Assembly (NCBI GenBank): GCA_047601445.1
Contig: JASGJH010000001.1
Coordinates: 512,001-576,000, forward strand
Source of the DNA: Myxococcales bacterium
GTDB taxonomy: Bacteria; Myxococcota_A; Polyangia; Polyangiales; DASUME01
Reading direction: 5' to 3'
DNA length: 64,000 nt
Shown here: in pieces, positions 1 through 64,000 of the stretch
Numbering within the stretch: the first letter of the stretch is position 1
How the letters are laid out: every line of letters starts with the position of its first letter
Program-made: the position numbers and the translations under genes
Notes under the pieces: generated by a model
What the model saw: the letters and a program-made list of their open reading frames with translations, nothing else
The model's database searches: none
Told to the model about the DNA's origin: nothing

Positions 1-1680
1 CACGCGGTTGCTCTTGTACTGCTCGAGCAGCTCAGGGCCACCGGTGCGGTAGTCGGTCACGGGGCAGGAGATGGCGTCAGGATTGCCCGCCGGGGATTGG
101 CAGGCGCCCATCGGAACCTTCTCGAAGTCGGTGATCGAGCGCTGTGGGTCGCGCAGCACCCAGACGTTCGACTGTCCCGCCAGGCCCGAGTTGCTGCCGA
201 GCTTCGAGCCGTCGGAAGGCAACGTCGAGTTGTTCGCGTTATTGTATCCGAGCCAGCTATCGAGGAAGAGCCGCTTGCCATCGAGCTCCGAGGTCCACTT
301 CAACAGCGCGTTGGTGCTGTTGGCCTTGTAGACGTTGGCGAGGGCGTCGTAGCTGCCGTTCAGGGTCTTGTAGTAAGGGTTGATGGTTTGGGTGCTGATC
401 TGAGGCAGACCCGTGTCCGGATGGAAGCCGTACTTACCGTCTCCGCCAGACACCGGGTAGACTCCGTTGACGGAGAGGTTCACACGGTTGTGGCTGTTGG
501 CGGCCCAGGTCAGCTTGCCGATGGCCTGGAACATGTCCTGCTGGGCCGCGTACGTCTTGGTGGTGCCCGGGATCAGCTTGGTCTGCGCGCTACCGTCGTC
601 GTTGAGGAGCGGGGTGCCGTCGTCAGCGAACTGGGATTCGTGCAGAGAGCGCTTCAGGTTGTACTTGGACTGGGCGTAGTCGAAGCCGGCGTAGAACCAC
701 AATTTGTCCTTGATGATCGGACCGCTGACGTCACCGCCGATGTCGAACATGCGATCGAGCTTCGGCGTGGTGACCACCGTTTGGCCGTCGCGTTGTACCA
801 CCTTGGGATCACCCGAGAGCGCGCCCGGCGCGTAGTTCGCCCATACCGAGGCGTGGACCTCGTTGGAGCCTGACTTCGTGATGGCGTTGAAGATACCGCC
901 GGTGGAGCGACCGTACTCCGGCATGTAACCGCCGCTCAGCACGCTGACCTCTTTCATGAAGTCGATGCTGAGTGGGGTGTTGTTGAGGCCGTAGAGCGAG
1001 TTGGACACCGACTGGCCGTCGATCAGGTAGCGGTTTTCGCCCGATGACGCGCCGAACATCGACATGCCGAAGGGATCGGCCTGCACGCCGGGAACCACGT
1101 CAGCCACCGATTCGAACGAGCGCACGGAGGAGCCCTTGCCTCCGGGCATCGACACCGGGATGCGCGTCGTGAAGTCCGACGTGATGTTCATACCGACGCT
1201 GCTCGAGCCGACGTCGACGGTGGGCGTGCGGCCCACGACAACGACTTCCTGGGCCTTGAGTGCCTCGGGCAACAGCGAGCCGTTCAAGCGGAGCGTCGCG
1301 TCGACGTGGAGGTCGAGGGCCTCGCGCGCATAGGGTTTGAAGTTCTCCGCTTCGACACGCAGCGTGTACACGCCGGGAGGCAGCCCCAGGATGCGATAGC
1401 CGCCCTGAGCGTCGGTCACGGCCAACTCTTCGCCCTGCAACGCAGGGGAGGTGACGGTCACGACGGCATCCGCCACGGGCTTGCCCGTGGAGGCATCGCG
1501 GATCGTTCCGATCAGACCCGCGGCGCCTTGCTGCGCTTCGACGGGACTTACGCAGAGCGTGCCCGCACCCAAGATCGGGAGGCTCAAGGCCGCCATCGTC
1601 AGCAGACGGCCCAGGGCCATCGTGCTGCGAGGCCTATATGAGTTCGAGCCCCTCTTCTTACCTTCGGCGGCTTCCGCCAT
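1..1680 (-). CDS. TonB-dependent outer membrane receptor, Oar-like (3' part runs off the window)
   Basis: Not in the ORF track because there is no stop in the window. Manual translation from ATG 1680 (RBS GGAGG) gives a signal peptide and a carboxypeptidase-regulatory-like domain (GTIRDASTGKPVADAVVTVTSPALQG...LPPGVYTLRVE). Plug motifs ENRYLIDG and EVSVLSGGYMPEYGRSTGGIFNAITKSGSN follow, then GPIIKDKLWFYAG. An alternative start lies at 1620. Confidence 0.9.
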   Translation of the reverse strand, partial: MAEAAEGKKRGSNSYRPRSTMALGRLLTMAALSLPILGAGTLCVSPVEAQQGAAGLIGTIRDASTGKPVADAVVTVTSPALQGEELAVTDAQGGYRILGLPPGVYTLRVEAENFKPYAREALDLHVDATLRLNGSLLPEALKAQEVVVVGRTPTVDVGSSSVGMNITSDFTTRIPVSMPGGKGSSVRSFESVADVVPGVQADPFGMSMFGASSGENRYLIDGQSVSNSLYGLNNTPLSIDFMKEVSVLSGGYMPEYGRSTGGIFNAITKSGSNEVHASVWANYAPGALSGDPKVVQRDGQTVVTTPKLDRMFDIGGDVSGPIIKDKLWFYAGFDYAQSKYNLKRSLHESQFADDGTPLLNDDGSAQTKLIPGTTKTYAAQQDMFQAIGKLTWAANSHNRVNLSVNGVYPVSGGDGKYGFHPDTGLPQISTQTINPYYKTLNGSYDALANVYKANSTNALLKWTSELDGKRLFLDSWLGYNNANNSTLPSDGSKLGSNSGLAGQSNVWVLRDPQRSITDFEKVPMGACQSPAGNPDAISCPVTDYRTGGPELLEQYKSNRV

Positions 1681-1720
1681 TACCACCCTCCATTACAGAA
1701 ATGCGTTCGCGTCGTTTTGA

Positions 1721-1860
1721 TGCGCAGACCGGTACATCGGGGCCTTACAGCGGCCCTTACCTTCGTTGGGTCAGCTAGGACCTCACGGGTCCCTCGTCGG
1801 CTCTGGTCCCTCAGTCCGGGACTTCCCCCCATCGGAAGCCCAGGATTTTCGGTGCGTCCC
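1721..1860 (-). ncRNA. Candidate structured 5' leader of the TonB receptor gene, partly resembling ydaO/c-di-AMP riboswitch motifs
   Basis: Three hairpins (1815-1845, 1777-1793, 1740-1756). G-U pairs in two of them work only on the minus strand. Segments GAAAAUCC-stem-GGA and CCGAC...AGCUGACCC are present. Confidence 0.3.
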
Positions 1861-2079
1861 CTTGTGCAACGCAGGTTGCCGAACGATTTCGCCAAGCCCG
1901 AATAGGGTAACATCGTGGTCAACGTGGAATACAAGCAAACTTGCGGGGTACCCCAATCATTTTAGTGAGATGCGGCGCAGCTCTGCTGCCATGTAGGGAG
2001 CAGCCATGCAGCAGAAGCGATGTGCGCGCCGCGCTCTCGGCAGGGGCCACGAACGGGGATGCAAGGCCGCTTAAAGCGA

Positions 2080-2110
2080 CACGGGCTCGCGACGGAGTCG
2101 CGAGCCCGTG
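2080..2110 (-). terminator. Perfect 14-bp hairpin downstream of the S8 protease gene
   Basis: CACGGGCTCGCGAC-gga-GTCGCGAGCCCGTG lies 20 nt past the stop; the U-tract is weak. Confidence 0.55.
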
Positions 2111-2130
2111 AGCTGGAGATCATGCTGCGT

Positions 2131-3720
2131 TCAGCGGACTGCAGCGTAGGCGTCTGCAATACCGGAGCCGTAGAAGCCGTTGTACAGCGGACTTCCTTCG
2201 CAGTTCATCTCGGGCATGTCGTCAGGGTAAGGCTGATAGGGGTTTGCCGGGCAAGCCGTGTGCTGCGCGCGCAGACCCATGTGGGCCTTCAGCAGCGTGG
2301 GCGAGAGCTTGCCGAAGCGGCTCATCACCAGTGCTGCGACAGCCGTGGCGTGGGGCGTGGCCATGGAGGTGCCCTGCATCAGGCCGTAGGTCTCGGCGCA
2401 GGTGCTGGGATCGGAGTTGGGATCGTTGGGGTCGAGGCCATCGGCGCAGTTCACGCCCACGCGGCCGTTCCAGTTGATCGCGTCGAGGAAGTACCAGCTG
2501 TCTGAGGGCATCGGCGAGAGGATCTGGCCCGATGCGTTGCCAGGCATCGGCACGTGCAGGTCACCACCAGGCGACGCGATGTCGACGATGCCCAGGCCGT
2601 AGTTCGAGTAGTAGGCCATGTTCTTGTCGCCACCGATGGCGCTCACGCCGATGACTCCATCGAGGCCGACCGGCAGCAGCTTGCACGAGGAGTCGATGTT
2701 TCGCTCCACGGTCTCGGCGTCGGTCGGACTGAAGTAGTCGACGGTCGGATGGGCCAGGTCGATCTGCTCGTTGCTGGCGGCCGCGAACATCGTGGTGCCC
2801 TTGCGGCTCGCGAAGTTCACAGCACGCTGCTGGGCGGTCATCAACGTCTTCTGCACCGGATCGCTCGGGCAGCTGAAGTACCAGGGATCGATGTAGATGC
2901 TTCCGTTGACCAAGGGGATGTCGTGGGTCGCGGCCCAGTACATGCCGCAGATGAACGACTCGGGGTAAACGAAGCCGTCGTCGGTGACCTTGATCGAGGC
3001 GAGCGTGACGCCGGGGGCGATGCCTCCGATGCCGTGCCCGTTTTCCTTGGCGGCAATGATGCCCGCGACGTGCGAGCCGTGGCCCACGATGTCGCGGCCC
3101 CAGCTGTCGTGTCGGGTGTCGGCGAAGCCACCGATGCACGATGCGCTGTTCCCGGCGCTGATCTGACCCTTGAGGTCGGGCAAGCTGTCGTCGACGCCCG
3201 AGTCCATCACGGCAACCATCACGGACTTGGCGCCCTTCGTGATGCGATGGGCTTCCTTCACGTGGATGATGTCGTTGTTCCACTGATAGCCGCTGAGCGG
3301 CTCGGGCGACGTGGGCGCGGGCCGCGGCGACTTCACGTCACTCCAGGCCATGTGCACCGGCAGCGCCGAGGTGCCGGCGCCGGTCGTGGCGGCCACCGAA
3401 TCGATTTCCGGCCGTGCCTCGAGCTTCGAGGCGAACGACTGGGTGTGTCCCGTGGCGATCACGACGCCGATTTCGGGATAGGAGGCCACGAGCTCGCCGC
3501 CGGCTTTCTCGATGTCCTTCTTCGCGGACTTCGGGACAGCTTCGCGCTTGTAGAGCACGACGAAGGTCGCTGCAGGGATCTCGTCGAGCGCTGATGCGGA
3601 GCCGAGAGTGGTTTGCTCTTCGCCCGAGGGCTGGATATCTCCGGCGCACGCCGAAAGCGGCATTGCGAGTGTTAGCGCTAGGCGAACGACCTTTCGCGGC
3701 AAGGGAAGCGTCATGGCCAC
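2131..3720 (-). CDS. Subtilisin-like S8 serine protease, lipoprotein
   Basis: Catalytic triad motifs VAVMDSG, HGSHVAG and GTSMATPH; oxyanion AASN; lipobox LSAC; I9-like propeptide. Start is GTG 3720 or ATG 3714. Confidence 0.93.
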   Translation of the reverse strand: MAMTLPLPRKVVRLALTLAMPLSACAGDIQPSGEEQTTLGSASALDEIPAATFVVLYKREAVPKSAKKDIEKAGGELVASYPEIGVVIATGHTQSFASKLEARPEIDSVAATTGAGTSALPVHMAWSDVKSPRPAPTSPEPLSGYQWNNDIIHVKEAHRITKGAKSVMVAVMDSGVDDSLPDLKGQISAGNSASCIGGFADTRHDSWGRDIVGHGSHVAGIIAAKENGHGIGGIAPGVTLASIKVTDDGFVYPESFICGMYWAATHDIPLVNGSIYIDPWYFSCPSDPVQKTLMTAQQRAVNFASRKGTTMFAAASNEQIDLAHPTVDYFSPTDAETVERNIDSSCKLLPVGLDGVIGVSAIGGDKNMAYYSNYGLGIVDIASPGGDLHVPMPGNASGQILSPMPSDSWYFLDAINWNGRVGVNCADGLDPNDPNSDPSTCAETYGLMQGTSMATPHATAVAALVMSRFGKLSPTLLKAHMGLRAQHTACPANPYQPYPDDMPEMNCEGSPLYNGFYGSGIADAYAAVR

Positions 3721-3764
3721 ACATCCTTCTCAATGAGGTTACGTACCGAGGTTGGAAGGGCTCC

Positions 3765-3782
3765 TTGCGAGAACCGTACCTG
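3765..3782 (-). promoter_or_regulatory. Candidate sigma54 (-24/-12) promoter for the S8 protease
   Basis: Minus strand reads CAGGTACGGTTCTCGCA: GG(3780-3779)-N10-GC(3768-3767), close to the TGGCACG-N4-TTGC consensus. Confidence 0.55.
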
Positions 3783-3843
3783 GCTTAAAACCCCGCAAAA
3801 CTCGGTCGTTTCGCGGTGTCTTGAAGGGGCCTACCTCGGCACC

Positions 3844-3884
3844 TGTTTCCGCGGCGGAAACAAACTGTTGTCTGCGAGGCAACA
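3844..3884. promoter_or_regulatory. Tandem 19-bp TGT-N13-ACA palindromes, candidate enhancer (UAS)
   Basis: TGTTTCCGCGGCGGAAACA (3844-3862) and TGTTGTCTGCGAGGCAACA (3866-3884), offset by 22 bp. Confidence 0.6.
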
Positions 3885-4488
3885 GGGTTAGCGGCCGATG
3901 CAGCGCGCGTTGCGCGGCAGACTCTCATCGAGCCTTCGCTGCATGCGCAGCAACGGAGATGTGGGCCGCGGAAATGCAACGACGATGGTGGCGAGGTAGG
4001 GCGCGTTGCGCGATCAACTTCCCATCGTCTGCGCGGTACCGACATCTGCGTGTGGCTCGGCATGAGCACCACGTCGTTGCGGTGCGCCGACCGGGTCCGC
4101 GGCCGACGACGACCAGGTGCTACTCGTCGAGCGGACCGCACCAAGCGGAGCTGCGCATCCACACCCGACTTGGTCAGCGTGTCCGCGTGACGAGCGCAAC
4201 CAACTTTCGGCGCGCCGTCGAACCGGCCTCCATGCCAGTGAGCTCACGATGGAGTGCCAGTAGGGGAGCCAGGAGCGATGCTCTTGCCACTCGTCTATAG
4301 AGGATGCCTGCAACTCGAGCCGCCCAGGGTGGTGACAACGAACCGCGGGAGCCGGCTTCTCCCCTGGGCTGTCGTTGCCTGCGAGTGTCTGTCCGCGGAG
4401 CAACAGAGATGGCGGCCCAGGCAGGGTACGTTTGGGTGGGGGCAGCTGCAGGCCGGAGTGCGACAAGGCATCTCATCCCGACCGGCCG

Positions 4489-4546
4489 GAGTGTTGCTTG
4501 TGTTGCCTGCGAGTGTTGCCTCGGAGTGTTGCCTGTGAAGCAACAC
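4489..4546. repeat. Tandem GAGTGTTGCCTnn repeats ending in a perfect GTGTTGC-N7-GCAACAC palindrome
   Basis: TGTTGC at 4492, 4501, 4514 and 4527 (spacings 9, 13, 13); palindrome at 4526-4546. Confidence 0.8.
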
Positions 4547-4611
4547 GGGAGGCGGTCGCGGCAGGGGGTGTTGCTTCGGCCGTTATCCCAAGAGCCTCCG
4601 TTGCTTGCGAG

Positions 4612-4651
4612 TGTTGCCTGCGAGGAGACAGTTGTTGCCTCGGGTGTAACG
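4612..4651. promoter_or_regulatory. Second tandem pair of 19-bp TGT-N13-ACR sites, candidate enhancer (UAS)
   Basis: TGTTGCCTGCGAGGAGACA (4612-4630) and TGTTGCCTCGGGTGTAACG (4633-4651), offset by 21 bp, about 120-160 bp upstream of the predicted start site. Confidence 0.6.
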
Positions 4652-4745
4652 CGAACTTGCGTGCGACATAGGTAATTGAGGTGGGATCACCCAAAAATGC
4701 CAGGAGTTCCGCGCCTACCCGGTCGACTCTGGCCCTGCAATGTTG

Positions 4746-4762
4746 CTGGCACGTGTCCTGCT
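4746..4762 (+). promoter_or_regulatory. sigma54 (-24/-12) promoter
   Basis: CTGGCACGTGTCCTGCT: GG(4748-4749)-N10-GC(4760-4761). The predicted TSS near 4773 lies just before the riboswitch. Confidence 0.75.
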
Positions 4763-4782
4763 TTAGTCCCTTGCGAAGTTCG

Positions 4783-4865
4783 CTCTCGACAATGGCAAAC
4801 CCCGGGCGACCGGGCGTCGCAAAACCACGGGACTCCGAAGCGAGTTAGCCGGGTTACCGAAGGAG
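4783..4865 (+). ncRNA. Cyclic di-GMP-I (GEMM-I) riboswitch
   Basis: GGCAAAC, then P2 CCCGG-GCGA(GNRA)-CCGGG, then CGC-AAAACC, then P3 ACGG GACTC..GAGTT AGCCGGGT, then TACCG. Positions equivalent to Vc2 G20 and C92 are G and C, which is the c-di-GMP rather than cAG signature. Confidence 0.88.
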
Positions 4866-4873
4866 ATAAGCAC

Positions 4874-5863
4874 ATGAATAAGCTGAAGTTGGTTCCGGCC
4901 GTGATGGCGCTCACGTTGATTGGCTGCGCGGCCGACATGGCCGACGATGGTTCTGAGGTTGCTGATCAGGACATCGTGGACGACAACGGCCTTCCGAAGG
5001 GCAACGGCCTCCCGAAGGGCAACGGCCTTCCGAAGGGCAACGGCCTTCCGAAGGGCAACGGCCTCCCGAAGGGCAACGGCCTCGTCGAGGGTGCTGGCCT
5101 GAACAACGGCGCCGTGGTCTCCCTCAAGAACGCCGACGGCAGTCCCAACACGGCTGGCCTCTTGAACACGGGCAACGGCTTGCTCGGCTACGACAACAAC
5201 CAGGGCACCGAGTACGGCGACATGACGGCGCAGTACCTCGTCGAATGCGCACTGCCCACCGGCCACTGCGTCGACGTAGTGGACTACGCGGGCGTGCCGG
5301 CGACCTACTGCGGCTCCTTCAACGTGGCGCCCGAGTGGGAGTTCGGCGACTGCGGTACGGCCTGCCAGGAGCGCGTCTCGGCGTGTATTCTTGCGCGTAC
5401 CAACGCCAAGGGCGAGCACGTGGTGCTCGAGTTCAACGGCACCTTCAACAACTCGCAGGGCAACAACCCGCTCGGCACCCACAACAGCTCGCTCGGCTAT
5501 GGCAAGCAGGAAGCCGTCTTCATGGGCAACCTCTTCCTGGATCCGCCCCAGGCCCACTTCTGCACCGGCAGCTCGCTCAATAGCTGGGGTACTTCGTACT
5601 TCAACTGGGACGGCAAGGGGCCGCTCGCCACGCGTCTGTGCGGTGGGACGTACAGCGCCAGCACCGTCTTCGCCAGCGGTTCCGACTGCACGCAGGTGTA
5701 CATGTTCGCGGGTCAGTGCAACTTCGACGTGACCACGGCCTTCACGCCCATCATCAACCAGATGCAGAACAAGTGTTCGTGGGGTTCGAACAGCACGGCC
5801 AGCAGCTGCAAGGACAAGAACGGCCGGACCTGGAACAACGTCATCACCACCTTCACCAAGTGA
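4874..5863 (+). CDS. Uncharacterised Cys-rich lipoprotein with N-terminal (NGLPKG)5 repeat
   Basis: RBS AAGGAG 8 nt before ATG 4874; lipobox LIGC; strongly C/G-ending codons. Blocks YLVECALP, APEW, CQERVSACILARTN and QEAVFMGNLF resemble myxobacterial NGL-repeat proteins. Confidence 0.85.
   Translation: MNKLKLVPAVMALTLIGCAADMADDGSEVADQDIVDDNGLPKGNGLPKGNGLPKGNGLPKGNGLPKGNGLVEGAGLNNGAVVSLKNADGSPNTAGLLNTGNGLLGYDNNQGTEYGDMTAQYLVECALPTGHCVDVVDYAGVPATYCGSFNVAPEWEFGDCGTACQERVSACILARTNAKGEHVVLEFNGTFNNSQGNNPLGTHNSSLGYGKQEAVFMGNLFLDPPQAHFCTGSSLNSWGTSYFNWDGKGPLATRLCGGTYSASTVFASGSDCTQVYMFAGQCNFDVTTAFTPIINQMQNKCSWGSNSTASSCKDKNGRTWNNVITTFTK
4985..5083 (+). repeat. Coding 18-bp tandem repeat, 5.5 copies (AACGGCCTYCCGAAGGGC)
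   Basis: Directly visible; encodes NGLPKG five times plus NGL. Confidence 0.95.
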
Positions 5864-5911
5864 TGAGTTGACGTCGCGCCTTCGGGCGACTGCCTAAGCT
5901 AGCGAACTTTG

Positions 5912-5952
5912 AAACGCCCGGAACCCACGGTTCCGGGCGTTTGTTCTTGTTT
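5912..5952 (+). terminator. Intrinsic terminator
   Basis: AAACGCCCGGAACC-cac-GGTTCCGGGCGTTT followed by GTTCTTGTTT. Confidence 0.8.
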
Positions 5953-6028
5953 GGCTCCCGCACAACCGCCGGCCCCTTCTGGGGCGAAGCTCGAAGCCGT
6001 TCGCGACGTGGTATGCAGCGTTTGGCCC

Positions 6029-6319
6029 ATGTTCGCGCTCAAGATCACCGCCAGGGCAGACGAGCTCCTGATCGAGGTTCAGGTCGCTCCACGCGCCTCA
6101 CGCACCAAGCTCCTGGGCGTGCATGACGGCAAGCTCAAGGTGGCCCTCGAGGCCGCACCCGTGGACGGCGAGGCCAACGCCGCGCTGATCGCCTTCCTGG
6201 CCAAGCTACTCAAGCAGCCCAAGCGCAACGTGGTGCTGGTTCGTGGTGAAACCAGCCGTCACAAGCTAGTCGCGCTGCGCGGCGTGACGGAAGCAGAACT
6301 GCAGCAGCTCCTCGCCTGA
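6029..6319 (+). CDS. DUF167/YggU family protein
   Basis: VQVAPRASRT...LKVALEAAPVDGEANAALIAFLAK...LVRGETSRHK. Confidence 0.9.
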   Translation: MFALKITARADELLIEVQVAPRASRTKLLGVHDGKLKVALEAAPVDGEANAALIAFLAKLLKQPKRNVVLVRGETSRHKLVALRGVTEAELQQLLA

Positions 6320-6337
6320 GGGGAGGCCCCTCGCGGC

Positions 6338-7270
6338 TCAGAGCCCGAGTTCGCTGGCGTTGGCGCGCATCCACTCGATGTAGAACGCCACGTCCTTGTG
6401 GGACTCGACTTCGCCGCGCTCGCAACGGGTCTCGACTTCCTTACGCAGGTCACCGAGCCGCTTGCTGGGCGGGATGCCGAAGGCTTCGGTGATGGCGCTG
6501 CCGAGGCCCTTGGGCAGGGGCGGCACCTTGGAGTCGATGGCCGCCAGCGCCTTGATGCGCTTGCTGAGCTCGCTGATCTGCCGCAGCCCCCGCTTCTTCT
6601 TCTCGGGGCGCTTGGTGGTGATGTCAGCGCGGCTCAAGTCCAACAGGTCCTTGAGGCCCTCGCCCATCTCGCGCGAGAAGCGACGCACCGCCGAGTCGGT
6701 CCAGCTGCCGTCGTACTGACTCGCGCGCAGGTGATTGAGGATGAGGAAGTGCACGCGCTGGTGCAGCTCGCCCTCGATGCCGACGCGACGCGCCAGGCGC
6801 TTGCGGAACATGGCCGCACCCGCCTCGGAGTGACCGAAGAAGTGCACCTCGCCGTTCTCGCCGACGCTGCGGGTCTTCACCTTGCCGATGTCGTGCAGGA
6901 GGGCGCCCCAGCGCACGTTGAGCCGCGGCACGCTCTGCCAGACCACCTGCTTGGTGTGTTTCCACACGTCCTTGTGTCGCCACTCGCCGTCGCCGAAACC
7001 CACCAGGGCCTCGATTTCAGGCAACCAGACGCGCAGGAACCCGAGCTCGAGCAGGGCGTCCAGGCCCATGTCCGGCTGGCGGCCCGTAAGCAGTCGATCC
7101 AGCTCCCGGCGCACCACGGCGACTCCGAGCGTGTTCCACTCGTCAGCAGTCGGGGTCGCCGGCCGCTTTTCGGCCAATGCCGGGTCCACGGAAGCCACGT
7201 CCGCTGCCCACACCAGTGCGCGGAGGGCGACGTCAGGACGCAGGGCTTCGGCGGTGCTTACGGACATCAT
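6338..7270 (-). CDS. HD-domain phosphohydrolase resembling the C-terminal half of CCA-adding/poly(A) polymerase proteins
   Basis: LPEIEALVG...HKDVWKHT...ALLHDIGK...HFFGHSEAGA...RAD; RBS GGAGG before ATG 7270. Confidence 0.8.
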   Translation of the reverse strand: MMSVSTAEALRPDVALRALVWAADVASVDPALAEKRPATPTADEWNTLGVAVVRRELDRLLTGRQPDMGLDALLELGFLRVWLPEIEALVGFGDGEWRHKDVWKHTKQVVWQSVPRLNVRWGALLHDIGKVKTRSVGENGEVHFFGHSEAGAAMFRKRLARRVGIEGELHQRVHFLILNHLRASQYDGSWTDSAVRRFSREMGEGLKDLLDLSRADITTKRPEKKKRGLRQISELSKRIKALAAIDSKVPPLPKGLGSAITEAFGIPPSKRLGDLRKEVETRCERGEVESHKDVAFYIEWMRANASELGL

Positions 7271-7416
7271 GCTCGCCTCCTCGCTCGCGGGGGGCGCAAC
7301 GCTAGCAGGTAGGCACCGACGCCGCAAAAGCGAATCGCTAACGAGGTTTAGGTACCGCAACGGGTTTTGCAGGTTTCATGCCCCGGCCCGGGAGCGCTGA
7401 TGTACCCTTCGGGGCC

Positions 7417-9126
7417 ATGAGGCGGCTGCTTAGCGAGCTCCGGATTTGGCTGTTTCCGCTGTCAATTCTGCTGGGCGGCGCGCTCGCGGTCTTCGTGCTC
7501 ACGGTCTGGGTCGACGCGGCGCACTCCTTGGACCCATCCCACGTCCTGGACCTCATCGTCGAGCCGAACCCGGTGTCGGCGCAGAACACCCTCGGCAGTG
7601 CCGGTGAGGTGGTCGCCGCGGTCTTGGCCATCGCCATCACGGTCGTGGCCATCATCGTGGAACTCGCCTCCAACCGCTACACGCACCGCATCACCGAGCT
7701 GTTCGTGCGCGAGCCCATCAACTTCTACGTGATGGGGTTCTTCGTCATCACCGCCCTGCAGGGGCTGTGGGTGAACCTGATCATCGACTACGAGCCGGGC
7801 CACGGCGGCTTCGTGCCCTACGTGTCCATCGGCGTGTCGATGGCGATGCTGACCCTGTGCCTGCTGATCTTGCTGCCGTACTTCGCCTTCGTGTTCTCGT
7901 TCCTGAATCCGATCAGCATCGTGCAGCGCATCCGCGATAAGACCCTGCACGGTATCGAGCTCTCCCTTGGGCGCTGGAATCCCTTCGAGACCCACGTCTC
8001 CGCGCGCCTGTCGGGCGCACAGCAGGAGGCGGTGCGCGGCATCGAGCAGCTCTCCGATGTGTCGTTGAACGCGATGGAACACAAGGACAAGGGCGTGTCC
8101 ATGGCGGGCGTCGACGCGCTCTGCTCACTGCTCGTGAGCTATCAGCGCCTGCGCCCGAAGCTGCCCGAGGGGTGGTTCGGGATCGACGGCTCACTGGCCC
8201 ACAACCCGGACTTCGTCTCGATGGCGCCCGAGGTCCTCGAGGACCTGCGCAAGCGCAAGGTCTGGCTCGAGTGGAAGATCCTGCGTGGCTACCAGAGCCT
8301 CTACAACGAGGCACTCAACAAGATGCGCGACATCAACTACCTGGTGGCGATCAACTCGCGCCTGATGGCGGAGGCGGCCTGGGATCACCAGAACGCGCAG
8401 CTGTTCGAGATGGTGGTGAAGTTCTTCAACACCTACCTGCGTTCGGCCATCAACGCCCACGACATCCGCACCGCCTACAACGTGCTCAACCAGTATCGCC
8501 TGGTGGGCGAGAGCGCGGTGAGGCGCGACCCGAGCGGCGCGCGCGCCATCGAGATCGCCAAGTACTTCAAGTACTACGGCTTGCTCTCGTTCAACGCCAA
8601 GCTGCCTTTCATCCTGGAGACGGTGGCCTACGACATGTGCGCGCTGATCGAGTTCGCGTTCGATCAGAAGAGCCCCGCCACCCAGCCCCTGCTGCGCATC
8701 TTCTTGCAAGTGGACAAGGAGGGCGAGGGAGCCACCCAGGAAACCAGCCTGCGTGGCGTGCGCAAGGCCCAGCTCAAGCTTGCCAGCTACTTCCTGCTGC
8801 GCGGAGACGAAGCCCTGGCCCGCGAGGTGTTCCTCGACATGGGTGACGAGCGCCCCGAGCGTCTGGCCTCCATCCGCGACGAGCTCTTGAACGTGGAATC
8901 GCGCGAGTTCTGGGAGGTCTCCGACCGCGGGGTGAACTTCGACTACCTCGGCGACGAGCGGAAGGCGCAGCTGTTGCGCTTCTTCGAGTGGTTCGGGGAT
9001 CGCCTGCCGCGTTCCCGTAACTCGGGTCCCCAGCGCGCGCAGCCGGCACCCATCCCGGCCGACGCCGGGAACCTGGTGCCTGCTCCGCCGCAGGCCGCCG
9101 CGCCCGCAGGCAGCAACGCTAGCTGA
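7417..9126 (+). CDS. Membrane protein, DUF2254-like
   Basis: Four N-terminal TM segments with VELASNRYT motif, followed by a long helical soluble domain. Confidence 0.6.
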   Translation: MRRLLSELRIWLFPLSILLGGALAVFVLTVWVDAAHSLDPSHVLDLIVEPNPVSAQNTLGSAGEVVAAVLAIAITVVAIIVELASNRYTHRITELFVREPINFYVMGFFVITALQGLWVNLIIDYEPGHGGFVPYVSIGVSMAMLTLCLLILLPYFAFVFSFLNPISIVQRIRDKTLHGIELSLGRWNPFETHVSARLSGAQQEAVRGIEQLSDVSLNAMEHKDKGVSMAGVDALCSLLVSYQRLRPKLPEGWFGIDGSLAHNPDFVSMAPEVLEDLRKRKVWLEWKILRGYQSLYNEALNKMRDINYLVAINSRLMAEAAWDHQNAQLFEMVVKFFNTYLRSAINAHDIRTAYNVLNQYRLVGESAVRRDPSGARAIEIAKYFKYYGLLSFNAKLPFILETVAYDMCALIEFAFDQKSPATQPLLRIFLQVDKEGEGATQETSLRGVRKAQLKLASYFLLRGDEALAREVFLDMGDERPERLASIRDELLNVESREFWEVSDRGVNFDYLGDERKAQLLRFFEWFGDRLPRSRNSGPQRAQPAPIPADAGNLVPAPPQAAAPAGSNAS

Positions 9127-9131
9127 CCTCC

Positions 9132-10833
9132 ATGCAGCCGTCTCCTCCCGACCTTCCTGACGCCTCTCCCACTCGCATGGAGGTGCGCAGTCGTCGCCCT
9201 CCGAGCCGGGAAGTCGCCATCGAGGAGGACGACACGCGCGCGGCGGAGGATCTCGAGGCCCCCTCCTATACGGTCCGCAACATCGTCGACCGGCAGCTGC
9301 ACAAGCGCATGGAGCTGTTCGCGCCGCTGGTGCTGGCCCTGGTGTGCCTGGTGGCGCTGTCTTCGATGCTGCTGGGGGGCGACCCGCTAGCCCGCTACGT
9401 GCTCCTGGCCACGTTGGGTGTGGGGGCGCTCGGCAGCGGCTACACCATGCTTCGGCTCAAGCGTGGAAGGCATCTCGAGGTGTCACACCTGGTGATGTTC
9501 GGGGTGGCTTGCGCGGTGCCTCTCAACGGGGCCTTCTACTATTGGGGCGTGCTCTCGGGCGTGCTGGTGCTGTTGCCGCTGGGCGCCTTCGTCTTTCCGG
9601 TCGGGCGCACGCGGCAGGGCATGTTGGCGGCCTTCAGCGTGCTCGCCACGCACCTTCTGCTCTCGAGTCTGACCATCCTCGGGGTGATCCAGGACCGTGG
9701 GTTGCTTCGGCCCCACGACCTGCCGCCGCTCGGGCAGTGGCTAAGCTTGTTCTTCGCGGACTCCATCGCGGTGGCGGCGTACTTCATCGGGCGCAGAAGC
9801 GAGCTCTACGCCGAGCGCGCCATGCGCGATCTCGACCGGGCGGCTCGCGAGGCGGCCCAGCGCGGTGAGCTGCTCGCGGAGGCGCGCTTCGACCTGGCGC
9901 GTGCATTGCGCGCGGGCAGGGCAGGGCGCTTCACGGGCCAAAGCCTGGGGGGCTACACGCTGGGGATGGTGCTCGGACGCGGCGCGATGGGCGAGGTCTA
10001 CGAGGGCACGTCGGCCAGCGGCGAATCCTGCGCGGTGAAGCTGCTGCACCTGCACCTGGTGAGCGACCGCAACCACTACGCCCGCTTCGTGCGCGAGGCG
10101 CGCATCGCATCCACCTTGAACGTGGCCAACGTGGTTCGCGTGATCGAGGCCTCCGACGAGAACGCGGTGCTGCCCTATCTCGTGATGGAGCGTTTGAGCG
10201 GCGTGGACCTCGGTGCGCACCTCGGGCAAGTCACCAAGCTCGAGTCCGCAGAAGTGCTCGCGCTCCTGCGTCAGATCGCCGAGGGGCTCGACGCGGCCCA
10301 CGCCGTGGGCATCGTGCACCGCGATCTCAAGCCGCAGAACATCTTCCGCGCCAGCGTGGGCGAGCAGGTGATTCTGGAAGGTGCTCGACTTCGGGGTCTC
10401 CAAGCTCCTCGATCAGAATGCCACCATCAGCCAGGGCGTGGTGGTCGGCACGCCGCAGTACATGGCTCCGGAGCAAGCGCGCGGTGACGCCGTCGATGCG
10501 CGCGCGGACTTTTACTCGCTGGCGTTGATCACCTACCGCGCGCTCACCGGGCGCCCGGCCTTCATCGTCAGTGACGTCCACACCTTGCTGGCGGTGGTTT
10601 CCTTGCGCATGCCGCCACGACCCAGCGACATGGTCGCGATACCCACCGAGGTCGACGACGTCATCGCGGTGGCCATGTCGAAGGAGCCGCGCGACCGCTT
10701 CCCGAGCGCGCGGGCCTTTGCGGATGCTCTGGAGCTGGCGTTTCAGGGGCGCATCGACCCCGAGCTACGCAAGCGCGCCCAGGACGTGTTGGCTCGCTGG
10801 CCCTGGGACGACCCGGCGCGCGAACAAAAGTAG
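9132..10833 (+). pseudogene. Membrane-anchored Hanks-type Ser/Thr protein kinase, frameshifted at about 10371-10374 (probably a sequencing error)
   Basis: TM region, LGRGAMGEVY, AVKLL and HRDLKPQN are in one frame. KVLDFG, GTPQYMAPEQ and ADFYSL are in the +1 frame. Confidence 0.85.
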
Positions 10834-10869
10834 TTTCAGCAGTCAGCAGAGGTAGCGCGACGTCACGGT

Positions 10870-11487
10870 ATGCGTGCGCTTCGATGGCTGTGGGTCTCGC
10901 TCTTGGTGGGCTGTTCGCCCGTGGTCAGCGCGCCCCGCCGCGCGCGCGTGGAGCGCCCTCTGCGGCCGACCTGCCAGGTGTTGGAGGGCGCGCTCTGGTG
11001 CGCGGACGAGCAGGCACCACTCGAGCCCGTGCACCTTCCCTTCGCCATCAAGATGGCCGCCCCGCGGGCCGCCGGTGGTGCCTATGCGCTCGGGTCGGCC
11101 GGGCAGCTCGTGCGAATCGGGCCGCGCGGTCTGATTACGGGCGCTTTCCAGACCGAGCTCGTGTCGCTGACGACGACGCAGGATTATCTGTGCGGCGTCA
11201 GCACGGGTGGGGAGGTGCTCTGTGCGCGCGACCACCACCAGGACGCCGTCTGCCCCGCCGCCGGGCTCTCACCCTGGCAGCGCGTGCCGAACCTCCGGCC
11301 TCGGGACGCCGAGCTATGGAGTGCCGACGCCGGCAAGCGCCTCTGCACCACGGACGAAAGCGGGGAGGAGCAGTGTCGCTCGGGGCGCGCTGCCTGTGGC
11401 CGCTTTTGCCTGTCCTATCCTGCCTGTGGCCCCCTGCGCTGCGTCGACGCCTGCGCGCCCGAAGACCAGCTCGGGGCGATGCTTTGA
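10870..11487 (+). CDS. Hypothetical Cys-rich lipoprotein (possible degenerate RCC1-like repeat)
   Basis: Lipobox LVGC; segment YLCGVSTGGEVLC. Confidence 0.6.
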   Translation: MRALRWLWVSLLVGCSPVVSAPRRARVERPLRPTCQVLEGALWCADEQAPLEPVHLPFAIKMAAPRAAGGAYALGSAGQLVRIGPRGLITGAFQTELVSLTTTQDYLCGVSTGGEVLCARDHHQDAVCPAAGLSPWQRVPNLRPRDAELWSADAGKRLCTTDESGEEQCRSGRAACGRFCLSYPACGPLRCVDACAPEDQLGAML

Positions 11488-11528
11488 TTTTTCTTCATCA
11501 CGCCGAGTCGGTGAGGAGACGATCCCAC

Positions 11529-12125
11529 GTGAGGTCCGTGCCCCTGCCCATGTTCCTGCGCCGCACTCGCACCCTGTCCAGCGCGCCCGCGCCGGAGCAC
11601 GCGGTCGTCAGCGTGGTGCGGGCAGAGCTCCCCCGCGTGGAGCGCCTGCTCGGGCGCATGCTGGGACCGCGGGCCGACCTGGAGGACCTGGTGCAGACCG
11701 TGTTCGTGGAGGCCTGCCGGTCCTACCCGAGCTTTCGCGGAGAGGGCAGCCTGGGCGCCTTCATCGGCGGCATCACCGTGCGCGTGGCCCGTCGCGCCAT
11801 GCGAGGCAGCGCCTTCTCACGCCATCGTGCCGATCTGGAGGTGGAGCCCGCGAGCCCGGGCATGAATCCCGAGGAGAGCTACCAACACGGGCAGCACATG
11901 CAGGCCATCCGGCGGGCGCTCGAGAAGCTCGCGCCCAAGAAGCGGGTAGCGTTCACGCTGTGGGCATTCGAGGGGCTCGAGCCTGCGGAGATCGCGCGAC
12001 TCACCGGCGCAAGCCTGGCAGCCACCCGTTCGCGCATCTTCTACGCGCAACGCGAACTCCGGCAGATGGCTCTAAAGAACCCGAGTCTGCGCGACGCGCT
12101 GGGGGGGCCCGATGAAACCCGATGA
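11529..12125 (+). CDS. ECF RNA polymerase sigma-70 factor
   Basis: Region 2 DLEDLVQTVFVEA...SFRGE; region 4 LEKLAPKKRVAF...EGLEPAEIA...ATRSRIFYAQREL. Start is GTG 11529 or ATG 11550. Confidence 0.88.
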   Translation: MRSVPLPMFLRRTRTLSSAPAPEHAVVSVVRAELPRVERLLGRMLGPRADLEDLVQTVFVEACRSYPSFRGEGSLGAFIGGITVRVARRAMRGSAFSRHRADLEVEPASPGMNPEESYQHGQHMQAIRRALEKLAPKKRVAFTLWAFEGLEPAEIARLTGASLAATRSRIFYAQRELRQMALKNPSLRDALGGPDETR

Positions 12126-13095
12126 ACGCCTGCGCGCGCGCTTGCGAGAACTCGCCGACGCGGAGTCACTGCCCGAGTTGTCCGCCGCGCGGCGCCTGGG
12201 GGCCGAGTCGCGGGCACGCGCGGAGCTCGAGCGCAGCGAGAGACGGCGTACTTGGGGGCTGGCGCTGTTCGCCTGTGGAGCGCTGGCCGTGGCGGCGCTG
12301 TTGATGCTCGAGCTGCCGAGTCGCTCACAGCAGGCGCAAGTCGCCGTGCGTCCGTCGCAGGGCTCGCCTCCACCGCATGGAGTCGACACTCGGTCCGCTG
12401 CCCACGTGGGCTCCTCCTTGCCGAGCGCACCAGCGCAGTCGCCCTCGTGTAGCGCGCACGCCGCGGCGCGCTGGACCCACGTCCCGAATGGTCTCGAGCT
12501 CGATCTCGGCGCGCGCGCTCTGCTGCGGGCTTCGCCGGAGGCGCTCGTGACGCACAGCCTGTCGGACGACTGTGACGTGCAAGCTGGCCTCGAGCGTGGC
12601 GCTTTGGCCGTGCACGCCAGGCACCTGGGCGGGCGCACGTTGGTGGTGCACACGCCACGCGGCGACGTCACGGTCAAGGGCACCATCTTCGAAGTGGCGC
12701 TTTCAGCGTCGGGCGAGCTGAGCGTGGGCGTCGACGAGGGCTTGGTGGAAGTGCGTCCGCCCGACGCCGCGGCTGTGCTGGTGGAGCCCGGAATTCGAGT
12801 CTCGCTCGGCACACGCATGACGCGAGAGCCATTCGCCCACTCCGAGCGCACCGCCCTGCGTCGACAGCTCGGCTTGGACGTCCTGGTTCCGAGCACGGGG
12901 CAGGCGCTGCCCATGCCGCAGGTCCAGCCGAACGCTCCAGACGCCGCGGCGGAGGAGCCGACCGTGGAGCGCAGCTGGCACGCGGGCAGCGTCGAGCCGC
13001 CCCGCGTCGCGCCCGAGCCGGGCTCGAGTGTCACCGAGGAAGGGCGCCCCATGTCGAAGCCGCGAGTGGTCCATGAAAAGGGAGGTCATCCATGA
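12112..13095 (+). CDS. FecR-domain anti-sigma/transmembrane sensor
   Basis: Single TM helix, then LERGALAV...VVHTPRGDVTVKGTIFEV...VGVDEGLVEV; overlaps the sigma gene. Confidence 0.8.
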   Translation: MKPDERLRARLRELADAESLPELSAARRLGAESRARAELERSERRRTWGLALFACGALAVAALLMLELPSRSQQAQVAVRPSQGSPPPHGVDTRSAAHVGSSLPSAPAQSPSCSAHAAARWTHVPNGLELDLGARALLRASPEALVTHSLSDDCDVQAGLERGALAVHARHLGGRTLVVHTPRGDVTVKGTIFEVALSASGELSVGVDEGLVEVRPPDAAAVLVEPGIRVSLGTRMTREPFAHSERTALRRQLGLDVLVPSTGQALPMPQVQPNAPDAAAEEPTVERSWHAGSVEPPRVAPEPGSSVTEEGRPMSKPRVVHEKGGHP

Positions 13096-13331
13096 AGAAG
13101 CTAGTCATCGCCTTGTGCATCGTAGGAACCCTTGCGGGCCTGGCTCGCGCCGAGCCGATTCATGCGCCCAAGCCGGTCGAATACGGCTTCGACGACGAAC
13201 TCGTGTCCGGCGACCTCGTGCGCTCGGACAGCGAGTTCATACCGGTCCGGCGGCGCAGCGTGCGCGCTTCGCTGGTCGAGGTGCGCACCAGCTACGTGCC
13301 CGAGTTACTCAAGAGTGTCGAGGACCTCTAA
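13092..13331 (+). CDS. Small secreted CglF/GltF-like (adventurous gliding) protein
   Basis: Signal peptide, then YGFDDELVSGDLVRSDSEF...SLVEVRTSYVPELLKSVEDL. This matches the recalled CglF pattern (DF-DD-I-GDL..PDG...LI.IR..F...SV.EL). ATGA-coupled to the FecR gene. Confidence 0.7.
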   Translation: MKKLVIALCIVGTLAGLARAEPIHAPKPVEYGFDDELVSGDLVRSDSEFIPVRRRSVRASLVEVRTSYVPELLKSVEDL

Positions 13332-13407
13332 AGACCCGCCTGCGGTCACGGGGCGAGTTGGCCGTGCGATTTGGAGAATGCTCTGCCGCGCGGCATGCTG
13401 CATCACC

Positions 13408-14421
13408 ATGGATCATCTGCTCGCCGGGGACATCGGGGGAACCAAGACCGCGCTCAGCCTCTACGCGCGAGACCCCCAAAGCGGATACCGCGACGTGGCG
13501 CATGCTCGGTACGTGAGCGCCGAGTATTCGGGGCTCGCGCCCATCATTCGGGATTTCCTGCAAGCAGCGCTCGGAGCTGGCGCCCACGACAGCGTGCGCG
13601 CCGCGGCCTTCGGCGTGGCCGGACCCGTGGAGAACGGCGTCTGCAAAACCACCAACCTGCCCTGGATCATCGAGCAGCGGCTCCTCTCGCAGATCCTGGG
13701 CGCCCCGGTCGGGCTGATCAACGACTTCCATGCCGTGGCGCTCGGCATCGGCGAGTTGATGCCCGAGGACTTCGAGGTACTGCAGGTGGGGCAGCGCGAC
13801 CCCGAGGGCCCGGCGGCCATTCTCGGCGCGGGCACCGGCCTCGGTGAGGCCATCCTCCTGCCCGGACCGGGCGGCGGGGTGCAAGTCATCGCAAGCGAAG
13901 GCGGCCACGTGGACTTCGCGCCTCGCAACCAGCTCGAGCTCGAGCTGCTGCAGTTTCTGTGGTCGCGCCATCGCCGCGTGTCGGTGGAGCGCGTGGTGTC
14001 AGGACCGGGCATCAAGACCCTGTACGACTTCGTGATCGAGAGCCAGCAGGCACCGGAGTCCGGTCAGGTACGGGAAGCGCTCGAAAAAGAAGACCCGAGC
14101 AAGGTGATCGGTGAGCACGGTGTGGCCGGCACCGACGCGGCCTGCGAGAAGGCCGTGGATCTCTTCGTGAGCTTGTACGGCTCCGAAGCCGGCAATCTGG
14201 CGCTCAAGATTCTCCCGCGCGGAGGTCTGTTCGTGGCAGGTGGGGTGGCGCCCAAGCTGATCGCCAAGATTCGCGACGGCTCCTTCATGCACGCCCTGCT
14301 CGACAAGGGGAGGCTCTCGAGCGCCCTGATGCAGTTGCACGTCGCGGTGGTGATGAACCCGCACGTGGGTTTGTTCGGAGCCCGTCGCTTGGCCAAGGAC
14401 CTTCACAACAGCCGCATCTGA
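13408..14421 (+). CDS. glk: Glucokinase
   Basis: LAGDIGGTKT, GVAGPV, TNLPW, INDF, GAGTGLGE, SEGGH, SVERVVSGPG. Confidence 0.93.
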   Translation: MDHLLAGDIGGTKTALSLYARDPQSGYRDVAHARYVSAEYSGLAPIIRDFLQAALGAGAHDSVRAAAFGVAGPVENGVCKTTNLPWIIEQRLLSQILGAPVGLINDFHAVALGIGELMPEDFEVLQVGQRDPEGPAAILGAGTGLGEAILLPGPGGGVQVIASEGGHVDFAPRNQLELELLQFLWSRHRRVSVERVVSGPGIKTLYDFVIESQQAPESGQVREALEKEDPSKVIGEHGVAGTDAACEKAVDLFVSLYGSEAGNLALKILPRGGLFVAGGVAPKLIAKIRDGSFMHALLDKGRLSSALMQLHVAVVMNPHVGLFGARRLAKDLHNSRI

Positions 14422-14460
14422 TGAAGCAACGCGGCAGGCCAAACGACAACGGGCTGATCC

Positions 14461-15801
14461 TCAACGCACGTTCACGATGGCGACTGCGTTGGGCTCCATC
14501 AATCCCGTGACGAGATCACCCAGCGCGCTGAGCTTGCCGTCTGCGGCGATGCTGAACACAGCCAGCGATCCCGAGCCCTGGTTGGCCACCACCATCAGCT
14601 CGCCTTCGGAGTCGATGTCGAAGTTGCGCGGGGTCGTGCCGCGTGTGGACTCGTTCTCGATCAGGGTCACGGTGCCATTGGCCGCGATGGAGAACACCGC
14701 GATGTTGTTCTGCCCGCGGTTGCTCATGTACACGAACTTGCCCGACGGGTGCACGAGCGCATGGGCGCCCGTGTCGCCAGCGCCGTCCGCCTGGTTGTTG
14801 GCCAGGGCCGACGTGGTCTGCAGCTCGGTCAACAGACCTGCGTTGCTGATGCTGTAGACCGACAAGGTGCTGTTGTCCTCGTTGGCCACGTAGAGGTAGG
14901 GCTTGCTGGGATGCAGCGCGACGTGGCGCGGCCCGGCGGGGGTCTCCACATCCGGGTCACCGCCGCGGATGGTCACCGGGTCATTGGCAGCGAGCTGACC
15001 GGTGTTCGAGTTGAACTTGAGCTGGCCGATGGTGTTGGCGTTGCGGTTGGCGGCGAAGGCAAAGGTACCCGTCTTGTCCACGCGGACGCTGTGGGTCTGG
15101 GCGTCGGAGGCAAACGGGAAGGAACTCGCCGGAGCTCCCAGAGCCCCGCTGTTCTCGATGGGAAACGAGACCACGCGTCCCCCGTAATAGTTGGCTGCCA
15201 ACACGAAGTCCTGGTTCGGGCTCAAGGAGGTGAACACCATGGCGTTCAGCTCCGAGCTTCCGGCCTGCACCTGTTGCGTCTCGATCTTCGACGGTGTGCC
15301 GTCGTTGCCAATGGAGGCCGCGGTCACGCCGGCGGCGTAGGACTCGTTGGCCACGTAGAGGAACTTCCCGTTCGCGGTGGGCGCGATGTACGTGGGCGAC
15401 GGGCCGAGGTCCTTGTTGCCGCCTACCTGGGTCAGGGCACCCGTGCTGCGGTTGAGCTTGAAGGTCTTGAACGGGTAGGGATCGCCCCCGTTGCCTCCTT
15501 GATAGACGTAGGTCGCGATGATTGGCTTCGGAGCGACGGCGGCGTCCTGGCCCGAGTCCACGGCGGCGTCGTGCGGCGCCGCTCCGTCGTGACTGGCGTC
15601 GCCGGTCGCGGCATCGCGCGGCTTTTGCGCGGCGTCTTCCTGCGCGGCATCGCCACCTTGGCTGCTGGCGTCGTCGCCTTCGCTCGTCGTCGCGTCGCGT
15701 TCGCTGTTGTTGTCAGAGGAGCTGGTGCAGCCGAGTCCCGCCGCCAAGGCGAGGCAAATCAGAGGGCGCAGGCTGCGGCGGATGGGCGTGCGTGTCTGCA
15801 T
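14461..15801 (-). CDS. Lactonase-family (Pgl/YbhE-like) beta-propeller, lipoprotein
   Basis: AANYYGG, QTHSV, GPRHVALHP, YVANE, YMSNRG, TPRNF; lipobox GLGC with an Asp/Ala-rich linker. Confidence 0.85.
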   Translation of the reverse strand: MQTRTPIRRSLRPLICLALAAGLGCTSSSDNNSERDATTSEGDDASSQGGDAAQEDAAQKPRDAATGDASHDGAAPHDAAVDSGQDAAVAPKPIIATYVYQGGNGGDPYPFKTFKLNRSTGALTQVGGNKDLGPSPTYIAPTANGKFLYVANESYAAGVTAASIGNDGTPSKIETQQVQAGSSELNAMVFTSLSPNQDFVLAANYYGGRVVSFPIENSGALGAPASSFPFASDAQTHSVRVDKTGTFAFAANRNANTIGQLKFNSNTGQLAANDPVTIRGGDPDVETPAGPRHVALHPSKPYLYVANEDNSTLSVYSISNAGLLTELQTTSALANNQADGAGDTGAHALVHPSGKFVYMSNRGQNNIAVFSIAANGTVTLIENESTRGTTPRNFDIDSEGELMVVANQGSGSLAVFSIAADGKLSALGDLVTGLMEPNAVAIVNVR

Positions 15802-16079
15802 GGCCTTTTGACCCTGCCACGTGCCGCGACCGGCAACAAATCTGGGGCATTGCTCAATTCCAACGCAATACCGCGTGGTTGGGGCATTCGTGAGACAGGT
15901 GGGCAGGCTGGCACGACGCAGGGCACGGCGGGCGGCGCTCACTGGGCTCAAGGCTACGCAGGCTCACGAATGGGGACCCCAGATGTGGGGCGCCTTGCCC
16001 AAAACTCGAATGCTTTTGGAGCGATGTGACTGTTCCATGACACCGCTTACCCAGGATGTGGTCTATAAGCCCACCATCG

Positions 16080-16099
16080 GAAACGTATGTGTACGTTTC
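16080..16099. promoter_or_regulatory. Perfect inverted repeat, candidate repressor operator of the desaturase
   Basis: GAAACGTA-tgtg-TACGTTTC lies just downstream of TATAAG (16064-16069). Confidence 0.45.
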
Positions 16100-16139
16100 T
16101 CGACTGCTCGCCGAGTGACTGCACCCTGGAGAGATCCCC

Positions 16140-16904
16140 ATGGCCGTTCTCATCTTCTTCGTCGTGCATTGGCAGGTCTGTGTGTTCTGCCAGTCCTTCT
16201 TCCTGCATCGCTACAGCGCGCACAAGCAGTTCACGATGTCGCCGGGCTGGGAGCGCTTCTTCTATCTTTTCACTTACGTGTGCCAGGGCTCGAGCTTCTT
16301 GAATCCGCGCGGCTACGCCATTCTGCACCGCATGCACCACGCGTACAGTGACACCGAGAAGGACCCGCACTCGCCGCTGTTCGCTACCGACGCTCTCTCC
16401 ATGATGCTCAAGACCAAGCACGAGTACGACGACTTCGCGTACCGTCGTCGTGAGCCCGAACCCCGCTTCAGCGGCGACTACCCGGAGTGGGACTTCATCG
16501 ACAAGCTCGGACAGAACTGGGTCGCGCGCCTGTCATGGGTGGGCGTCTACGCCGTGTTCTACTTCCAGTTCGCCACCTCGCCCTGGCTTTGGCTGCTCCT
16601 GCCCGTACAAGCCGTGGTGGGGCCGGTCCACGGCGCCATCGTGAACTGGTGCGGACACAAGTACGGCTACCAGAACTTCGACAACGGCGACGCCTCGCGC
16701 AACACGCTGTTCGTGGACTTCCTGACCGCTGGTGAGCTGTTCCAGAACAACCACCACAAGTTCGCCATGAGCCCGAATTTCGCGGCTCGCACCTGGGAAG
16801 TGGATCCCACGTACCTCGTGATCAAGGTGCTCAGCGCGCTCAAGATCATCACGCTCAAGGGTGGCCAGCGCATGCGCTTCCCCGAGGTCGCTGCCGCGGA
16901 GTGA
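16140..16904 (+). CDS. Membrane acyl-CoA/fatty acid desaturase (delta-9-like)
   Basis: His boxes HRYSAH, HRMHH and QNNHH; DPHSP; VNWCGH. Confidence 0.9.
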   Translation: MAVLIFFVVHWQVCVFCQSFFLHRYSAHKQFTMSPGWERFFYLFTYVCQGSSFLNPRGYAILHRMHHAYSDTEKDPHSPLFATDALSMMLKTKHEYDDFAYRRREPEPRFSGDYPEWDFIDKLGQNWVARLSWVGVYAVFYFQFATSPWLWLLLPVQAVVGPVHGAIVNWCGHKYGYQNFDNGDASRNTLFVDFLTAGELFQNNHHKFAMSPNFAARTWEVDPTYLVIKVLSALKIITLKGGQRMRFPEVAAAE

Positions 16905-17009
16905 GCCAGCAGCGGCCGCGCCGCGCGGGTTAGCGCCCGCTGCCATGCGTAGCCGCGACCGAGCGGAGTTCAGCGCGCCTGCCGAAATGTCAGGCGCATG
17001 CCTCCATGA

Positions 17010-17678
17010 TCAGGCGGGTGAGTCGACGATCAGGTCGTAGTCGGGGATGCGGAACGTGTCCTCGCGGGCCTTCGCCAGCCATCCCTGCACCGCCGGATGG
17101 GCTTCGAGCGCAGCTGCGTAGTCCGCGCAGATGCCGGTGAGCTTTACGTCGTAGGTGCGGAGGCGCATGAGCACCGGCGCGAACATGGCGTCGACGGCTC
17201 CGAAGGCCCCGCATAGATAGGGGCCACCCTGGCCGTGGTGTTCACGCAGCTCCTGCCATAGGGCCTGTACGCGGCGGACATTGCGGTCGGCCTCGGGCGT
17301 GCGCGGAAAGCCCGGGTAATGCGCCCGGATGTTCATGCCCATGGTCATGCGCATGGTGGCGAAGCCCGAGTGCATCTCCGCGCTGGCGCTGCGCGCGTGG
17401 GCGCGTGCCGCTGGATCCCGCGGCCAGATCCCGAGCTCGGGAAATTGCTCGGCGAGGTACTCGGCGATCGCGAGCGAGTCCCACACGCGCAGGCCATCGT
17501 GAATCAGCATGGGCAGGAGACCCGAAGGCGAGATCTGCTGCAGCTGCGCGCGGCCCGCAGTGTCGAGGTGCAGCCGCGTTTCCTTGAACTCCACGCCGGC
17601 GAAGCGCAGCAACACGCCCGCACGCATGGACCAGGAGGAGTAGTTGTAATCCAGGATGAAGAGCTCGAAGCTTGCCAT
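17010..17678 (-). CDS. Glutathione S-transferase family protein
   Basis: NYSSWSMR, SPSGLLP, VWDSLAIAEYL, AEMHSGF, DAMFAPV. Confidence 0.92.
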   Translation of the reverse strand: MASFELFILDYNYSSWSMRAGVLLRFAGVEFKETRLHLDTAGRAQLQQISPSGLLPMLIHDGLRVWDSLAIAEYLAEQFPELGIWPRDPAARAHARSASAEMHSGFATMRMTMGMNIRAHYPGFPRTPEADRNVRRVQALWQELREHHGQGGPYLCGAFGAVDAMFAPVLMRLRTYDVKLTGICADYAAALEAHPAVQGWLAKAREDTFRIPDYDLIVDSPA

Positions 17679-17750
17679 GAAGAACGCTTACCAAGCGCGT
17701 GCGCTCGTGCCAGCGCGCTTTGGCGGCTTCACCCGAGCTCGTCTTCGCGG

Positions 17751-18338
17751 CTAGGGCGCTTCGGTGGCCTGGGCAGGAGCATTCGGATCGCTCGCCGCGG
17801 CGCTCGCCGAGGTGACAGCCGGACCTGCGCTCGAACGGCCGGACTTGGCCTTACCTTTGTCGTCGAGGTCGCTCGGGTAGAGATCCAGATACGCCTCCAC
17901 CAGCACGCTGGGCACTTCCTTCTCACCGTCCGGCGCGCCGATCTTGGCCAGGTACTTGTCGCTGACCCACAGCACCCACAGGTCACCTGCGGCACCACGC
18001 ATGCGCCACACATGATCTCCGCCCTGCTCGACCACCTCGAGGGTGTACCCATCCATGCCCCGGAGACGCTGGCGGACACTCTCGGTGAGGCCCGCGGCCT
18101 GCTCGTAGGTCGTGAGGACCACGGGGGCCACGTGCACGGTTTCGCCGCCTCGCACGTAGGTGGCGGTATGGGCGACGGCGGCATTCCCTTCGATTGGGAG
18201 CTCCACGTCTAGGACCTGCTGGTAGCGGCGATAGCGATATCCGTCGAGATCAGTCTCGATCACGTAACGCGCGGGCAGCTTGGGCCCACAAGCCCAGAGA
18301 GACACGCAGAAACCAGCCCAAAATAGGGAGAAACGCAC
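17751..18338 (-). CDS. Hypothetical lipoprotein
   Basis: Signal peptide with lipobox LWAC; coding-like codon bias. Confidence 0.7.
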   Translation of the reverse strand: MRFSLFWAGFCVSLWACGPKLPARYVIETDLDGYRYRRYQQVLDVELPIEGNAAVAHTATYVRGGETVHVAPVVLTTYEQAAGLTESVRQRLRGMDGYTLEVVEQGGDHVWRMRGAAGDLWVLWVSDKYLAKIGAPDGEKEVPSVLVEAYLDLYPSDLDDKGKAKSGRSSAGPAVTSASAAASDPNAPAQATEAP

Positions 18339-18461
18339 AGGGCGAGCCTAACAATTCGGGCGCCCGAATGCATCAATTGTCATGGGCGCCGCCATGGGAG
18401 AGGGGGCGGCGCGGCCCCCCTGGTGAGTTTGCATGCTTGCCCGGGCGCGTGCGGGGCTACC

Positions 18462-19901
<1,440 letters not shown>

Positions 19902-19939
19902 CCGAGTCAGGCGCGACGTGGCGAGTGCGGGCCCTCGCC

Positions 19940-21004
19940 TCAGGGCTTGCGGGCGCGGCGCCAGGCGTCGGGCGAGACGCCGAACCAGCGGCGAAAGGCG
20001 CGATGGAAGTTCGCGGGATCCGCGTAGCCGAGGGCCTGTCCCACCTGTTGCGCGCCGAGCTTCGGATTGCTCAACAGCACGATGGCCCGCTCGCGCTTGA
20101 GTTCGTCGACGACCTGGCGATAGGTGGTGCCGTGGGCCTGCAGCTGGCGCTTCAGGGTGCGCTCCGAGACATGCCGCTGTGCCGCCATGCGCTCGAGGGA
20201 AGGAAACTGATCCGGGTGGGCCAGCACCATGCGCCTGAGGTCGCTCAAGAAGGAATCGGGCTGCACACAGCGCGAGAGCTCTTCCTCGCACTCTTTCTCG
20301 ATTTGCTTCGCGGTCACCGAATCGGCCATCTGCAGGGCGTCGTCCAAACGCGCGCGGGGCAGGAGCATGCGATGGCGTGTTTGATCGAAGCGCGCGGGCC
20401 CTGGCCACAGATGCGCGAAGCGTGGGAAGTACGCTGGCTCGGGGTAGGCGAGCTCCACGCTGCCTGTGATCGGGCGGCCGAGTAGGGTGCGGGCCATCTG
20501 CGACAGGGCCGTGAACATGAACTCGACCACGAAGATTCGCAGGGCGGGCTCGGGTTGGGCGTCGATCAGTTCGAGCACCGCGTGCTCGCCTTCGTCGTAG
20601 TGCAAGAAGCGCAGGTTGGGTGAGCGCAGCGCGGCGAAGCGCGTGAGGACTTGCATGGCGTCGCGCAGGGTGGCCGAGGTCATCGCGAGCATGCCGACGG
20701 CGCCGTGGGACGAGAGCTTGAGCTGCAGGCCGTAGTAGAAGCCGAGCCCCGGTTCGCCGGTGAGCTCCAGAGCGCGCCGCGTGAGCGCGATGCTGGAGAC
20801 GGGGGTGATGCGGCCGTCGTTCAGCTCGAGCACGGCGCGCTCGATGCCCGTGCCCTCCAGCAGGTGCTCGGCCTCGACCCCAAAGCGTGCCGAGAGCAGC
20901 ACCAGCTGGGCGGGGTACACCGACGGGATGGAGAGCCTGCGCAGCTCCTCCCCGACGTGCTCGTCCGCTCCTGGCTGGCCTGAAATGACACGCATTGGGC
21001 CCAA
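19940..21004 (-). CDS. AraC family transcriptional regulator
   Basis: SERTLKRQL and LGYADPANFHRAFRRWFGVSP; start uncertain. Confidence 0.9.
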   Translation of the reverse strand: MGPMRVISGQPGADEHVGEELRRLSIPSVYPAQLVLLSARFGVEAEHLLEGTGIERAVLELNDGRITPVSSIALTRRALELTGEPGLGFYYGLQLKLSSHGAVGMLAMTSATLRDAMQVLTRFAALRSPNLRFLHYDEGEHAVLELIDAQPEPALRIFVVEFMFTALSQMARTLLGRPITGSVELAYPEPAYFPRFAHLWPGPARFDQTRHRMLLPRARLDDALQMADSVTAKQIEKECEEELSRCVQPDSFLSDLRRMVLAHPDQFPSLERMAAQRHVSERTLKRQLQAHGTTYRQVVDELKRERAIVLLSNPKLGAQQVGQALGYADPANFHRAFRRWFGVSPDAWRRARKP

Positions 21005-21081
21005 TATGACATTCGATTACAACGGCCGGCAACCGAAGATAGTCGCGGAACCTGATTTTTTCGCGGTTCCGGAGGCATCCC

Positions 21082-21951
21082 ATGAAGCAAGGCATCCTGA
21101 AGGCTCGGGCCCACAAGATTCGGCCGCGTCCCCTGGAGCTGGCGATCCCCGACGACCTTCCGCGCTACTGGATGGACGGCGACCCGTATTCGACCCATCT
21201 GCTGAACGCGCTCTCCGTCACCTTCCCGCCAGGCGAGCGCCTGTTCATGGCGGCAGTGCGAGCGCTCCGCCACAAGGTGGAAGACCCGGCTCTCAAGGAG
21301 CAGATCAAAGCCTTCTTGGCCCAGGAGGCGCTCCACAGCCGGGAGCACAGCTCGCTCAACGCCTGGCTCACGAAGGTGGGCTACCCAGCCGACAAGTTCG
21401 AGCAGGAAGTGGCGGACGACATCGCCCAGCGGCGTAGCGCCCGCGGGCCCTTCGAGGACCTCGCCGTGACCTGCGCGCTCGAGCACTTCACCGCCATCAT
21501 GGCGGAGAGCTGGCTCAAGCACCCCGAGCTGCGCGAGCGTTGTCACAAAGACCTGCGCGCGCTGTGGCTGTGGCACGCCATCGAAGAACTCGACCACAAG
21601 GCCGTGGCGTTCGACGTGTACCAGGCCGCGGGCGGGCAATACGCGCTGCGGGCCGCCACCATGGTGTTCGTGACCATCGGACTGATCGGGGGCATCAGCA
21701 TTTACCAGGCGCAGTTGATGGCCCACGACAACGAGCACAAGAACCTGAAGAGCTGGGCCAAGGGGCTCTGGACCTACTGGGGACCCACCGGCTACTTCGT
21801 GCGGTTGATCCCGAGCTACCTGCGCTACTTCCGACGAGATTTCCATCCCTTCGACCAGGACGACAGCGCGCTGTTGGCGGCCGCCGAGACCGAACTCTCG
21901 CGCCTGACCGGGACCGCCTACGGGTCTACATCCGCCGACGCGGCGGCCTGA
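21082..21951 (+). CDS. Predicted metal-dependent hydrolase
   Basis: FPPGERLF, QEALHSREH, ALEHFTA, WHAIEELDHKAVAFDVY, FHP; divergent from the AraC gene. Confidence 0.88.
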   Translation: MKQGILKARAHKIRPRPLELAIPDDLPRYWMDGDPYSTHLLNALSVTFPPGERLFMAAVRALRHKVEDPALKEQIKAFLAQEALHSREHSSLNAWLTKVGYPADKFEQEVADDIAQRRSARGPFEDLAVTCALEHFTAIMAESWLKHPELRERCHKDLRALWLWHAIEELDHKAVAFDVYQAAGGQYALRAATMVFVTIGLIGGISIYQAQLMAHDNEHKNLKSWAKGLWTYWGPTGYFVRLIPSYLRYFRRDFHPFDQDDSALLAAAETELSRLTGTAYGSTSADAAA

Positions 21952-22149
21952 GCCCGGGGGCAAGCGCGTTCATTTCGGCGGAATGGGTTCCACGTGGCCG
22001 GGGAGGCCTCGGGAGCCCGCGCGACGCGCCGCGCGGATGCGGTACGCTTGGTCGCAGGAACAACGCGGCGGGTTGGCTCGTTCGTAGCGCACGGTTACGC
22101 CGGGACACGGTGGCTCCGAACCCGCTCTTGCGATGCTTCCCGTCTCCCC

Positions 22150-22866
22150 ATGATCACCCTCGAGAAGGTCAGCAAGAATTACCGCAGCGGCCACGCCGCC
22201 ATCGCCGTGCTGCGCGAGGTCTCCCTGCAGATCGACGAGGGCGAGTTCGTGGCCATCGTGGGTGCGTCGGGTTCCGGCAAGTCCACGCTTCTCAACGTGC
22301 TCGGTCTGCTCGATGGCTATGACTCGGGCCGCTACACGCTGGCCGGTAACGATACGCAGGCCCTGAGCGACCGGCGCGCCGCGCATTTGCGCAATCAGCT
22401 CCTGGGCTTCGTGTTCCAGGCCTTTCATCTGTTGTCCCACAAGACGGCCTGGGAAAACGTGGCGCTGCCGCTCTCCTATGCCGGAGTGGGTAGGCGGGAG
22501 CGCAAGGAGCGCGCGCTCGCCCTCTTGGCGCGGCTCGGTCTCGCCGAGCGTGCCCAGCATCGGCCCAACGAGCTCAGCGGCGGGCAACGTCAGCGTGTAG
22601 CGATCGCTCGCGCGTTGGTGACCAACCCCAAGGTCGTGCTGGCCGACGAGCCGACCGGAAACCTGGACACCGAGAGCAGCGCCGAGGTGATGACGTTGTT
22701 GCGCGAGATCCACGCCGAGGGCCGCACGGTGGTGTTGGTCACGCATGCGCTCGACGTGGCGCAAGCGGCCTCGCGGGTCATCTGCGTGCGCGACGGCCAG
22801 GTGGTCGACGGGCTCGGTTCCATGCTGCCCGGTGTGCCGCCCGGGCTGCTCGCGGGGGCTTCATGA
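22150..22866 (+). CDS. ABC transporter ATP-binding protein (MacB/LolD type)
   Basis: GASGSGKST, LSGGQRQR, LADEPTGNLD. Confidence 0.93.
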   Translation: MITLEKVSKNYRSGHAAIAVLREVSLQIDEGEFVAIVGASGSGKSTLLNVLGLLDGYDSGRYTLAGNDTQALSDRRAAHLRNQLLGFVFQAFHLLSHKTAWENVALPLSYAGVGRRERKERALALLARLGLAERAQHRPNELSGGQRQRVAIARALVTNPKVVLADEPTGNLDTESSAEVMTLLREIHAEGRTVVLVTHALDVAQAASRVICVRDGQVVDGLGSMLPGVPPGLLAGAS

Positions 22867-24068
22867 GAGAGGTCTTGGAGAGTATCGCCCGGCGCCCGCT
22901 GCGCTCGTTGGCCACGGCGTTTGGCGTGTACTGGGGCATCCTGATGCTCACGGTCTTGCTGGGCGGCGGCAAGGGGCTGCGCAATGGCATCGAGAAGATG
23001 TTCGCGGGCGATGCGGTGAACTCGGTATGGGCCTTCACGGGGCGCACCAGCGAGCCCTTCGAGGGGCTCGGTTCCGGGCGCCAAATCCGTTTGCGCGAGG
23101 ACGACGTCGAAGCCGTGATCCGCAGCGTCGACGCGCTCGAGAACGTGTCCCCTCGCACGCAGGTGCCGGCATTGCCCATCGTGCACGGCACGCGCAACGC
23201 CACGCTACCGTTCTACGCCGTGTACCCCGCCTACGCGGTCACCGAGAAGACCACGGCGATCCACGGGCGCCTGCTCAACCAGCTGGATCTGGACCGACGC
23301 CGCAAGGTCATCGTGATCGGTGACAAGGCCACGCCGCTCCTGTTCGGCAACGACAACCCAGTGGGGAAAATCGTGACCATCGGGGGCCTCGAGTTCCGGG
23401 TCGTGGGTGAATTCGAGGACCCCGGCCAGGGGGACGAAGGGCGTCGCGTGTACATGCCCTACACCACGTTGGCGGAGACCTTCGACGCATCGCGCAAGGT
23501 GGACGTGATGGTGGGTACCCTCAAGCGCGGCTACACGCCCGAGGCCGCGCGCGAGGCGCTGGCGCGCTTGCTCGCGCGGCGCCATCGCTTCGCCATCCAC
23601 GACCACGCGGCTTTCGACGCCTGGTTCGCCGAGCGTGAGTATCGCCGCGTCGAGTCGTTGATGACGGGCATCGACTGGGCCATCTTGCTGGTGAGCCTCG
23701 GGACCTTGCTCTCGGGCATGGTGGGCGTGAGCAATATCCTGTTCGTGTCGGTACGCGAGCGCGCCAAGGAATTGGGCTTGCGGCGGGCGCTCGGTGCGAC
23801 CTCTTTCTCAATCTTGCTCCTGGTGTTGGCGGAGGCGTTGATGTTGGCGCTGGTCTCGGGCGGGCTCGGGCTCGCGAGTGGTATGGGCCTGGTGCGGCTG
23901 GCGCAGTCGCCCGAGCTCGGATCGGAGTTGTTCGTGAATCCTTCGGTGGATCTGCGCGCAGCCTTGCTGGCGTTGGCGATGTTGGTGGCCACGGCGCTGG
24001 TGGCTGGGTTCTTCCCCGCGCGTGAGGCCGCGCGCATGCGTCCCATCGACGCCTTGAGGCGCGAATGA
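22863..24068 (+). CDS. ABC transporter permease (MacB/FtsX type)
   Basis: VSVRERAKELGLRRALGA and PAREAARMRPIDALRRE. Confidence 0.9.
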   Translation: MREVLESIARRPLRSLATAFGVYWGILMLTVLLGGGKGLRNGIEKMFAGDAVNSVWAFTGRTSEPFEGLGSGRQIRLREDDVEAVIRSVDALENVSPRTQVPALPIVHGTRNATLPFYAVYPAYAVTEKTTAIHGRLLNQLDLDRRRKVIVIGDKATPLLFGNDNPVGKIVTIGGLEFRVVGEFEDPGQGDEGRRVYMPYTTLAETFDASRKVDVMVGTLKRGYTPEAAREALARLLARRHRFAIHDHAAFDAWFAEREYRRVESLMTGIDWAILLVSLGTLLSGMVGVSNILFVSVRERAKELGLRRALGATSFSILLLVLAEALMLALVSGGLGLASGMGLVRLAQSPELGSELFVNPSVDLRAALLALAMLVATALVAGFFPAREAARMRPIDALRRE

Positions 24069-25216
24069 TCCGGCGCGACTTGGCAGGTTGGTTGCGCGCG
24101 TTGGGGCTCCTACTCGTGGGCAATCTCAGCGCTGCTTGTGGTCTGTGGCCGAGCCAGGAAGCTCCCAGGGACGACGTGCTGGTGGTCGCCACCGGCGACG
24201 TGGTGTACCGCACGCAGGCCACCGGGCGCATCGTGCCGCGCGAAGAGGTCTTCGTGCGCTCGCTGGTGGCCGGACAGCTCATCGAGCTCAACGTGCGTCC
24301 GGGCGACCTCGTGAAGAAAGGGGAGCACCTGGCCACGGTGCGCATCGTGGCCGATCCGGTGACGCTCAACGAAGCGCGCTCGCGGGTGCAGGTCGCCGAG
24401 ATGAAGCTCACCATCGCGCGGCGTGAGGTGGAGCGCGTGAGTCCCCTGCGCGGTGGTACCGCGCTCAGCGGAAAGGACCTGGCGCGTGCGGAAGACGACG
24501 AGCGTATCGCGCGGGTCGAACTCGAGAGCGCCAGGGAGCGCTTTCAACTGGTGTCGGAGGGGGCTTCCAAGGGGCGGGGGTCGAAGTCCACCCGCATCGT
24601 GGCCACCGTCACCGGCACGGTGCTCGCGATCCCTGCGGCGGTGGGGGACTACGTCAGCGAGACCAACTCCTACCGAGACGGCACCACCATCGCCGTGTTG
24701 GCGGACATGACGCAGCTGCTCTTCAAGGGCCAAATCGAGGAGGCCTACGTCGGCAAACTCAAGCTGGGCATGGACGCCAGTGTGCGCATCGGCGCCCTCC
24801 CAGGCGTGACCTTCCCGGGGCGACTCGCCTGGATCGCTCCGCGCGCCACCATCGAACAGGCCACTGCGAGCGTGGTGAGTGCGAGCCCCAACAGCGTGGT
24901 GCCGCTGACCTCGTCGAGCGCGGGCATCACCCGCTTCGAGCTCTGGATCGAGGTGCAGAACGCGCCGCCGGACGTGCGCGCAGGTTACAGCGCGGCAGCC
25001 GAGCTCGAGCTCGAGCGCAAGGACAAGGTGCTGGTGGTGCAAGAGCGCGCGCTGCGCTTCGACGCGGGCAAGGTCTTTGCGAAGGTACGCACGACGGATG
25101 GCAAGGCCGTGGAGCGCGAGGTTCAGGTCGGCGTCTCCGATGGTCTGCAGATCGAGATCGTCTCCGGGCTCGAGATGGGCGACCGAGTCGCTGTGGCCAG
25201 CGGGTCGATCCCGTAG
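24065..25216 (+). CDS. Efflux periplasmic adaptor (MacA/HlyD-like), lipoprotein
   Basis: Lipoyl halves VRPGDLVKKGE and ATVTGTV; C-terminal EREVQVGVSDG...EIVSGL. Confidence 0.88.
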   Translation: MIRRDLAGWLRALGLLLVGNLSAACGLWPSQEAPRDDVLVVATGDVVYRTQATGRIVPREEVFVRSLVAGQLIELNVRPGDLVKKGEHLATVRIVADPVTLNEARSRVQVAEMKLTIARREVERVSPLRGGTALSGKDLARAEDDERIARVELESARERFQLVSEGASKGRGSKSTRIVATVTGTVLAIPAAVGDYVSETNSYRDGTTIAVLADMTQLLFKGQIEEAYVGKLKLGMDASVRIGALPGVTFPGRLAWIAPRATIEQATASVVSASPNSVVPLTSSSAGITRFELWIEVQNAPPDVRAGYSAAAELELERKDKVLVVQERALRFDAGKVFAKVRTTDGKAVEREVQVGVSDGLQIEIVSGLEMGDRVAVASGSIP

Positions 25217-25478
25217 TTCCACGCAGCATCCCGTCCTGCGAAATGGGCGCCGAGTCCGCGCGCATGTGCCACGAGTGGGGCGCGGCGGCGCCGTCTTGGA
25301 ACTTTTGGCTCACGTCGGATTGTGCGAAAAATGGCGCTGATTCTGCTGGTTTTGGGGGGTGCCTAGGGCGTCGTCGTGGGCCGCTGCGGTGAGGCGCGGC
25401 ACCGTGCAGCGGCGGCTGGCATGCGAAGTGAAAGGAGGCCTTGCGCGGACCATCAGTCTGCACAAGGAGGATACGGAC

Positions 25479-26174
25479 ATGGGGCGCATCACGTCGAAGT
25501 TGCTGTTGTTGGCAGGAGCCATCGCCGGAGTGACCGCTTGTCAGAGCGATCCCATGAAGGGAGTGGAGTCGGCGCAGGATCAGGCTGCGGCGCATGCAGT
25601 CGAGGCGCAGGAGGATCGGGCCGAACTGGCCCGCAAGCAGGCCGAGCAACGCGCGGAGCTTGCTCACGACCAGCACGAGAAGGCAGTCGATGAAGCCCAA
25701 CGCGTGCGCACCCAGCCCGCGGCCGAGCAGCTCGAGGACAACAACGCGCTGGCGCTGAAGCAGGCCGCCGAGCGCGCCGATCTCGGCAGCGAACAGGCGA
25801 GTGATCGCGGCGATATGGTGGGCGACATCGAGCGCCAGCGGCAGCGCGACATGGATCGCCTGGCCCGCGCCAACGATCAGGCGAGCGAGGAAAAGCGCGC
25901 GTTCGCGGAGAAGGCGCGCGAGAAGCTACGTAAGCTGGAGGACCGCGCGAACAAGCTCAGCGCCAAGCGTGGCGAGGCAGAGCCCGACGAGCAGGCCAGC
26001 GTGAACAAGACCTTGCTGACGGATCTGCCGGCCAAATGCCAGGAGGCGGAACGGGAGATCACGAGCCTCGAGTCCGTGGGCACCCGAGCGGATTGGGCGA
26101 AGGCCAAGAGCGAGGTGCAGAACACCCTGGCCAGCATCGAGCGCTCCCTGGATCGTGTGGACCGCATGCTCTGA
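25479..26174 (+). CDS. Hypothetical coiled-coil lipoprotein
   Basis: RBS AAGGAGG; lipobox VTAC; E/A/R/Q-rich helical sequence. Confidence 0.8.
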   Translation: MGRITSKLLLLAGAIAGVTACQSDPMKGVESAQDQAAAHAVEAQEDRAELARKQAEQRAELAHDQHEKAVDEAQRVRTQPAAEQLEDNNALALKQAAERADLGSEQASDRGDMVGDIERQRQRDMDRLARANDQASEEKRAFAEKAREKLRKLEDRANKLSAKRGEAEPDEQASVNKTLLTDLPAKCQEAEREITSLESVGTRADWAKAKSEVQNTLASIERSLDRVDRML

Positions 26175-26210
26175 TCCGTGTGCTTCGGATGAGTTGAACA
26201 CCACGCAGGA

Positions 26211-26247
26211 GCGGCGGTCCGCAGGCGCGACGTCTGCGGACCGCTGC
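26211..26247. terminator. 17-bp GC-rich hairpin between convergent genes
   Basis: GCGGCGGTCCGCAGGCG-cga-CGTCTGCGGACCGCTGC with two G-U pairs on the + strand and no U-tract. Confidence 0.45.
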
Positions 26248-26274
26248 GCTGCGGGCCGGCGCGCGCCGAGCGGA

Positions 26275-28143
26275 TCAGGCTTCGAATTGCAGGGCGGCCA
26301 GGCGCGCATAGAGGCCGTCGCGGGCCACGAGTTCGCGGTGCGTGCCCACCTCGACGACCTTGCCCGCGTCCAACACCACGATGCGGTCCGCCCGCTGCAC
26401 CGTGGCCAGACGATGCGCGATCACCAAGGTGGTCCGGTCACGCATGGCGCTGGCGAGGGCTGCTTGGACGGCGCGCTCACTCTCGGCGTCGAGCGCACTC
26501 GTGGCCTCGTCGAGCAGCAGCAGGGGAGGGTTCTTCAACAACGCGCGGGCGATGCTCAGGCGCTGTCGTTGTCCGCCGGACAGGCGCACGCCGCGCTCCC
26601 CGAGGAAGGTCTGGTAGCCCTCGGGAAGGGCGGACAAGAAATCGTGGGCATGGGCCGCACGTGCAGCAGCGAACACTTCGGCCTCACTGGCATCTGGCCG
26701 ACCGTAGCGAATGTTCTCCAGGGCGCTCGCCGAGAAGATCACGCTGTCCTGGGGCACGATGCCGATGCGCCGGCGCAGTTCGGCGAGCGAGCATGCGCGA
26801 ATCGGTACGCCGTCGATGGAGATCTCGCCCAGGCCCGCGTCGTAATGGCGCAGCAAGAGCTGGAACACGGTGCTCTTGCCGGCGCCACTCGCGCCCACCA
26901 GGGCCAGTGTCTCGCCGGGCGCGACGTGCAGCGTAAACTCGTGCAGGGCGCGTTGAGCGGGCCGAGCCGGGTAGCAGAACGTCACGTGCGAGAAGTCCAC
27001 GCGCGAGCCGCCTGCCACGCTGGGCAGTGGGGCTGGCTGGTCGGGGGAGCGAATGGGAGAGCGCGCCGCTAGAAGCTCGACCAGGCGCTCGCTGGCACCC
27101 GCGGCACGCAGCAAGTCTCCATAGACTTCGGCCAGCACCGCCACGCTGCTCACGAGCATGATCGCGTAGACGATGGTCTGGCTCAGCTGACCTGCGCTGA
27201 TATCCCCGCGCAAGACCGCCTCGGTGCCTTGCTGGAGGCTCCAGATCAGGGCGCCGAAGATGGCGCTCATCACGAACGCAAACATCAAGGCGCGCACACG
27301 CGCGCGCACGACTGCGGTGCGAAAGGCGCGCTCGGTGGCGTCCGCGAAACGGCGTGCCTCGTGCGTCTCTTGCGCGAAACTCTGGACCACGGGGATGGCG
27401 TTCAATACCTCGGCCGCGATCGCGCTCGAGTCAGCCACCCGATCTTGGCTGGCCCGGCTCAGCTTGCGCACGCGGCGGCCCACGTAGATCGACGGCAACA
27501 CCACCACCAGCAGGATCGCCAGGATCGGGAGCATCACGCGCGCGCTGCCCGCGATCAGTAGCCCCAGAGCGCCGACCGCTTGCAGCCCGTTGCGGAGCCC
27601 CATGCCGAAGCTCGTGGTGAGCACGCTCTGCACGAGCGTGGTGTCCGTGGTGAGCCGTGACAGCACCTCGCCCGTCTGGGTGGTCTCGAAGAACTCGGGG
27701 CTCTGCTCGATCACGTGCCCGTAGACTGCCGTGCGCAGGTCGCACGTGACGCGCTCCCCGAGCCAGGACACCATGTACATGCGCGCCGACGAGAATACCG
27801 CGAGCGCCGCGCAGACCCCGAACAGCAGCACGAAGTGCTCCCGCAGGGCCATCACGCGCGCGCCCGGGTCCGCGGCCACGAGGCCGCGATCGATCACGAG
27901 CCGCAATACGGCTGGGAAGGCCAGGGTGCTCAGGGTCGACAGTACCAGGAACAGGCCGGCCACCAGCATGTGGGCCCGATAGGGGCGCAGGAACGGAGCG
28001 AGCCCGCGCAGGCCCTCGACGCGGGCTCCGCGCGGCGCCGTGCCGGCCTGTGGGGCCTCCTGGACGACGCGCGGCGCCGCCTGGGAGGGCGCCTTCAGGG
28101 AGACCGCGCTTTCCGAGACCTGCTCCGGCATCGACATGGGCAC
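26275..28143 (-). CDS. Fused ABC exporter (MsbA-like TMD plus NBD)
   Basis: GASGAGKST, GERGVRLSGGQRQR, LDEATSALD, IAHRL; start between 28131 and 28143. Confidence 0.92.
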   Translation of the reverse strand: MPMSMPEQVSESAVSLKAPSQAAPRVVQEAPQAGTAPRGARVEGLRGLAPFLRPYRAHMLVAGLFLVLSTLSTLAFPAVLRLVIDRGLVAADPGARVMALREHFVLLFGVCAALAVFSSARMYMVSWLGERVTCDLRTAVYGHVIEQSPEFFETTQTGEVLSRLTTDTTLVQSVLTTSFGMGLRNGLQAVGALGLLIAGSARVMLPILAILLVVVLPSIYVGRRVRKLSRASQDRVADSSAIAAEVLNAIPVVQSFAQETHEARRFADATERAFRTAVVRARVRALMFAFVMSAIFGALIWSLQQGTEAVLRGDISAGQLSQTIVYAIMLVSSVAVLAEVYGDLLRAAGASERLVELLAARSPIRSPDQPAPLPSVAGGSRVDFSHVTFCYPARPAQRALHEFTLHVAPGETLALVGASGAGKSTVFQLLLRHYDAGLGEISIDGVPIRACSLAELRRRIGIVPQDSVIFSASALENIRYGRPDASEAEVFAAARAAHAHDFLSALPEGYQTFLGERGVRLSGGQRQRLSIARALLKNPPLLLLDEATSALDAESERAVQAALASAMRDRTTLVIAHRLATVQRADRIVVLDAGKVVEVGTHRELVARDGLYARLAALQFEA

Positions 28144-28576
28144 CGAGTATAGGTCAGTCCCGTGAGAAGCCCGTTACACCGCCGCGATCACGTCACCTTG
28201 CGCTCAGAAGTGCTTGCCCAAGGTTGCGTCGCTCCACGCGACTGTCGCCAACGGGGAGAGCAAGGCGTGGGCCGCGCGGCGCGCAGTTTCGGGAGGACTG
28301 GATCGTTCCGCGTGCACGTGGCGTGATGCGACGTCCGAGCGGGATCCTGCACTCGCAGTGGAAAACGAGCGTGTCGCCCGATATCGAAAAGGGAATGCTG
28401 GTCGCCACGTGAAGTCGCGTGATGCACCAGTGCATGACGTACGAGTTTTGTTGCGTGACTCGCGATGCGCTTCGGCTCGCGGCATTGCGCCGCGCGAACC
28501 TTGCCGAAGCACGTCGGCCACGCGGACGCGGGTCCGCATGGCCGAACGTTTGGCTCGCGAGCTTCTCGCCGAGGAC

Positions 28577-28738
28577 TCAGTGGCTCTCGTCGACCTTGTC
28601 TTCGATGCGATCACCGACATCCTCGATCTTGTCGCCTACCTTCTCGGCGGGGGTCTTGCGCTGGCAGCCAGCAAAGCCCGCGAGCGCAAGCGACAGCACG
28701 AAGGTCGCGACACTGATCCGTGTGGCCGTGGGGGTCAT
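28577..28738 (-). CDS. Small lipoprotein
   Basis: RBS AAGGAG; lipobox FAGC; PAEKVGDKIEDVGDRIEDKVD. Confidence 0.75.
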   Translation of the reverse strand: MTPTATRISVATFVLSLALAGFAGCQRKTPAEKVGDKIEDVGDRIEDKVDESH

Positions 28739-28965
28739 GCTCTTGCTCTCCTTTTGCACACGCGATGGTGACGTTCGTGTGTGTGCGACCACGAGCTAGA
28801 GCAAGCTCCGAGCCAACTCATTCGAAGACCCGTTTTCCCGCGAAATCATTACGTCGTTGGCCCCGGTCATGGGCAGCTCTGGACGCGAGCCTGGGCTGTG
28901 GCCAAATCGCACAGCGAGGCGTGTGGGCCGCGCTCCAGGCCTCGGACGGCGGCCTGTGGCTCAGA

Positions 28966-29862
28966 TCAGACCAGCTCGAACATCACGTTCCCCGCGTCCG
29001 CGTCGAGCTGAGCGAGCGAACCCAGGAGGAGCGGCATGTTCTCCGGCACGTGTCCCACGGGCGCGTTGGCGACGATGGGCACGCGCAGTTCGCTCAAGCG
29101 CTCGGCCAGCACGTGTTCCACGCTGGTTCCGTCCGGTCCCGGGTCGCACTGCGTGAACTGTCCGAGGATGACGCCTCGCACGCCGCGCAGGAAGCCGGCC
29201 TGCAGCATGTTGGTCAGCATGCGGTCGACGCGGTAGGGACGCTCCGTGATGTCCTCGAGCACGAGGATCGTATCGTCCATGGGCGGCGCGAAGGGCGTGC
29301 CTACCAGCGCTGCGAGCACGGTCAGATTGCCCCCGAATAGGCGCCCGCTGGCGCGGCCCGGGCTGACGGTACTGAGGCCTGCGAGGGGACGCGGGTCCTG
29401 CCCCTCGAGCAGGTCGAAGAAGGCGTCGCGCACCGCCATCGAGCCTTCGCCGAGCGAGCACACCATGGGACCGTGGATCGAGCAGAGGCCCGCCCGTGCC
29501 CACAGCGCATGCAGTGCCGTGACGTCGCTGAAGCCCACCAGCCATTTGTTGGCCGTGCGCACCTGACTGGCCTCGAGGGAGGGCAGAAGGCGGGTCGCTC
29601 CGTAGCCGCCGCGCGCCGCGATCAAGGCGTGCACCTGCGCTGTGTCGAGGCCGTGGCGTAGATCGGTGAGGCGCGCCCGGTCGTCGCCGGCCAGGAAGCC
29701 TTCACGGGCGAACAGCGCGTCGCCCTGTGAAACCTGGTAGCGATCCGTCAGGAACGGCAGACCTTGATCGAAGCGGGTCCGATCGAAGGGGCTGGACGGA
29801 GCCACGAGGTGGACGCGGGCGCCCGGCTGGAGCGCGGGAGGACGCGGGAAGGCGACGGCCAT
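28966..29862 (-). CDS. LD-carboxypeptidase (peptidase S66)
   Basis: ARGGYG, GFSDVT, GGNL, LEDITE, PVGH. Confidence 0.9.
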   Translation of the reverse strand: MAVAFPRPPALQPGARVHLVAPSSPFDRTRFDQGLPFLTDRYQVSQGDALFAREGFLAGDDRARLTDLRHGLDTAQVHALIAARGGYGATRLLPSLEASQVRTANKWLVGFSDVTALHALWARAGLCSIHGPMVCSLGEGSMAVRDAFFDLLEGQDPRPLAGLSTVSPGRASGRLFGGNLTVLAALVGTPFAPPMDDTILVLEDITERPYRVDRMLTNMLQAGFLRGVRGVILGQFTQCDPGPDGTSVEHVLAERLSELRVPIVANAPVGHVPENMPLLLGSLAQLDADAGNVMFELV

Positions 29863-29937
29863 GTCCGAAGCTTAATCCGACTCCGCCTTGGCGGGCGACG
29901 CATCTGCGCCCGAATCACCAGGAGCGAACGCGAACGC

Positions 29938-30747
29938 TCACTTGAGCTGGTCGAGCAAGACCTGGGCATTGGCTCTGCGGAACTCGCCGTAGGCGCCGCT
30001 TGCGAAGGGCAAGAGCGCTTCGCGCGCGGCGTCCCGCTGCCCGAGGCGCATCAGCGCGACACCACGGTTGTAGCGCGCTTCGATCGCCAAGGGGCCGCTC
30101 GATTCGGCGGCCAAGAAGGCGTCCCAAGCGGCCAGGGCAGCCTGGGGAGAGCCCCGATACTGGAGCTGATGGGCCGCCATGTAGAGGGCCTTGCGCTGCG
30201 CCACGCTGGCCGGCGTCGCGGAAGAGAGGGGCAGCTGCTCGGGGCTCGCGGGGAGCACCTCGACCGGAGCGGCTTCCGCGCCGACGCCCCGACGTCCTAC
30301 GGCCCCGCCACCGCGCGAGCCGGAAGGTCGCGTGCCCGTACTCGTGCTCGTGCCCGTGCCCGTACTCGTGCCCGTGCCCCTGCCCGTGCTCGTACCCGTA
30401 CTCGTGCCCGTGCCCGTACTCGTACTCGTACTCGTGCTGGGCGCCTCGGACCCTTCAAGGAGGACACGGTGTGTCGGCCGAACTGCCGGTGGAGCGCCGC
30501 GCTCGGAGCCGGTCTCGACGTACCAGGCAAACGCCGTGGACAACGTGAGCAGGGCCGCGACCAAGACCAGCGCATGGGTCCGCCGTCGAGTTCGGACGGC
30601 GCGTTCCTGCAAGCTGCGCTGGATCCGCTGGCGCGTCGCTTCGCCGTGATCCGGACTGGGCACACCCTGGCTGCGCATGAGACCGATCGCCGCCTGGAAG
30701 TCGGCGTCGAGTTCGGCGTCCGTGGGGGCCGAGGACGGGCTCTTCAT
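29938..30747 (-). CDS. Single-TM putative anti-sigma factor with Ser/Thr/Gly repeat linker and C-terminal TPR-like domain
   Basis: ATGA-coupled to the ECF sigma gene; TM helix; EARYNRGVALMRLG. Confidence 0.7.
   Translation of the reverse strand: MKSPSSAPTDAELDADFQAAIGLMRSQGVPSPDHGEATRQRIQRSLQERAVRTRRRTHALVLVAALLTLSTAFAWYVETGSERGAPPAVRPTHRVLLEGSEAPSTSTSTSTGTGTSTGTSTGRGTGTSTGTGTSTSTGTRPSGSRGGGAVGRRGVGAEAAPVEVLPASPEQLPLSSATPASVAQRKALYMAAHQLQYRGSPQAALAAWDAFLAAESSGPLAIEARYNRGVALMRLGQRDAAREALLPFASGAYGEFRRANAQVLLDQLK
30331..30438. repeat. Coding hexamer microsatellite (CGTRCY)18 encoding (S/G)T
   Basis: 18 consecutive 6-mers, 17 of which match CGTRCY. Confidence 0.9.
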
Positions 30748-31394
30748 CGCGCCTCCTCCCTCGTGAGCCGGGCCAGGCTCTTGCGCAGTTTCTTGCGCGC
30801 ATGAAAGCAGCGGGTTCGCACCGTGGCCTCGGGCACGTCGAGCAGCTGGGCCACCTCGAGCGCGCTGCGCTCTTCGAGCTCGCACAGTACGAACGCCGTG
30901 CGTTGCTCGAGCGACAACGCGTCCAGTGCCTCGTGAAGCCGCGCCATCCGTTCGCGCGCCGCGTGCTCGCCATCGAGCGACGGAACGGGCTCGCGCTCGG
31001 CTGCGAAGCGCATCAGCGCCGCCCGCTTGCGGCTGGCGCTGCGCACGTGTCGACTCGCCAGGTTCGCCGCCACGCCCACCAAAAAGCTGCGCAGGCTGCT
31101 CTGACCGCGGAACTTGCGCACCAGCTTCGGCACCTCCACGAACACGTCGTGCACCAGGTCCTCAGCGAGCGCCGTATCGCCCACCAGGCGTTGCGCGAAG
31201 GCACGCAGGACACCGTGATGCGCGCGGTACAGCTCGTCGATGGCCGCCGGTTCCGCGTTGCGCAGGCGCTCCACCAGGGCGAGCTCCAGCTCGCTCGCGC
31301 CCACCGACGCAGGCTGACTGGTCTTCGCCGCGAACAGTCGTGCCATGTGCGCCCGGAAGTCCAACTTGCCCATCGCGTAGCCAGTCGCCATCAT
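30744..31394 (-). CDS. ECF RNA polymerase sigma-70 factor
   Basis: AEDLVHDVF...KFRGQSSLRSFL; LDALSLEQRTAFVLCELE...PEATVRTR. Confidence 0.9.
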   Translation of the reverse strand: MMATGYAMGKLDFRAHMARLFAAKTSQPASVGASELELALVERLRNAEPAAIDELYRAHHGVLRAFAQRLVGDTALAEDLVHDVFVEVPKLVRKFRGQSSLRSFLVGVAANLASRHVRSASRKRAALMRFAAEREPVPSLDGEHAARERMARLHEALDALSLEQRTAFVLCELEERSALEVAQLLDVPEATVRTRCFHARKKLRKSLARLTREEAR

Positions 31395-31421
31395 CCATGG
31401 ACCTCCGCGGCAAGGGAAGCT

Positions 31422-31997
31422 TCAGTAGTGAGCGCTCCACCGGAGACCAAGTGCAAACACCCCACCTTGCCTTGTCGGCAGAGCGAGCTGGGGGCTGAAC
31501 CCACGAAGCAGCTTCAGCTCGCGATCGATGGTGCGGGTCCTACGGCGTGCCCACACGATCTCTCTCATGGCCAGACCCAGCCACATTCCGCCCACACATC
31601 CGCCCGAAAAGCCGAGCCAATAAATGGCTTCATCCCGCGCTCGATCGGGGCAGGCGGCGGTATTGCCCAGCGTGCCATCGGCATCGCAGCCCGCCGTAGC
31701 GAACGCACCATAGGTGACCAAGCCGAGTGACGCGGCGATCGTCAGCGCCGATAACCCTGCCTGAATGCGAGGTCCCCGGCGATGAATCGCCGCTCGTTCG
31801 CGCTCGAGCTCGCTCACTCGTTTCGCGTTCAGCGCAAGCGCCCCCTGTAGGGGGCTTGGGTCGGGGGTGATCGCTGCATGTTGCTGATGGGGTTGCTTCG
31901 CGTCGGACTGCGGTGAGGACACGGGAGGACGAGAGCTGTGCGGCACGCAGCCCATCATCGAGAGCCACAGCAAGCACGCGCACGCCACGCGCCTCAA
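31422..31997 (-). CDS. Hypothetical lipoprotein with C-terminal hydrophobic hairpin
   Basis: Own signal peptide (RRVACACLLWLSMMGC). It appears fused to the upstream gene in the ORF track only because of a frameshift. Start is TTG 31997 or GTG 31988. Confidence 0.6.
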   Translation of the reverse strand: MRRVACACLLWLSMMGCVPHSSRPPVSSPQSDAKQPHQQHAAITPDPSPLQGALALNAKRVSELERERAAIHRRGPRIQAGLSALTIAASLGLVTYGAFATAGCDADGTLGNTAACPDRARDEAIYWLGFSGGCVGGMWLGLAMREIVWARRRTRTIDRELKLLRGFSPQLALPTRQGGVFALGLRWSAHY

Positions 31998-32945
31998 AAC
32001 GAACCTCGCAGGCCGATGCTCCATGCCGCACGCGGGGAGCCCACGCCCGGCTCGAGCGAGAGCGTTGCTCCTCGCAGCAATTTCGATCTCGCGGCCCAGC
32101 TCTCGGAACTTGGCCAAGCGTGAGAAGCCGCGGGGTAGGGTGATCGCCAACATGGTCGCGGCCGCGGCGCCAAAGCCCAGGCCGAGAGGCAAGAGGACTC
32201 GCCCCGTGTTGCGCACCGTGCAATCACGGTAGCCGCTCCAGTCCTCATCGCAGTCTGTAAACATGAATGCGGCGCCGTAGGCGGCGAAGGTGACACCGAG
32301 CACACCGAAGCCGCCCCCGACGACCGCCCACGCGAAGGGCCGCACGAAATGGATTTGGCTGCGCTCCGCGTCGAGCTCGGCCAGACGTTGAGCGTGTGGA
32401 TGCACCTGTAGCGGCGCTCCGGGCGGAGGGGACTGTGGGGCAGGGCCTTGTGGAAGGGCGGCATGCTCGCCGCCCGCGCTTTCGGCTCCCGCGTATGCCC
32501 CGATCGGGACCAGCCCTCGATTTTGTGCCTCCCAGCGCAGCCAGTTGGGGTCCCGGCACTGCAGCGAGCTCACTTCGGCGACCAGCTCGTCGTACCAGCC
32601 CGCAACCTTGCGGTGCATGGTGCGCTGCTCCTCGGGCACGTCCACGTTGAGAGAGGCGTCCGGGCCCACGCTGATCAACCAGCGCACGCGCGCCACAGCC
32701 GGATTACTGGCGCTGGTACGGGTTGCCTCGAGGTAGGTCGGAGACTGGGCCTTCACGATGACGTAGTGGCGTGCTTGCAGTGCGAGCAAGGTCGCCAAAT
32801 ACGTGCGCTCACGATCGAGCTCCGAGCTCGACGTGGAGACTGGACAGCCCGCCGTGTTGTGAAGGGACCAGTTGGTTTCCTTCTTCACACAGCCGGACAG
32901 CAAGGCATGCAGCAAAAGAAAAAGGCACGCGAATTGGGTTCGCAT
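31994..32945 (-). pseudogene. Hypothetical lipoprotein, frameshifted at about 32081-32084 (probably a sequencing error)
   Basis: Lipobox LSGC. Removing one base gives ...RELGREI(E/K)LLRG...WSIGLRGSF*, which parallels the neighbour's ...DRELKLLRG...ALGLRWSAHY*. Confidence 0.6.
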
Positions 32946-32995
32946 GCCCTGAGTCTCCGCAGCCCCTGCGGACGTTCAAAGTTTCTCGGGGTGAA

Positions 32996-33771
32996 TCAGC
33001 CCGAACCCGAGACGGCCTTCTCCGGACGCTCGCGCGCCGAGGCCTTGACGAAGTCGCGGTTCATGCGGGCGATGAAAGCGATGCTGATTTCCTTCGGGCA
33101 GGCAGCCTCGCACTCGCGGTGGTTGGTGCAGTTGCCGAAGCCTTCCGCGTCCATCTGGCGCACCATGGCGAGCACGCGCCGATCGCGCTGGGGCTCACCC
33201 TGCGGCAGCAGGCCCAGGTGGCCGACCTTGGCGCTGGTGAAGAGCGAGGCCGAGGCGTTGGGGCAGGCTGCGACGCAAGCACCGCAGCCGATGCAGGCGG
33301 CCGCGTCGAACGCCAGGTCGGCGTCCGTCTTGTTCACGCGAATGCCGTTGGCCTCGGGGGCCGAGCCGGCACGCACCGAGATGTAGCCGCCGGACTGAAT
33401 GATGCGGTCGAAGGAGCTGCGGTCGACCACCAAGTCACGCAGCACCGGGAAGGCGCGCGCGCGGAAGGGTTCGACCCAGATCTCGTCGCCGCTCTTGAAC
33501 GTGCGCATGTGCAGCTGGCAGGCGGTGGTGGCCGACTGCGGGCCGTGCGGCACGCCGTTGATCATGATGCCGCACATGCCGCAGATACCCTCGCGGCAAT
33601 CGCTGTCGAACGCGATGGGCTCCTCGCCCTTCGCGATCAACGTCTCGTTCAAGATGTCGAGCATCTCCAGGAACGAAGCGTGCTCGGTGACCTTGAGCTC
33701 GTAGTGGACGAACTTGCCTTCGGCCTGGGGCGCAGGCTGACGCCACACGTGGAGGTGAATGTTCAGCTCGC

Positions 33772-33775
<4 letters not shown>
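32996..33775 (-). CDS. sdhB: Succinate dehydrogenase/fumarate reductase iron-sulfur subunit
   Basis: [34 protein letters not shown]. Confidence 0.95.
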
Positions 33776-35715
<1,940 letters not shown>

Positions 35716-35733
35716 GTTCGCGAACCTTTTCCT

Positions 35734-36438
35734 TTACTCCGCAGCTTCCGCATCGTCCGACAGGACAGGGTCGACCGGCTGGAGATTGCCGGTGAGAACC
35801 GAGAGCGGCACCGAGATGAAGCCGAGCACGATCACCACGGTGAGCGCTCCGGCGATGCCCGAGCGCAGGCCGTTGTACTTGGGATGGTCGAGGCCCAGCG
35901 TCTGCGTGAGGCTCCAGATGCCGTGATAGAGGTGCATCCCGAGCACGCCCATGGCCGCGATGTAGAGCACCGCGATGACCGGGTTGGCGAGCGCTTGCGT
36001 CAGGTTGTTGTAGACGTCGCCATGGACGAACACGAACGCATTGCCGACGCCGACCGTGAGCGTCAGCACGTGATAGAGGATGAACGAGAGCAGCAGGATG
36101 CCGCCGTAGCGCATGGTCAGTGCGGCGTAGTTCGTCGCCAGGTTCTTGCGCTGCATGTACTGCTTGGGTCGCGCCTCGGCGCTCTTGCCCCAAAGCGCGA
36201 ACGCGCACTGGATGTGCACCGCCAGGGCCGCCAGCAACACGATGCGCTGGCCCCACAGGAGCGGCGGGTTGTTCGCCAAGAAGCCCGCATACTCGTTGTA
36301 CTTGTCGCGGCCCGCGAAGGCGCCCAGGTGACCGAGCATGTGGAGGATGACCCATCCCACCACGATGAGTCCCGAGGTGGCCATCGCCACCTTCTTGCCG
36401 ATGGTGGTCCCGTAGAATGTCATTACCCTGGTCGTCAT
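35734..36438 (-). CDS. sdhC: Succinate dehydrogenase cytochrome b subunit
   Basis: TTIGKKVAMATSG; five TM helices with heme His residues; RBS GGAG. Confidence 0.9.
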   Translation of the reverse strand: MTTRVMTFYGTTIGKKVAMATSGLIVVGWVILHMLGHLGAFAGRDKYNEYAGFLANNPPLLWGQRIVLLAALAVHIQCAFALWGKSAEARPKQYMQRKNLATNYAALTMRYGGILLLSFILYHVLTLTVGVGNAFVFVHGDVYNNLTQALANPVIAVLYIAAMGVLGMHLYHGIWSLTQTLGLDHPKYNGLRSGIAGALTVVIVLGFISVPLSVLTGNLQPVDPVLSDDAEAAE

Positions 36439-36648
36439 CGCATCTCCTCCGGTCCGACCGCAGTTCTCGCGAGGCCTGCTTCTCGTCACAGGTGGGCTCG
36501 TCGAGCGCGCGGGGCAGACTGGGCAGCCGACGGCGCGGCGCGCGGGCCGTCGGATCTCAGATCGTGGGAGGCTCCGTGGCCTCACCGAGACGGCGAGCGA
36601 TTTAGCATATTTGCCGCACAGGGTCTACCGATTGGCAATCACCTGAGC

Positions 36649-37851
36649 TCAGTTGTTCGCGTCGCTCGGGGGGTCCAGGTAGTCGACCAATTCCCCGCGA
36701 AATGTTCGCAGCGTGGTGGAAACACCCGACCGCGCCACGATGTAGTTGGGACCTACTGGAACCTTGCCACGTCCGTGGGGGGTATCCACGATGAACTTGG
36801 GCAAGGCGATGCCGCTCAGACGTCCCTGCAGGGCCGCCATGATCTCGAGCCCGGTATCGAGCGGGGTCCGCAGGTGGCCAGTGCCGCGCACAGGGTCAGC
36901 CTGCAGCAGGTAATAGGGACGCACCCGGGTTCGCACGAGGCCTCGAAATAGCTGCTCGAGCACCTGGGCGTCGTCGTTCACGCCGCGCAACAGCACGGTG
37001 TGGTTCATCACGGGGATGCCGTGGTCCACCAGCATGGCGCAGGCACGCTTCGCCTCTGCGCTCAGCTCGCGCGGGTGGTTGAAGTGGGTCATCAGCCAGA
37101 CGGCAGGGTGGGCGCGCAGAGCCCGGCACAACTCGGGCGTGATGCGCTGGGGCAAGGTCACGGGCGTCCGCGAGGCGACACGCAGATTGCCGATGCTCTC
37201 GATCTCGGCCAGTGCCTCGAGCAACGCTTGCAAGCGCTCGGTCTTCATCACCAGGGGATCGCCCCCGGACACGATGACCTCCTGGACCGCGGGATGCGCA
37301 CGCAGATAGGCCAGGGCGGGCTCCAGGCTGGCCAGGCTGCGTGTGCCGCCGCCGTTGCCCACCATGCGGGAGCGCGTGCAGAAGCGGCAGTAGACCGAGC
37401 AGCGATCGGTGGCGATCAAGAGGGCGCGATCCGGGTAGCGCTGCACCAGATGCGGAGCGACCTCGTTGGCCTCCTCGCCGAGCGGGTCTCTCAGATCGCC
37501 CGCCACCTCGCGACCTTCGAGGGCGTGAGGGACGCATTGGCGGCGGATGGGGCAGGCCGGATCGTGACGGTCGATGAGGGACGCGTAATAAGGCGTGATC
37601 GAGAGCGGGAAGCCGCCCGCAAGGGCACGCTCGGTCCCCTGCCGCTCGAGCGGGGTCAGGGCCACGGCGGCGTCCAAGGCAGCGAGATCCGTGATGGCGT
37701 TGGCCAGCTGCCAGCGCCAATCCGTGGCTTCCTGCGGCCCACCAGGTTCGGACAGGCCGACCTGAGAACCTTGAGCACGCTCCTGAAGCTCTCGCGCTAC
37801 CGGCGGTTCCGGCCGATCAGACAGCGCGAGCTGCCTCTTCGTCGACGACAT
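36649..37851 (-). CDS. KamA-family radical SAM protein (lysine 2,3-aminomutase-like)
   Basis: DWRWQL, ITPYY, RYPDR, CSVYCRFCTR, SGGDPL, THFNHP, VLLRGVND, RPYYL, GRGKVP. Confidence 0.9.
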   Translation of the reverse strand: MSSTKRQLALSDRPEPPVARELQERAQGSQVGLSEPGGPQEATDWRWQLANAITDLAALDAAVALTPLERQGTERALAGGFPLSITPYYASLIDRHDPACPIRRQCVPHALEGREVAGDLRDPLGEEANEVAPHLVQRYPDRALLIATDRCSVYCRFCTRSRMVGNGGGTRSLASLEPALAYLRAHPAVQEVIVSGGDPLVMKTERLQALLEALAEIESIGNLRVASRTPVTLPQRITPELCRALRAHPAVWLMTHFNHPRELSAEAKRACAMLVDHGIPVMNHTVLLRGVNDDAQVLEQLFRGLVRTRVRPYYLLQADPVRGTGHLRTPLDTGLEIMAALQGRLSGIALPKFIVDTPHGRGKVPVGPNYIVARSGVSTTLRTFRGELVDYLDPPSDANN

Positions 37852-38303
37852 CGCCGGCGAGCTTAGTCGACGAGGACGATCTGGGCTCGCGTCCCCCGCA
37901 TGTGGCGCGCTGCGGGGCTCCCCCTGGGTCGCCCTGGCACAGATGGCGTGATGCCGGTTGGGGAAGGGCACCAGTGCTCGCCCGGGACTAGCCGAAAGCA
38001 GCGCCCCCAAAAATGTAGTCGTGCCTAACAATTCACGGCGGGGGGGCCTATTCCCAAATGTGAGAACTGCGACGCAGAGACAAGCACGATGTTGTAATGC
38101 TGCTGTTAATTGCCAAGTGATATCAGTAAATCTCGGGTTATCCTCGATGTGCGGATGCGTAGGGCAAGCCGGTGCGCTACATCCCGAGAGTCGCTAGCCG
38201 TGTCACCTCGAGACACCGGCTTGCTCCTGTTTGACGGACTCGGACCCTGAGCGGGCCGGGGTTCCGCGGCAGCGTAGTCCCCTCAACCGAGAGCCCACCC
38301 GCG

Positions 38304-40079
38304 ATGACGACGACGCAACTGACCAAGAATCCCACCTTGTTGGCGTGGGTCGACGAGCAAGCAAAGCTGACCAAGCCGGAAAAGATTGTCTGGGTCGATG
38401 GCAGCGACGAAGAGCACAAGCGGCTGACCGAAATCGCCCTGGCCGAGGGAGCCATCGAGCCCCTCAACCCCGAGAAGCTCCCCGGTTGCTTCTACAGTCG
38501 CTCGAACCCGAATGACGTTGCGCGCGTCGAGCACCTTACCTTTATCTGCACGCCCACCAAGGAAGAGGCCGGTCCCACCAACAACTGGATGGCCCCCGAC
38601 GAGGCGTACAAGAAGCTGCGTGGTCTCTTCGACGGCTCCATGAAGGGCCGCACCATGTACGTCATCCCGTACGTCATGGGACCGCTGGGCTCGCCGATTA
38701 GTAAGGTGGGCGTGGAGCTCACCGACAGCGTCTACGTGGTGCTCAACATGCGCATCATGGCGCGCATGGGCAAAGGGGCCCTCGACCAGCTGGGCAACTC
38801 CAACGACTTCAATCGCGGTCTCCACTCGACGCTCGACATCAACCCCGAGCGTCGTTTCATTTGTCACTTCCCGCAGGACAACACCATCTGGTCCGTGGGC
38901 TCGGGCTACGGTGGCAACGTCCTGCTCGGCAAGAAGTGCCTGGCGCTCCGCATCGGCAGCTACCTCGGTCGCAAGGAAGGCTGGCTCGCCGAGCACATGC
39001 TCATCCTCGGCGTCGAGAACCCGCAGGGCGAGACCCACTACGTGGCAGCCGCGTTCCCCAGCGCGTGCGGCAAGACCAACTTCGCCATGCTCATCCCGCC
39101 CCAGCACTACAAGGGCTGGAAGGTGTGGACAGTCGGCGACGACATCGCCTGGATGAAGGTCGGTGAGGACGGCCGTCTGTGGGCCATCAACCCCGAGGCC
39201 GGTTACTTCGGCGTGGCGCCCGGCACCAGCATGAAGTCCAACCCGAACGCCATGAAGACCGTGCTCAAGAACACGATCTTCACGAACGTGGCGAAGACGG
39301 AGGACGGCGACGTGTGGTGGGAAGGCAAGGACGGCGAAGTCCCCCAGCGCATGACCGATTGGCAAGGACGCCCCTGGGTCAAGGGCGAGTCCAAGGAGAA
39401 GGCGGCGCACCCGAACTCTCGCTTCACCGCGCCCGCCATCAACAACCCCGCGCTCTCGCCCCACGCCAACGATCCGCAGGGCGTGCCGATCAGCGCCATC
39501 ATCTTCGGTGGCCGTCGCGCCACCACCGTGCCGCTCGTCATGGAGTCCTTCAACTGGGCGCACGGCGTGTACTTCGGCGCCACCATGGGCTCCGAGACCA
39601 CGGCTGCCGCGGTCGGTCAGGTCGGCATCGTGCGTCGCGACCCGATGGCGATGCTGCCCTTCTGCGGATACAACGTGGGCGATTACTTCGAGCATTGGCT
39701 CGGCATGCAGAACCGCATCAAGAACCCGCCCAAGATCTTCATGGTCAACTGGTTCCGCCAGAAGGACGGCAAGTTCGTGTGGCCCGGCTTCGGCGACAAC
39801 ATGCGCGTGCTCAAGTGGGTGCTGGATCGCGTCGAGGGCAAGGTCCCCGCGCGTGAGACCGTGGTCGGCATGGTGCCGCGCGACGGCGATCTCGACACGC
39901 AGGCGCTCGATGCGCAGCCCGGCGATCTCGAGGCTGCCATGCGCGTAGACCTGGGCGAGTGGAAGCAGGAGCTCGAGGGCCAGGCCGACTGGTTCGAGCA
40001 GGTGGGCAGCACGCTGCCCAAGGCGCTCAAGCTGCAGCGCGAGATGCTCATCGAGCGCGTGGCTCAGGCCACCCGCTGA
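38304..40079 (+). CDS. pckG: Phosphoenolpyruvate carboxykinase (GTP)
   Basis: DVARVE, GSGYGGN, AFPSACGKTN, VGDDIAW, AHPNSRF, DPMAMLPFCGY. Confidence 0.97.
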   Translation: MTTTQLTKNPTLLAWVDEQAKLTKPEKIVWVDGSDEEHKRLTEIALAEGAIEPLNPEKLPGCFYSRSNPNDVARVEHLTFICTPTKEEAGPTNNWMAPDEAYKKLRGLFDGSMKGRTMYVIPYVMGPLGSPISKVGVELTDSVYVVLNMRIMARMGKGALDQLGNSNDFNRGLHSTLDINPERRFICHFPQDNTIWSVGSGYGGNVLLGKKCLALRIGSYLGRKEGWLAEHMLILGVENPQGETHYVAAAFPSACGKTNFAMLIPPQHYKGWKVWTVGDDIAWMKVGEDGRLWAINPEAGYFGVAPGTSMKSNPNAMKTVLKNTIFTNVAKTEDGDVWWEGKDGEVPQRMTDWQGRPWVKGESKEKAAHPNSRFTAPAINNPALSPHANDPQGVPISAIIFGGRRATTVPLVMESFNWAHGVYFGATMGSETTAAAVGQVGIVRRDPMAMLPFCGYNVGDYFEHWLGMQNRIKNPPKIFMVNWFRQKDGKFVWPGFGDNMRVLKWVLDRVEGKVPARETVVGMVPRDGDLDTQALDAQPGDLEAAMRVDLGEWKQELEGQADWFEQVGSTLPKALKLQREMLIERVAQATR

Positions 40080-40104
40080 GCCTTCGCCAGCTACGTAGCG
40101 AGAC

Positions 40105-40139
40105 CCCGTGAGGCCCAAGCCTCGCGGGTTTTTTGTTTT
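40105..40139 (+). terminator. Intrinsic terminator after pckG
   Basis: CCCGTGAGGC-ccaa-GCCTCGCGGG followed by TTTTTTGTTTT. Confidence 0.85.
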
Positions 40140-40169
40140 CGTGGGTGGGCGCGAAACGTCGTCGCAAGC

Positions 40170-41010
40170 TCACCTGGGCTGGCACTTGCCGGTCACCTTC
40201 GTGCGCACGATCGCATAGGGATAGAAGCAGAAGTCGTCGGGGTTCGAGCAGGCGGCATCTTCGCGACAATAGCCATTGGGTTTGGCCGCTGCTGCAGTAG
40301 CCGACACCGGCATCCGGCGGGATGAAGCAGCCGCCGCCAAAGAAGCAATGGTCGACCTTGCTGCAGTCGTCGCCATCTTGGCGATCGCTGCACGTACGTA
40401 TCCCGGCGTCGTCAAGGTGGGTGACGCAGGTCCGTTCGAGGCAGTCTCGGTCGTCGTCGCATGGTCTGCCATCTAGGCCGGATGAACAGGTCATCCCCGT
40501 GGGCGTGTCGACGCAGTGGTGACCATCGGGGCAGTCCGTGTTGCTCGTGCACGATTGCTCGACTGCGGTGCAGACACCTTGGAAAACGCCTTCGACGAGA
40601 CCCCGACACACCAGCGACGCGCAGTCCGTGTGTTCGGAGCAGACGCTGCCTTCCTTGCCGTCGGTGCAGTGCCCCAAGCGCGGGATCCCGTTGTAGGTCG
40701 TGCTCACGCAGAACCCAGTGTTGCAACCCGCATTTCCCCAGCAGGCGGAACCCAAGTCACCCGTGGTGCAAATCTGCGCAATGCCGTGATCGTCGTCGAT
40801 GCAGAAGCCGCCCGGGCAGGGACCGCTCTCGCGGCAGATCGGCCCGACGAACGTGGCGTCGTTGGCATCGGCGGCTCCATCGGAGGCGTCGGCGTCGGCG
40901 TCGGGGAGGCTCGCGTCCACCCAACGGCTCGAGGGGTCGTTCTCGACACACGCCCCGCCGAGCAGCACGATCAGGTGCGCGAACCGCCGAGTTGGGCGGG
41001 TTCCAATCAT
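40170..41010 (-). pseudogene. Cys-rich repeat lipoprotein, frameshifted at about 40284 (probably a sequencing error)
   Basis: Lipobox GGAC; repeated G..C....DC....C units. The pattern continues in another frame as KPNGYCREDAACSNPDDFC...KCQPR*. Confidence 0.65.
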
Positions 41011-41174
41011 GCGGAAGAGCTCTCCAACGTAAAACGAGAGAATTGCTGAGCTTGATTGCGCTGCGCTGCCCCTTCTGGCCCAAATTCGTCCTGATCACCC
41101 CTGCCTGGGCTTGTGGTTTTCCCAGGTCCGACGTCTAAGGGCGTCGGCTCTCTTTTACCTGTGGGGGAAATTGC

Positions 41175-41855
41175 ATGCGCATTCAGTCTCTGCTTGGGCT
41201 CTCGGTGTTGACCTTGGTTGCGGCCGCGTCGAGCGGCTGTGGTGTTCGCTTGCTGCGTACGCCCACCAACGTGTCCGACGCGCAGCCGATCAAGATCGAG
41301 GGCTACTCCTCCAAGAGCCGCTCGTTCGACAACGGAGTGCTCAAGATCGGGAGCTACGCCGTGAACAACGTCGACCGCGACTGGCAAAAGGGCTCCGGCG
41401 TGGAGGCTGGCCCGTTCTCCAAGGAGAAGAAGAAGAACGCCTATCGCTACGACATCACGGCCCAGGCCCGCACCTTGCACGGCGAGTGCACCGAGGAGCA
41501 GGTCGCCAAGGGCGTGGCCGGGTTCGGTTCGACCCACGTGACCTTCGGCTGTGCATGCACGGAGGGCGAAAAACAGGTCTCCAAGATCGACGTGGTGGAC
41601 GGCGCTGGCACGGTTCAGGTGGGCGAGGGCGTCACCTACAACGTGACGAGCCTCAACGACGTCGAGGGCGGCGGCACCTCGAACAGTGCGCTGGGCTATC
41701 AGTTCCAGGGCCCGCAGGGGTTGGGTGTGGTGGACGTGAGCGGCACCGGGCGCGCCTGGGTTCCCGCCAACTCGGCCGAAGATGACACCTTCGGGCTGGC
41801 CTGCAGTTACGCGGGCCTGCTGCTGTACCGCCCGGCCTCCGGCTCGATGTTCTGA
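41175..41855 (+). CDS. Hypothetical lipoprotein
   Basis: Signal peptide with SSGC; strong codon bias. Confidence 0.8.
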   Translation: MRIQSLLGLSVLTLVAAASSGCGVRLLRTPTNVSDAQPIKIEGYSSKSRSFDNGVLKIGSYAVNNVDRDWQKGSGVEAGPFSKEKKKNAYRYDITAQARTLHGECTEEQVAKGVAGFGSTHVTFGCACTEGEKQVSKIDVVDGAGTVQVGEGVTYNVTSLNDVEGGGTSNSALGYQFQGPQGLGVVDVSGTGRAWVPANSAEDDTFGLACSYAGLLLYRPASGSMF

Positions 41856-41906
41856 TGTGCGTGACTTGAGCTGACCCGCGGCCAGCTGAGCTATGCTGCG
41901 GCGCGG

Positions 41907-42968
41907 GTGATCAAGTACATCGGTAGCAAGCGTCTGCTTTTGCCCAACATCGTGCGCGCGGCTCACGCGTTGCCAGGGGGCAGGCGCGTGCTCGACCTGT
42001 TCAGCGGCACGTCTCGCGTGGGCCACGCGTTCAAGGCGGCCGGCTATCAGGTCACGGCCAACGATCACAACAGCTACGCCTATCGGCTCGCTCAGTGCTA
42101 CGTGCAGGCCGATCGCGCGAACGTGGTGGGGGACGCCGAGCGATTGCTCGCGGAACTCGCGCGGCTACCGGGACGCGCGGGCTACTTCACCGAGACCTTC
42201 TGCCAGCGTTCGCGCTACGTCCAGCCCCACAACGGCGAGCGGGTCGACGCGATCCGCGAGCGCATCGCTCAACTGGCCCTCGAGCCGGTGCTGGAGTCGG
42301 TGCTGCTGGTCTCGCTGATGGAGGCGGCCGATCGCGTCGACTCCACGTGCGGGCTGCAGATGGCGTATCTCAAGAAGTGGTCGGCGCGTTCCCACAACCA
42401 GCTCGAGCTGCGCATGCCCGACGTGTTGCCGGGGGCCGGCGACGCTTGGCATTCGGACGCTCTCGAGGCGGCGGGGCGAGCGAGCTTCGATCTCGTCTAT
42501 TTGGACCCGCCCTACAATCAGCATCGCTACTTGGGCAACTACCATGTGTGGGAGTCCCTGGTGCGTTGGGACAAGCCCGAGGTCTACGGGCTGGCCATGA
42601 AGCGCATGGACGCCAAGGACTACAAGAGCGACTTCAACTCGCGCCCGCGCATTCGGGAGGCCCTCTCGAAGGTGGTCGAGCGGCTCGACACTCGTTACGT
42701 GCTCGTGTCGTTCAACAACGAGGGCTACCTGTCTCACGAAGAGCTCGCCGAGATGCTGGCCGTGCGGGGTGAAGTGGCCTCGCTGGAGCTGAACTACAAG
42801 CGCTACGTGGGAGCCCAGATCGGCATCTACAACCCACAGGGCGAGAAGGTCGGCCGGGTCAGCCATCTGCGCAATTCGGAGTATCTGTTCCTGGCGGGGC
42901 CCGATGCCAACCGGTTGCTCGCGCACAGCACCGAAGCAGCAGGGGCCGTTTCCGCCTCGGCCGAGTAG
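41907..42968 (+). CDS. DNA adenine methyltransferase (D12 class), no adjacent endonuclease
   Basis: KYIGSKRLL, DLFSGT (SAM binding), YLDPPYNQH (motif IV), VSFNNEG. Confidence 0.9.
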   Translation: MIKYIGSKRLLLPNIVRAAHALPGGRRVLDLFSGTSRVGHAFKAAGYQVTANDHNSYAYRLAQCYVQADRANVVGDAERLLAELARLPGRAGYFTETFCQRSRYVQPHNGERVDAIRERIAQLALEPVLESVLLVSLMEAADRVDSTCGLQMAYLKKWSARSHNQLELRMPDVLPGAGDAWHSDALEAAGRASFDLVYLDPPYNQHRYLGNYHVWESLVRWDKPEVYGLAMKRMDAKDYKSDFNSRPRIREALSKVVERLDTRYVLVSFNNEGYLSHEELAEMLAVRGEVASLELNYKRYVGAQIGIYNPQGEKVGRVSHLRNSEYLFLAGPDANRLLAHSTEAAGAVSASAE

Positions 42969-42970
42969 CG

Positions 42971-45478
42971 CTACTGGCCGATGACCGGGGTTTGCCCGGA
43001 GAGCAGACCTCCCACGAAGCGCTGCCAGTCGGGCTTGCCTGCGCCGAGGTAGACGAAGTGACCGTCTTCCCCGCTGGCCGGCTGATACTGGTGCGAGCCC
43101 TGGGTGTAGAACGAGTCCTTCACGATCTCCACGTTGCCAGACAGCGGTGCGGCCACGGGCTTGACACCGTTGTAAGTGACCAGCACGGGCATCACCGTGT
43201 CGAATTGGGCCGCGTTGGAGTAGGCCTGTTGGGTCGTCTCTGGAGCGTAGGTGTCGCCCACGCCGTAGGTCATGAAGACGTGCTTGGGGGTGGTGCCGAT
43301 GGCCGGGCTCCGCAGCTGGGGCGCGAAGTTCACCGGGTCGACGGGTTCGAAGAAGCTCTGCAGGAGCGCCAGCACCGGGTGATTGGAGCCGATGCAGTTC
43401 GGGCAGGTCTTCTCTGCACCAGCTTCGGGATCACCGAGCACCAGCGGAATGACCGAGGCGATGTCGACGGGGGACTTCTTGGTGGTGAGGGCTTCGCTGA
43501 GGTCACCGCCCACACCCGAGAGCACGGCACCGATGACGTCGTTCTCGTAGGGGAGGGCCAGGCTCACGTGGGTGGCACCCTGCGAATGGCCGAAGAAGGC
43601 GAGCTTCGTGGCATCGAAGCGGAAACTCTGACCGAAGGCGCTGCCAGCATCACCGGAGGCAGAGAGCGCCCAGCGCACGAGGGAGAAGAGATCCGCGCTG
43701 CCTTGGGCGACGTTGTCACGGGCGGCACGCGGGTTGGTGAAGTTGTAGAAGAGTTCGTCCGAGCCCAGCGTGGAGCCGTTCTTGCGCGAACCGTGCTGCG
43801 GCAGGTCGATGGTGAGGACGGCGGCGCCGCCCGCGGGGAGCGAAGCCAGGTCGTTCAAGCCTGACTTGAAGCTGCCGCCCGTGCCGTGGCCGTAGATCAC
43901 CAACGGATAGCCGGAGGCAGGAGCGGCGGTCTTGGGGAGGAGCAGGCCGAAGCAGACGTCCTCGTTGCGCACGACCTGGGCCGTGCCGTTGGCGTCGAGG
44001 GTGATGTTGCCGCCCGTGGTGAGATAGGGGGCTTCACCGTTCTGGAAGATGGGCAGCGTGATGCGACCGTGGATCTCGGCATAGGCGGGATCTCCAGCGC
44101 CGCACGCGCGCTCTCCGCCATCGGCGCACGGGGAGGTCACCCCCGGCCCACACAGGGTCACGTCCTTCACCGAGGCAGGCATGCCTGCGCGCACCGCGGC
44201 TCGCAGGCCCTTGATCAGCGTGGTGGGATCCTGCGTCGTGAAGACGGCGGCGTTGAGCACCGCGTCGGCCGTGATCTTGCCGGCAGCCTGTGGGCTCCCG
44301 AGGAAAGCGCGCAGCGGCGAATAGTCGCCGTAGGCCTTGGCGAGCGCGGGATCGGCGGGGGCGCTGGCGGAGAGCAAGGCGTTGAGATCGCCGTCGCGCG
44401 TGAAGGCCGCACCCGTGTTGGTGGTGATGCCCGTGGTCAGGATGGCCACGTAGGTGTGGCTGGGCAGCAGGGGCTCGCCGCTGTTGGTGCGGACATTGAG
44501 CCAGTTCTCGCAGACGTAGCGCGTGACGCTGCCGTTGCTCACGCCCCAGGCGCGCGAGAGTGCTTTGCCGTACTCCGGCGTGCCCGCGGTGATGTCGAAC
44601 AGGAGCACGCTGTCTTTGGTGGCGCCGGCGTAGGGCTTGGAGAAGCGGAAGTAGACCACCGGGTTGTTGGCGAAGCCCTTCAGGTCCTGGGAGGCCTGGG
44701 TGGCATAGTTGCCCACGAAGTCCACGCCGATGCCGAACAGGTCGCCCGACGAAGGGAAGCCGTTGAGGTCGAGGCCCGTGGTGCTGCGACGCACGTCGTT
44801 GGGGAAGGGGAGGCGAAAGAAGTCGCCGTCGTCGGTGCCGCGCGGAACGCGGAAATAGGACAGCGCGCCTGCCGCATCCGGAGGACACACCAGACCGTCC
44901 CATACGGTACTCGGCAAGTGCAGCGGATCGATGGGGCTGCAGGTCAGGCCGCTCGTCGCAGCGTCGACCGCACCGGGCTTCGACTGCGGCGGCTGGCACA
45001 ACAAGCCCGCGAGGCAGTCCGTGGTGCTCGAGCAGCTGGCGCCGATATCGCCGTCGCCGGTCATCAAGCAATGCTTGGTCAGGCCCTGGTCGTACCCGCA
45101 GATGAGCCCGTGCTGACAGTCCGCGGTGGCGTCACAGCGCGCGCCCTGGGCGGCCGAGCCGGCCTGCTTGCAGACGAAGCTTGCGTCCTCGACGCTGCAG
45201 AAGAGGTTGGGGCCGCACTCGCCTGTGGCCTTGCACGGATCACCCACCACCAGGATGCCTGCGAAGTCGCACACGCCGTCCACGCAGCCGAGACGCAATG
45301 CGCCGGCGCACTGCTCTTCGCTCTCACAGGGGCTGCCGATCTTTCCCTGCTCTTGCTCGGGGATCCCCGTATCGATGCAGCTGCGGGGGTTGCTCAGGCA
45401 AGGGTCCTTGGCCGAGTCGAACATGCCGCAACCGGCGAGCACCACGACTACACCCACCCACCTCGACGCTCTAAGCAT
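42971..45478 (-). CDS. Lipoprotein with Cys-rich repeats and a C-terminal alpha/beta hydrolase (lipase-like) domain
   Basis: Lipobox LAGC; four G..C....(E/D/Q)C..GL.C units; LPFPND; IYGHGTGG; IDLPQHGSR; nucleophile GHSQG. Confidence 0.8.
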   Translation of the reverse strand: MLRASRWVGVVVVLAGCGMFDSAKDPCLSNPRSCIDTGIPEQEQGKIGSPCESEEQCAGALRLGCVDGVCDFAGILVVGDPCKATGECGPNLFCSVEDASFVCKQAGSAAQGARCDATADCQHGLICGYDQGLTKHCLMTGDGDIGASCSSTTDCLAGLLCQPPQSKPGAVDAATSGLTCSPIDPLHLPSTVWDGLVCPPDAAGALSYFRVPRGTDDGDFFRLPFPNDVRRSTTGLDLNGFPSSGDLFGIGVDFVGNYATQASQDLKGFANNPVVYFRFSKPYAGATKDSVLLFDITAGTPEYGKALSRAWGVSNGSVTRYVCENWLNVRTNSGEPLLPSHTYVAILTTGITTNTGAAFTRDGDLNALLSASAPADPALAKAYGDYSPLRAFLGSPQAAGKITADAVLNAAVFTTQDPTTLIKGLRAAVRAGMPASVKDVTLCGPGVTSPCADGGERACGAGDPAYAEIHGRITLPIFQNGEAPYLTTGGNITLDANGTAQVVRNEDVCFGLLLPKTAAPASGYPLVIYGHGTGGSFKSGLNDLASLPAGGAAVLTIDLPQHGSRKNGSTLGSDELFYNFTNPRAARDNVAQGSADLFSLVRWALSASGDAGSAFGQSFRFDATKLAFFGHSQGATHVSLALPYENDVIGAVLSGVGGDLSEALTTKKSPVDIASVIPLVLGDPEAGAEKTCPNCIGSNHPVLALLQSFFEPVDPVNFAPQLRSPAIGTTPKHVFMTYGVGDTYAPETTQQAYSNAAQFDTVMPVLVTYNGVKPVAAPLSGNVEIVKDSFYTQGSHQYQPASGEDGHFVYLGAGKPDWQRFVGGLLSGQTPVIGQ

Positions 45479-45570
45479 GCCTTCGCTCCCCCTTCGCCGG
45501 GCCCAGGATAAACCAGCGCAGACCGCTCAGGTCGGCCAAACGCTCGAGCCTTATACGCGCGAACCCGCTG

Positions 45571-46704
45571 TCAGCTGCGCTCGACCAGGCGGTCCATCAT
45601 GAAGCGGCTCTTCTCGGTGGCTTCGGCGCTGAACTCCCCGAAGAAGGCGCGCACGTCCTCGAACATCCTCACGAACGCTGTTTGATCGCGCTCGAGCAGC
45701 ATCGTGCCGACCGCGTCGGCGGCTTCGCGGAACGCTCCCGTGACTTGCGCGGTCAGCGGATTGTTCATCTCGATGGGCCCATAGAGCGCCGGATCTTGTC
45801 CGAAGTGACGTGCGGCGACGTACAGTTCCATCAAGTAAGCGGGCGAGGTGAAGCGCAAACTCTCCTGCAGCGGCGTCGCGAGCTTGGCCAGGGTCAAGCC
45901 GAGCACCTGCGTCTGGTAGTGCGTGAGCACCTGCACGAAGGCCATGGCGCGGTCGTGCTCGTCGGCACTGGCGTCGGTGATGACCATCCCGCGGGCGCGG
46001 AAATTGGCGCGCACCCAGTCGGCCCAGGCGTCGCCTCGGCCCGGGCAAAACACCACGCGTTGTCCCTGAAAAGACTGTGCTCCCGGGCCGAACATCGGGT
46101 GCGTGCCGAGCACGCTCGCCTGGGTGGAGCGCAGCATGGCTGCCAGCGGCGCAGCCTTGATGGAAGTGACGTCCATCAACAACCCTCCAGCGGGTACCGC
46201 GGGGCCCACCTCCTCGATGACTTTTTCGGTGATGTCGATGGGCACGGAGATCAGCGTCACGTCCGCGCGGGCCGCCGCCTCGCGCGCCGTGAGCTCGGTG
46301 TCGAGGTCTGCCACCAGCACGGTGTGCCCAAGCTCACTGAAGAGCTCCGCCATGCGACGTCCGATGCCGCCTTTGCCGCCGATGATGGCGACGCGCTTGG
46401 GCTCGGTATGGAGCGGTACTTCGGCCTTGAGGCTCGCCTGGTAGTCGCGACTGGCCCACATGATCAGGCGGAACAAGCTCTCGGCGACCTCCACCGAGAG
46501 CCCGAGCTTGCGCGCCAGCTCGCGCCGCGCTTCGAGCACCTCGGTCTCCCGCTGGGGATCGCGGATGCGCAGGCCGTGCTCGCGCTTGATCGCCGCCAGG
46601 TCGCCGACGATCTCCATGCGTCGCTTGAGCAGCGCGAGGATCTCCTGGTCCACTGCATCAATGCGTGCGCGTACGCTGCCTAGAGGATCGTTGGGCTCGC
46701 TCAC
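45571..46704 (-). CDS. tyrA: Bifunctional chorismate mutase/prephenate dehydrogenase
   Basis: RARIDAVD...RDPQRE; IIGGKGGIG; DVTSIK; THPMFGP; HDRAMAFVQ. Confidence 0.92.
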   Translation of the reverse strand: MSEPNDPLGSVRARIDAVDQEILALLKRRMEIVGDLAAIKREHGLRIRDPQRETEVLEARRELARKLGLSVEVAESLFRLIMWASRDYQASLKAEVPLHTEPKRVAIIGGKGGIGRRMAELFSELGHTVLVADLDTELTAREAAARADVTLISVPIDITEKVIEEVGPAVPAGGLLMDVTSIKAAPLAAMLRSTQASVLGTHPMFGPGAQSFQGQRVVFCPGRGDAWADWVRANFRARGMVITDASADEHDRAMAFVQVLTHYQTQVLGLTLAKLATPLQESLRFTSPAYLMELYVAARHFGQDPALYGPIEMNNPLTAQVTGAFREAADAVGTMLLERDQTAFVRMFEDVRAFFGEFSAEATEKSRFMMDRLVERS

Positions 46705-46714
46705 AGGCCTGGAG

Positions 46715-49117
46715 CTACCGCACGACGGGGGGATCCGGCAAGCTACCGCGGCGTGAGCCCCCCTCCAGGGCGAGCGCGTCTTCGTCGCGTCCCAGCTTGC
46801 GGTAGCAAGCGGCCATGGTGGCGACGGCCGCCCGCTCTCCCGCTCGGTCGGTGGCTTCTCGGGCTAGGGCCAGCGCGTGCAGGGCCTGGCGCACGGCGGC
46901 CCCGAGCTCGCCGGTCTCGATGAGCACGAGCGCGGTGGCGATGGCGGTGCGAGGCGTCTCGTTCTCCTCGCGATGGCGGGCGCGATCGAGCAAGCGCAGG
47001 GCGCCCGTGCGATCGCCTTTGACCAGTGCGGTCATGGCGCGCAGACGGTCCACGCTCGGGCCATCGCGGCCCGCTGCGATCACGAGTTCCAGGGCGCGTT
47101 CCACGGCGTCGAAATCTCGCCCCAAAATGGCTTCGACCGCCTGGTGCAGGGCTTGCGCCGACAGCGTGGCCGAGTCCCGCGGCGGCTCCGGGAGCTGCAC
47201 CTGCTCACTCTTGGGAGCGGCGTCGCCTGGGGCCCGCTCGACGCGCGGCTTGCGCATGGCCCCGGCTCGTTCGCTAAAGCTCTCGGCGAGCCTCGCGGCA
47301 CGGGCTCGCGTGGCGTCGGTGGGGTCGAACTCGACGGCCGCCGCCGCCAGTCGCACGCCCGAGCGCAGATAGCCGAGCTGACCCGCCAACCCGGCCACTT
47401 CGAGCATGATGTCCACCGCTTCGGGAGCGCGTCCGCCGCGCGCCATGTGATACGCGAGGGTCGCACGTGCGAATGCGTCGGCGCTGGGAATGCGGCGCTC
47501 CAAGGCGCGGGCGATGGCGCGATTGAGTTCGAGCATGCGGTTTGGCGGGATGCCCGCCACCACGACGGCCCGCACGATGGTCGAGAGGGACAGGCCGCTC
47601 GGTCCGCGCTCCAGCAACGACAGGGAGACGAGCTCCTCGATGGCGTCTTCGCGCACGCTGTCGCGCAGCCCCTCCGAGTCCGCGACCTCCGAGACCACCG
47701 GGGCCTCGCCCGGATCGGGCACCAGCGCAAGCGCCTCCAGCATGCGCCGTACGCCTCGCGGGAGCTTGTCGATGCGCTCCTCCACCAAGGCTTCCACGGT
47801 GTGCGTGCTCAAGCGCCCCGCAGGCCCGCGCCGCCAGCGAAATTGCTGCTCCGAGAACACCACGTCGCCCGATGCCACCAGCACGCGCACAGCCTCGGCC
47901 ACGCCGAGCGGGGTATTGCCTCCCATGGCCGCGGCGCGCCGAGCGATGTCGTTGGAGGTATTCTTTCCCAGCATCGAGAGCGCAAACGCGCGTGCCTCGG
48001 CCTGGGCGAGTCCCGGCACACGGATTTCGGCCAGCGTCCCACCCCGCGCGAAGGCCTCCGGGGCCTTGGCATCGAGCGGTAGACGCAGCACGACCAGCCC
48101 GTCGGGGCCCCCGTCGCGCGTGACCTCGGCCATCACACCGACCGTGGCGGGGTCGATCAGGGGCGCAGGGTTGACCGTGATCAGCACGCGTCGCCCGCGC
48201 TGTTCGTGGGCGCGTCCCAGGTATTGGCGCAGCGCGATGATGGTGTCCCGTCGTGACACCGGGCGTCCCTCGCGCACCGCCCGCAACGACGCGAGGGAAA
48301 GTCGATCGGGCTCCTCGTTCGAGGTCAGCACGCGCTCCAGCGTCTTGCCCTCGGGCAGCCGCCGCAATGCGTACATCAGCCCCGAAAGCGGGGCGAGCGC
48401 CGACGACTGGGCGCGCACGTCCAGCCAGGTACAGGGGTCCATCTCCTCGGCCACCTGTCGCAGCCAGGAGCTCGCGCCCGCGCCGTAGGGACCCATCAAC
48501 AGCACGCGATGCCGCCCCGGCATGGCGGCCACGTGTCGGAATGCGCCGAGCTGGTTCTGCGCGTTGCTACTGAGGCGCGGCCGGGCCAGGTGCAGGAGCG
48601 CACGGGTGCAGTCGGCGCGTCGCGGATAGTGGCGGTCGATGGCTTCACCGCGAATGCCCTTCAAGCCCTCCACGCGGCGCCCGAACAGGAACACCGTGGA
48701 GGCGGCGGCCTGGACGGCTGCGTCGAGGATGATCTCGAACGGCTCGGCCACGCTGGCCAGGGCCTGCGCGCGATCGAGGGCGTCCCCGACCAAGGGGCCC
48801 TGGGCGGGCCGCTCGACGACGCCCATGGTCAGGGCAAAAGAGACACTGCCGGATTCCTGAGCGTCGGGCTCGAACTCGGCCACCAGAGCCAGGCAGTTCT
48901 CGACGCTCCGCGCGACTTGCCGTGAATCCAGCGCGAACACCACAGTCCCGCCGAGCTCCACCACCACCTCGGCGCCGTCGCGAACGAAACGGTCACGGCC
49001 CGCGATGCGCCAGAGGGCTGCTTGCGCGATAGCTTCCGGGCTCGATTCTGCGGGCGGCAACCAGCGTTGCCAAACGATGAGTCGTTCCATGCGCGTCCGA
49101 AGCTGCCCATCCCGCAC
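46715..49117 (-). CDS. Degenerate class III cyclase-like plus STAND ATPase-like plus TPR-like protein
   Basis: LVGDALDRAQALASVAEPFEIIL; LLMGPYGAGASS; GGNTPLGVAEAVR; ERIDKLP; LAYHMARGG. Start is 49117 or 49090. Confidence 0.6.
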   Translation of the reverse strand: MRDGQLRTRMERLIVWQRWLPPAESSPEAIAQAALWRIAGRDRFVRDGAEVVVELGGTVVFALDSRQVARSVENCLALVAEFEPDAQESGSVSFALTMGVVERPAQGPLVGDALDRAQALASVAEPFEIILDAAVQAAASTVFLFGRRVEGLKGIRGEAIDRHYPRRADCTRALLHLARPRLSSNAQNQLGAFRHVAAMPGRHRVLLMGPYGAGASSWLRQVAEEMDPCTWLDVRAQSSALAPLSGLMYALRRLPEGKTLERVLTSNEEPDRLSLASLRAVREGRPVSRRDTIIALRQYLGRAHEQRGRRVLITVNPAPLIDPATVGVMAEVTRDGGPDGLVVLRLPLDAKAPEAFARGGTLAEIRVPGLAQAEARAFALSMLGKNTSNDIARRAAAMGGNTPLGVAEAVRVLVASGDVVFSEQQFRWRRGPAGRLSTHTVEALVEERIDKLPRGVRRMLEALALVPDPGEAPVVSEVADSEGLRDSVREDAIEELVSLSLLERGPSGLSLSTIVRAVVVAGIPPNRMLELNRAIARALERRIPSADAFARATLAYHMARGGRAPEAVDIMLEVAGLAGQLGYLRSGVRLAAAAVEFDPTDATRARAARLAESFSERAGAMRKPRVERAPGDAAPKSEQVQLPEPPRDSATLSAQALHQAVEAILGRDFDAVERALELVIAAGRDGPSVDRLRAMTALVKGDRTGALRLLDRARHREENETPRTAIATALVLIETGELGAAVRQALHALALAREATDRAGERAAVATMAACYRKLGRDEDALALEGGSRRGSLPDPPVVR

Positions 49118-49205
49118 AAAGCCGTGTACGCTTTGAGCAGCGTTTCACGAGGGCTAGGGGCTTGTAAAGTCTCAGCAAGAAGCGTCCAAGCGCCACGAGA
49201 AAAAC

Positions 49206-50174
49206 ATGATCCAGAACTCTACCATCCTGATCACCGGCGGAGCCGGCTTCATCGGCTCCTCCCTGACCCGCCGCCTGGTCCAAGACAACAAGATCCGCGT
49301 CCTCGATACGCTGCGCCGAAATGCGCTCGCAGAGGCCGGTCTCGACAAGCACCCCAACGTCGAAGTGGTGGTCGGTGACGTCCGCGACGCCAAGACCATG
49401 CGGGAAGCGGTGCGCGGCATGCAGTACGTCGTGCACATGGCGTCCATCGCCGGCGTGGACACGGTCCTGAAGCACCCCGTGCTGACCATGGAGGTCGCGC
49501 TCGAAGGCACCATGAATGCCCTACGCGCGTCCGTCGAAGAGGGCGGAGTGCGGCGCTTCATCGACTTCTCCACCTCGGAGGTCTTTGGCAGCTACGCCTT
49601 CCGAGTGCGCGAGGCCGACGTAACGAGCCTGGGGGCCGTCGGTGAGGCGCGCTGGACCTACGCTGTCTCCAAGCTGGCCACGGAGCACCTCGCCCATAAC
49701 TACTGGAAGGAGCACCAGCTCCCCACCTGCTCGGTACGCCCCTTCAACATCTTCGGCCCGGGTCAGGTGGGAGAGGGCGCCATCCATGCCTTCGTCGTGC
49801 GGGCGCTCAAGGGTGAGACGATCCAGGTTCACAACCAGGGCGATCAGATCCGCTCCTGGTGCTACATCGACGACATCGTCGACGGCATCCTGCTGGCCAT
49901 GAGCCGGGTAGAGGCCATCGGGCACTCCTTCAACATCGGCAATCCCCGCAGCACGATCACCATCTACCAGCTTGCCCACCTCATCGTACGTCTGGCGGGA
50001 TCCAAGTCGCCCATCGTGTCGGTGCCTTGGGACTTCCCGGACGTCGAGCTGCGCGTCCCCGACGTCCACAAGGCGGACAAGCTGCTCGGCTTCAAAGCCA
50101 GGGTGGATCTGGAGGAGGGTCTGCTGCGCACGCTGGATTGGTACCGACAAAAGCTCGACAAGACGACCAGATAG
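49206..50174 (+). CDS. NAD-dependent epimerase/dehydratase (extended SDR)
   Basis: TGGAGFIG, STSEVFG, YAVSK, RPFNIFGP. Confidence 0.92.
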   Translation: MIQNSTILITGGAGFIGSSLTRRLVQDNKIRVLDTLRRNALAEAGLDKHPNVEVVVGDVRDAKTMREAVRGMQYVVHMASIAGVDTVLKHPVLTMEVALEGTMNALRASVEEGGVRRFIDFSTSEVFGSYAFRVREADVTSLGAVGEARWTYAVSKLATEHLAHNYWKEHQLPTCSVRPFNIFGPGQVGEGAIHAFVVRALKGETIQVHNQGDQIRSWCYIDDIVDGILLAMSRVEAIGHSFNIGNPRSTITIYQLAHLIVRLAGSKSPIVSVPWDFPDVELRVPDVHKADKLLGFKARVDLEEGLLRTLDWYRQKLDKTTR

Positions 50175-50254
50175 GATGCGGGCATGACCCGCCAATGCGC
50201 TTGACCTGCCCGCCGGCGCTTGGGAAGATCAACGGTGTTTTACTCGAGGTCTCG

Positions 50255-51367
50255 GTGAGCGCAGAGCGGCGGACAATTTCTCTTCGGGCTGCCCGGGCGG
50301 ACGACTGGTTCGAGAAGGTCGAGGCTTCCGCTCCCAACTTCGATCAGCTGTGCGACGCCATCGGACGCAAGTTCGTCGCGTTCGCGTTGGTGGCGGGTGT
50401 GCGCATCACCTCGCTCGCCATCGATCCCCGAAACTCCGAAAACACTCAGGTGACCTTCGGAATTGGGGCCCAGACCGACGATCACACCATGGGGTTGGCC
50501 GAGTTCCGGCGCGCGCTCACCCAGGCCTTGGTCCAGCCCGAAGAGGTGATGGACCCGCCCAGCGACCTCGAGAACGTCGACAATCAGCAGAAGTTCCTGG
50601 GGGTCCGCTACCTGCTCTTGGCGCCCATCTTCGGCATCTCGGTGCAGGAGCTCCACGTGGGCGGCGGTCGCGAGCCAACCGTGGTGATCGGCCTTGGGTC
50701 GCTGTCCGACGAAGTGTCTATCGAGGAGTTCCGCGAGGTCATTCGCGAGGCCGTGCGCCGCGAGGAGCAGGCCGCGCGGCCCCAGCGCCCCTTCGCCATC
50801 GACCTCGGGAAGATCCCCGAGGCCGAGACGGCCCTCAAGAAGGGTGACTACGAACGCGCCATCGAGATCCTCGATCCGTGGTCCGGTCCCCTCTCCATGC
50901 TGCTGCGCACACCGCAGGGACAGAATTTGGGCGCCGAGGCCAAGGCTTCGCTGGCGCGGGCCCTTGGCATCCTGGGTGCTGCTTACACCAAGAAGGCGGA
51001 GTACCCAGCCGCCGAAGAAGTGCTGCGCTTGGGCGTGCAATGGGTGCAGGACGGCGAGGTGGCCGGACAGCTGTTCGCTCAGCTCGGTGAAATTGCGCTC
51101 CATCAAGGTCAGTACGGTCAGGCCATTGGTCTGTATCGGCGTGCGCTCGCGCTCGGTTGTCCTCGGGTACAGGTGTTGGCGGAGCTGGCCGAGTGCTTCG
51201 TCAATCGCGGTCGCGCCGTGGCGGCCCTGGTGTGCGTCGACGAAGCCAGGTCTCTCGGCGTGCCCGAGTCGCGGCTCGAAGCCACGCGCGCTCAAGCGCT
51301 CGAAAAGGTGGGCGCCCGCTACGCGAAATTCCGGGAGCTCGTACCGCTCGCGGCTTCGAAGGCCTAG
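50255..51367 (+). CDS. Hypothetical protein with C-terminal TPR repeats
   Basis: AQLGEIALHQGQYGQAIGLYRRALALG; GAGG before GTG 50255. Confidence 0.7.
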   Translation: MSAERRTISLRAARADDWFEKVEASAPNFDQLCDAIGRKFVAFALVAGVRITSLAIDPRNSENTQVTFGIGAQTDDHTMGLAEFRRALTQALVQPEEVMDPPSDLENVDNQQKFLGVRYLLLAPIFGISVQELHVGGGREPTVVIGLGSLSDEVSIEEFREVIREAVRREEQAARPQRPFAIDLGKIPEAETALKKGDYERAIEILDPWSGPLSMLLRTPQGQNLGAEAKASLARALGILGAAYTKKAEYPAAEEVLRLGVQWVQDGEVAGQLFAQLGEIALHQGQYGQAIGLYRRALALGCPRVQVLAELAECFVNRGRAVAALVCVDEARSLGVPESRLEATRAQALEKVGARYAKFRELVPLAASKA

Positions 51368-51369
51368 CG

Positions 51370-52920
51370 ATGGCGTCTGCGCGGGGCGTGCACCAGCGGA
51401 GCAGTTGGGCGCACGCAGCGGGGGTGTCGTGCCTCGCGGCCGCGGCGCTCGCCTGCGACTCTGAAGCGTCCGCGCCGGACATTCCGGACGCGGGGCCGCC
51501 GCCCTTGCCTCAAGCCGCCCTTCCACTGCTGACCTGCCTGAGCCCGGTCCAAACGCTCGGTGAATGCACCCGTGATGGCGACTGCGGTTCGGGCAATTGC
51601 GTGTTGAACGCGAACCTATCCGTACCGGATCGCGGGCCGATCACGCTCGAGTGTGGTGCGCAGCAGGGGCTCGGATTGCCGCGCGATCCCTGTGAGGTTC
51701 GCACGGACTGCGCCAGCGGGCTGTGTGCCATGGCTGGCAACTGCTTGCAGCCTTGCACGAACGATGCGGACTGCGAACTCGGCACGTTCTGCCTGCCGGT
51801 GGAAGCGCGCCTGGCTGCCGACGCTCTCGCACCGGTCATGGCTTGCGTGCGCAATTTGGCTTTCGAGTCCGATGTCACGGTGCAGTCGGGCCCCGTCGCG
51901 CACACCAGCTCGGATCGCGACCTGGTCTCGCTCGACATGCCGGCGACCCAGGGCACCACGATGCTCTACTTCAAGCCCGACTGCGGCAGCTCGCTCGAGG
52001 TGGATAGCATCGACGTTCGGGCGGGCGGCAGTGTGTTGTTCAGCTACGACGATGTGCTCGACGGCCGCACCGCGCTCAACCCGGTCTCCAACATGGGCCC
52101 GCTCGTGCCGGTGCTCATCCCCAACAACCCGCAGGTCGGCGCCGAATACGAGTCCGGTGTAGCGGTCGGTGTGTTGACTTCGGAGGCCACGGGCATCGTC
52201 TCTTTGGTGGCCGCCAGAGAGCCCGCTGGACAGCGCATCCTCGACCTCAACTTGTTTTTGGTGGGAGGAGGCAGCGACGAGGTGCCGGGCGGTTTCCGCC
52301 CTGGCGATCCCGGAGTCACGAGCTTCACGGATAGGCTGCGGGAGCTCTATGCGGGGATCGGGATCGATCTCGGCACGGTGCGGCAGATCGACGTGGTGGG
52401 CAGCCTACGCGAGCAGTTGTCGGTGCTCGATTCCAACGTCGTGCACGATGATCAGGGCAACGCCGTGGGCCTCGACGTACCGGGCCTCGATCAGCTGTTC
52501 GAGCTCTCCATCGGGGTCGACTACGGAGGTCTCAACCTGTTCCTCGTGAGCGACATGGGGGACCTGTTGGGGATCTCCGGCGGCATTCCAGGTTCGCTCG
52601 GTGTGCTCGGCACGGCGGCCTCTGGCGTGGCCATCGCGGTCGACGTCGTAGGGCTCGATCAGGCGCCGATCGTGGCGCTGCACGAGATGTCCCATCAGAT
52701 GGGACTCTTCCACACCTCGGAGTTCGACGGCACGTGGATCGAACCGCTCTCCGATACACCGGTCTGCACTCAGACCAGTGACCAGAACGGCGACGGCTTG
52801 CTGACGCCTGCGGAGTGCGCCGGCCATGGTGCCGACAACCTGATGTTTTGGAGCGGTAGTGGCCAACGCCTCAGCGACCAACAGCGCGCGGTCCTGCAGC
52901 GCTCCATCGTGCTGAGATGA
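51370..52920 (+). CDS. Lipoprotein with Cys-rich repeats and a C-terminal metzincin metalloprotease (M43-like) domain
   Basis: Lipobox ALAC; C....DC.SG.C units; [11 protein letters not shown] zinc motif; Met-turn NLMFW. Confidence 0.78.
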
Positions 52921-52970
52921 TGGAACACCTTGCTGGATCCCCGCACCAGCCGCTACGGTCAGCCAAAGCC

Positions 52971-54468
52971 ATGAAGACCCGCTATCTGCTCGCCATCGAC
53001 CAAGGGACCACTGGCAGCACCGCGCTCTTGGTGGGCGCCGACGGGGCCGTAATCGCCCGCGCGAATTCCGAGTTCCCACAACATTTTCCGCGTCCCGCCT
53101 GGGTCGAGCACGAGCCCGAGGAGATCCTGGGCAGCGTTCGCAAGGCCATCGGAGAGGTCTTCAGGGCCTCGAGGTTGGACCCCCATGACTGCGTGGCCAT
53201 CGGCATCACCAACCAGCGCGAGACCACCGTGCTGTGGGAGCGCAACAGCGGCAGGCCCGTGCACCGGGCCATCGTGTGGCAGGACCGTCGTACCACCGAG
53301 CGCTGCGCCGAGCTCAAGCAGCGTGGGCTCGAACCCTTGTTCCGTGAGCGCACCGGGCTGGTGCTCGACCCGTACTTCTCGGGCACCAAACTCGAGTGGT
53401 TGCTCGACAACGTGCCCTTCGCGCGCCAGCACGCCGAGAGCGGAGAACTCTGCTTCGGCACCATCGATAGCTTTCTGATCCACCGGCTCACTGGCGGCGT
53501 TCACGCCACGGATGTCACCAACGCGAGCCGCACGCTCCTGTTCGACATCCGTCGCTTGAGCTGGGACGACGAGCTGCTCGGGCACCTGCGCATCCCGCGC
53601 GCCGTGTTGCCGGACGTGAAAGGCTCCTCCGAGCTCTTCGGACACACCAAGGGCTTCGATCCGCTTCCCGACGGCATTCCAATCATGGGCGTAGCCGGTG
53701 ACCAGCACGCCGCGCTGTTCGGGCAGACCTGCTTCCAGGTGGGCGAGGGCAAGTGCACCTACGGCACCGGGGCGTTCTTCCTGGTCAACACCGGGACCGC
53801 GCCCGTGCGTTCCAAGCACGGCCTCTTGAGCACCGTGGCCTGGCGCATCGGAGACCGCACCGAATATGCCCTCGAAGGCAGCGCATTCATTGCTGGCGCC
53901 GCAGTGCAATGGCTGCGCGACGGCCTGGGCCTCATCAAGTCGGCCTCCGAGATCGAGGCTCTGGCGGCCCAGGTGGAAAGTGCGGGCGACGTGGTGTTCG
54001 TGCCGGCACTGGCGGGTCTAGGCGCGCCCTACTGGGATCCTGACGCACGTGGGCTGATCTCCGGGATTACACGGGACACCACCAAGGCCCACCTGGCGCG
54101 CGCGACCCTCGAGGGAATCGCGTTTCAAGTGGCCGATCTGGCTCACTCGATGGAAGCCGACATGGGACGACCACTGACCGGCTTGCGCGTGGACGGCGGC
54201 GCCAGTCAAAATGAAGATCCTAATGAAATTCCAAGGAGATATCCTGGGGGTTCAGGTGGACCGTCCAAGCTCGGTCGAGACGACGGGGCTGGGCGCGGCC
54301 TACCTGGCTGGACTAGCCTCGGGCATGTTCGAGAGTCGTGAGGCTATCGCTCGGGCCCACCGGATTGACTGGAGTTATAAACCTACTATGAGCCTGGAGA
54401 GGCGGGAGGCGCACAAGGTGCGCTGGGCCCGCGCCGTGGCGCGTGCCAGAAGCGAGCTTGGACTGTGA
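52971..54468 (+). pseudogene. glpK: Glycerol kinase, frameshifted at about 54213-54216 (probably a sequencing error)
   Basis: [35 protein letters not shown] and [17 protein letters not shown]...[12 protein letters not shown] continues in the +1 frame. Confidence 0.9.
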
Positions 54469-55244
54469 CTGCCGGAGAACAGATTGGCGTGGGGTCGGAG
54501 GGAGACGCTTCCGAAAAGCGGGAGGTTCCCGTCGCGTGGGAGGCACTCGAAGACGCCTTCGAGAACAACGCCCCGGAAGTCCATAGCTACCTTCACCTGA
54601 GCACGGGCGAGGTCATCCGGGTGGTGGACGGCATCGCCGACCCCGCGACCCATGCCCGCATCGCCACCGACGCGAACTACCTGCGGGTCGACCCTGTGTC
54701 TTCCCGCGAGCAGTACCGCTGGATGGAGCGCTTCATCGCCACCGTCGAGGAAGGGCCGTTGCGGCAGAAGCTGCTCCAGTCCATCGACGGCAAGGGCGCG
54801 TTCCGCCGCTTCAAAGACGTGCTGATGGCGTTCCCGGTCGATCGCGAGCGCTGGTTTACGTTTCGATCCGAGCGGCTACGCTCCTGCATGGAGGCGTGGC
54901 TCGACGCGCAAGGAGTGGTTTCCGTGGAGCGACCTGAGTGGGCGGTGCCTACGGCCGACGACGTACGGCCCCAGGTCGAGACGGTGGAGCGTCTGCCGGC
55001 CGCGGCTGCCCCGCGCCGCGCGCCTGCCCGAGCGAATGGCCCCGAAACACAGCGTCGACGAGCCATCGAGCTCCTCGAGCTGCTGCCTGCCAAGGACCTG
55101 GAGATGGCGCTGAACTTCCTGGAGTTCCTGCGTGAGCGTCGCCCGCTCGCGCGCGCCTCCGGGCGTGACCCGCGCGACAACGGCCACGATGACGACGACG
55201 GCGTGCTCGATGAGGAGCGCGACGAGGGGCTGCGAGGACGCTGA
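54465..55244 (+). CDS. UPF0158 family protein
   Basis: YLHLSTGEV, YRWMERFI, GKGAFRRFKDVL, ERWFTFR. Confidence 0.8.
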   Translation: MTAGEQIGVGSEGDASEKREVPVAWEALEDAFENNAPEVHSYLHLSTGEVIRVVDGIADPATHARIATDANYLRVDPVSSREQYRWMERFIATVEEGPLRQKLLQSIDGKGAFRRFKDVLMAFPVDRERWFTFRSERLRSCMEAWLDAQGVVSVERPEWAVPTADDVRPQVETVERLPAAAAPRRAPARANGPETQRRRAIELLELLPAKDLEMALNFLEFLRERRPLARASGRDPRDNGHDDDDGVLDEERDEGLRGR

Positions 55245-55247
55245 GTC

Positions 55248-55967
55248 ATGGCATCACGTGATCGCGCGGGGTGGTTGCGCGCGCTCGCGGGGTCGGGCCT
55301 GCTGAGCTGCCTCTTGCTGATTGGGCCTGAGGCTACCCGGGCGGAGCTGCCCGAAGCGCTCGGCGCCATTCGCGTCGATGGTTTGGCAGCCGTAGTCGGC
55401 GGGCTCGCGCCAGGGAAAGGCGTGATCTCCATCTATCGCAGCGACGTGGAGCTGCGCGCGCGCCTCTCGATGCTGCGCGCCGGCGCCGACCCGGAGACGG
55501 CACTCGGACCTCTTCCGGCCTCGCTGCTCTCCGCCAGCCTCGATGAACTCGTGGGCGAGGCCTTGGTCGCCTCGGAGGCGGCGCGCCTGAGCTTGGCGAA
55601 GCCCGGTCGCGAGCAGATCCTCGGCGAGCGTCAACGCTTCGCCCTGGGCGTCGGAGGGGAGGCTCAACTGCAGAGCTTTGCGCGCGCGCTCGGGGTCACG
55701 GACGGCGAACTGGGGCGCATCGTGGAGCGCAAGGCCGTGGTGAGTGGCTTCCTGGCGGCCAACCTCGAGGGCACGCTCGACCTCTCACCGAGCGAGATCG
55801 AGAAGGCTTACGCGGAGCAGGAGCATCCTTTCGGGGATCAGCCGCTCGAGCAAGTGCGTGATCAGCTGCGCGCCTGGTTGATCCAGCGTCGCGTGCAGGC
55901 CGCCGTGGGGCGCTGGGTGGAGAGCTTGCGCCAGCGCACGCCTTCGAAGCGCCTGGTCACCTACTGA
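55248..55967 (+). CDS. Secreted hypothetical protein, possibly SurA N-terminal-like
   Basis: Signal peptide; VDGLAAVV; LDELVGEAL; PLEQVRDQLR...WVESLRQR. Confidence 0.55.
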   Translation: MASRDRAGWLRALAGSGLLSCLLLIGPEATRAELPEALGAIRVDGLAAVVGGLAPGKGVISIYRSDVELRARLSMLRAGADPETALGPLPASLLSASLDELVGEALVASEAARLSLAKPGREQILGERQRFALGVGGEAQLQSFARALGVTDGELGRIVERKAVVSGFLAANLEGTLDLSPSEIEKAYAEQEHPFGDQPLEQVRDQLRAWLIQRRVQAAVGRWVESLRQRTPSKRLVTY

Positions 55968-55979
55968 GCAGGTCACGAC

Positions 55980-56708
55980 TCAGTTGCGAACGTCTTTTGC
56001 AGGCTCGCGCGCCGAGCTGCGCGCTTCGACGTAGTCCACGACGCGGTACGGCGCGTGGTCCAGGTGAAAGTGATTGTGGTGGCCCGGATAGCCGGGCCCG
56101 AGCAGCACGTGAAATACCTCGGGGCGTTCGGCGATCTTGCGCGCCAGGTCATGCAGGAAGTCCGAGTGGGCCTGTTGATTGCCACTCGCGCTCCAGTGGC
56201 TATCCACGCGCACCTTGAGCGCGCCGCGCAGCTTGGCGGGCAAGCTCGCGTAGCGTGGACTCTTGCGGGGCAACGCGCCGAAGTCGAAGCCCGCGATGTC
56301 GATGGCGTTGCCGAGCGCGTGCTCGCTGACCCAGCTCGGATAGCGCCGCATGACGCGGCAGTTGTAGGTTCCCAGGTGAACGATGCGTTGAGGCTCGCGG
56401 CCGTAGTGCGCCAGGGCGACCTCGCTTACCAAGGCTTCGAATGCCGCGAGCTGCGCCTGAAAGGCCGGATGAATGCGCATGGGCTTCTGGTACTTCAGCC
56501 GAGCGCCACGGTAGTTCACGAGCGGCACGTCTCCGCTCTGGCAGGGCAGGGGAGAACCTGGCTCGAGCACCCGCGGGATGTCGTCGAGCGGGTACGACGG
56601 CCCCGCGTCGCTTCCCGCCTGGCCCTCCTTGGCGCGCGCGGGGGACCCGAAACCGCAGCTGATGCCGAGACACAACAAGCCCAACCACACCCAGGGACGG
56701 CGCGCCAT
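55980..56708 (-). CDS. Extensin-like C-terminal domain protein
   Basis: HLGTYNCR, SEHALGNAIDIAGF, LGPGY..HHNHFHLD. Confidence 0.85.
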   Translation of the reverse strand: MARRPWVWLGLLCLGISCGFGSPARAKEGQAGSDAGPSYPLDDIPRVLEPGSPLPCQSGDVPLVNYRGARLKYQKPMRIHPAFQAQLAAFEALVSEVALAHYGREPQRIVHLGTYNCRVMRRYPSWVSEHALGNAIDIAGFDFGALPRKSPRYASLPAKLRGALKVRVDSHWSASGNQQAHSDFLHDLARKIAERPEVFHVLLGPGYPGHHNHFHLDHAPYRVVDYVEARSSAREPAKDVRN

Positions 56709-56776
56709 GCAGTCTCAGACGTGCGAGCTGGGAAAACGATCCACGTGCTGGCTCCCGCGGCGGCCAACGCGCGCGT

Positions 56777-57298
56777 TTACGACTCGGCGGTGAGCCCCCG
56801 CACATAGCGTCGAAAGTTCTCGACGTAGTGCTCCGCCGACAGGTGCAGGGCCGTGCGCTCGTTGTCGCTCAACTGACGGACGACCTTGCCAGGTGTCCCC
56901 ATCACCAGGGACCCATCGGGGATCTCCTTGCCCTCGGGGATCAAGGAGTTGGCCCCGATGATGCAATGGCTGCCGATCTTGGCCCGGTTGAGCACCACCG
57001 CGTTGATGCCGATCAGGCTGTGATCACCGACGATGCAGCCGTGCAGCATCACCTTGTGTCCGACGGTCACGCCGCGTCCCAGGGTCAACGGGACGCCGAG
57101 ATCCGTGTGCAGCACCGAGCCATCTTGGATGTTCGTACGCTCACCGATCACGATGGGATCGTTGTCACCGCGGATCACCACGTTGAACCACACGCTGGAG
57201 CAGTCGTGCAGGACGACCGAGCCGATTACGGTGGCGTTGGGGGCGACGAACGTCTCGCCGAGACGCTGTACCCGCCTGTCTTCGAGACGGTAAATCAT
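56777..57298 (-). CDS. Gamma carbonic anhydrase family protein
   Basis: [37 protein letters not shown]. Confidence 0.93.
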
Positions 57299-57371
57299 GG
57301 CTGCGACATACCATGTGTGCCGGGCCCCGACCGCTCTTGCCAAGCCCGGGCCAGCGACGTAGAGGATCTAG

Positions 57372-58030
57372 GTGACGCCCCCGGCACCCATCCGCATCGT
57401 TCGAGCACCGCGGGACAAGGGTGGGCGCTACCACCATGGCGACCTGCGGCGCGCCTTGGTCGAAGCTGCGCTCGAGTTGGTGCACCAGGCTGGTCCGGCT
57501 GGCATCACCCTGCGCGAAGCCGCACGGCGGGCCGGGGTGACGCACGCAGCACCCTACCGCCACTTTGCGGACAAGGAGTCGTTGCTTGCCGCGGTGGCCG
57601 AAGAAGGGTTCATCCAGCTGCGAGGGAAGATGGAGCTGTCCACCCAGGGGGTCTCCGGGCTCGCGGCCATCGAGGCGATCGGCCTTGCGTACGTGCACTT
57701 CGCGCAGGAGAACCCGTCGCACTTTCGCGTGATGTTCGGGGCCGAATTGGGGGACAAGCGACGCCACCCGAGCTTGCTCGAGGCCGATCAGGCCGTGTTC
57801 GACGTGCTGCGTGAGGCCATCGCCAGCGCGCAGCGAGCCCTCGAGCTGCCGGCCGGAGAGCCTGCCAGCATGGGCATGGTGGCCTGGTCCATGTTGCACG
57901 GGGTGGCGGCGATGGTGGTCGATGGGCAGCTGGCCAGGGCCGGTGTGCGGGGGAAAAAGTGGGCGAGTACGCGACGCGGGTCTTGCGCACGGCCGTCGCC
58001 GGGCTGAAGCAGTGGTCGGTGATCCGATGA
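57372..58030 (+). CDS. TetR/AcrR family regulator (WHG-type C-terminus), probable frameshift at 57949-57958
   Basis: YHHGDLRRAL, TLREAARRAGVTHAAPYRHF, WSMLHG. The -1 frame after GGGGGAAAAA reads EKVGEYATRVLRTAVAGL...* and ends ATGA-coupled to the next gene. As sequenced, the stop is at 58007. Confidence 0.85.
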
Positions 58031-58620
58031 GGCCAGCCTGGGGGAGGGGTCTGCGAGGCGCGTGTCTGATGGTGGCGTGGGCGGCGTGCGCGCTTGGCTG
58101 TGGCTCGAGCCTGCGAGCGCCCAAGCCGGCGGTCTTGCCCGTCGACCAGACGGCACGCCGGGAGAGCCTGGACCAGCTGGCGCGCGCGCTTTTCGACGCC
58201 ATCCGGGCAGACGCACCCGAGCAGGCGCTGGCTCCGGCCGCCGAGCTCGACGAGCTTCTGCCCAGCCCGACCCGGACCCGCATCGAGCAAGAACGCAGGC
58301 GCCCGATCCACCAAGCCGCCAGCGTGCCCGGTCATCCGGCGGTCTGGAGCGCTGCTTCGTACGCAGGATTCTGCGCCCAGGGGGCCCGTGAAGAGCCTGC
58401 TGGTGGGGCGCTGGGGCTCGGCGGGGCGGCCTGGCTGCTCGACCGCCTGCTGGTAGTCGCGGATCTTGGTAACGGGCGCTCGGCCTCCTGGGTGGAGGGG
58501 CGCTTCCTCTTTACGGACCAGGGCTGGAGGGCACTTACGTTGAGTCGCGTAGAGACTCCGCGGGCGGGTCATTCCGATCTGGACCTGGCCCCCTGTGATG
58601 TGGAGCAAGGCATCCGGTAG
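58027..58620 (+). CDS. Hypothetical lipoprotein
   Basis: Signal peptide with ALGC. Confidence 0.65.
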   Translation: MRPAWGRGLRGACLMVAWAACALGCGSSLRAPKPAVLPVDQTARRESLDQLARALFDAIRADAPEQALAPAAELDELLPSPTRTRIEQERRRPIHQAASVPGHPAVWSAASYAGFCAQGAREEPAGGALGLGGAAWLLDRLLVVADLGNGRSASWVEGRFLFTDQGWRALTLSRVETPRAGHSDLDLAPCDVEQGIR

Positions 58621-58636
58621 CCCCAATATATTGTGG
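58621..58636. promoter_or_regulatory. NrdR-box-like site upstream of smc
   Basis: CCCCAATATATTGTGG versus the consensus acaCwAtATaTwGtgg; an AT-rich palindrome in GC-rich DNA. Confidence 0.6.
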
Positions 58637-58806
58637 ATGTCACGCCCTGACCCCTACCGTTAATCGTGGAAATGATTGCAATCGCGAAAAGCGGCTGATA
58701 ACTGGGGACGACCAGCGCTGGGGCCCGTTGGGCCGGCTGGGACGTAGGGCGCGGGCCGCCATCTGGGGTCGGGAAGAGCCGACAGCGGCATCACAAGGAT
58801 TGGACG

Positions 58807-61800
58807 ATGAAGCTCAAGACGCTCGAGATCTGCGGGTTCAAGTCGTTCGTGGACAAGACCGTCGTGCGGTTCGACCACGAGATCACCGGCGTGGTGGGAC
58901 CCAATGGCTGCGGCAAGTCCAACATCGTCGACGCCATCCGCTGGGCCATGGGCGAACAGTCCGCCAAGCACCTGCGCGGCAAGCACATGGACGACGTGAT
59001 CTTCAACGGCTCGGAGGCGCGTGGTCCCCACAGCTTCGCCGAGGTCACGATCACGTTCGATAACTCCGACGGTGCGGCCCCCCTCGAGTTCAAGGATTAC
59101 GCCGAGATCGCCGTGACCCGCCGGCTCACGCGCGACGGCGACAGCAGCTACCTGATCAACAAGGTGCCGGTGCGTCTGATGGACGTCACCGCGCTGTTCC
59201 TCGGCACCGGCGTCGGCACCAAGGCCTATTCGATTATCGAGCAGGGCCGCATCGGCTTGATCGTCACGGCCAAGCCCGAAGAGCGCCGCCATCTCATCGA
59301 AGAGGCCGCGGGCATCACCAAGTTCAAGGCCCACAAGCAGAAGGCCGAGCGCAAGATGGAGCAGACGCGGCAGAACCTGCTGCGCGTCAGCGACATCCTC
59401 GGCGAGCTCGACAAGAGTCTGGCCTCGCTCAAGCGGCAGGCGCAAAAGGCCGAGCGCTACAAGGCTTACCGCGACGAGCAGCGCGATCTGGAGTTGTGGG
59501 TCGGCAGCCATCGCTACCTCGAGCTACACGCCACGCGTGGTGCCCTGCTCGGCCAGCTCGCCGGGGCCCAAGAGGAGGCCGACGGCCTGCGCGTCAGCTT
59601 GAGTGCCCAGGAGACCGAGATCGAAGCCGATCGACTGCTCCTGTCCTCGGAAGAGATGGCCGTACAAGAGGCCACCTCCGTGGCTCACCAGCTCGACAAC
59701 GCAGTGCGGCTGCTCGAGGCGCAGGTGAAGCACAACTCGGAGCGCTTGGCGCAGCTTCGTCACGGCGAAGCGGCGGCGGAGCGCGAGTTGGCCGAGATCA
59801 CCAACCAGCGCGAGCGCTTCAGCGCCGAGAAGGTGCAGCTCGAGGAAAGCCTGGCAGAGCTCGAAGAGGTCGCCTCCGCGGAGGGCGCGGTGCTCGAGCG
59901 CGAGAGTGAACTCTTGGAGCAGCGCAAGCGGGCTGCCCAGGACGCTGATCAGGCCATGAACGTGGGTCGGTCCCGCGTGACCGAGGCGGCCACGCGCATC
60001 GCGCGAGCCGAGGCGGTCCTGAGCGGCTTCGAGCGTCGACGCGGAGAGGCCTTTCAGCGCCTCGAGCGCCTGCGCAGCGAGCGCGAGACCCTCGAGATGC
60101 GCAGCATGGAGCTGTCCGAGCAGACCCGCGAGCTGGCGGCGCGTCTGGACGGGCTGCGTGGCGACAAGCAGACCACAGTGGAGCGCAAGGGCGAGCTCGA
60201 GCGGGAGCTGGACCAGGCCCGCAAGGACGTGCGCGAGAGCGAAGTGCGCACCGACGAGGTGCGTTCGGAGCTGGCGGACAAGCGGTCGCGCCTGCGCTCG
60301 CTGGAGCAGATTCACCAGCGCTTCGAGGGCGTGGGGGCCGGCGTCCGCGCCTTGATGCAGCGAGCCCAGAACGACGCGTCGCTGCGCGTGGTCGGCATGC
60401 TCGCCGATCGCCTGGACTGCCCTTCGGAGCACACGCAGGCCTTGGCCGGTGCGCTCGGTGAACGCCTCCAGTACGTGGTGGTCGAAGACCTGGCGGCGGG
60501 TACCCAGGCCATCCAAACCTTGCGCGATCAGAAGAAGGGCCGCGCCACGGTGATCTCGCGCTCGCCGCGCGCGCGCACGCTCGCCGCGCGCGCGCCGCTG
60601 GGGGAGCCTGGCGTCATCGGATTGCTCGCGGAGTTGGTGCGCTACGCCAGCGAAGACGCGAACCTGGTGCACAATCTGCTCGGCGACGTCCTCGTGGTGG
60701 AGGACCTGGCGACGGCCCAGCGCGTCTACGAGCAGGCGGGCTTCGACGGCACCTTGGTCACGCGCCAGGGTGAGGTGCTCGGCGCGGACGGACGGCTCAC
60801 GGGCGGTTCCGGCGAAGACGCGGGCGCCCACATGCTCGAGGTCAAGCGCGAGATTCGCGAGCTCGGACCCGTGGTGGCGCGGCTCGAACAGGAGATGGCC
60901 AGCGCCCAGGCGCGCGTCAGCGAGTTGCGCGCCTCCATCGCGCGTCGTCAGGCCGAGCTCGACGCGGCCCGCACCGAAGGCCACGACGCCGAGCTCGCCA
61001 TGGTGCGCGCCGAGAAGGACCTCAAGCGCGCCGAGGAAGAGCTCGCCCGTGCCCGCGATCGCAGCGAGCAGCTGGCCTACGAGACCGACGATCTTTCGTC
61101 GAGCCTGGCCGAGGCGTCCAGCGAGGAGACCGAGGCCCGCGGGGAGATCGCTTCGGCCAAGGGCGCGCGTGAACAGGCCGAGAACGACCTGGCTGGCTTC
61201 GAGCAGGTAAGCCAGGAGCGTCGCCGCTTGGTGGAGGCCCAGGCCACCATCGTGACCGAGATTCGCGTGCGCGCCGCCGAAGCGCGTCAGCGCGTGCAGA
61301 GCGACCGCGTGGCCCTCGACCGCGTCGAGCGCGGCTTGGCCGATTTGTCCACGCGCCTCACGCGCGTCGAGCGCGAGCTCGTGGATACGGTGGAGAAGCA
61401 GGGCCAGACGGCCGCACAAATCGTGGTCGATCGCGAGTCGCTGAGCGAGCGCGTGGGCGAGGCCAAGCAGGCCGCCGACACGCTCTCGGAGGCGCGCGCC
61501 GCCTACGAAGAAAAGAAGCTCTTGCTGGGCGGTCGGGAGGCGCAGCTCAAGGAACTGCGCGCGCGTATCGACAGCGCCGCGGGCGTGGCCAACCAGCTTA
61601 CGCTCAAGGAGCGTCAGGCCCAGATGTCGCTGGATCGCTTGATCGAGCAGATTCAGGAGCGCCACCGCACCGACGTCCGCTTGGTACTCACCGAGTTCCA
61701 CATTCGGGAGCTTCCCGACGCCGCGACCACCGACCGCATCCAGGAGCTCGATCGTCTGCTCGAGCGTATGGGGCCCATCAACCTCACGGCTATCGAGGAG

Positions 61801-62412
61801 TACGAGGAGCAGTCCAAGCGCTACGAGTACTTGAGCGGCCAGAAGAAGGACCTCGAGACGGCGCTCGACCAGCTCGACGCTGCCATCCGCCAGATGAACC
61901 GCGAGAGCAAGAAGCTCTTCCGCGACACCTTCGAGTCCGTGGCGGCGCGCTTCTCCCAGATCTTCCCGAAGATGTTCGGCGGCGGTAGTGCGCAGCTGAA
62001 GCTCACCAATCCCGATGACATGCTGGAGACCGGCGTGGAGATCATCGCGCAGCCGCCGGGCAAGCGCGTGGGGGCCATGGAGCTCCTGAGCGGCGGTGAG
62101 AAGGCTCTCACTGCGGTGTCGTTGATCTTCGCGCTCTTCCAGCACAAGCCGAGCCCGTTCTGCTTGCTCGACGAGGTGGACGCGCCGCTCGACGAGGCGA
62201 ACATCGGGCGCTTCGCCGAGGCCATTCGCTCGATGACCGCGCACTCGCAGTTCATCGTGATCACGCACTCCAAGCGCACCATGGAAATCGCCGATGTGCT
62301 GTACGGCGTGACCATGGAAAGGCCCGGCATCTCGACGCTGGTGTCCGTGGAGCTGCGTCAGGGTTCCCAGAAGCGCTCGGCCGACCCGCGCAACGAAGCT
62401 GCGGTCGCTTGA
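58807..62412 (+). CDS. smc: Chromosome segregation protein SMC
   Basis: GFKSF, GPNGCGKSN, long coiled coils, hinge GRAT...TGG, LSGGE, LDEVDAPLD. Confidence 0.97.
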   Translation: MKLKTLEICGFKSFVDKTVVRFDHEITGVVGPNGCGKSNIVDAIRWAMGEQSAKHLRGKHMDDVIFNGSEARGPHSFAEVTITFDNSDGAAPLEFKDYAEIAVTRRLTRDGDSSYLINKVPVRLMDVTALFLGTGVGTKAYSIIEQGRIGLIVTAKPEERRHLIEEAAGITKFKAHKQKAERKMEQTRQNLLRVSDILGELDKSLASLKRQAQKAERYKAYRDEQRDLELWVGSHRYLELHATRGALLGQLAGAQEEADGLRVSLSAQETEIEADRLLLSSEEMAVQEATSVAHQLDNAVRLLEAQVKHNSERLAQLRHGEAAAERELAEITNQRERFSAEKVQLEESLAELEEVASAEGAVLERESELLEQRKRAAQDADQAMNVGRSRVTEAATRIARAEAVLSGFERRRGEAFQRLERLRSERETLEMRSMELSEQTRELAARLDGLRGDKQTTVERKGELERELDQARKDVRESEVRTDEVRSELADKRSRLRSLEQIHQRFEGVGAGVRALMQRAQNDASLRVVGMLADRLDCPSEHTQALAGALGERLQYVVVEDLAAGTQAIQTLRDQKKGRATVISRSPRARTLAARAPLGEPGVIGLLAELVRYASEDANLVHNLLGDVLVVEDLATAQRVYEQAGFDGTLVTRQGEVLGADGRLTGGSGEDAGAHMLEVKREIRELGPVVARLEQEMASAQARVSELRASIARRQAELDAARTEGHDAELAMVRAEKDLKRAEEELARARDRSEQLAYETDDLSSSLAEASSEETEARGEIASAKGAREQAENDLAGFEQVSQERRRLVEAQATIVTEIRVRAAEARQRVQSDRVALDRVERGLADLSTRLTRVERELVDTVEKQGQTAAQIVVDRESLSERVGEAKQAADTLSEARAAYEEKKLLLGGREAQLKELRARIDSAAGVANQLTLKERQAQMSLDRLIEQIQERHRTDVRLVLTEFHIRELPDAATTDRIQELDRLLERMGPINLTAIEEYEEQSKRYEYLSGQKKDLETALDQLDAAIRQMNRESKKLFRDTFESVAARFSQIFPKMFGGGSAQLKLTNPDDMLETGVEIIAQPPGKRVGAMELLSGGEKALTAVSLIFALFQHKPSPFCLLDEVDAPLDEANIGRFAEAIRSMTAHSQFIVITHSKRTMEIADVLYGVTMERPGISTLVSVELRQGSQKRSADPRNEAAVA

Positions 62413-62651
62413 ACACGGCCGCGAGCTGAGCGCAGGCTCGAGCTGAGCACAGGCCAACCCGCGCAACGAGCCGCAGCGGCCGCCCGAAGGCGCGCCAAAG
62501 CTGCGTGGACGCCCTACGGGGTAGGTCTGCGTGCGCCGAAAATGGGCTTGTTTGCCAGAAAATTCTCCCCTAGCGTCATGCGGGGCGCGGAAGGGGGTCG
62601 ACCGCGTGCCCGTACATCCGTTGGACACTTCCATCATGCGAGGTTGCTTCG

Positions 62652-63218
62652 ATGCGGTCTTTCTCTCGGTTCGGGTTTGGTTTGATGGCTGTCGCGGCAC
62701 TTGGGGCGGGCGCCTGCGGAGGCGATGACGACGGCGGCAGCTCGAGCGTGTCCTCTGGCACCAAGATCAGTGATCTCTCGGACGCCCAAGAAATGACGCT
62801 CTGCAAGGAAATCGCCGACCGCATCAAGCCGCTCAACGACGGACTCAGCGACTTCTCTTGCATCATCGAGGGCCTCACGGCTGAGTCCCAGGGCCTCGGC
62901 ATGTGCGAGGACGTCGCCAACACGTGCAAGAGCCAGCCTGTCGAGGAGGCGGATGCCGGCACAGCTACGGGCGACATCGATTGCACGATGAGCGACGGTT
63001 CGACGGCCGACTGCAACGCTACGGTCGGCGAGTTCCGCGCGTGCATCGATGCGCAGGTCAAACAAGCGCAGACTCTGTTCGGAAGCATCACCTGCGACAG
63101 TGACCCCAACGAGCTCAACAACACTCAGACGCCACCCACTCCCGCGGAGTGCAAGGTGCTCGAGAGCAAGTGTCCGGCCTTCATGAACGAGGTAGACACC
63201 GACATGGGCGGAGTTTGA
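62652..63218 (+). CDS. Hypothetical acidic Cys-rich lipoprotein
   Basis: Lipobox AGAC then GGDDDGG; CNATVGEFRAC. Confidence 0.75.
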   Translation: MRSFSRFGFGLMAVAALGAGACGGDDDGGSSSVSSGTKISDLSDAQEMTLCKEIADRIKPLNDGLSDFSCIIEGLTAESQGLGMCEDVANTCKSQPVEEADAGTATGDIDCTMSDGSTADCNATVGEFRACIDAQVKQAQTLFGSITCDSDPNELNNTQTPPTPAECKVLESKCPAFMNEVDTDMGGV

Positions 63219-63310
63219 GCGAACCCGCTGGGGCGCTTTGCGGAGCTCAGTGCACGCGCACGGGGCGCGCAGGTTTGCTCGCGCGCAGCACGCCCATTCA
63301 GAGTGCGCGA

Positions 63311-63742
63311 CTAGTCGTCGCGTGAGACCTTGGAGCGGCCAGCCTTGGTGCGGGCGCGCTGCTTCTTCTCGTCCACACGGCGAGCTTTGGCGGCGCGACT
63401 CGGCTTGGTGGCCACACGCCTCTTGGGTCTGGTCATGGCGCGCTCGAGCAGTGCCACCAGCTTGGCCTTGACCTCGTCCAGATTACGGCCTTGCTCGCGG
63501 TACTCCTGGCTCACCACCAGGATGCAGCCCTCGGCGTCCACGTTGCGGCCCGCCAGTGCCACCAGGCGCAGGCGCGTCCCCTCGTCGATCCACTCGACCT
63601 TGCGCGGATCGAACAGCATCTGCACCTTGCTCTCGGTGCGGTTCACGTGCTGGCCGCCCGGCCCTTGAGCGCGCGCCGTGCGGATGCTGAAGGACGCCGC
63701 GGGAATCGAGCGGCGTGCGCCGATGGGAATGTCCTGAGCCAT
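63311..63742 (-). CDS. arfB: Alternative ribosome rescue peptidyl-tRNA hydrolase ArfB (YaeJ)
   Basis: GPGGQHVNRTESKV; basic tail RPKRRVATKPS...KK. Confidence 0.93.
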   Translation of the reverse strand: MAQDIPIGARRSIPAASFSIRTARAQGPGGQHVNRTESKVQMLFDPRKVEWIDEGTRLRLVALAGRNVDAEGCILVVSQEYREQGRNLDEVKAKLVALLERAMTRPKRRVATKPSRAAKARRVDEKKQRARTKAGRSKVSRDD

Positions 63743-63955
63743 GGTCTGTCCACGTTTTAGCAGCCTGGCTCACACGCCAACGCTGCGCGGCGAGGTTCTC
63801 CTGAACGCTCACTGTTCCACGGAATTGTGGGCGAGATCGAGTATTTGGCGTCACCAGTGAGCGCCTCGGCGGCAACTCTGCAGTGCCAGCGAAGGTTGTG
63901 CACTTTCTACGCGAGAACCTCTAGTGTGGCGCCGCAGCTGAAGCTGGAGGTTCAT

Positions 63956-64000
63956 GTGGTTCGACGGGTCTTGTTCGCGGCTTGTTTGTTCGCCGGTTGT
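63956..64000 (+). CDS. Start of a probable lipoprotein (partial)
   Basis: GGAGG RBS, then GTG...MVRRVLFAACLFAGC at the window edge. Confidence 0.45.
   Translation, partial: MVRRVLFAACLFAGC

Follow-up and report, generated by a model that had tools for sequence, protein, structure and literature searches.

A predicted sigma54 regulon linking NGL-repeat lipoproteins, a subtilase lipoprotein and c-di-GMP riboswitches in uncultured myxobacteria

The two divergent lipoprotein genes analyzed here, which lie in a window of 64,000 nucleotides from a Myxococcales bacterium, probably belong to one small sigma54 regulon that comprises genes for NGL-repeat lipoproteins as well as an S8 subtilase lipoprotein, with riboswitches that may act by OFF logic. 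The locus recognized in the initial annotation is a fragment of this wider regulon, which is centred on the repeat-lipoprotein family. While the parts are known, the regulon and the protein family are apparently undescribed, and a literature search, with most subscription journals outside its scope, found no paper on either of them. A large, unnamed family of myxobacterial lipoproteins is now tied to sigma54 and cyclic-dinucleotide control, with a testable layout of activator site, promoter and riboswitch. Together, a sigma54 enhancer, a leader of approximately 100 nt and an aptamer whose 3' end meets the ribosome-binding site would represent a compact natural two-input gate.

Both open reading frames were confirmed as an S8 protease lipoprotein on the reverse strand and an NGLPKG-repeat lipoprotein on the forward strand. 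The subtilase gene (2131..3714) encodes 527 amino acids with lipobox Cys23 and shares with family S8 the PF00082 domain (E 1e-40) and, by residue check, the intact triad Asp171/His212/Ser450. Its product represents a lipoprotein subfamily, for which 58 other clusters with only generic names were found at E 1e-100; no NCBIfam model reached its cut-off and no solved S8 structure was related at E 1e-20. The NGL-repeat gene (4874..5863) encodes 329 amino acids with lipobox Cys18, hexapeptide repeats at approximately 4985-5083 (five NGLPKG units plus NGL) and a cysteine-rich domain. In agreement with the earlier reading, the gap between the genes (3715-4873, 1159 nt) contains no convincing gene: the six ORFs tested had GC3 values of 0.59-0.68, compared to 0.85-0.89 in the flanking genes, and a hidden gene was rejected because codon bias is absent. 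Strong hairpins (z -6.5 and -4.2) follow both genes as described, and a terminator was predicted for the right one alone, with a 14-pair stem and a U-rich tail (5912..5950, forward strand). The 14-bp hairpin 3' of the S8 gene (2080..2110, reverse strand; folding z -6.45) has a weak U tail and is therefore either a stabiliser or a weak terminator.

Each gene is preceded by a predicted sigma54 -24/-12 promoter, detected by its GG-N10-GC pattern and a matrix, at the positions given before (3767-3780 on the reverse and 4748-4761 on the forward strand). Transcription is predicted to start near 3755 from the left promoter (3766..3781, reverse strand; GG 3780-3779, GC 3768-3767) and near 4773 from the right one (4747..4762, forward strand; GG 4748-4749, GC 4760-4761). 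By hand count against the sigma54 consensus in PMC9765219, the right promoter has one mismatch in 12 positions and the left one three in 12; the elements are conserved ahead of orthologs. The assignment as sigma54 promoters is based on the GG-N10-GC elements, the paired upstream sites and the presence of rpoN and GAFTGA-type activators in the genome. These sites, identified with a motif matrix, are pairs of 19-bp inverted repeats at 3844..3884 (3844-3862 and 3866-3884, spacing 22) and 4612..4651 (4612-4630 and 4633-4651, spacing 21). They had been described as the same palindrome in tandem on each side; the pairs are real, but their members are variants of one consensus, YGTWGY-N7-RCWACR, and not identical perfect palindromes (symmetry 9/9 at 3844, 7/9 at 3866, 6/9 at 4612 and lower at 4633). 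The period of 21 bp corresponds to approximately two helical turns. Tandem pairs with at most four mismatches occur only four times in 9.5 Mb, and two of the four are in the window. Additional half-site repeats are found at 4373..4545, including a fifth strong site (4527-4545, 22.6 bits) that had been overlooked in the initial annotation.

The pair was present in 13/13 promoters examined, with a spacing of 20-22 and a start 100-144 bp upstream. When a matrix trained without the genome of the window was scored on 8861 candidate promoters of this genome, the right window promoter (36.7 bits), the left window promoter (34.4 bits) and that of a paralog (33.9 bits) occupied ranks 1-3 genome-wide; the next-best promoter scored 14.8 bits, and one match in the reversed genome reached at least 18 bits. 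A matrix built from NGL promoters only gave 37.5 bits for the window S8 promoter and 21.6, 18.5, 15.9 and 13.2 bits for S8 orthologs of the genus (pair in 4/4 loci), with a background maximum of 10.4 bits among 2000 windows. Among the metagenome S8 genes with 600 nt of upstream sequence, two of four scored 21.5 and 19.9 bits and had a sigma54 promoter at a distance of 101-103 bp. In the related genomes, which are not mutually independent, G061 had the most site pairs of any genome (10, versus 1 in the control), nine of them ahead of NGL genes and one at a WcaJ-type sugar transferase. At least 20 bits were reached by 16 of the 30 NGL loci in G061-G065 (reversed controls at most 10.8), a count in which nine positives were training loci, so that 7/21 held-out loci scored; in G449, five of eight testable NGL loci reached at least 19.6 bits. 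A cassette of site pair, sigma54 promoter, in some cases a riboswitch joined to the ribosome-binding site, and NGL-repeat lipoprotein gene recurs in several myxobacterial MAG lineages. Because of the held-out sites, the recurring cassette and the pair at S8 orthologs, control of both genes by one predicted enhancer-binding protein encoded at a remote locus is well supported. This had been proposed for the two window genes, and the same motif also precedes unlinked orthologs of both genes in other genomes.

Regulon membership of the loci is patchy. With the motif matrix, 15 bits were reached by 0/9 NGL loci in G065, 0/8 in G445, 0/8 in G447 and 0/4 in G446/G448. The pair is also missing at the third NGL-family gene of the window's genome, at a 56%-identical S8 gene in G064 and at two metagenome S8 genes. 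When 400 other genomes of the phylum were scanned with a strict site pattern, only two matched, once in a coding repeat and once without an evident target, and the sites are absent from the cultured Sorangium genome tested; the clear carriers are all uncultured.

Motif conservation ahead of orthologs did not extend to gene adjacency. No NGL gene was found beside 15 other S8 genes, and none of 89 overlapping NGL loci carried an S8 gene, although many of these contigs are short; the window's intergenic DNA had no match in nine genomes of the genus. Each promoter owns a separate site pair, which gives no support to a shared enhancer, and the back-to-back layout would be peculiar to this locus, with two promoters that work independently. 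The original idea, in which both genes form a dedicated divergent module and the repeat lipoprotein is processed or released by the S8 protease, is unlikely. It would fit with the presence of both lipoproteins in one compartment, the motif common to both genes and a repeat tether that is possibly flexible according to a low-confidence prediction, and four genomes of the genus (G000, the window's genome, G002, G003 and G006) contain an S8 ortholog together with riboswitch-led NGL genes. This co-occurrence may reflect kinship, the two genes are not neighbours at any other locus read, and no S8 match at E 1e-30 was found in G063 or in G061, leaving protease-substrate action unsupported.

The rightward transcript carries a c-di-GMP-I (GEMM-I) aptamer at 4784..4861 (forward strand), the sole Rfam match in the window, which scores 60.9 bits with the RF01051 covariance model against a gathering threshold of 35. 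No riboswitch was detected at any of 10 S8 loci scanned, consistent with the earlier assignment of the aptamer to this transcript only. G, A and C are present at the ligand-contact positions 20, 47 and 92 in Vc2 numbering. A20 instead of G20 marks cGAMP-type aptamers (PMC6140456). Aptamers of relatives have variant bases at ligand positions, including A20, C20 and U92. Of 24 GGDEF matches in the window's genome, all 18 that fit the pattern carry Asp and not the Ser of Hypr enzymes (rule from PMC6456294). The Shine-Dalgarno core (4862..4865, forward strand) adjoins the 3' end of the aptamer, where the P1 helix could reach it; across 17/17 leaders, the core follows the position-92 base by 3-6 nt and the aptamer is not separated from the ribosome-binding site by any expression platform. 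Vc2, which shares the RF01051 class and G20 with the window aptamer, has been described as an OFF switch of translation with a ligand-dependent P1 (PMC9262584; 10.1101/617340). The site that Vc2 is said to mask is remote from its aptamer, whereas here the ribosome-binding site is joined directly to the aptamer; the window aptamer also differs in being positioned directly under a sigma54 promoter.

In the regulon that we consider probable, two dimers of an enhancer-binding protein from elsewhere would bind the paired 19-bp repeats approximately 80-145 bp upstream of the -24/-12 element, a geometry seen in the sequence, and would open the promoter. NGL-repeat surface lipoproteins would be the core targets, which the subtilase lipoprotein may have joined in the genus and its close kin. 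For many NGL genes, the predicted transcription start is approximately 16-26 nt upstream of the aptamer core. Because the 3' end of the aptamer adjoins the ribosome-binding site, c-di-GMP binding would close P1 over this site and lower translation. An active activator would then suffice for production of the protease, while the repeat lipoprotein would additionally require low c-di-GMP. The regulon probably serves to remodel the cell surface with tethered adhesin or glycan-binding proteins. The OFF direction is favoured only somewhat over the opposite. Forcing P1 in folding calculations lowered Shine-Dalgarno accessibility in 11/15 leaders and raised it in 4/15; the anchor of four leaders was off by one base, and forcing a pair next to the site biases the outcome. 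The window leader is among the four risers (0.29 to 0.41): even in the absence of ligand, its Shine-Dalgarno core is base-paired, and forced P1 slightly frees it. Such behaviour would suit the same regulon with a riboswitch that acts as an ON switch or via mRNA stability, so that activator and c-di-GMP agree in biofilm formation or aggregation. Vc2 acts through RNA stability too (10.1101/617340), one G061 target encodes a transferase that primes polysaccharide synthesis, and eps transcription in M. xanthus is stimulated by c-di-GMP (PMC4877007). We regard this alternative as distinctly less probable, since the 17/17 leaders lack an expression platform and in several G061 leaders and the paralog a 5' hairpin hides the anti-Shine-Dalgarno strand without ligand.

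It is very unlikely that a non-sigma54 factor, e.g. a repressor, or two different activators with similar sites use the repeats as operators. The genome encodes approximately 37 GAFTGA-type proteins, TGT...ACA-type motifs are common to different activators in Desulfovibrio (PMC4641369), and at some NGL genes (L016, L017, L274, L278 and L281) the pair is not accompanied by a clear sigma54 promoter; yet a -24/-12 element lies at enhancer distance from most pairs, and one matrix recovers both promoter classes with training in either direction. The predicted activator was sought on 10 relative contigs read, which contained no activator gene, and by looking for pairs near activator loci (30/41 in G003, 30/51 in G061, 30/46 in G062), which yielded one weak 19-bit match. 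Several activators are common to G000, G003, G061 and G062, and profiling therefore singled out none. An AAA+/HTH-only protein 10.7 kb from the sites (G000:C1:503748-505103) was rejected as a candidate, as 9% of random positions are as close to some activator.

The M. xanthus NmpR and Nla28 and the D. vulgaris regulons, the latter mostly of one to four operons (PMC4641369), share paired upstream sites and -24/-12 promoters with the system described here, but differ in their targets, which here are a lipoprotein family. By eye, the NmpR site GCGCA-N5-TGCGC (PMC11841059) and the Nla28 site, an 8-bp direct repeat (PMC9765219), are unlike the window motif, and membership in either regulon was rejected because the published consensus sites do not fit. 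TGT/ACA half-sites are spaced by 13 here, whereas the Desulfovibrio groups have spacings of 9, 11 or 12 (PMC4641369). These contrasts refer to main-text consensus sequences, and supplementary Desulfovibrio and M. xanthus tables could hold a matching site. EpsI/Nla24 of M. xanthus, which resembles NtrC, is an activator linked with c-di-GMP and with genes for exopolysaccharide, and the G061 target is WcaJ/EpsZ-like, although its homologs in the window's genome lack the site. Here it is the RNA that would read c-di-GMP; no EpsI binding site was found in the text consulted.

The cysteine-rich domain of the NGL-repeat lipoprotein belongs to the unnamed myxobacterial family, with 2362 clusters at E 0.001, and the window protein had no match in Pfam or NCBIfam. 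Its top language-model neighbours were ADYC-domain (PF20032) proteins (0.92, 179 features). The PF20032 profile matched 0/80 family members at E 0.1 and no protein of the window's genome, and a search of 41 genomes of the order gave no match, though the controls also gave none. The family is thus at most a distant relative of the myxobacterial ADYC-domain proteins. Foldseek found nothing at E 0.001 and the best VIA Z was 2.5, which gives no grounds for calling the fold different or new. It is conceivable, if rather improbable, that one activator drives a dedicated myxobacterial surface programme of an expanded, polymorphic family of tethered lipoproteins, in which an uncharacterised disulfide-rich domain carries swappable lectin or RCC1 tips, that riboswitches joined to the ribosome-binding site, whose pockets differ among paralogs and species (c-di-GMP vs cGAMP), select the member, and that the co-induced S8 protease cuts the repeat tether, shedding the proteins in dispersal, attachment to prey or adhesion among kin. 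Structure prediction was confident for the core domain and of low confidence for the repeats, which may form a flexible tether, and 21 of 80 NGL-family members matched the ricin-B lectin family at E <=0.1.

The features that the initial annotation had ascribed to the divergent locus were all recovered in place in the G000 genome, a single contig of 9.5 Mb with 66% GC, of which the window covers C1:512001-576000. Its proteins find their best matches in MAGs labelled Polyangiales or Myxococcaceae, which marks it as a myxobacterium. An S8 subtilase lipoprotein gene with intact triad (2131-3714, minus strand) and a repeat lipoprotein gene (4874-5863, plus strand; lipobox, NGLPKG hexapeptide repeats and cysteine-rich domain), here called NGL gene, are separated by a gap of 1159 nt without codon bias. 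The gap contains two GG-N10-GC elements and two tandem site pairs (3844/3866 and 4612/4633), and a c-di-GMP-I aptamer (4784-4861, plus strand) lies in the NGL leader. The 19-bp palindromes, described as identical, do follow one consensus but are variants of it, with an additional fifth site at 4527, and of the hairpins following each gene both are strong but only the right one is terminator-like. The genes at 6029-9126 (YggU/DUF167, an HD-domain protein and a DUF2254 membrane protein) appear housekeeping-like, with no visible link to the lipoprotein pair. Positions 1-1686 (minus strand) cover the 5' half of the gene for a TonB-dependent receptor of 1070 aa, followed by lipoprotein, TonB, ExbB and ExbD genes.

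A genome-wide pattern search allowing up to 4 mismatches found only four tandem pairs in G000: two in the window, one before a globin gene and one before an NGL paralog (73% identical; G000:C1:7076869-7078093; L002, L010), which also has a sigma54 promoter and a riboswitch. A search with the window protein retrieved the repeat family from 5/9 further genomes of the genus and from none of 51 others in the order; S8 orthologs (four genes) occur in three of the nine. Aligned on the -24/-12 element, all 13 of these genus promoters carry the pair, starting 100-144 bp upstream with a spacing of 20-22. A matrix built without G000 ranked the two window promoters and that of the paralog at the top (36.7, 34.4 and 33.9 bits; next 14.8). 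Because such pairs are this rare in G000, conserved and top-ranked by a held-out matrix, chance does not explain them. The proposed shared control of both genes was supported by a matrix trained on NGL promoters only, which picked out the window S8 pair (37.5 bits) and its four orthologs (13.2-21.6) against a maximum of 10.4 among 2000 background windows. Scores were below 0 for the S8 paralog of G000 and for three S8 genes of other genomes. Of the metagenomic S8 genes, four had 600 nt of upstream sequence; two of these showed the pattern and two lacked it. Judged by sequence, both promoters would depend on sigma54.

The refined matrix added the globin promoter of G000 (34.7 bits) and, marginally, that of an exonuclease-phosphatase lipoprotein (21.4, compared with a reversed-genome maximum of 20.1). 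The single-domain globin gene (G000:C1:6510683-6511243, L220) lies behind a strong pair and a weaker sigma54 promoter, is preceded by a cytochrome c gene and has an FHA-type activator gene 2 kb away; in front of the exonuclease-endonuclease-phosphatase lipoprotein gene (G000:C1:4205883-4207850, L219), a marginal pair accompanies a near-consensus sigma54 promoter.

The divergent module initially envisaged finds no support in the gene layout elsewhere: the loci around 15 further S8 genes lacked an NGL gene, and S8 genes were missing from 89 overlapping NGL loci, in searches in which both profiles recovered their own targets and from which, many contigs being short, distant linkage could escape. 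The upstream neighbours of the genus S8 genes are unrelated. The divergent S8-NGL arrangement is local and incidental to the regulon, whose centre is the repeat family. In a further genome, G061, a pattern search yielded ten pairs, against one in the control, nine of the ten at NGL genes and the tenth, with a sigma54 promoter, at a WcaJ/EpsZ-like priming sugar transferase gene (L143, G061:C8:90524). Across G061-G065, 16/30 NGL loci reached at least 20 bits (8/8, 4/8, 1/1, 3/4 and 0/9 by genome; reversed controls up to 10.8), nine of these 16 having been in the training set, so that the held-out figure is 7/21. In G449, five of eight testable loci reached at least 19.6 bits; none did in G445 (Sorangium; 0/8), G447 (0/8) or G446 and G448 (0/4), one locus with too little upstream DNA having been left out. 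In G008, a version of the site with 21-bp period accompanies four sigma54 promoters. The strict pattern matched in 2/400 other genomes of the phylum, neither match being convincing. The regulon is real, apparently undescribed, and assembled from known parts. Lipoprotein genes behind pairs, lacking a clear sigma54 promoter, were seen at L016, L017, L060, L274, L278 and L281. At L137:1500-1700 (G062), a pair and a sigma54-like promoter precede a short non-coding stretch closing in a terminator, a candidate small RNA for which an Rfam search gave nothing above threshold.

Of the two genes, only the repeat gene carries the riboswitch, as had been claimed, with no aptamer at any of 10 S8 loci scanned. 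It was found at 5/20 repeat-family loci of the genus (an apparent sixth spans a contig break), at 6/20 in further genomes, at 6/17 NGL loci in another scan (one repeating an earlier locus) and at 0/18 scanned in G449, G445 and G447. At the positions corresponding to 20, 47 and 92 of the reference riboswitch Vc2, which contact the ligand, the window aptamer carries G, A and C. All 18 pattern-matched GGDEF domains of G000 (21 examined) have Asp where Hypr enzymes have Ser (available text of PMC6456294). G20 marks the c-di-GMP type and A20 the cGAMP type (PMC6140456, in part). These GGDEF domains make c-di-GMP the probable ligand. In 14/17 leaders, transcription is predicted to start 16-26 nt ahead of position 20, and in all 17 a Shine-Dalgarno core follows position 92 by 3-6 nt. 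Since ligand binding closes P1 of Vc2, a translational OFF switch according to the accessible portions of PMC9262584 and 10.1101/617340, and the Shine-Dalgarno core is adjacent, masking of the ribosome site by ligand-closed P1 would be the simplest reading by analogy. Folding was consistent with masking in 11/15 leaders and contrary in four, including that of the window, with four leaders anchored one base off; an OFF direction is somewhat favoured. Variants at ligand positions comprise A20 (L112, L029), C20 (L142) and U92 (L007), and L115 and L232 score as c-di-GMP-I-GGC. A second c-di-GMP-I class, with the ribosome site further downstream and with neither sigma54 element nor site pair, precedes a small unnamed lipoprotein gene in G000 (C1:8617943-8618030, L003) and recurs in six relatives (L030, L031, L034, L035, L037, L038).

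The repeat-protein family comprises 2362 clusters at E 0.001. Ricin-B lectin matches in 21 of 80 aligned members, and SUEL lectin, CBM or RCC1 matches in a few, point to a tethered display platform, and the repeat lipoproteins may act as surface adhesins. AlphaFold models the core of the repeat protein with high and the repeats with low confidence. In the Atlas it lies beside ADYC proteins, yet the ADYC profile gives no match. That the S8 protein cleaves the repeat lipoprotein, as protease and substrate, seems unlikely.

A single activator very probably serves both genes. The site motif differs from the NmpR and Nla28 sites as given in the available parts of PMC11841059 and PMC9765219, and in TGT/ACA spacing from the Desulfovibrio motifs in the accessible text of PMC4641369. 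EpsI/Nla24 (PMC4877007, in part) is a lead provided by the G061 transferase only; the refined matrix found no sites at the G000 homologs of this transferase. Nothing further on specificity came from PMC8835794. A weak candidate for the cognate activator is encoded at G000:C1:503748-505103, with AAA+ and HTH domains and no evident input domain; the gene is flanked by Ser/Thr kinase and FHA genes and is conserved in G003, G061 and G062.
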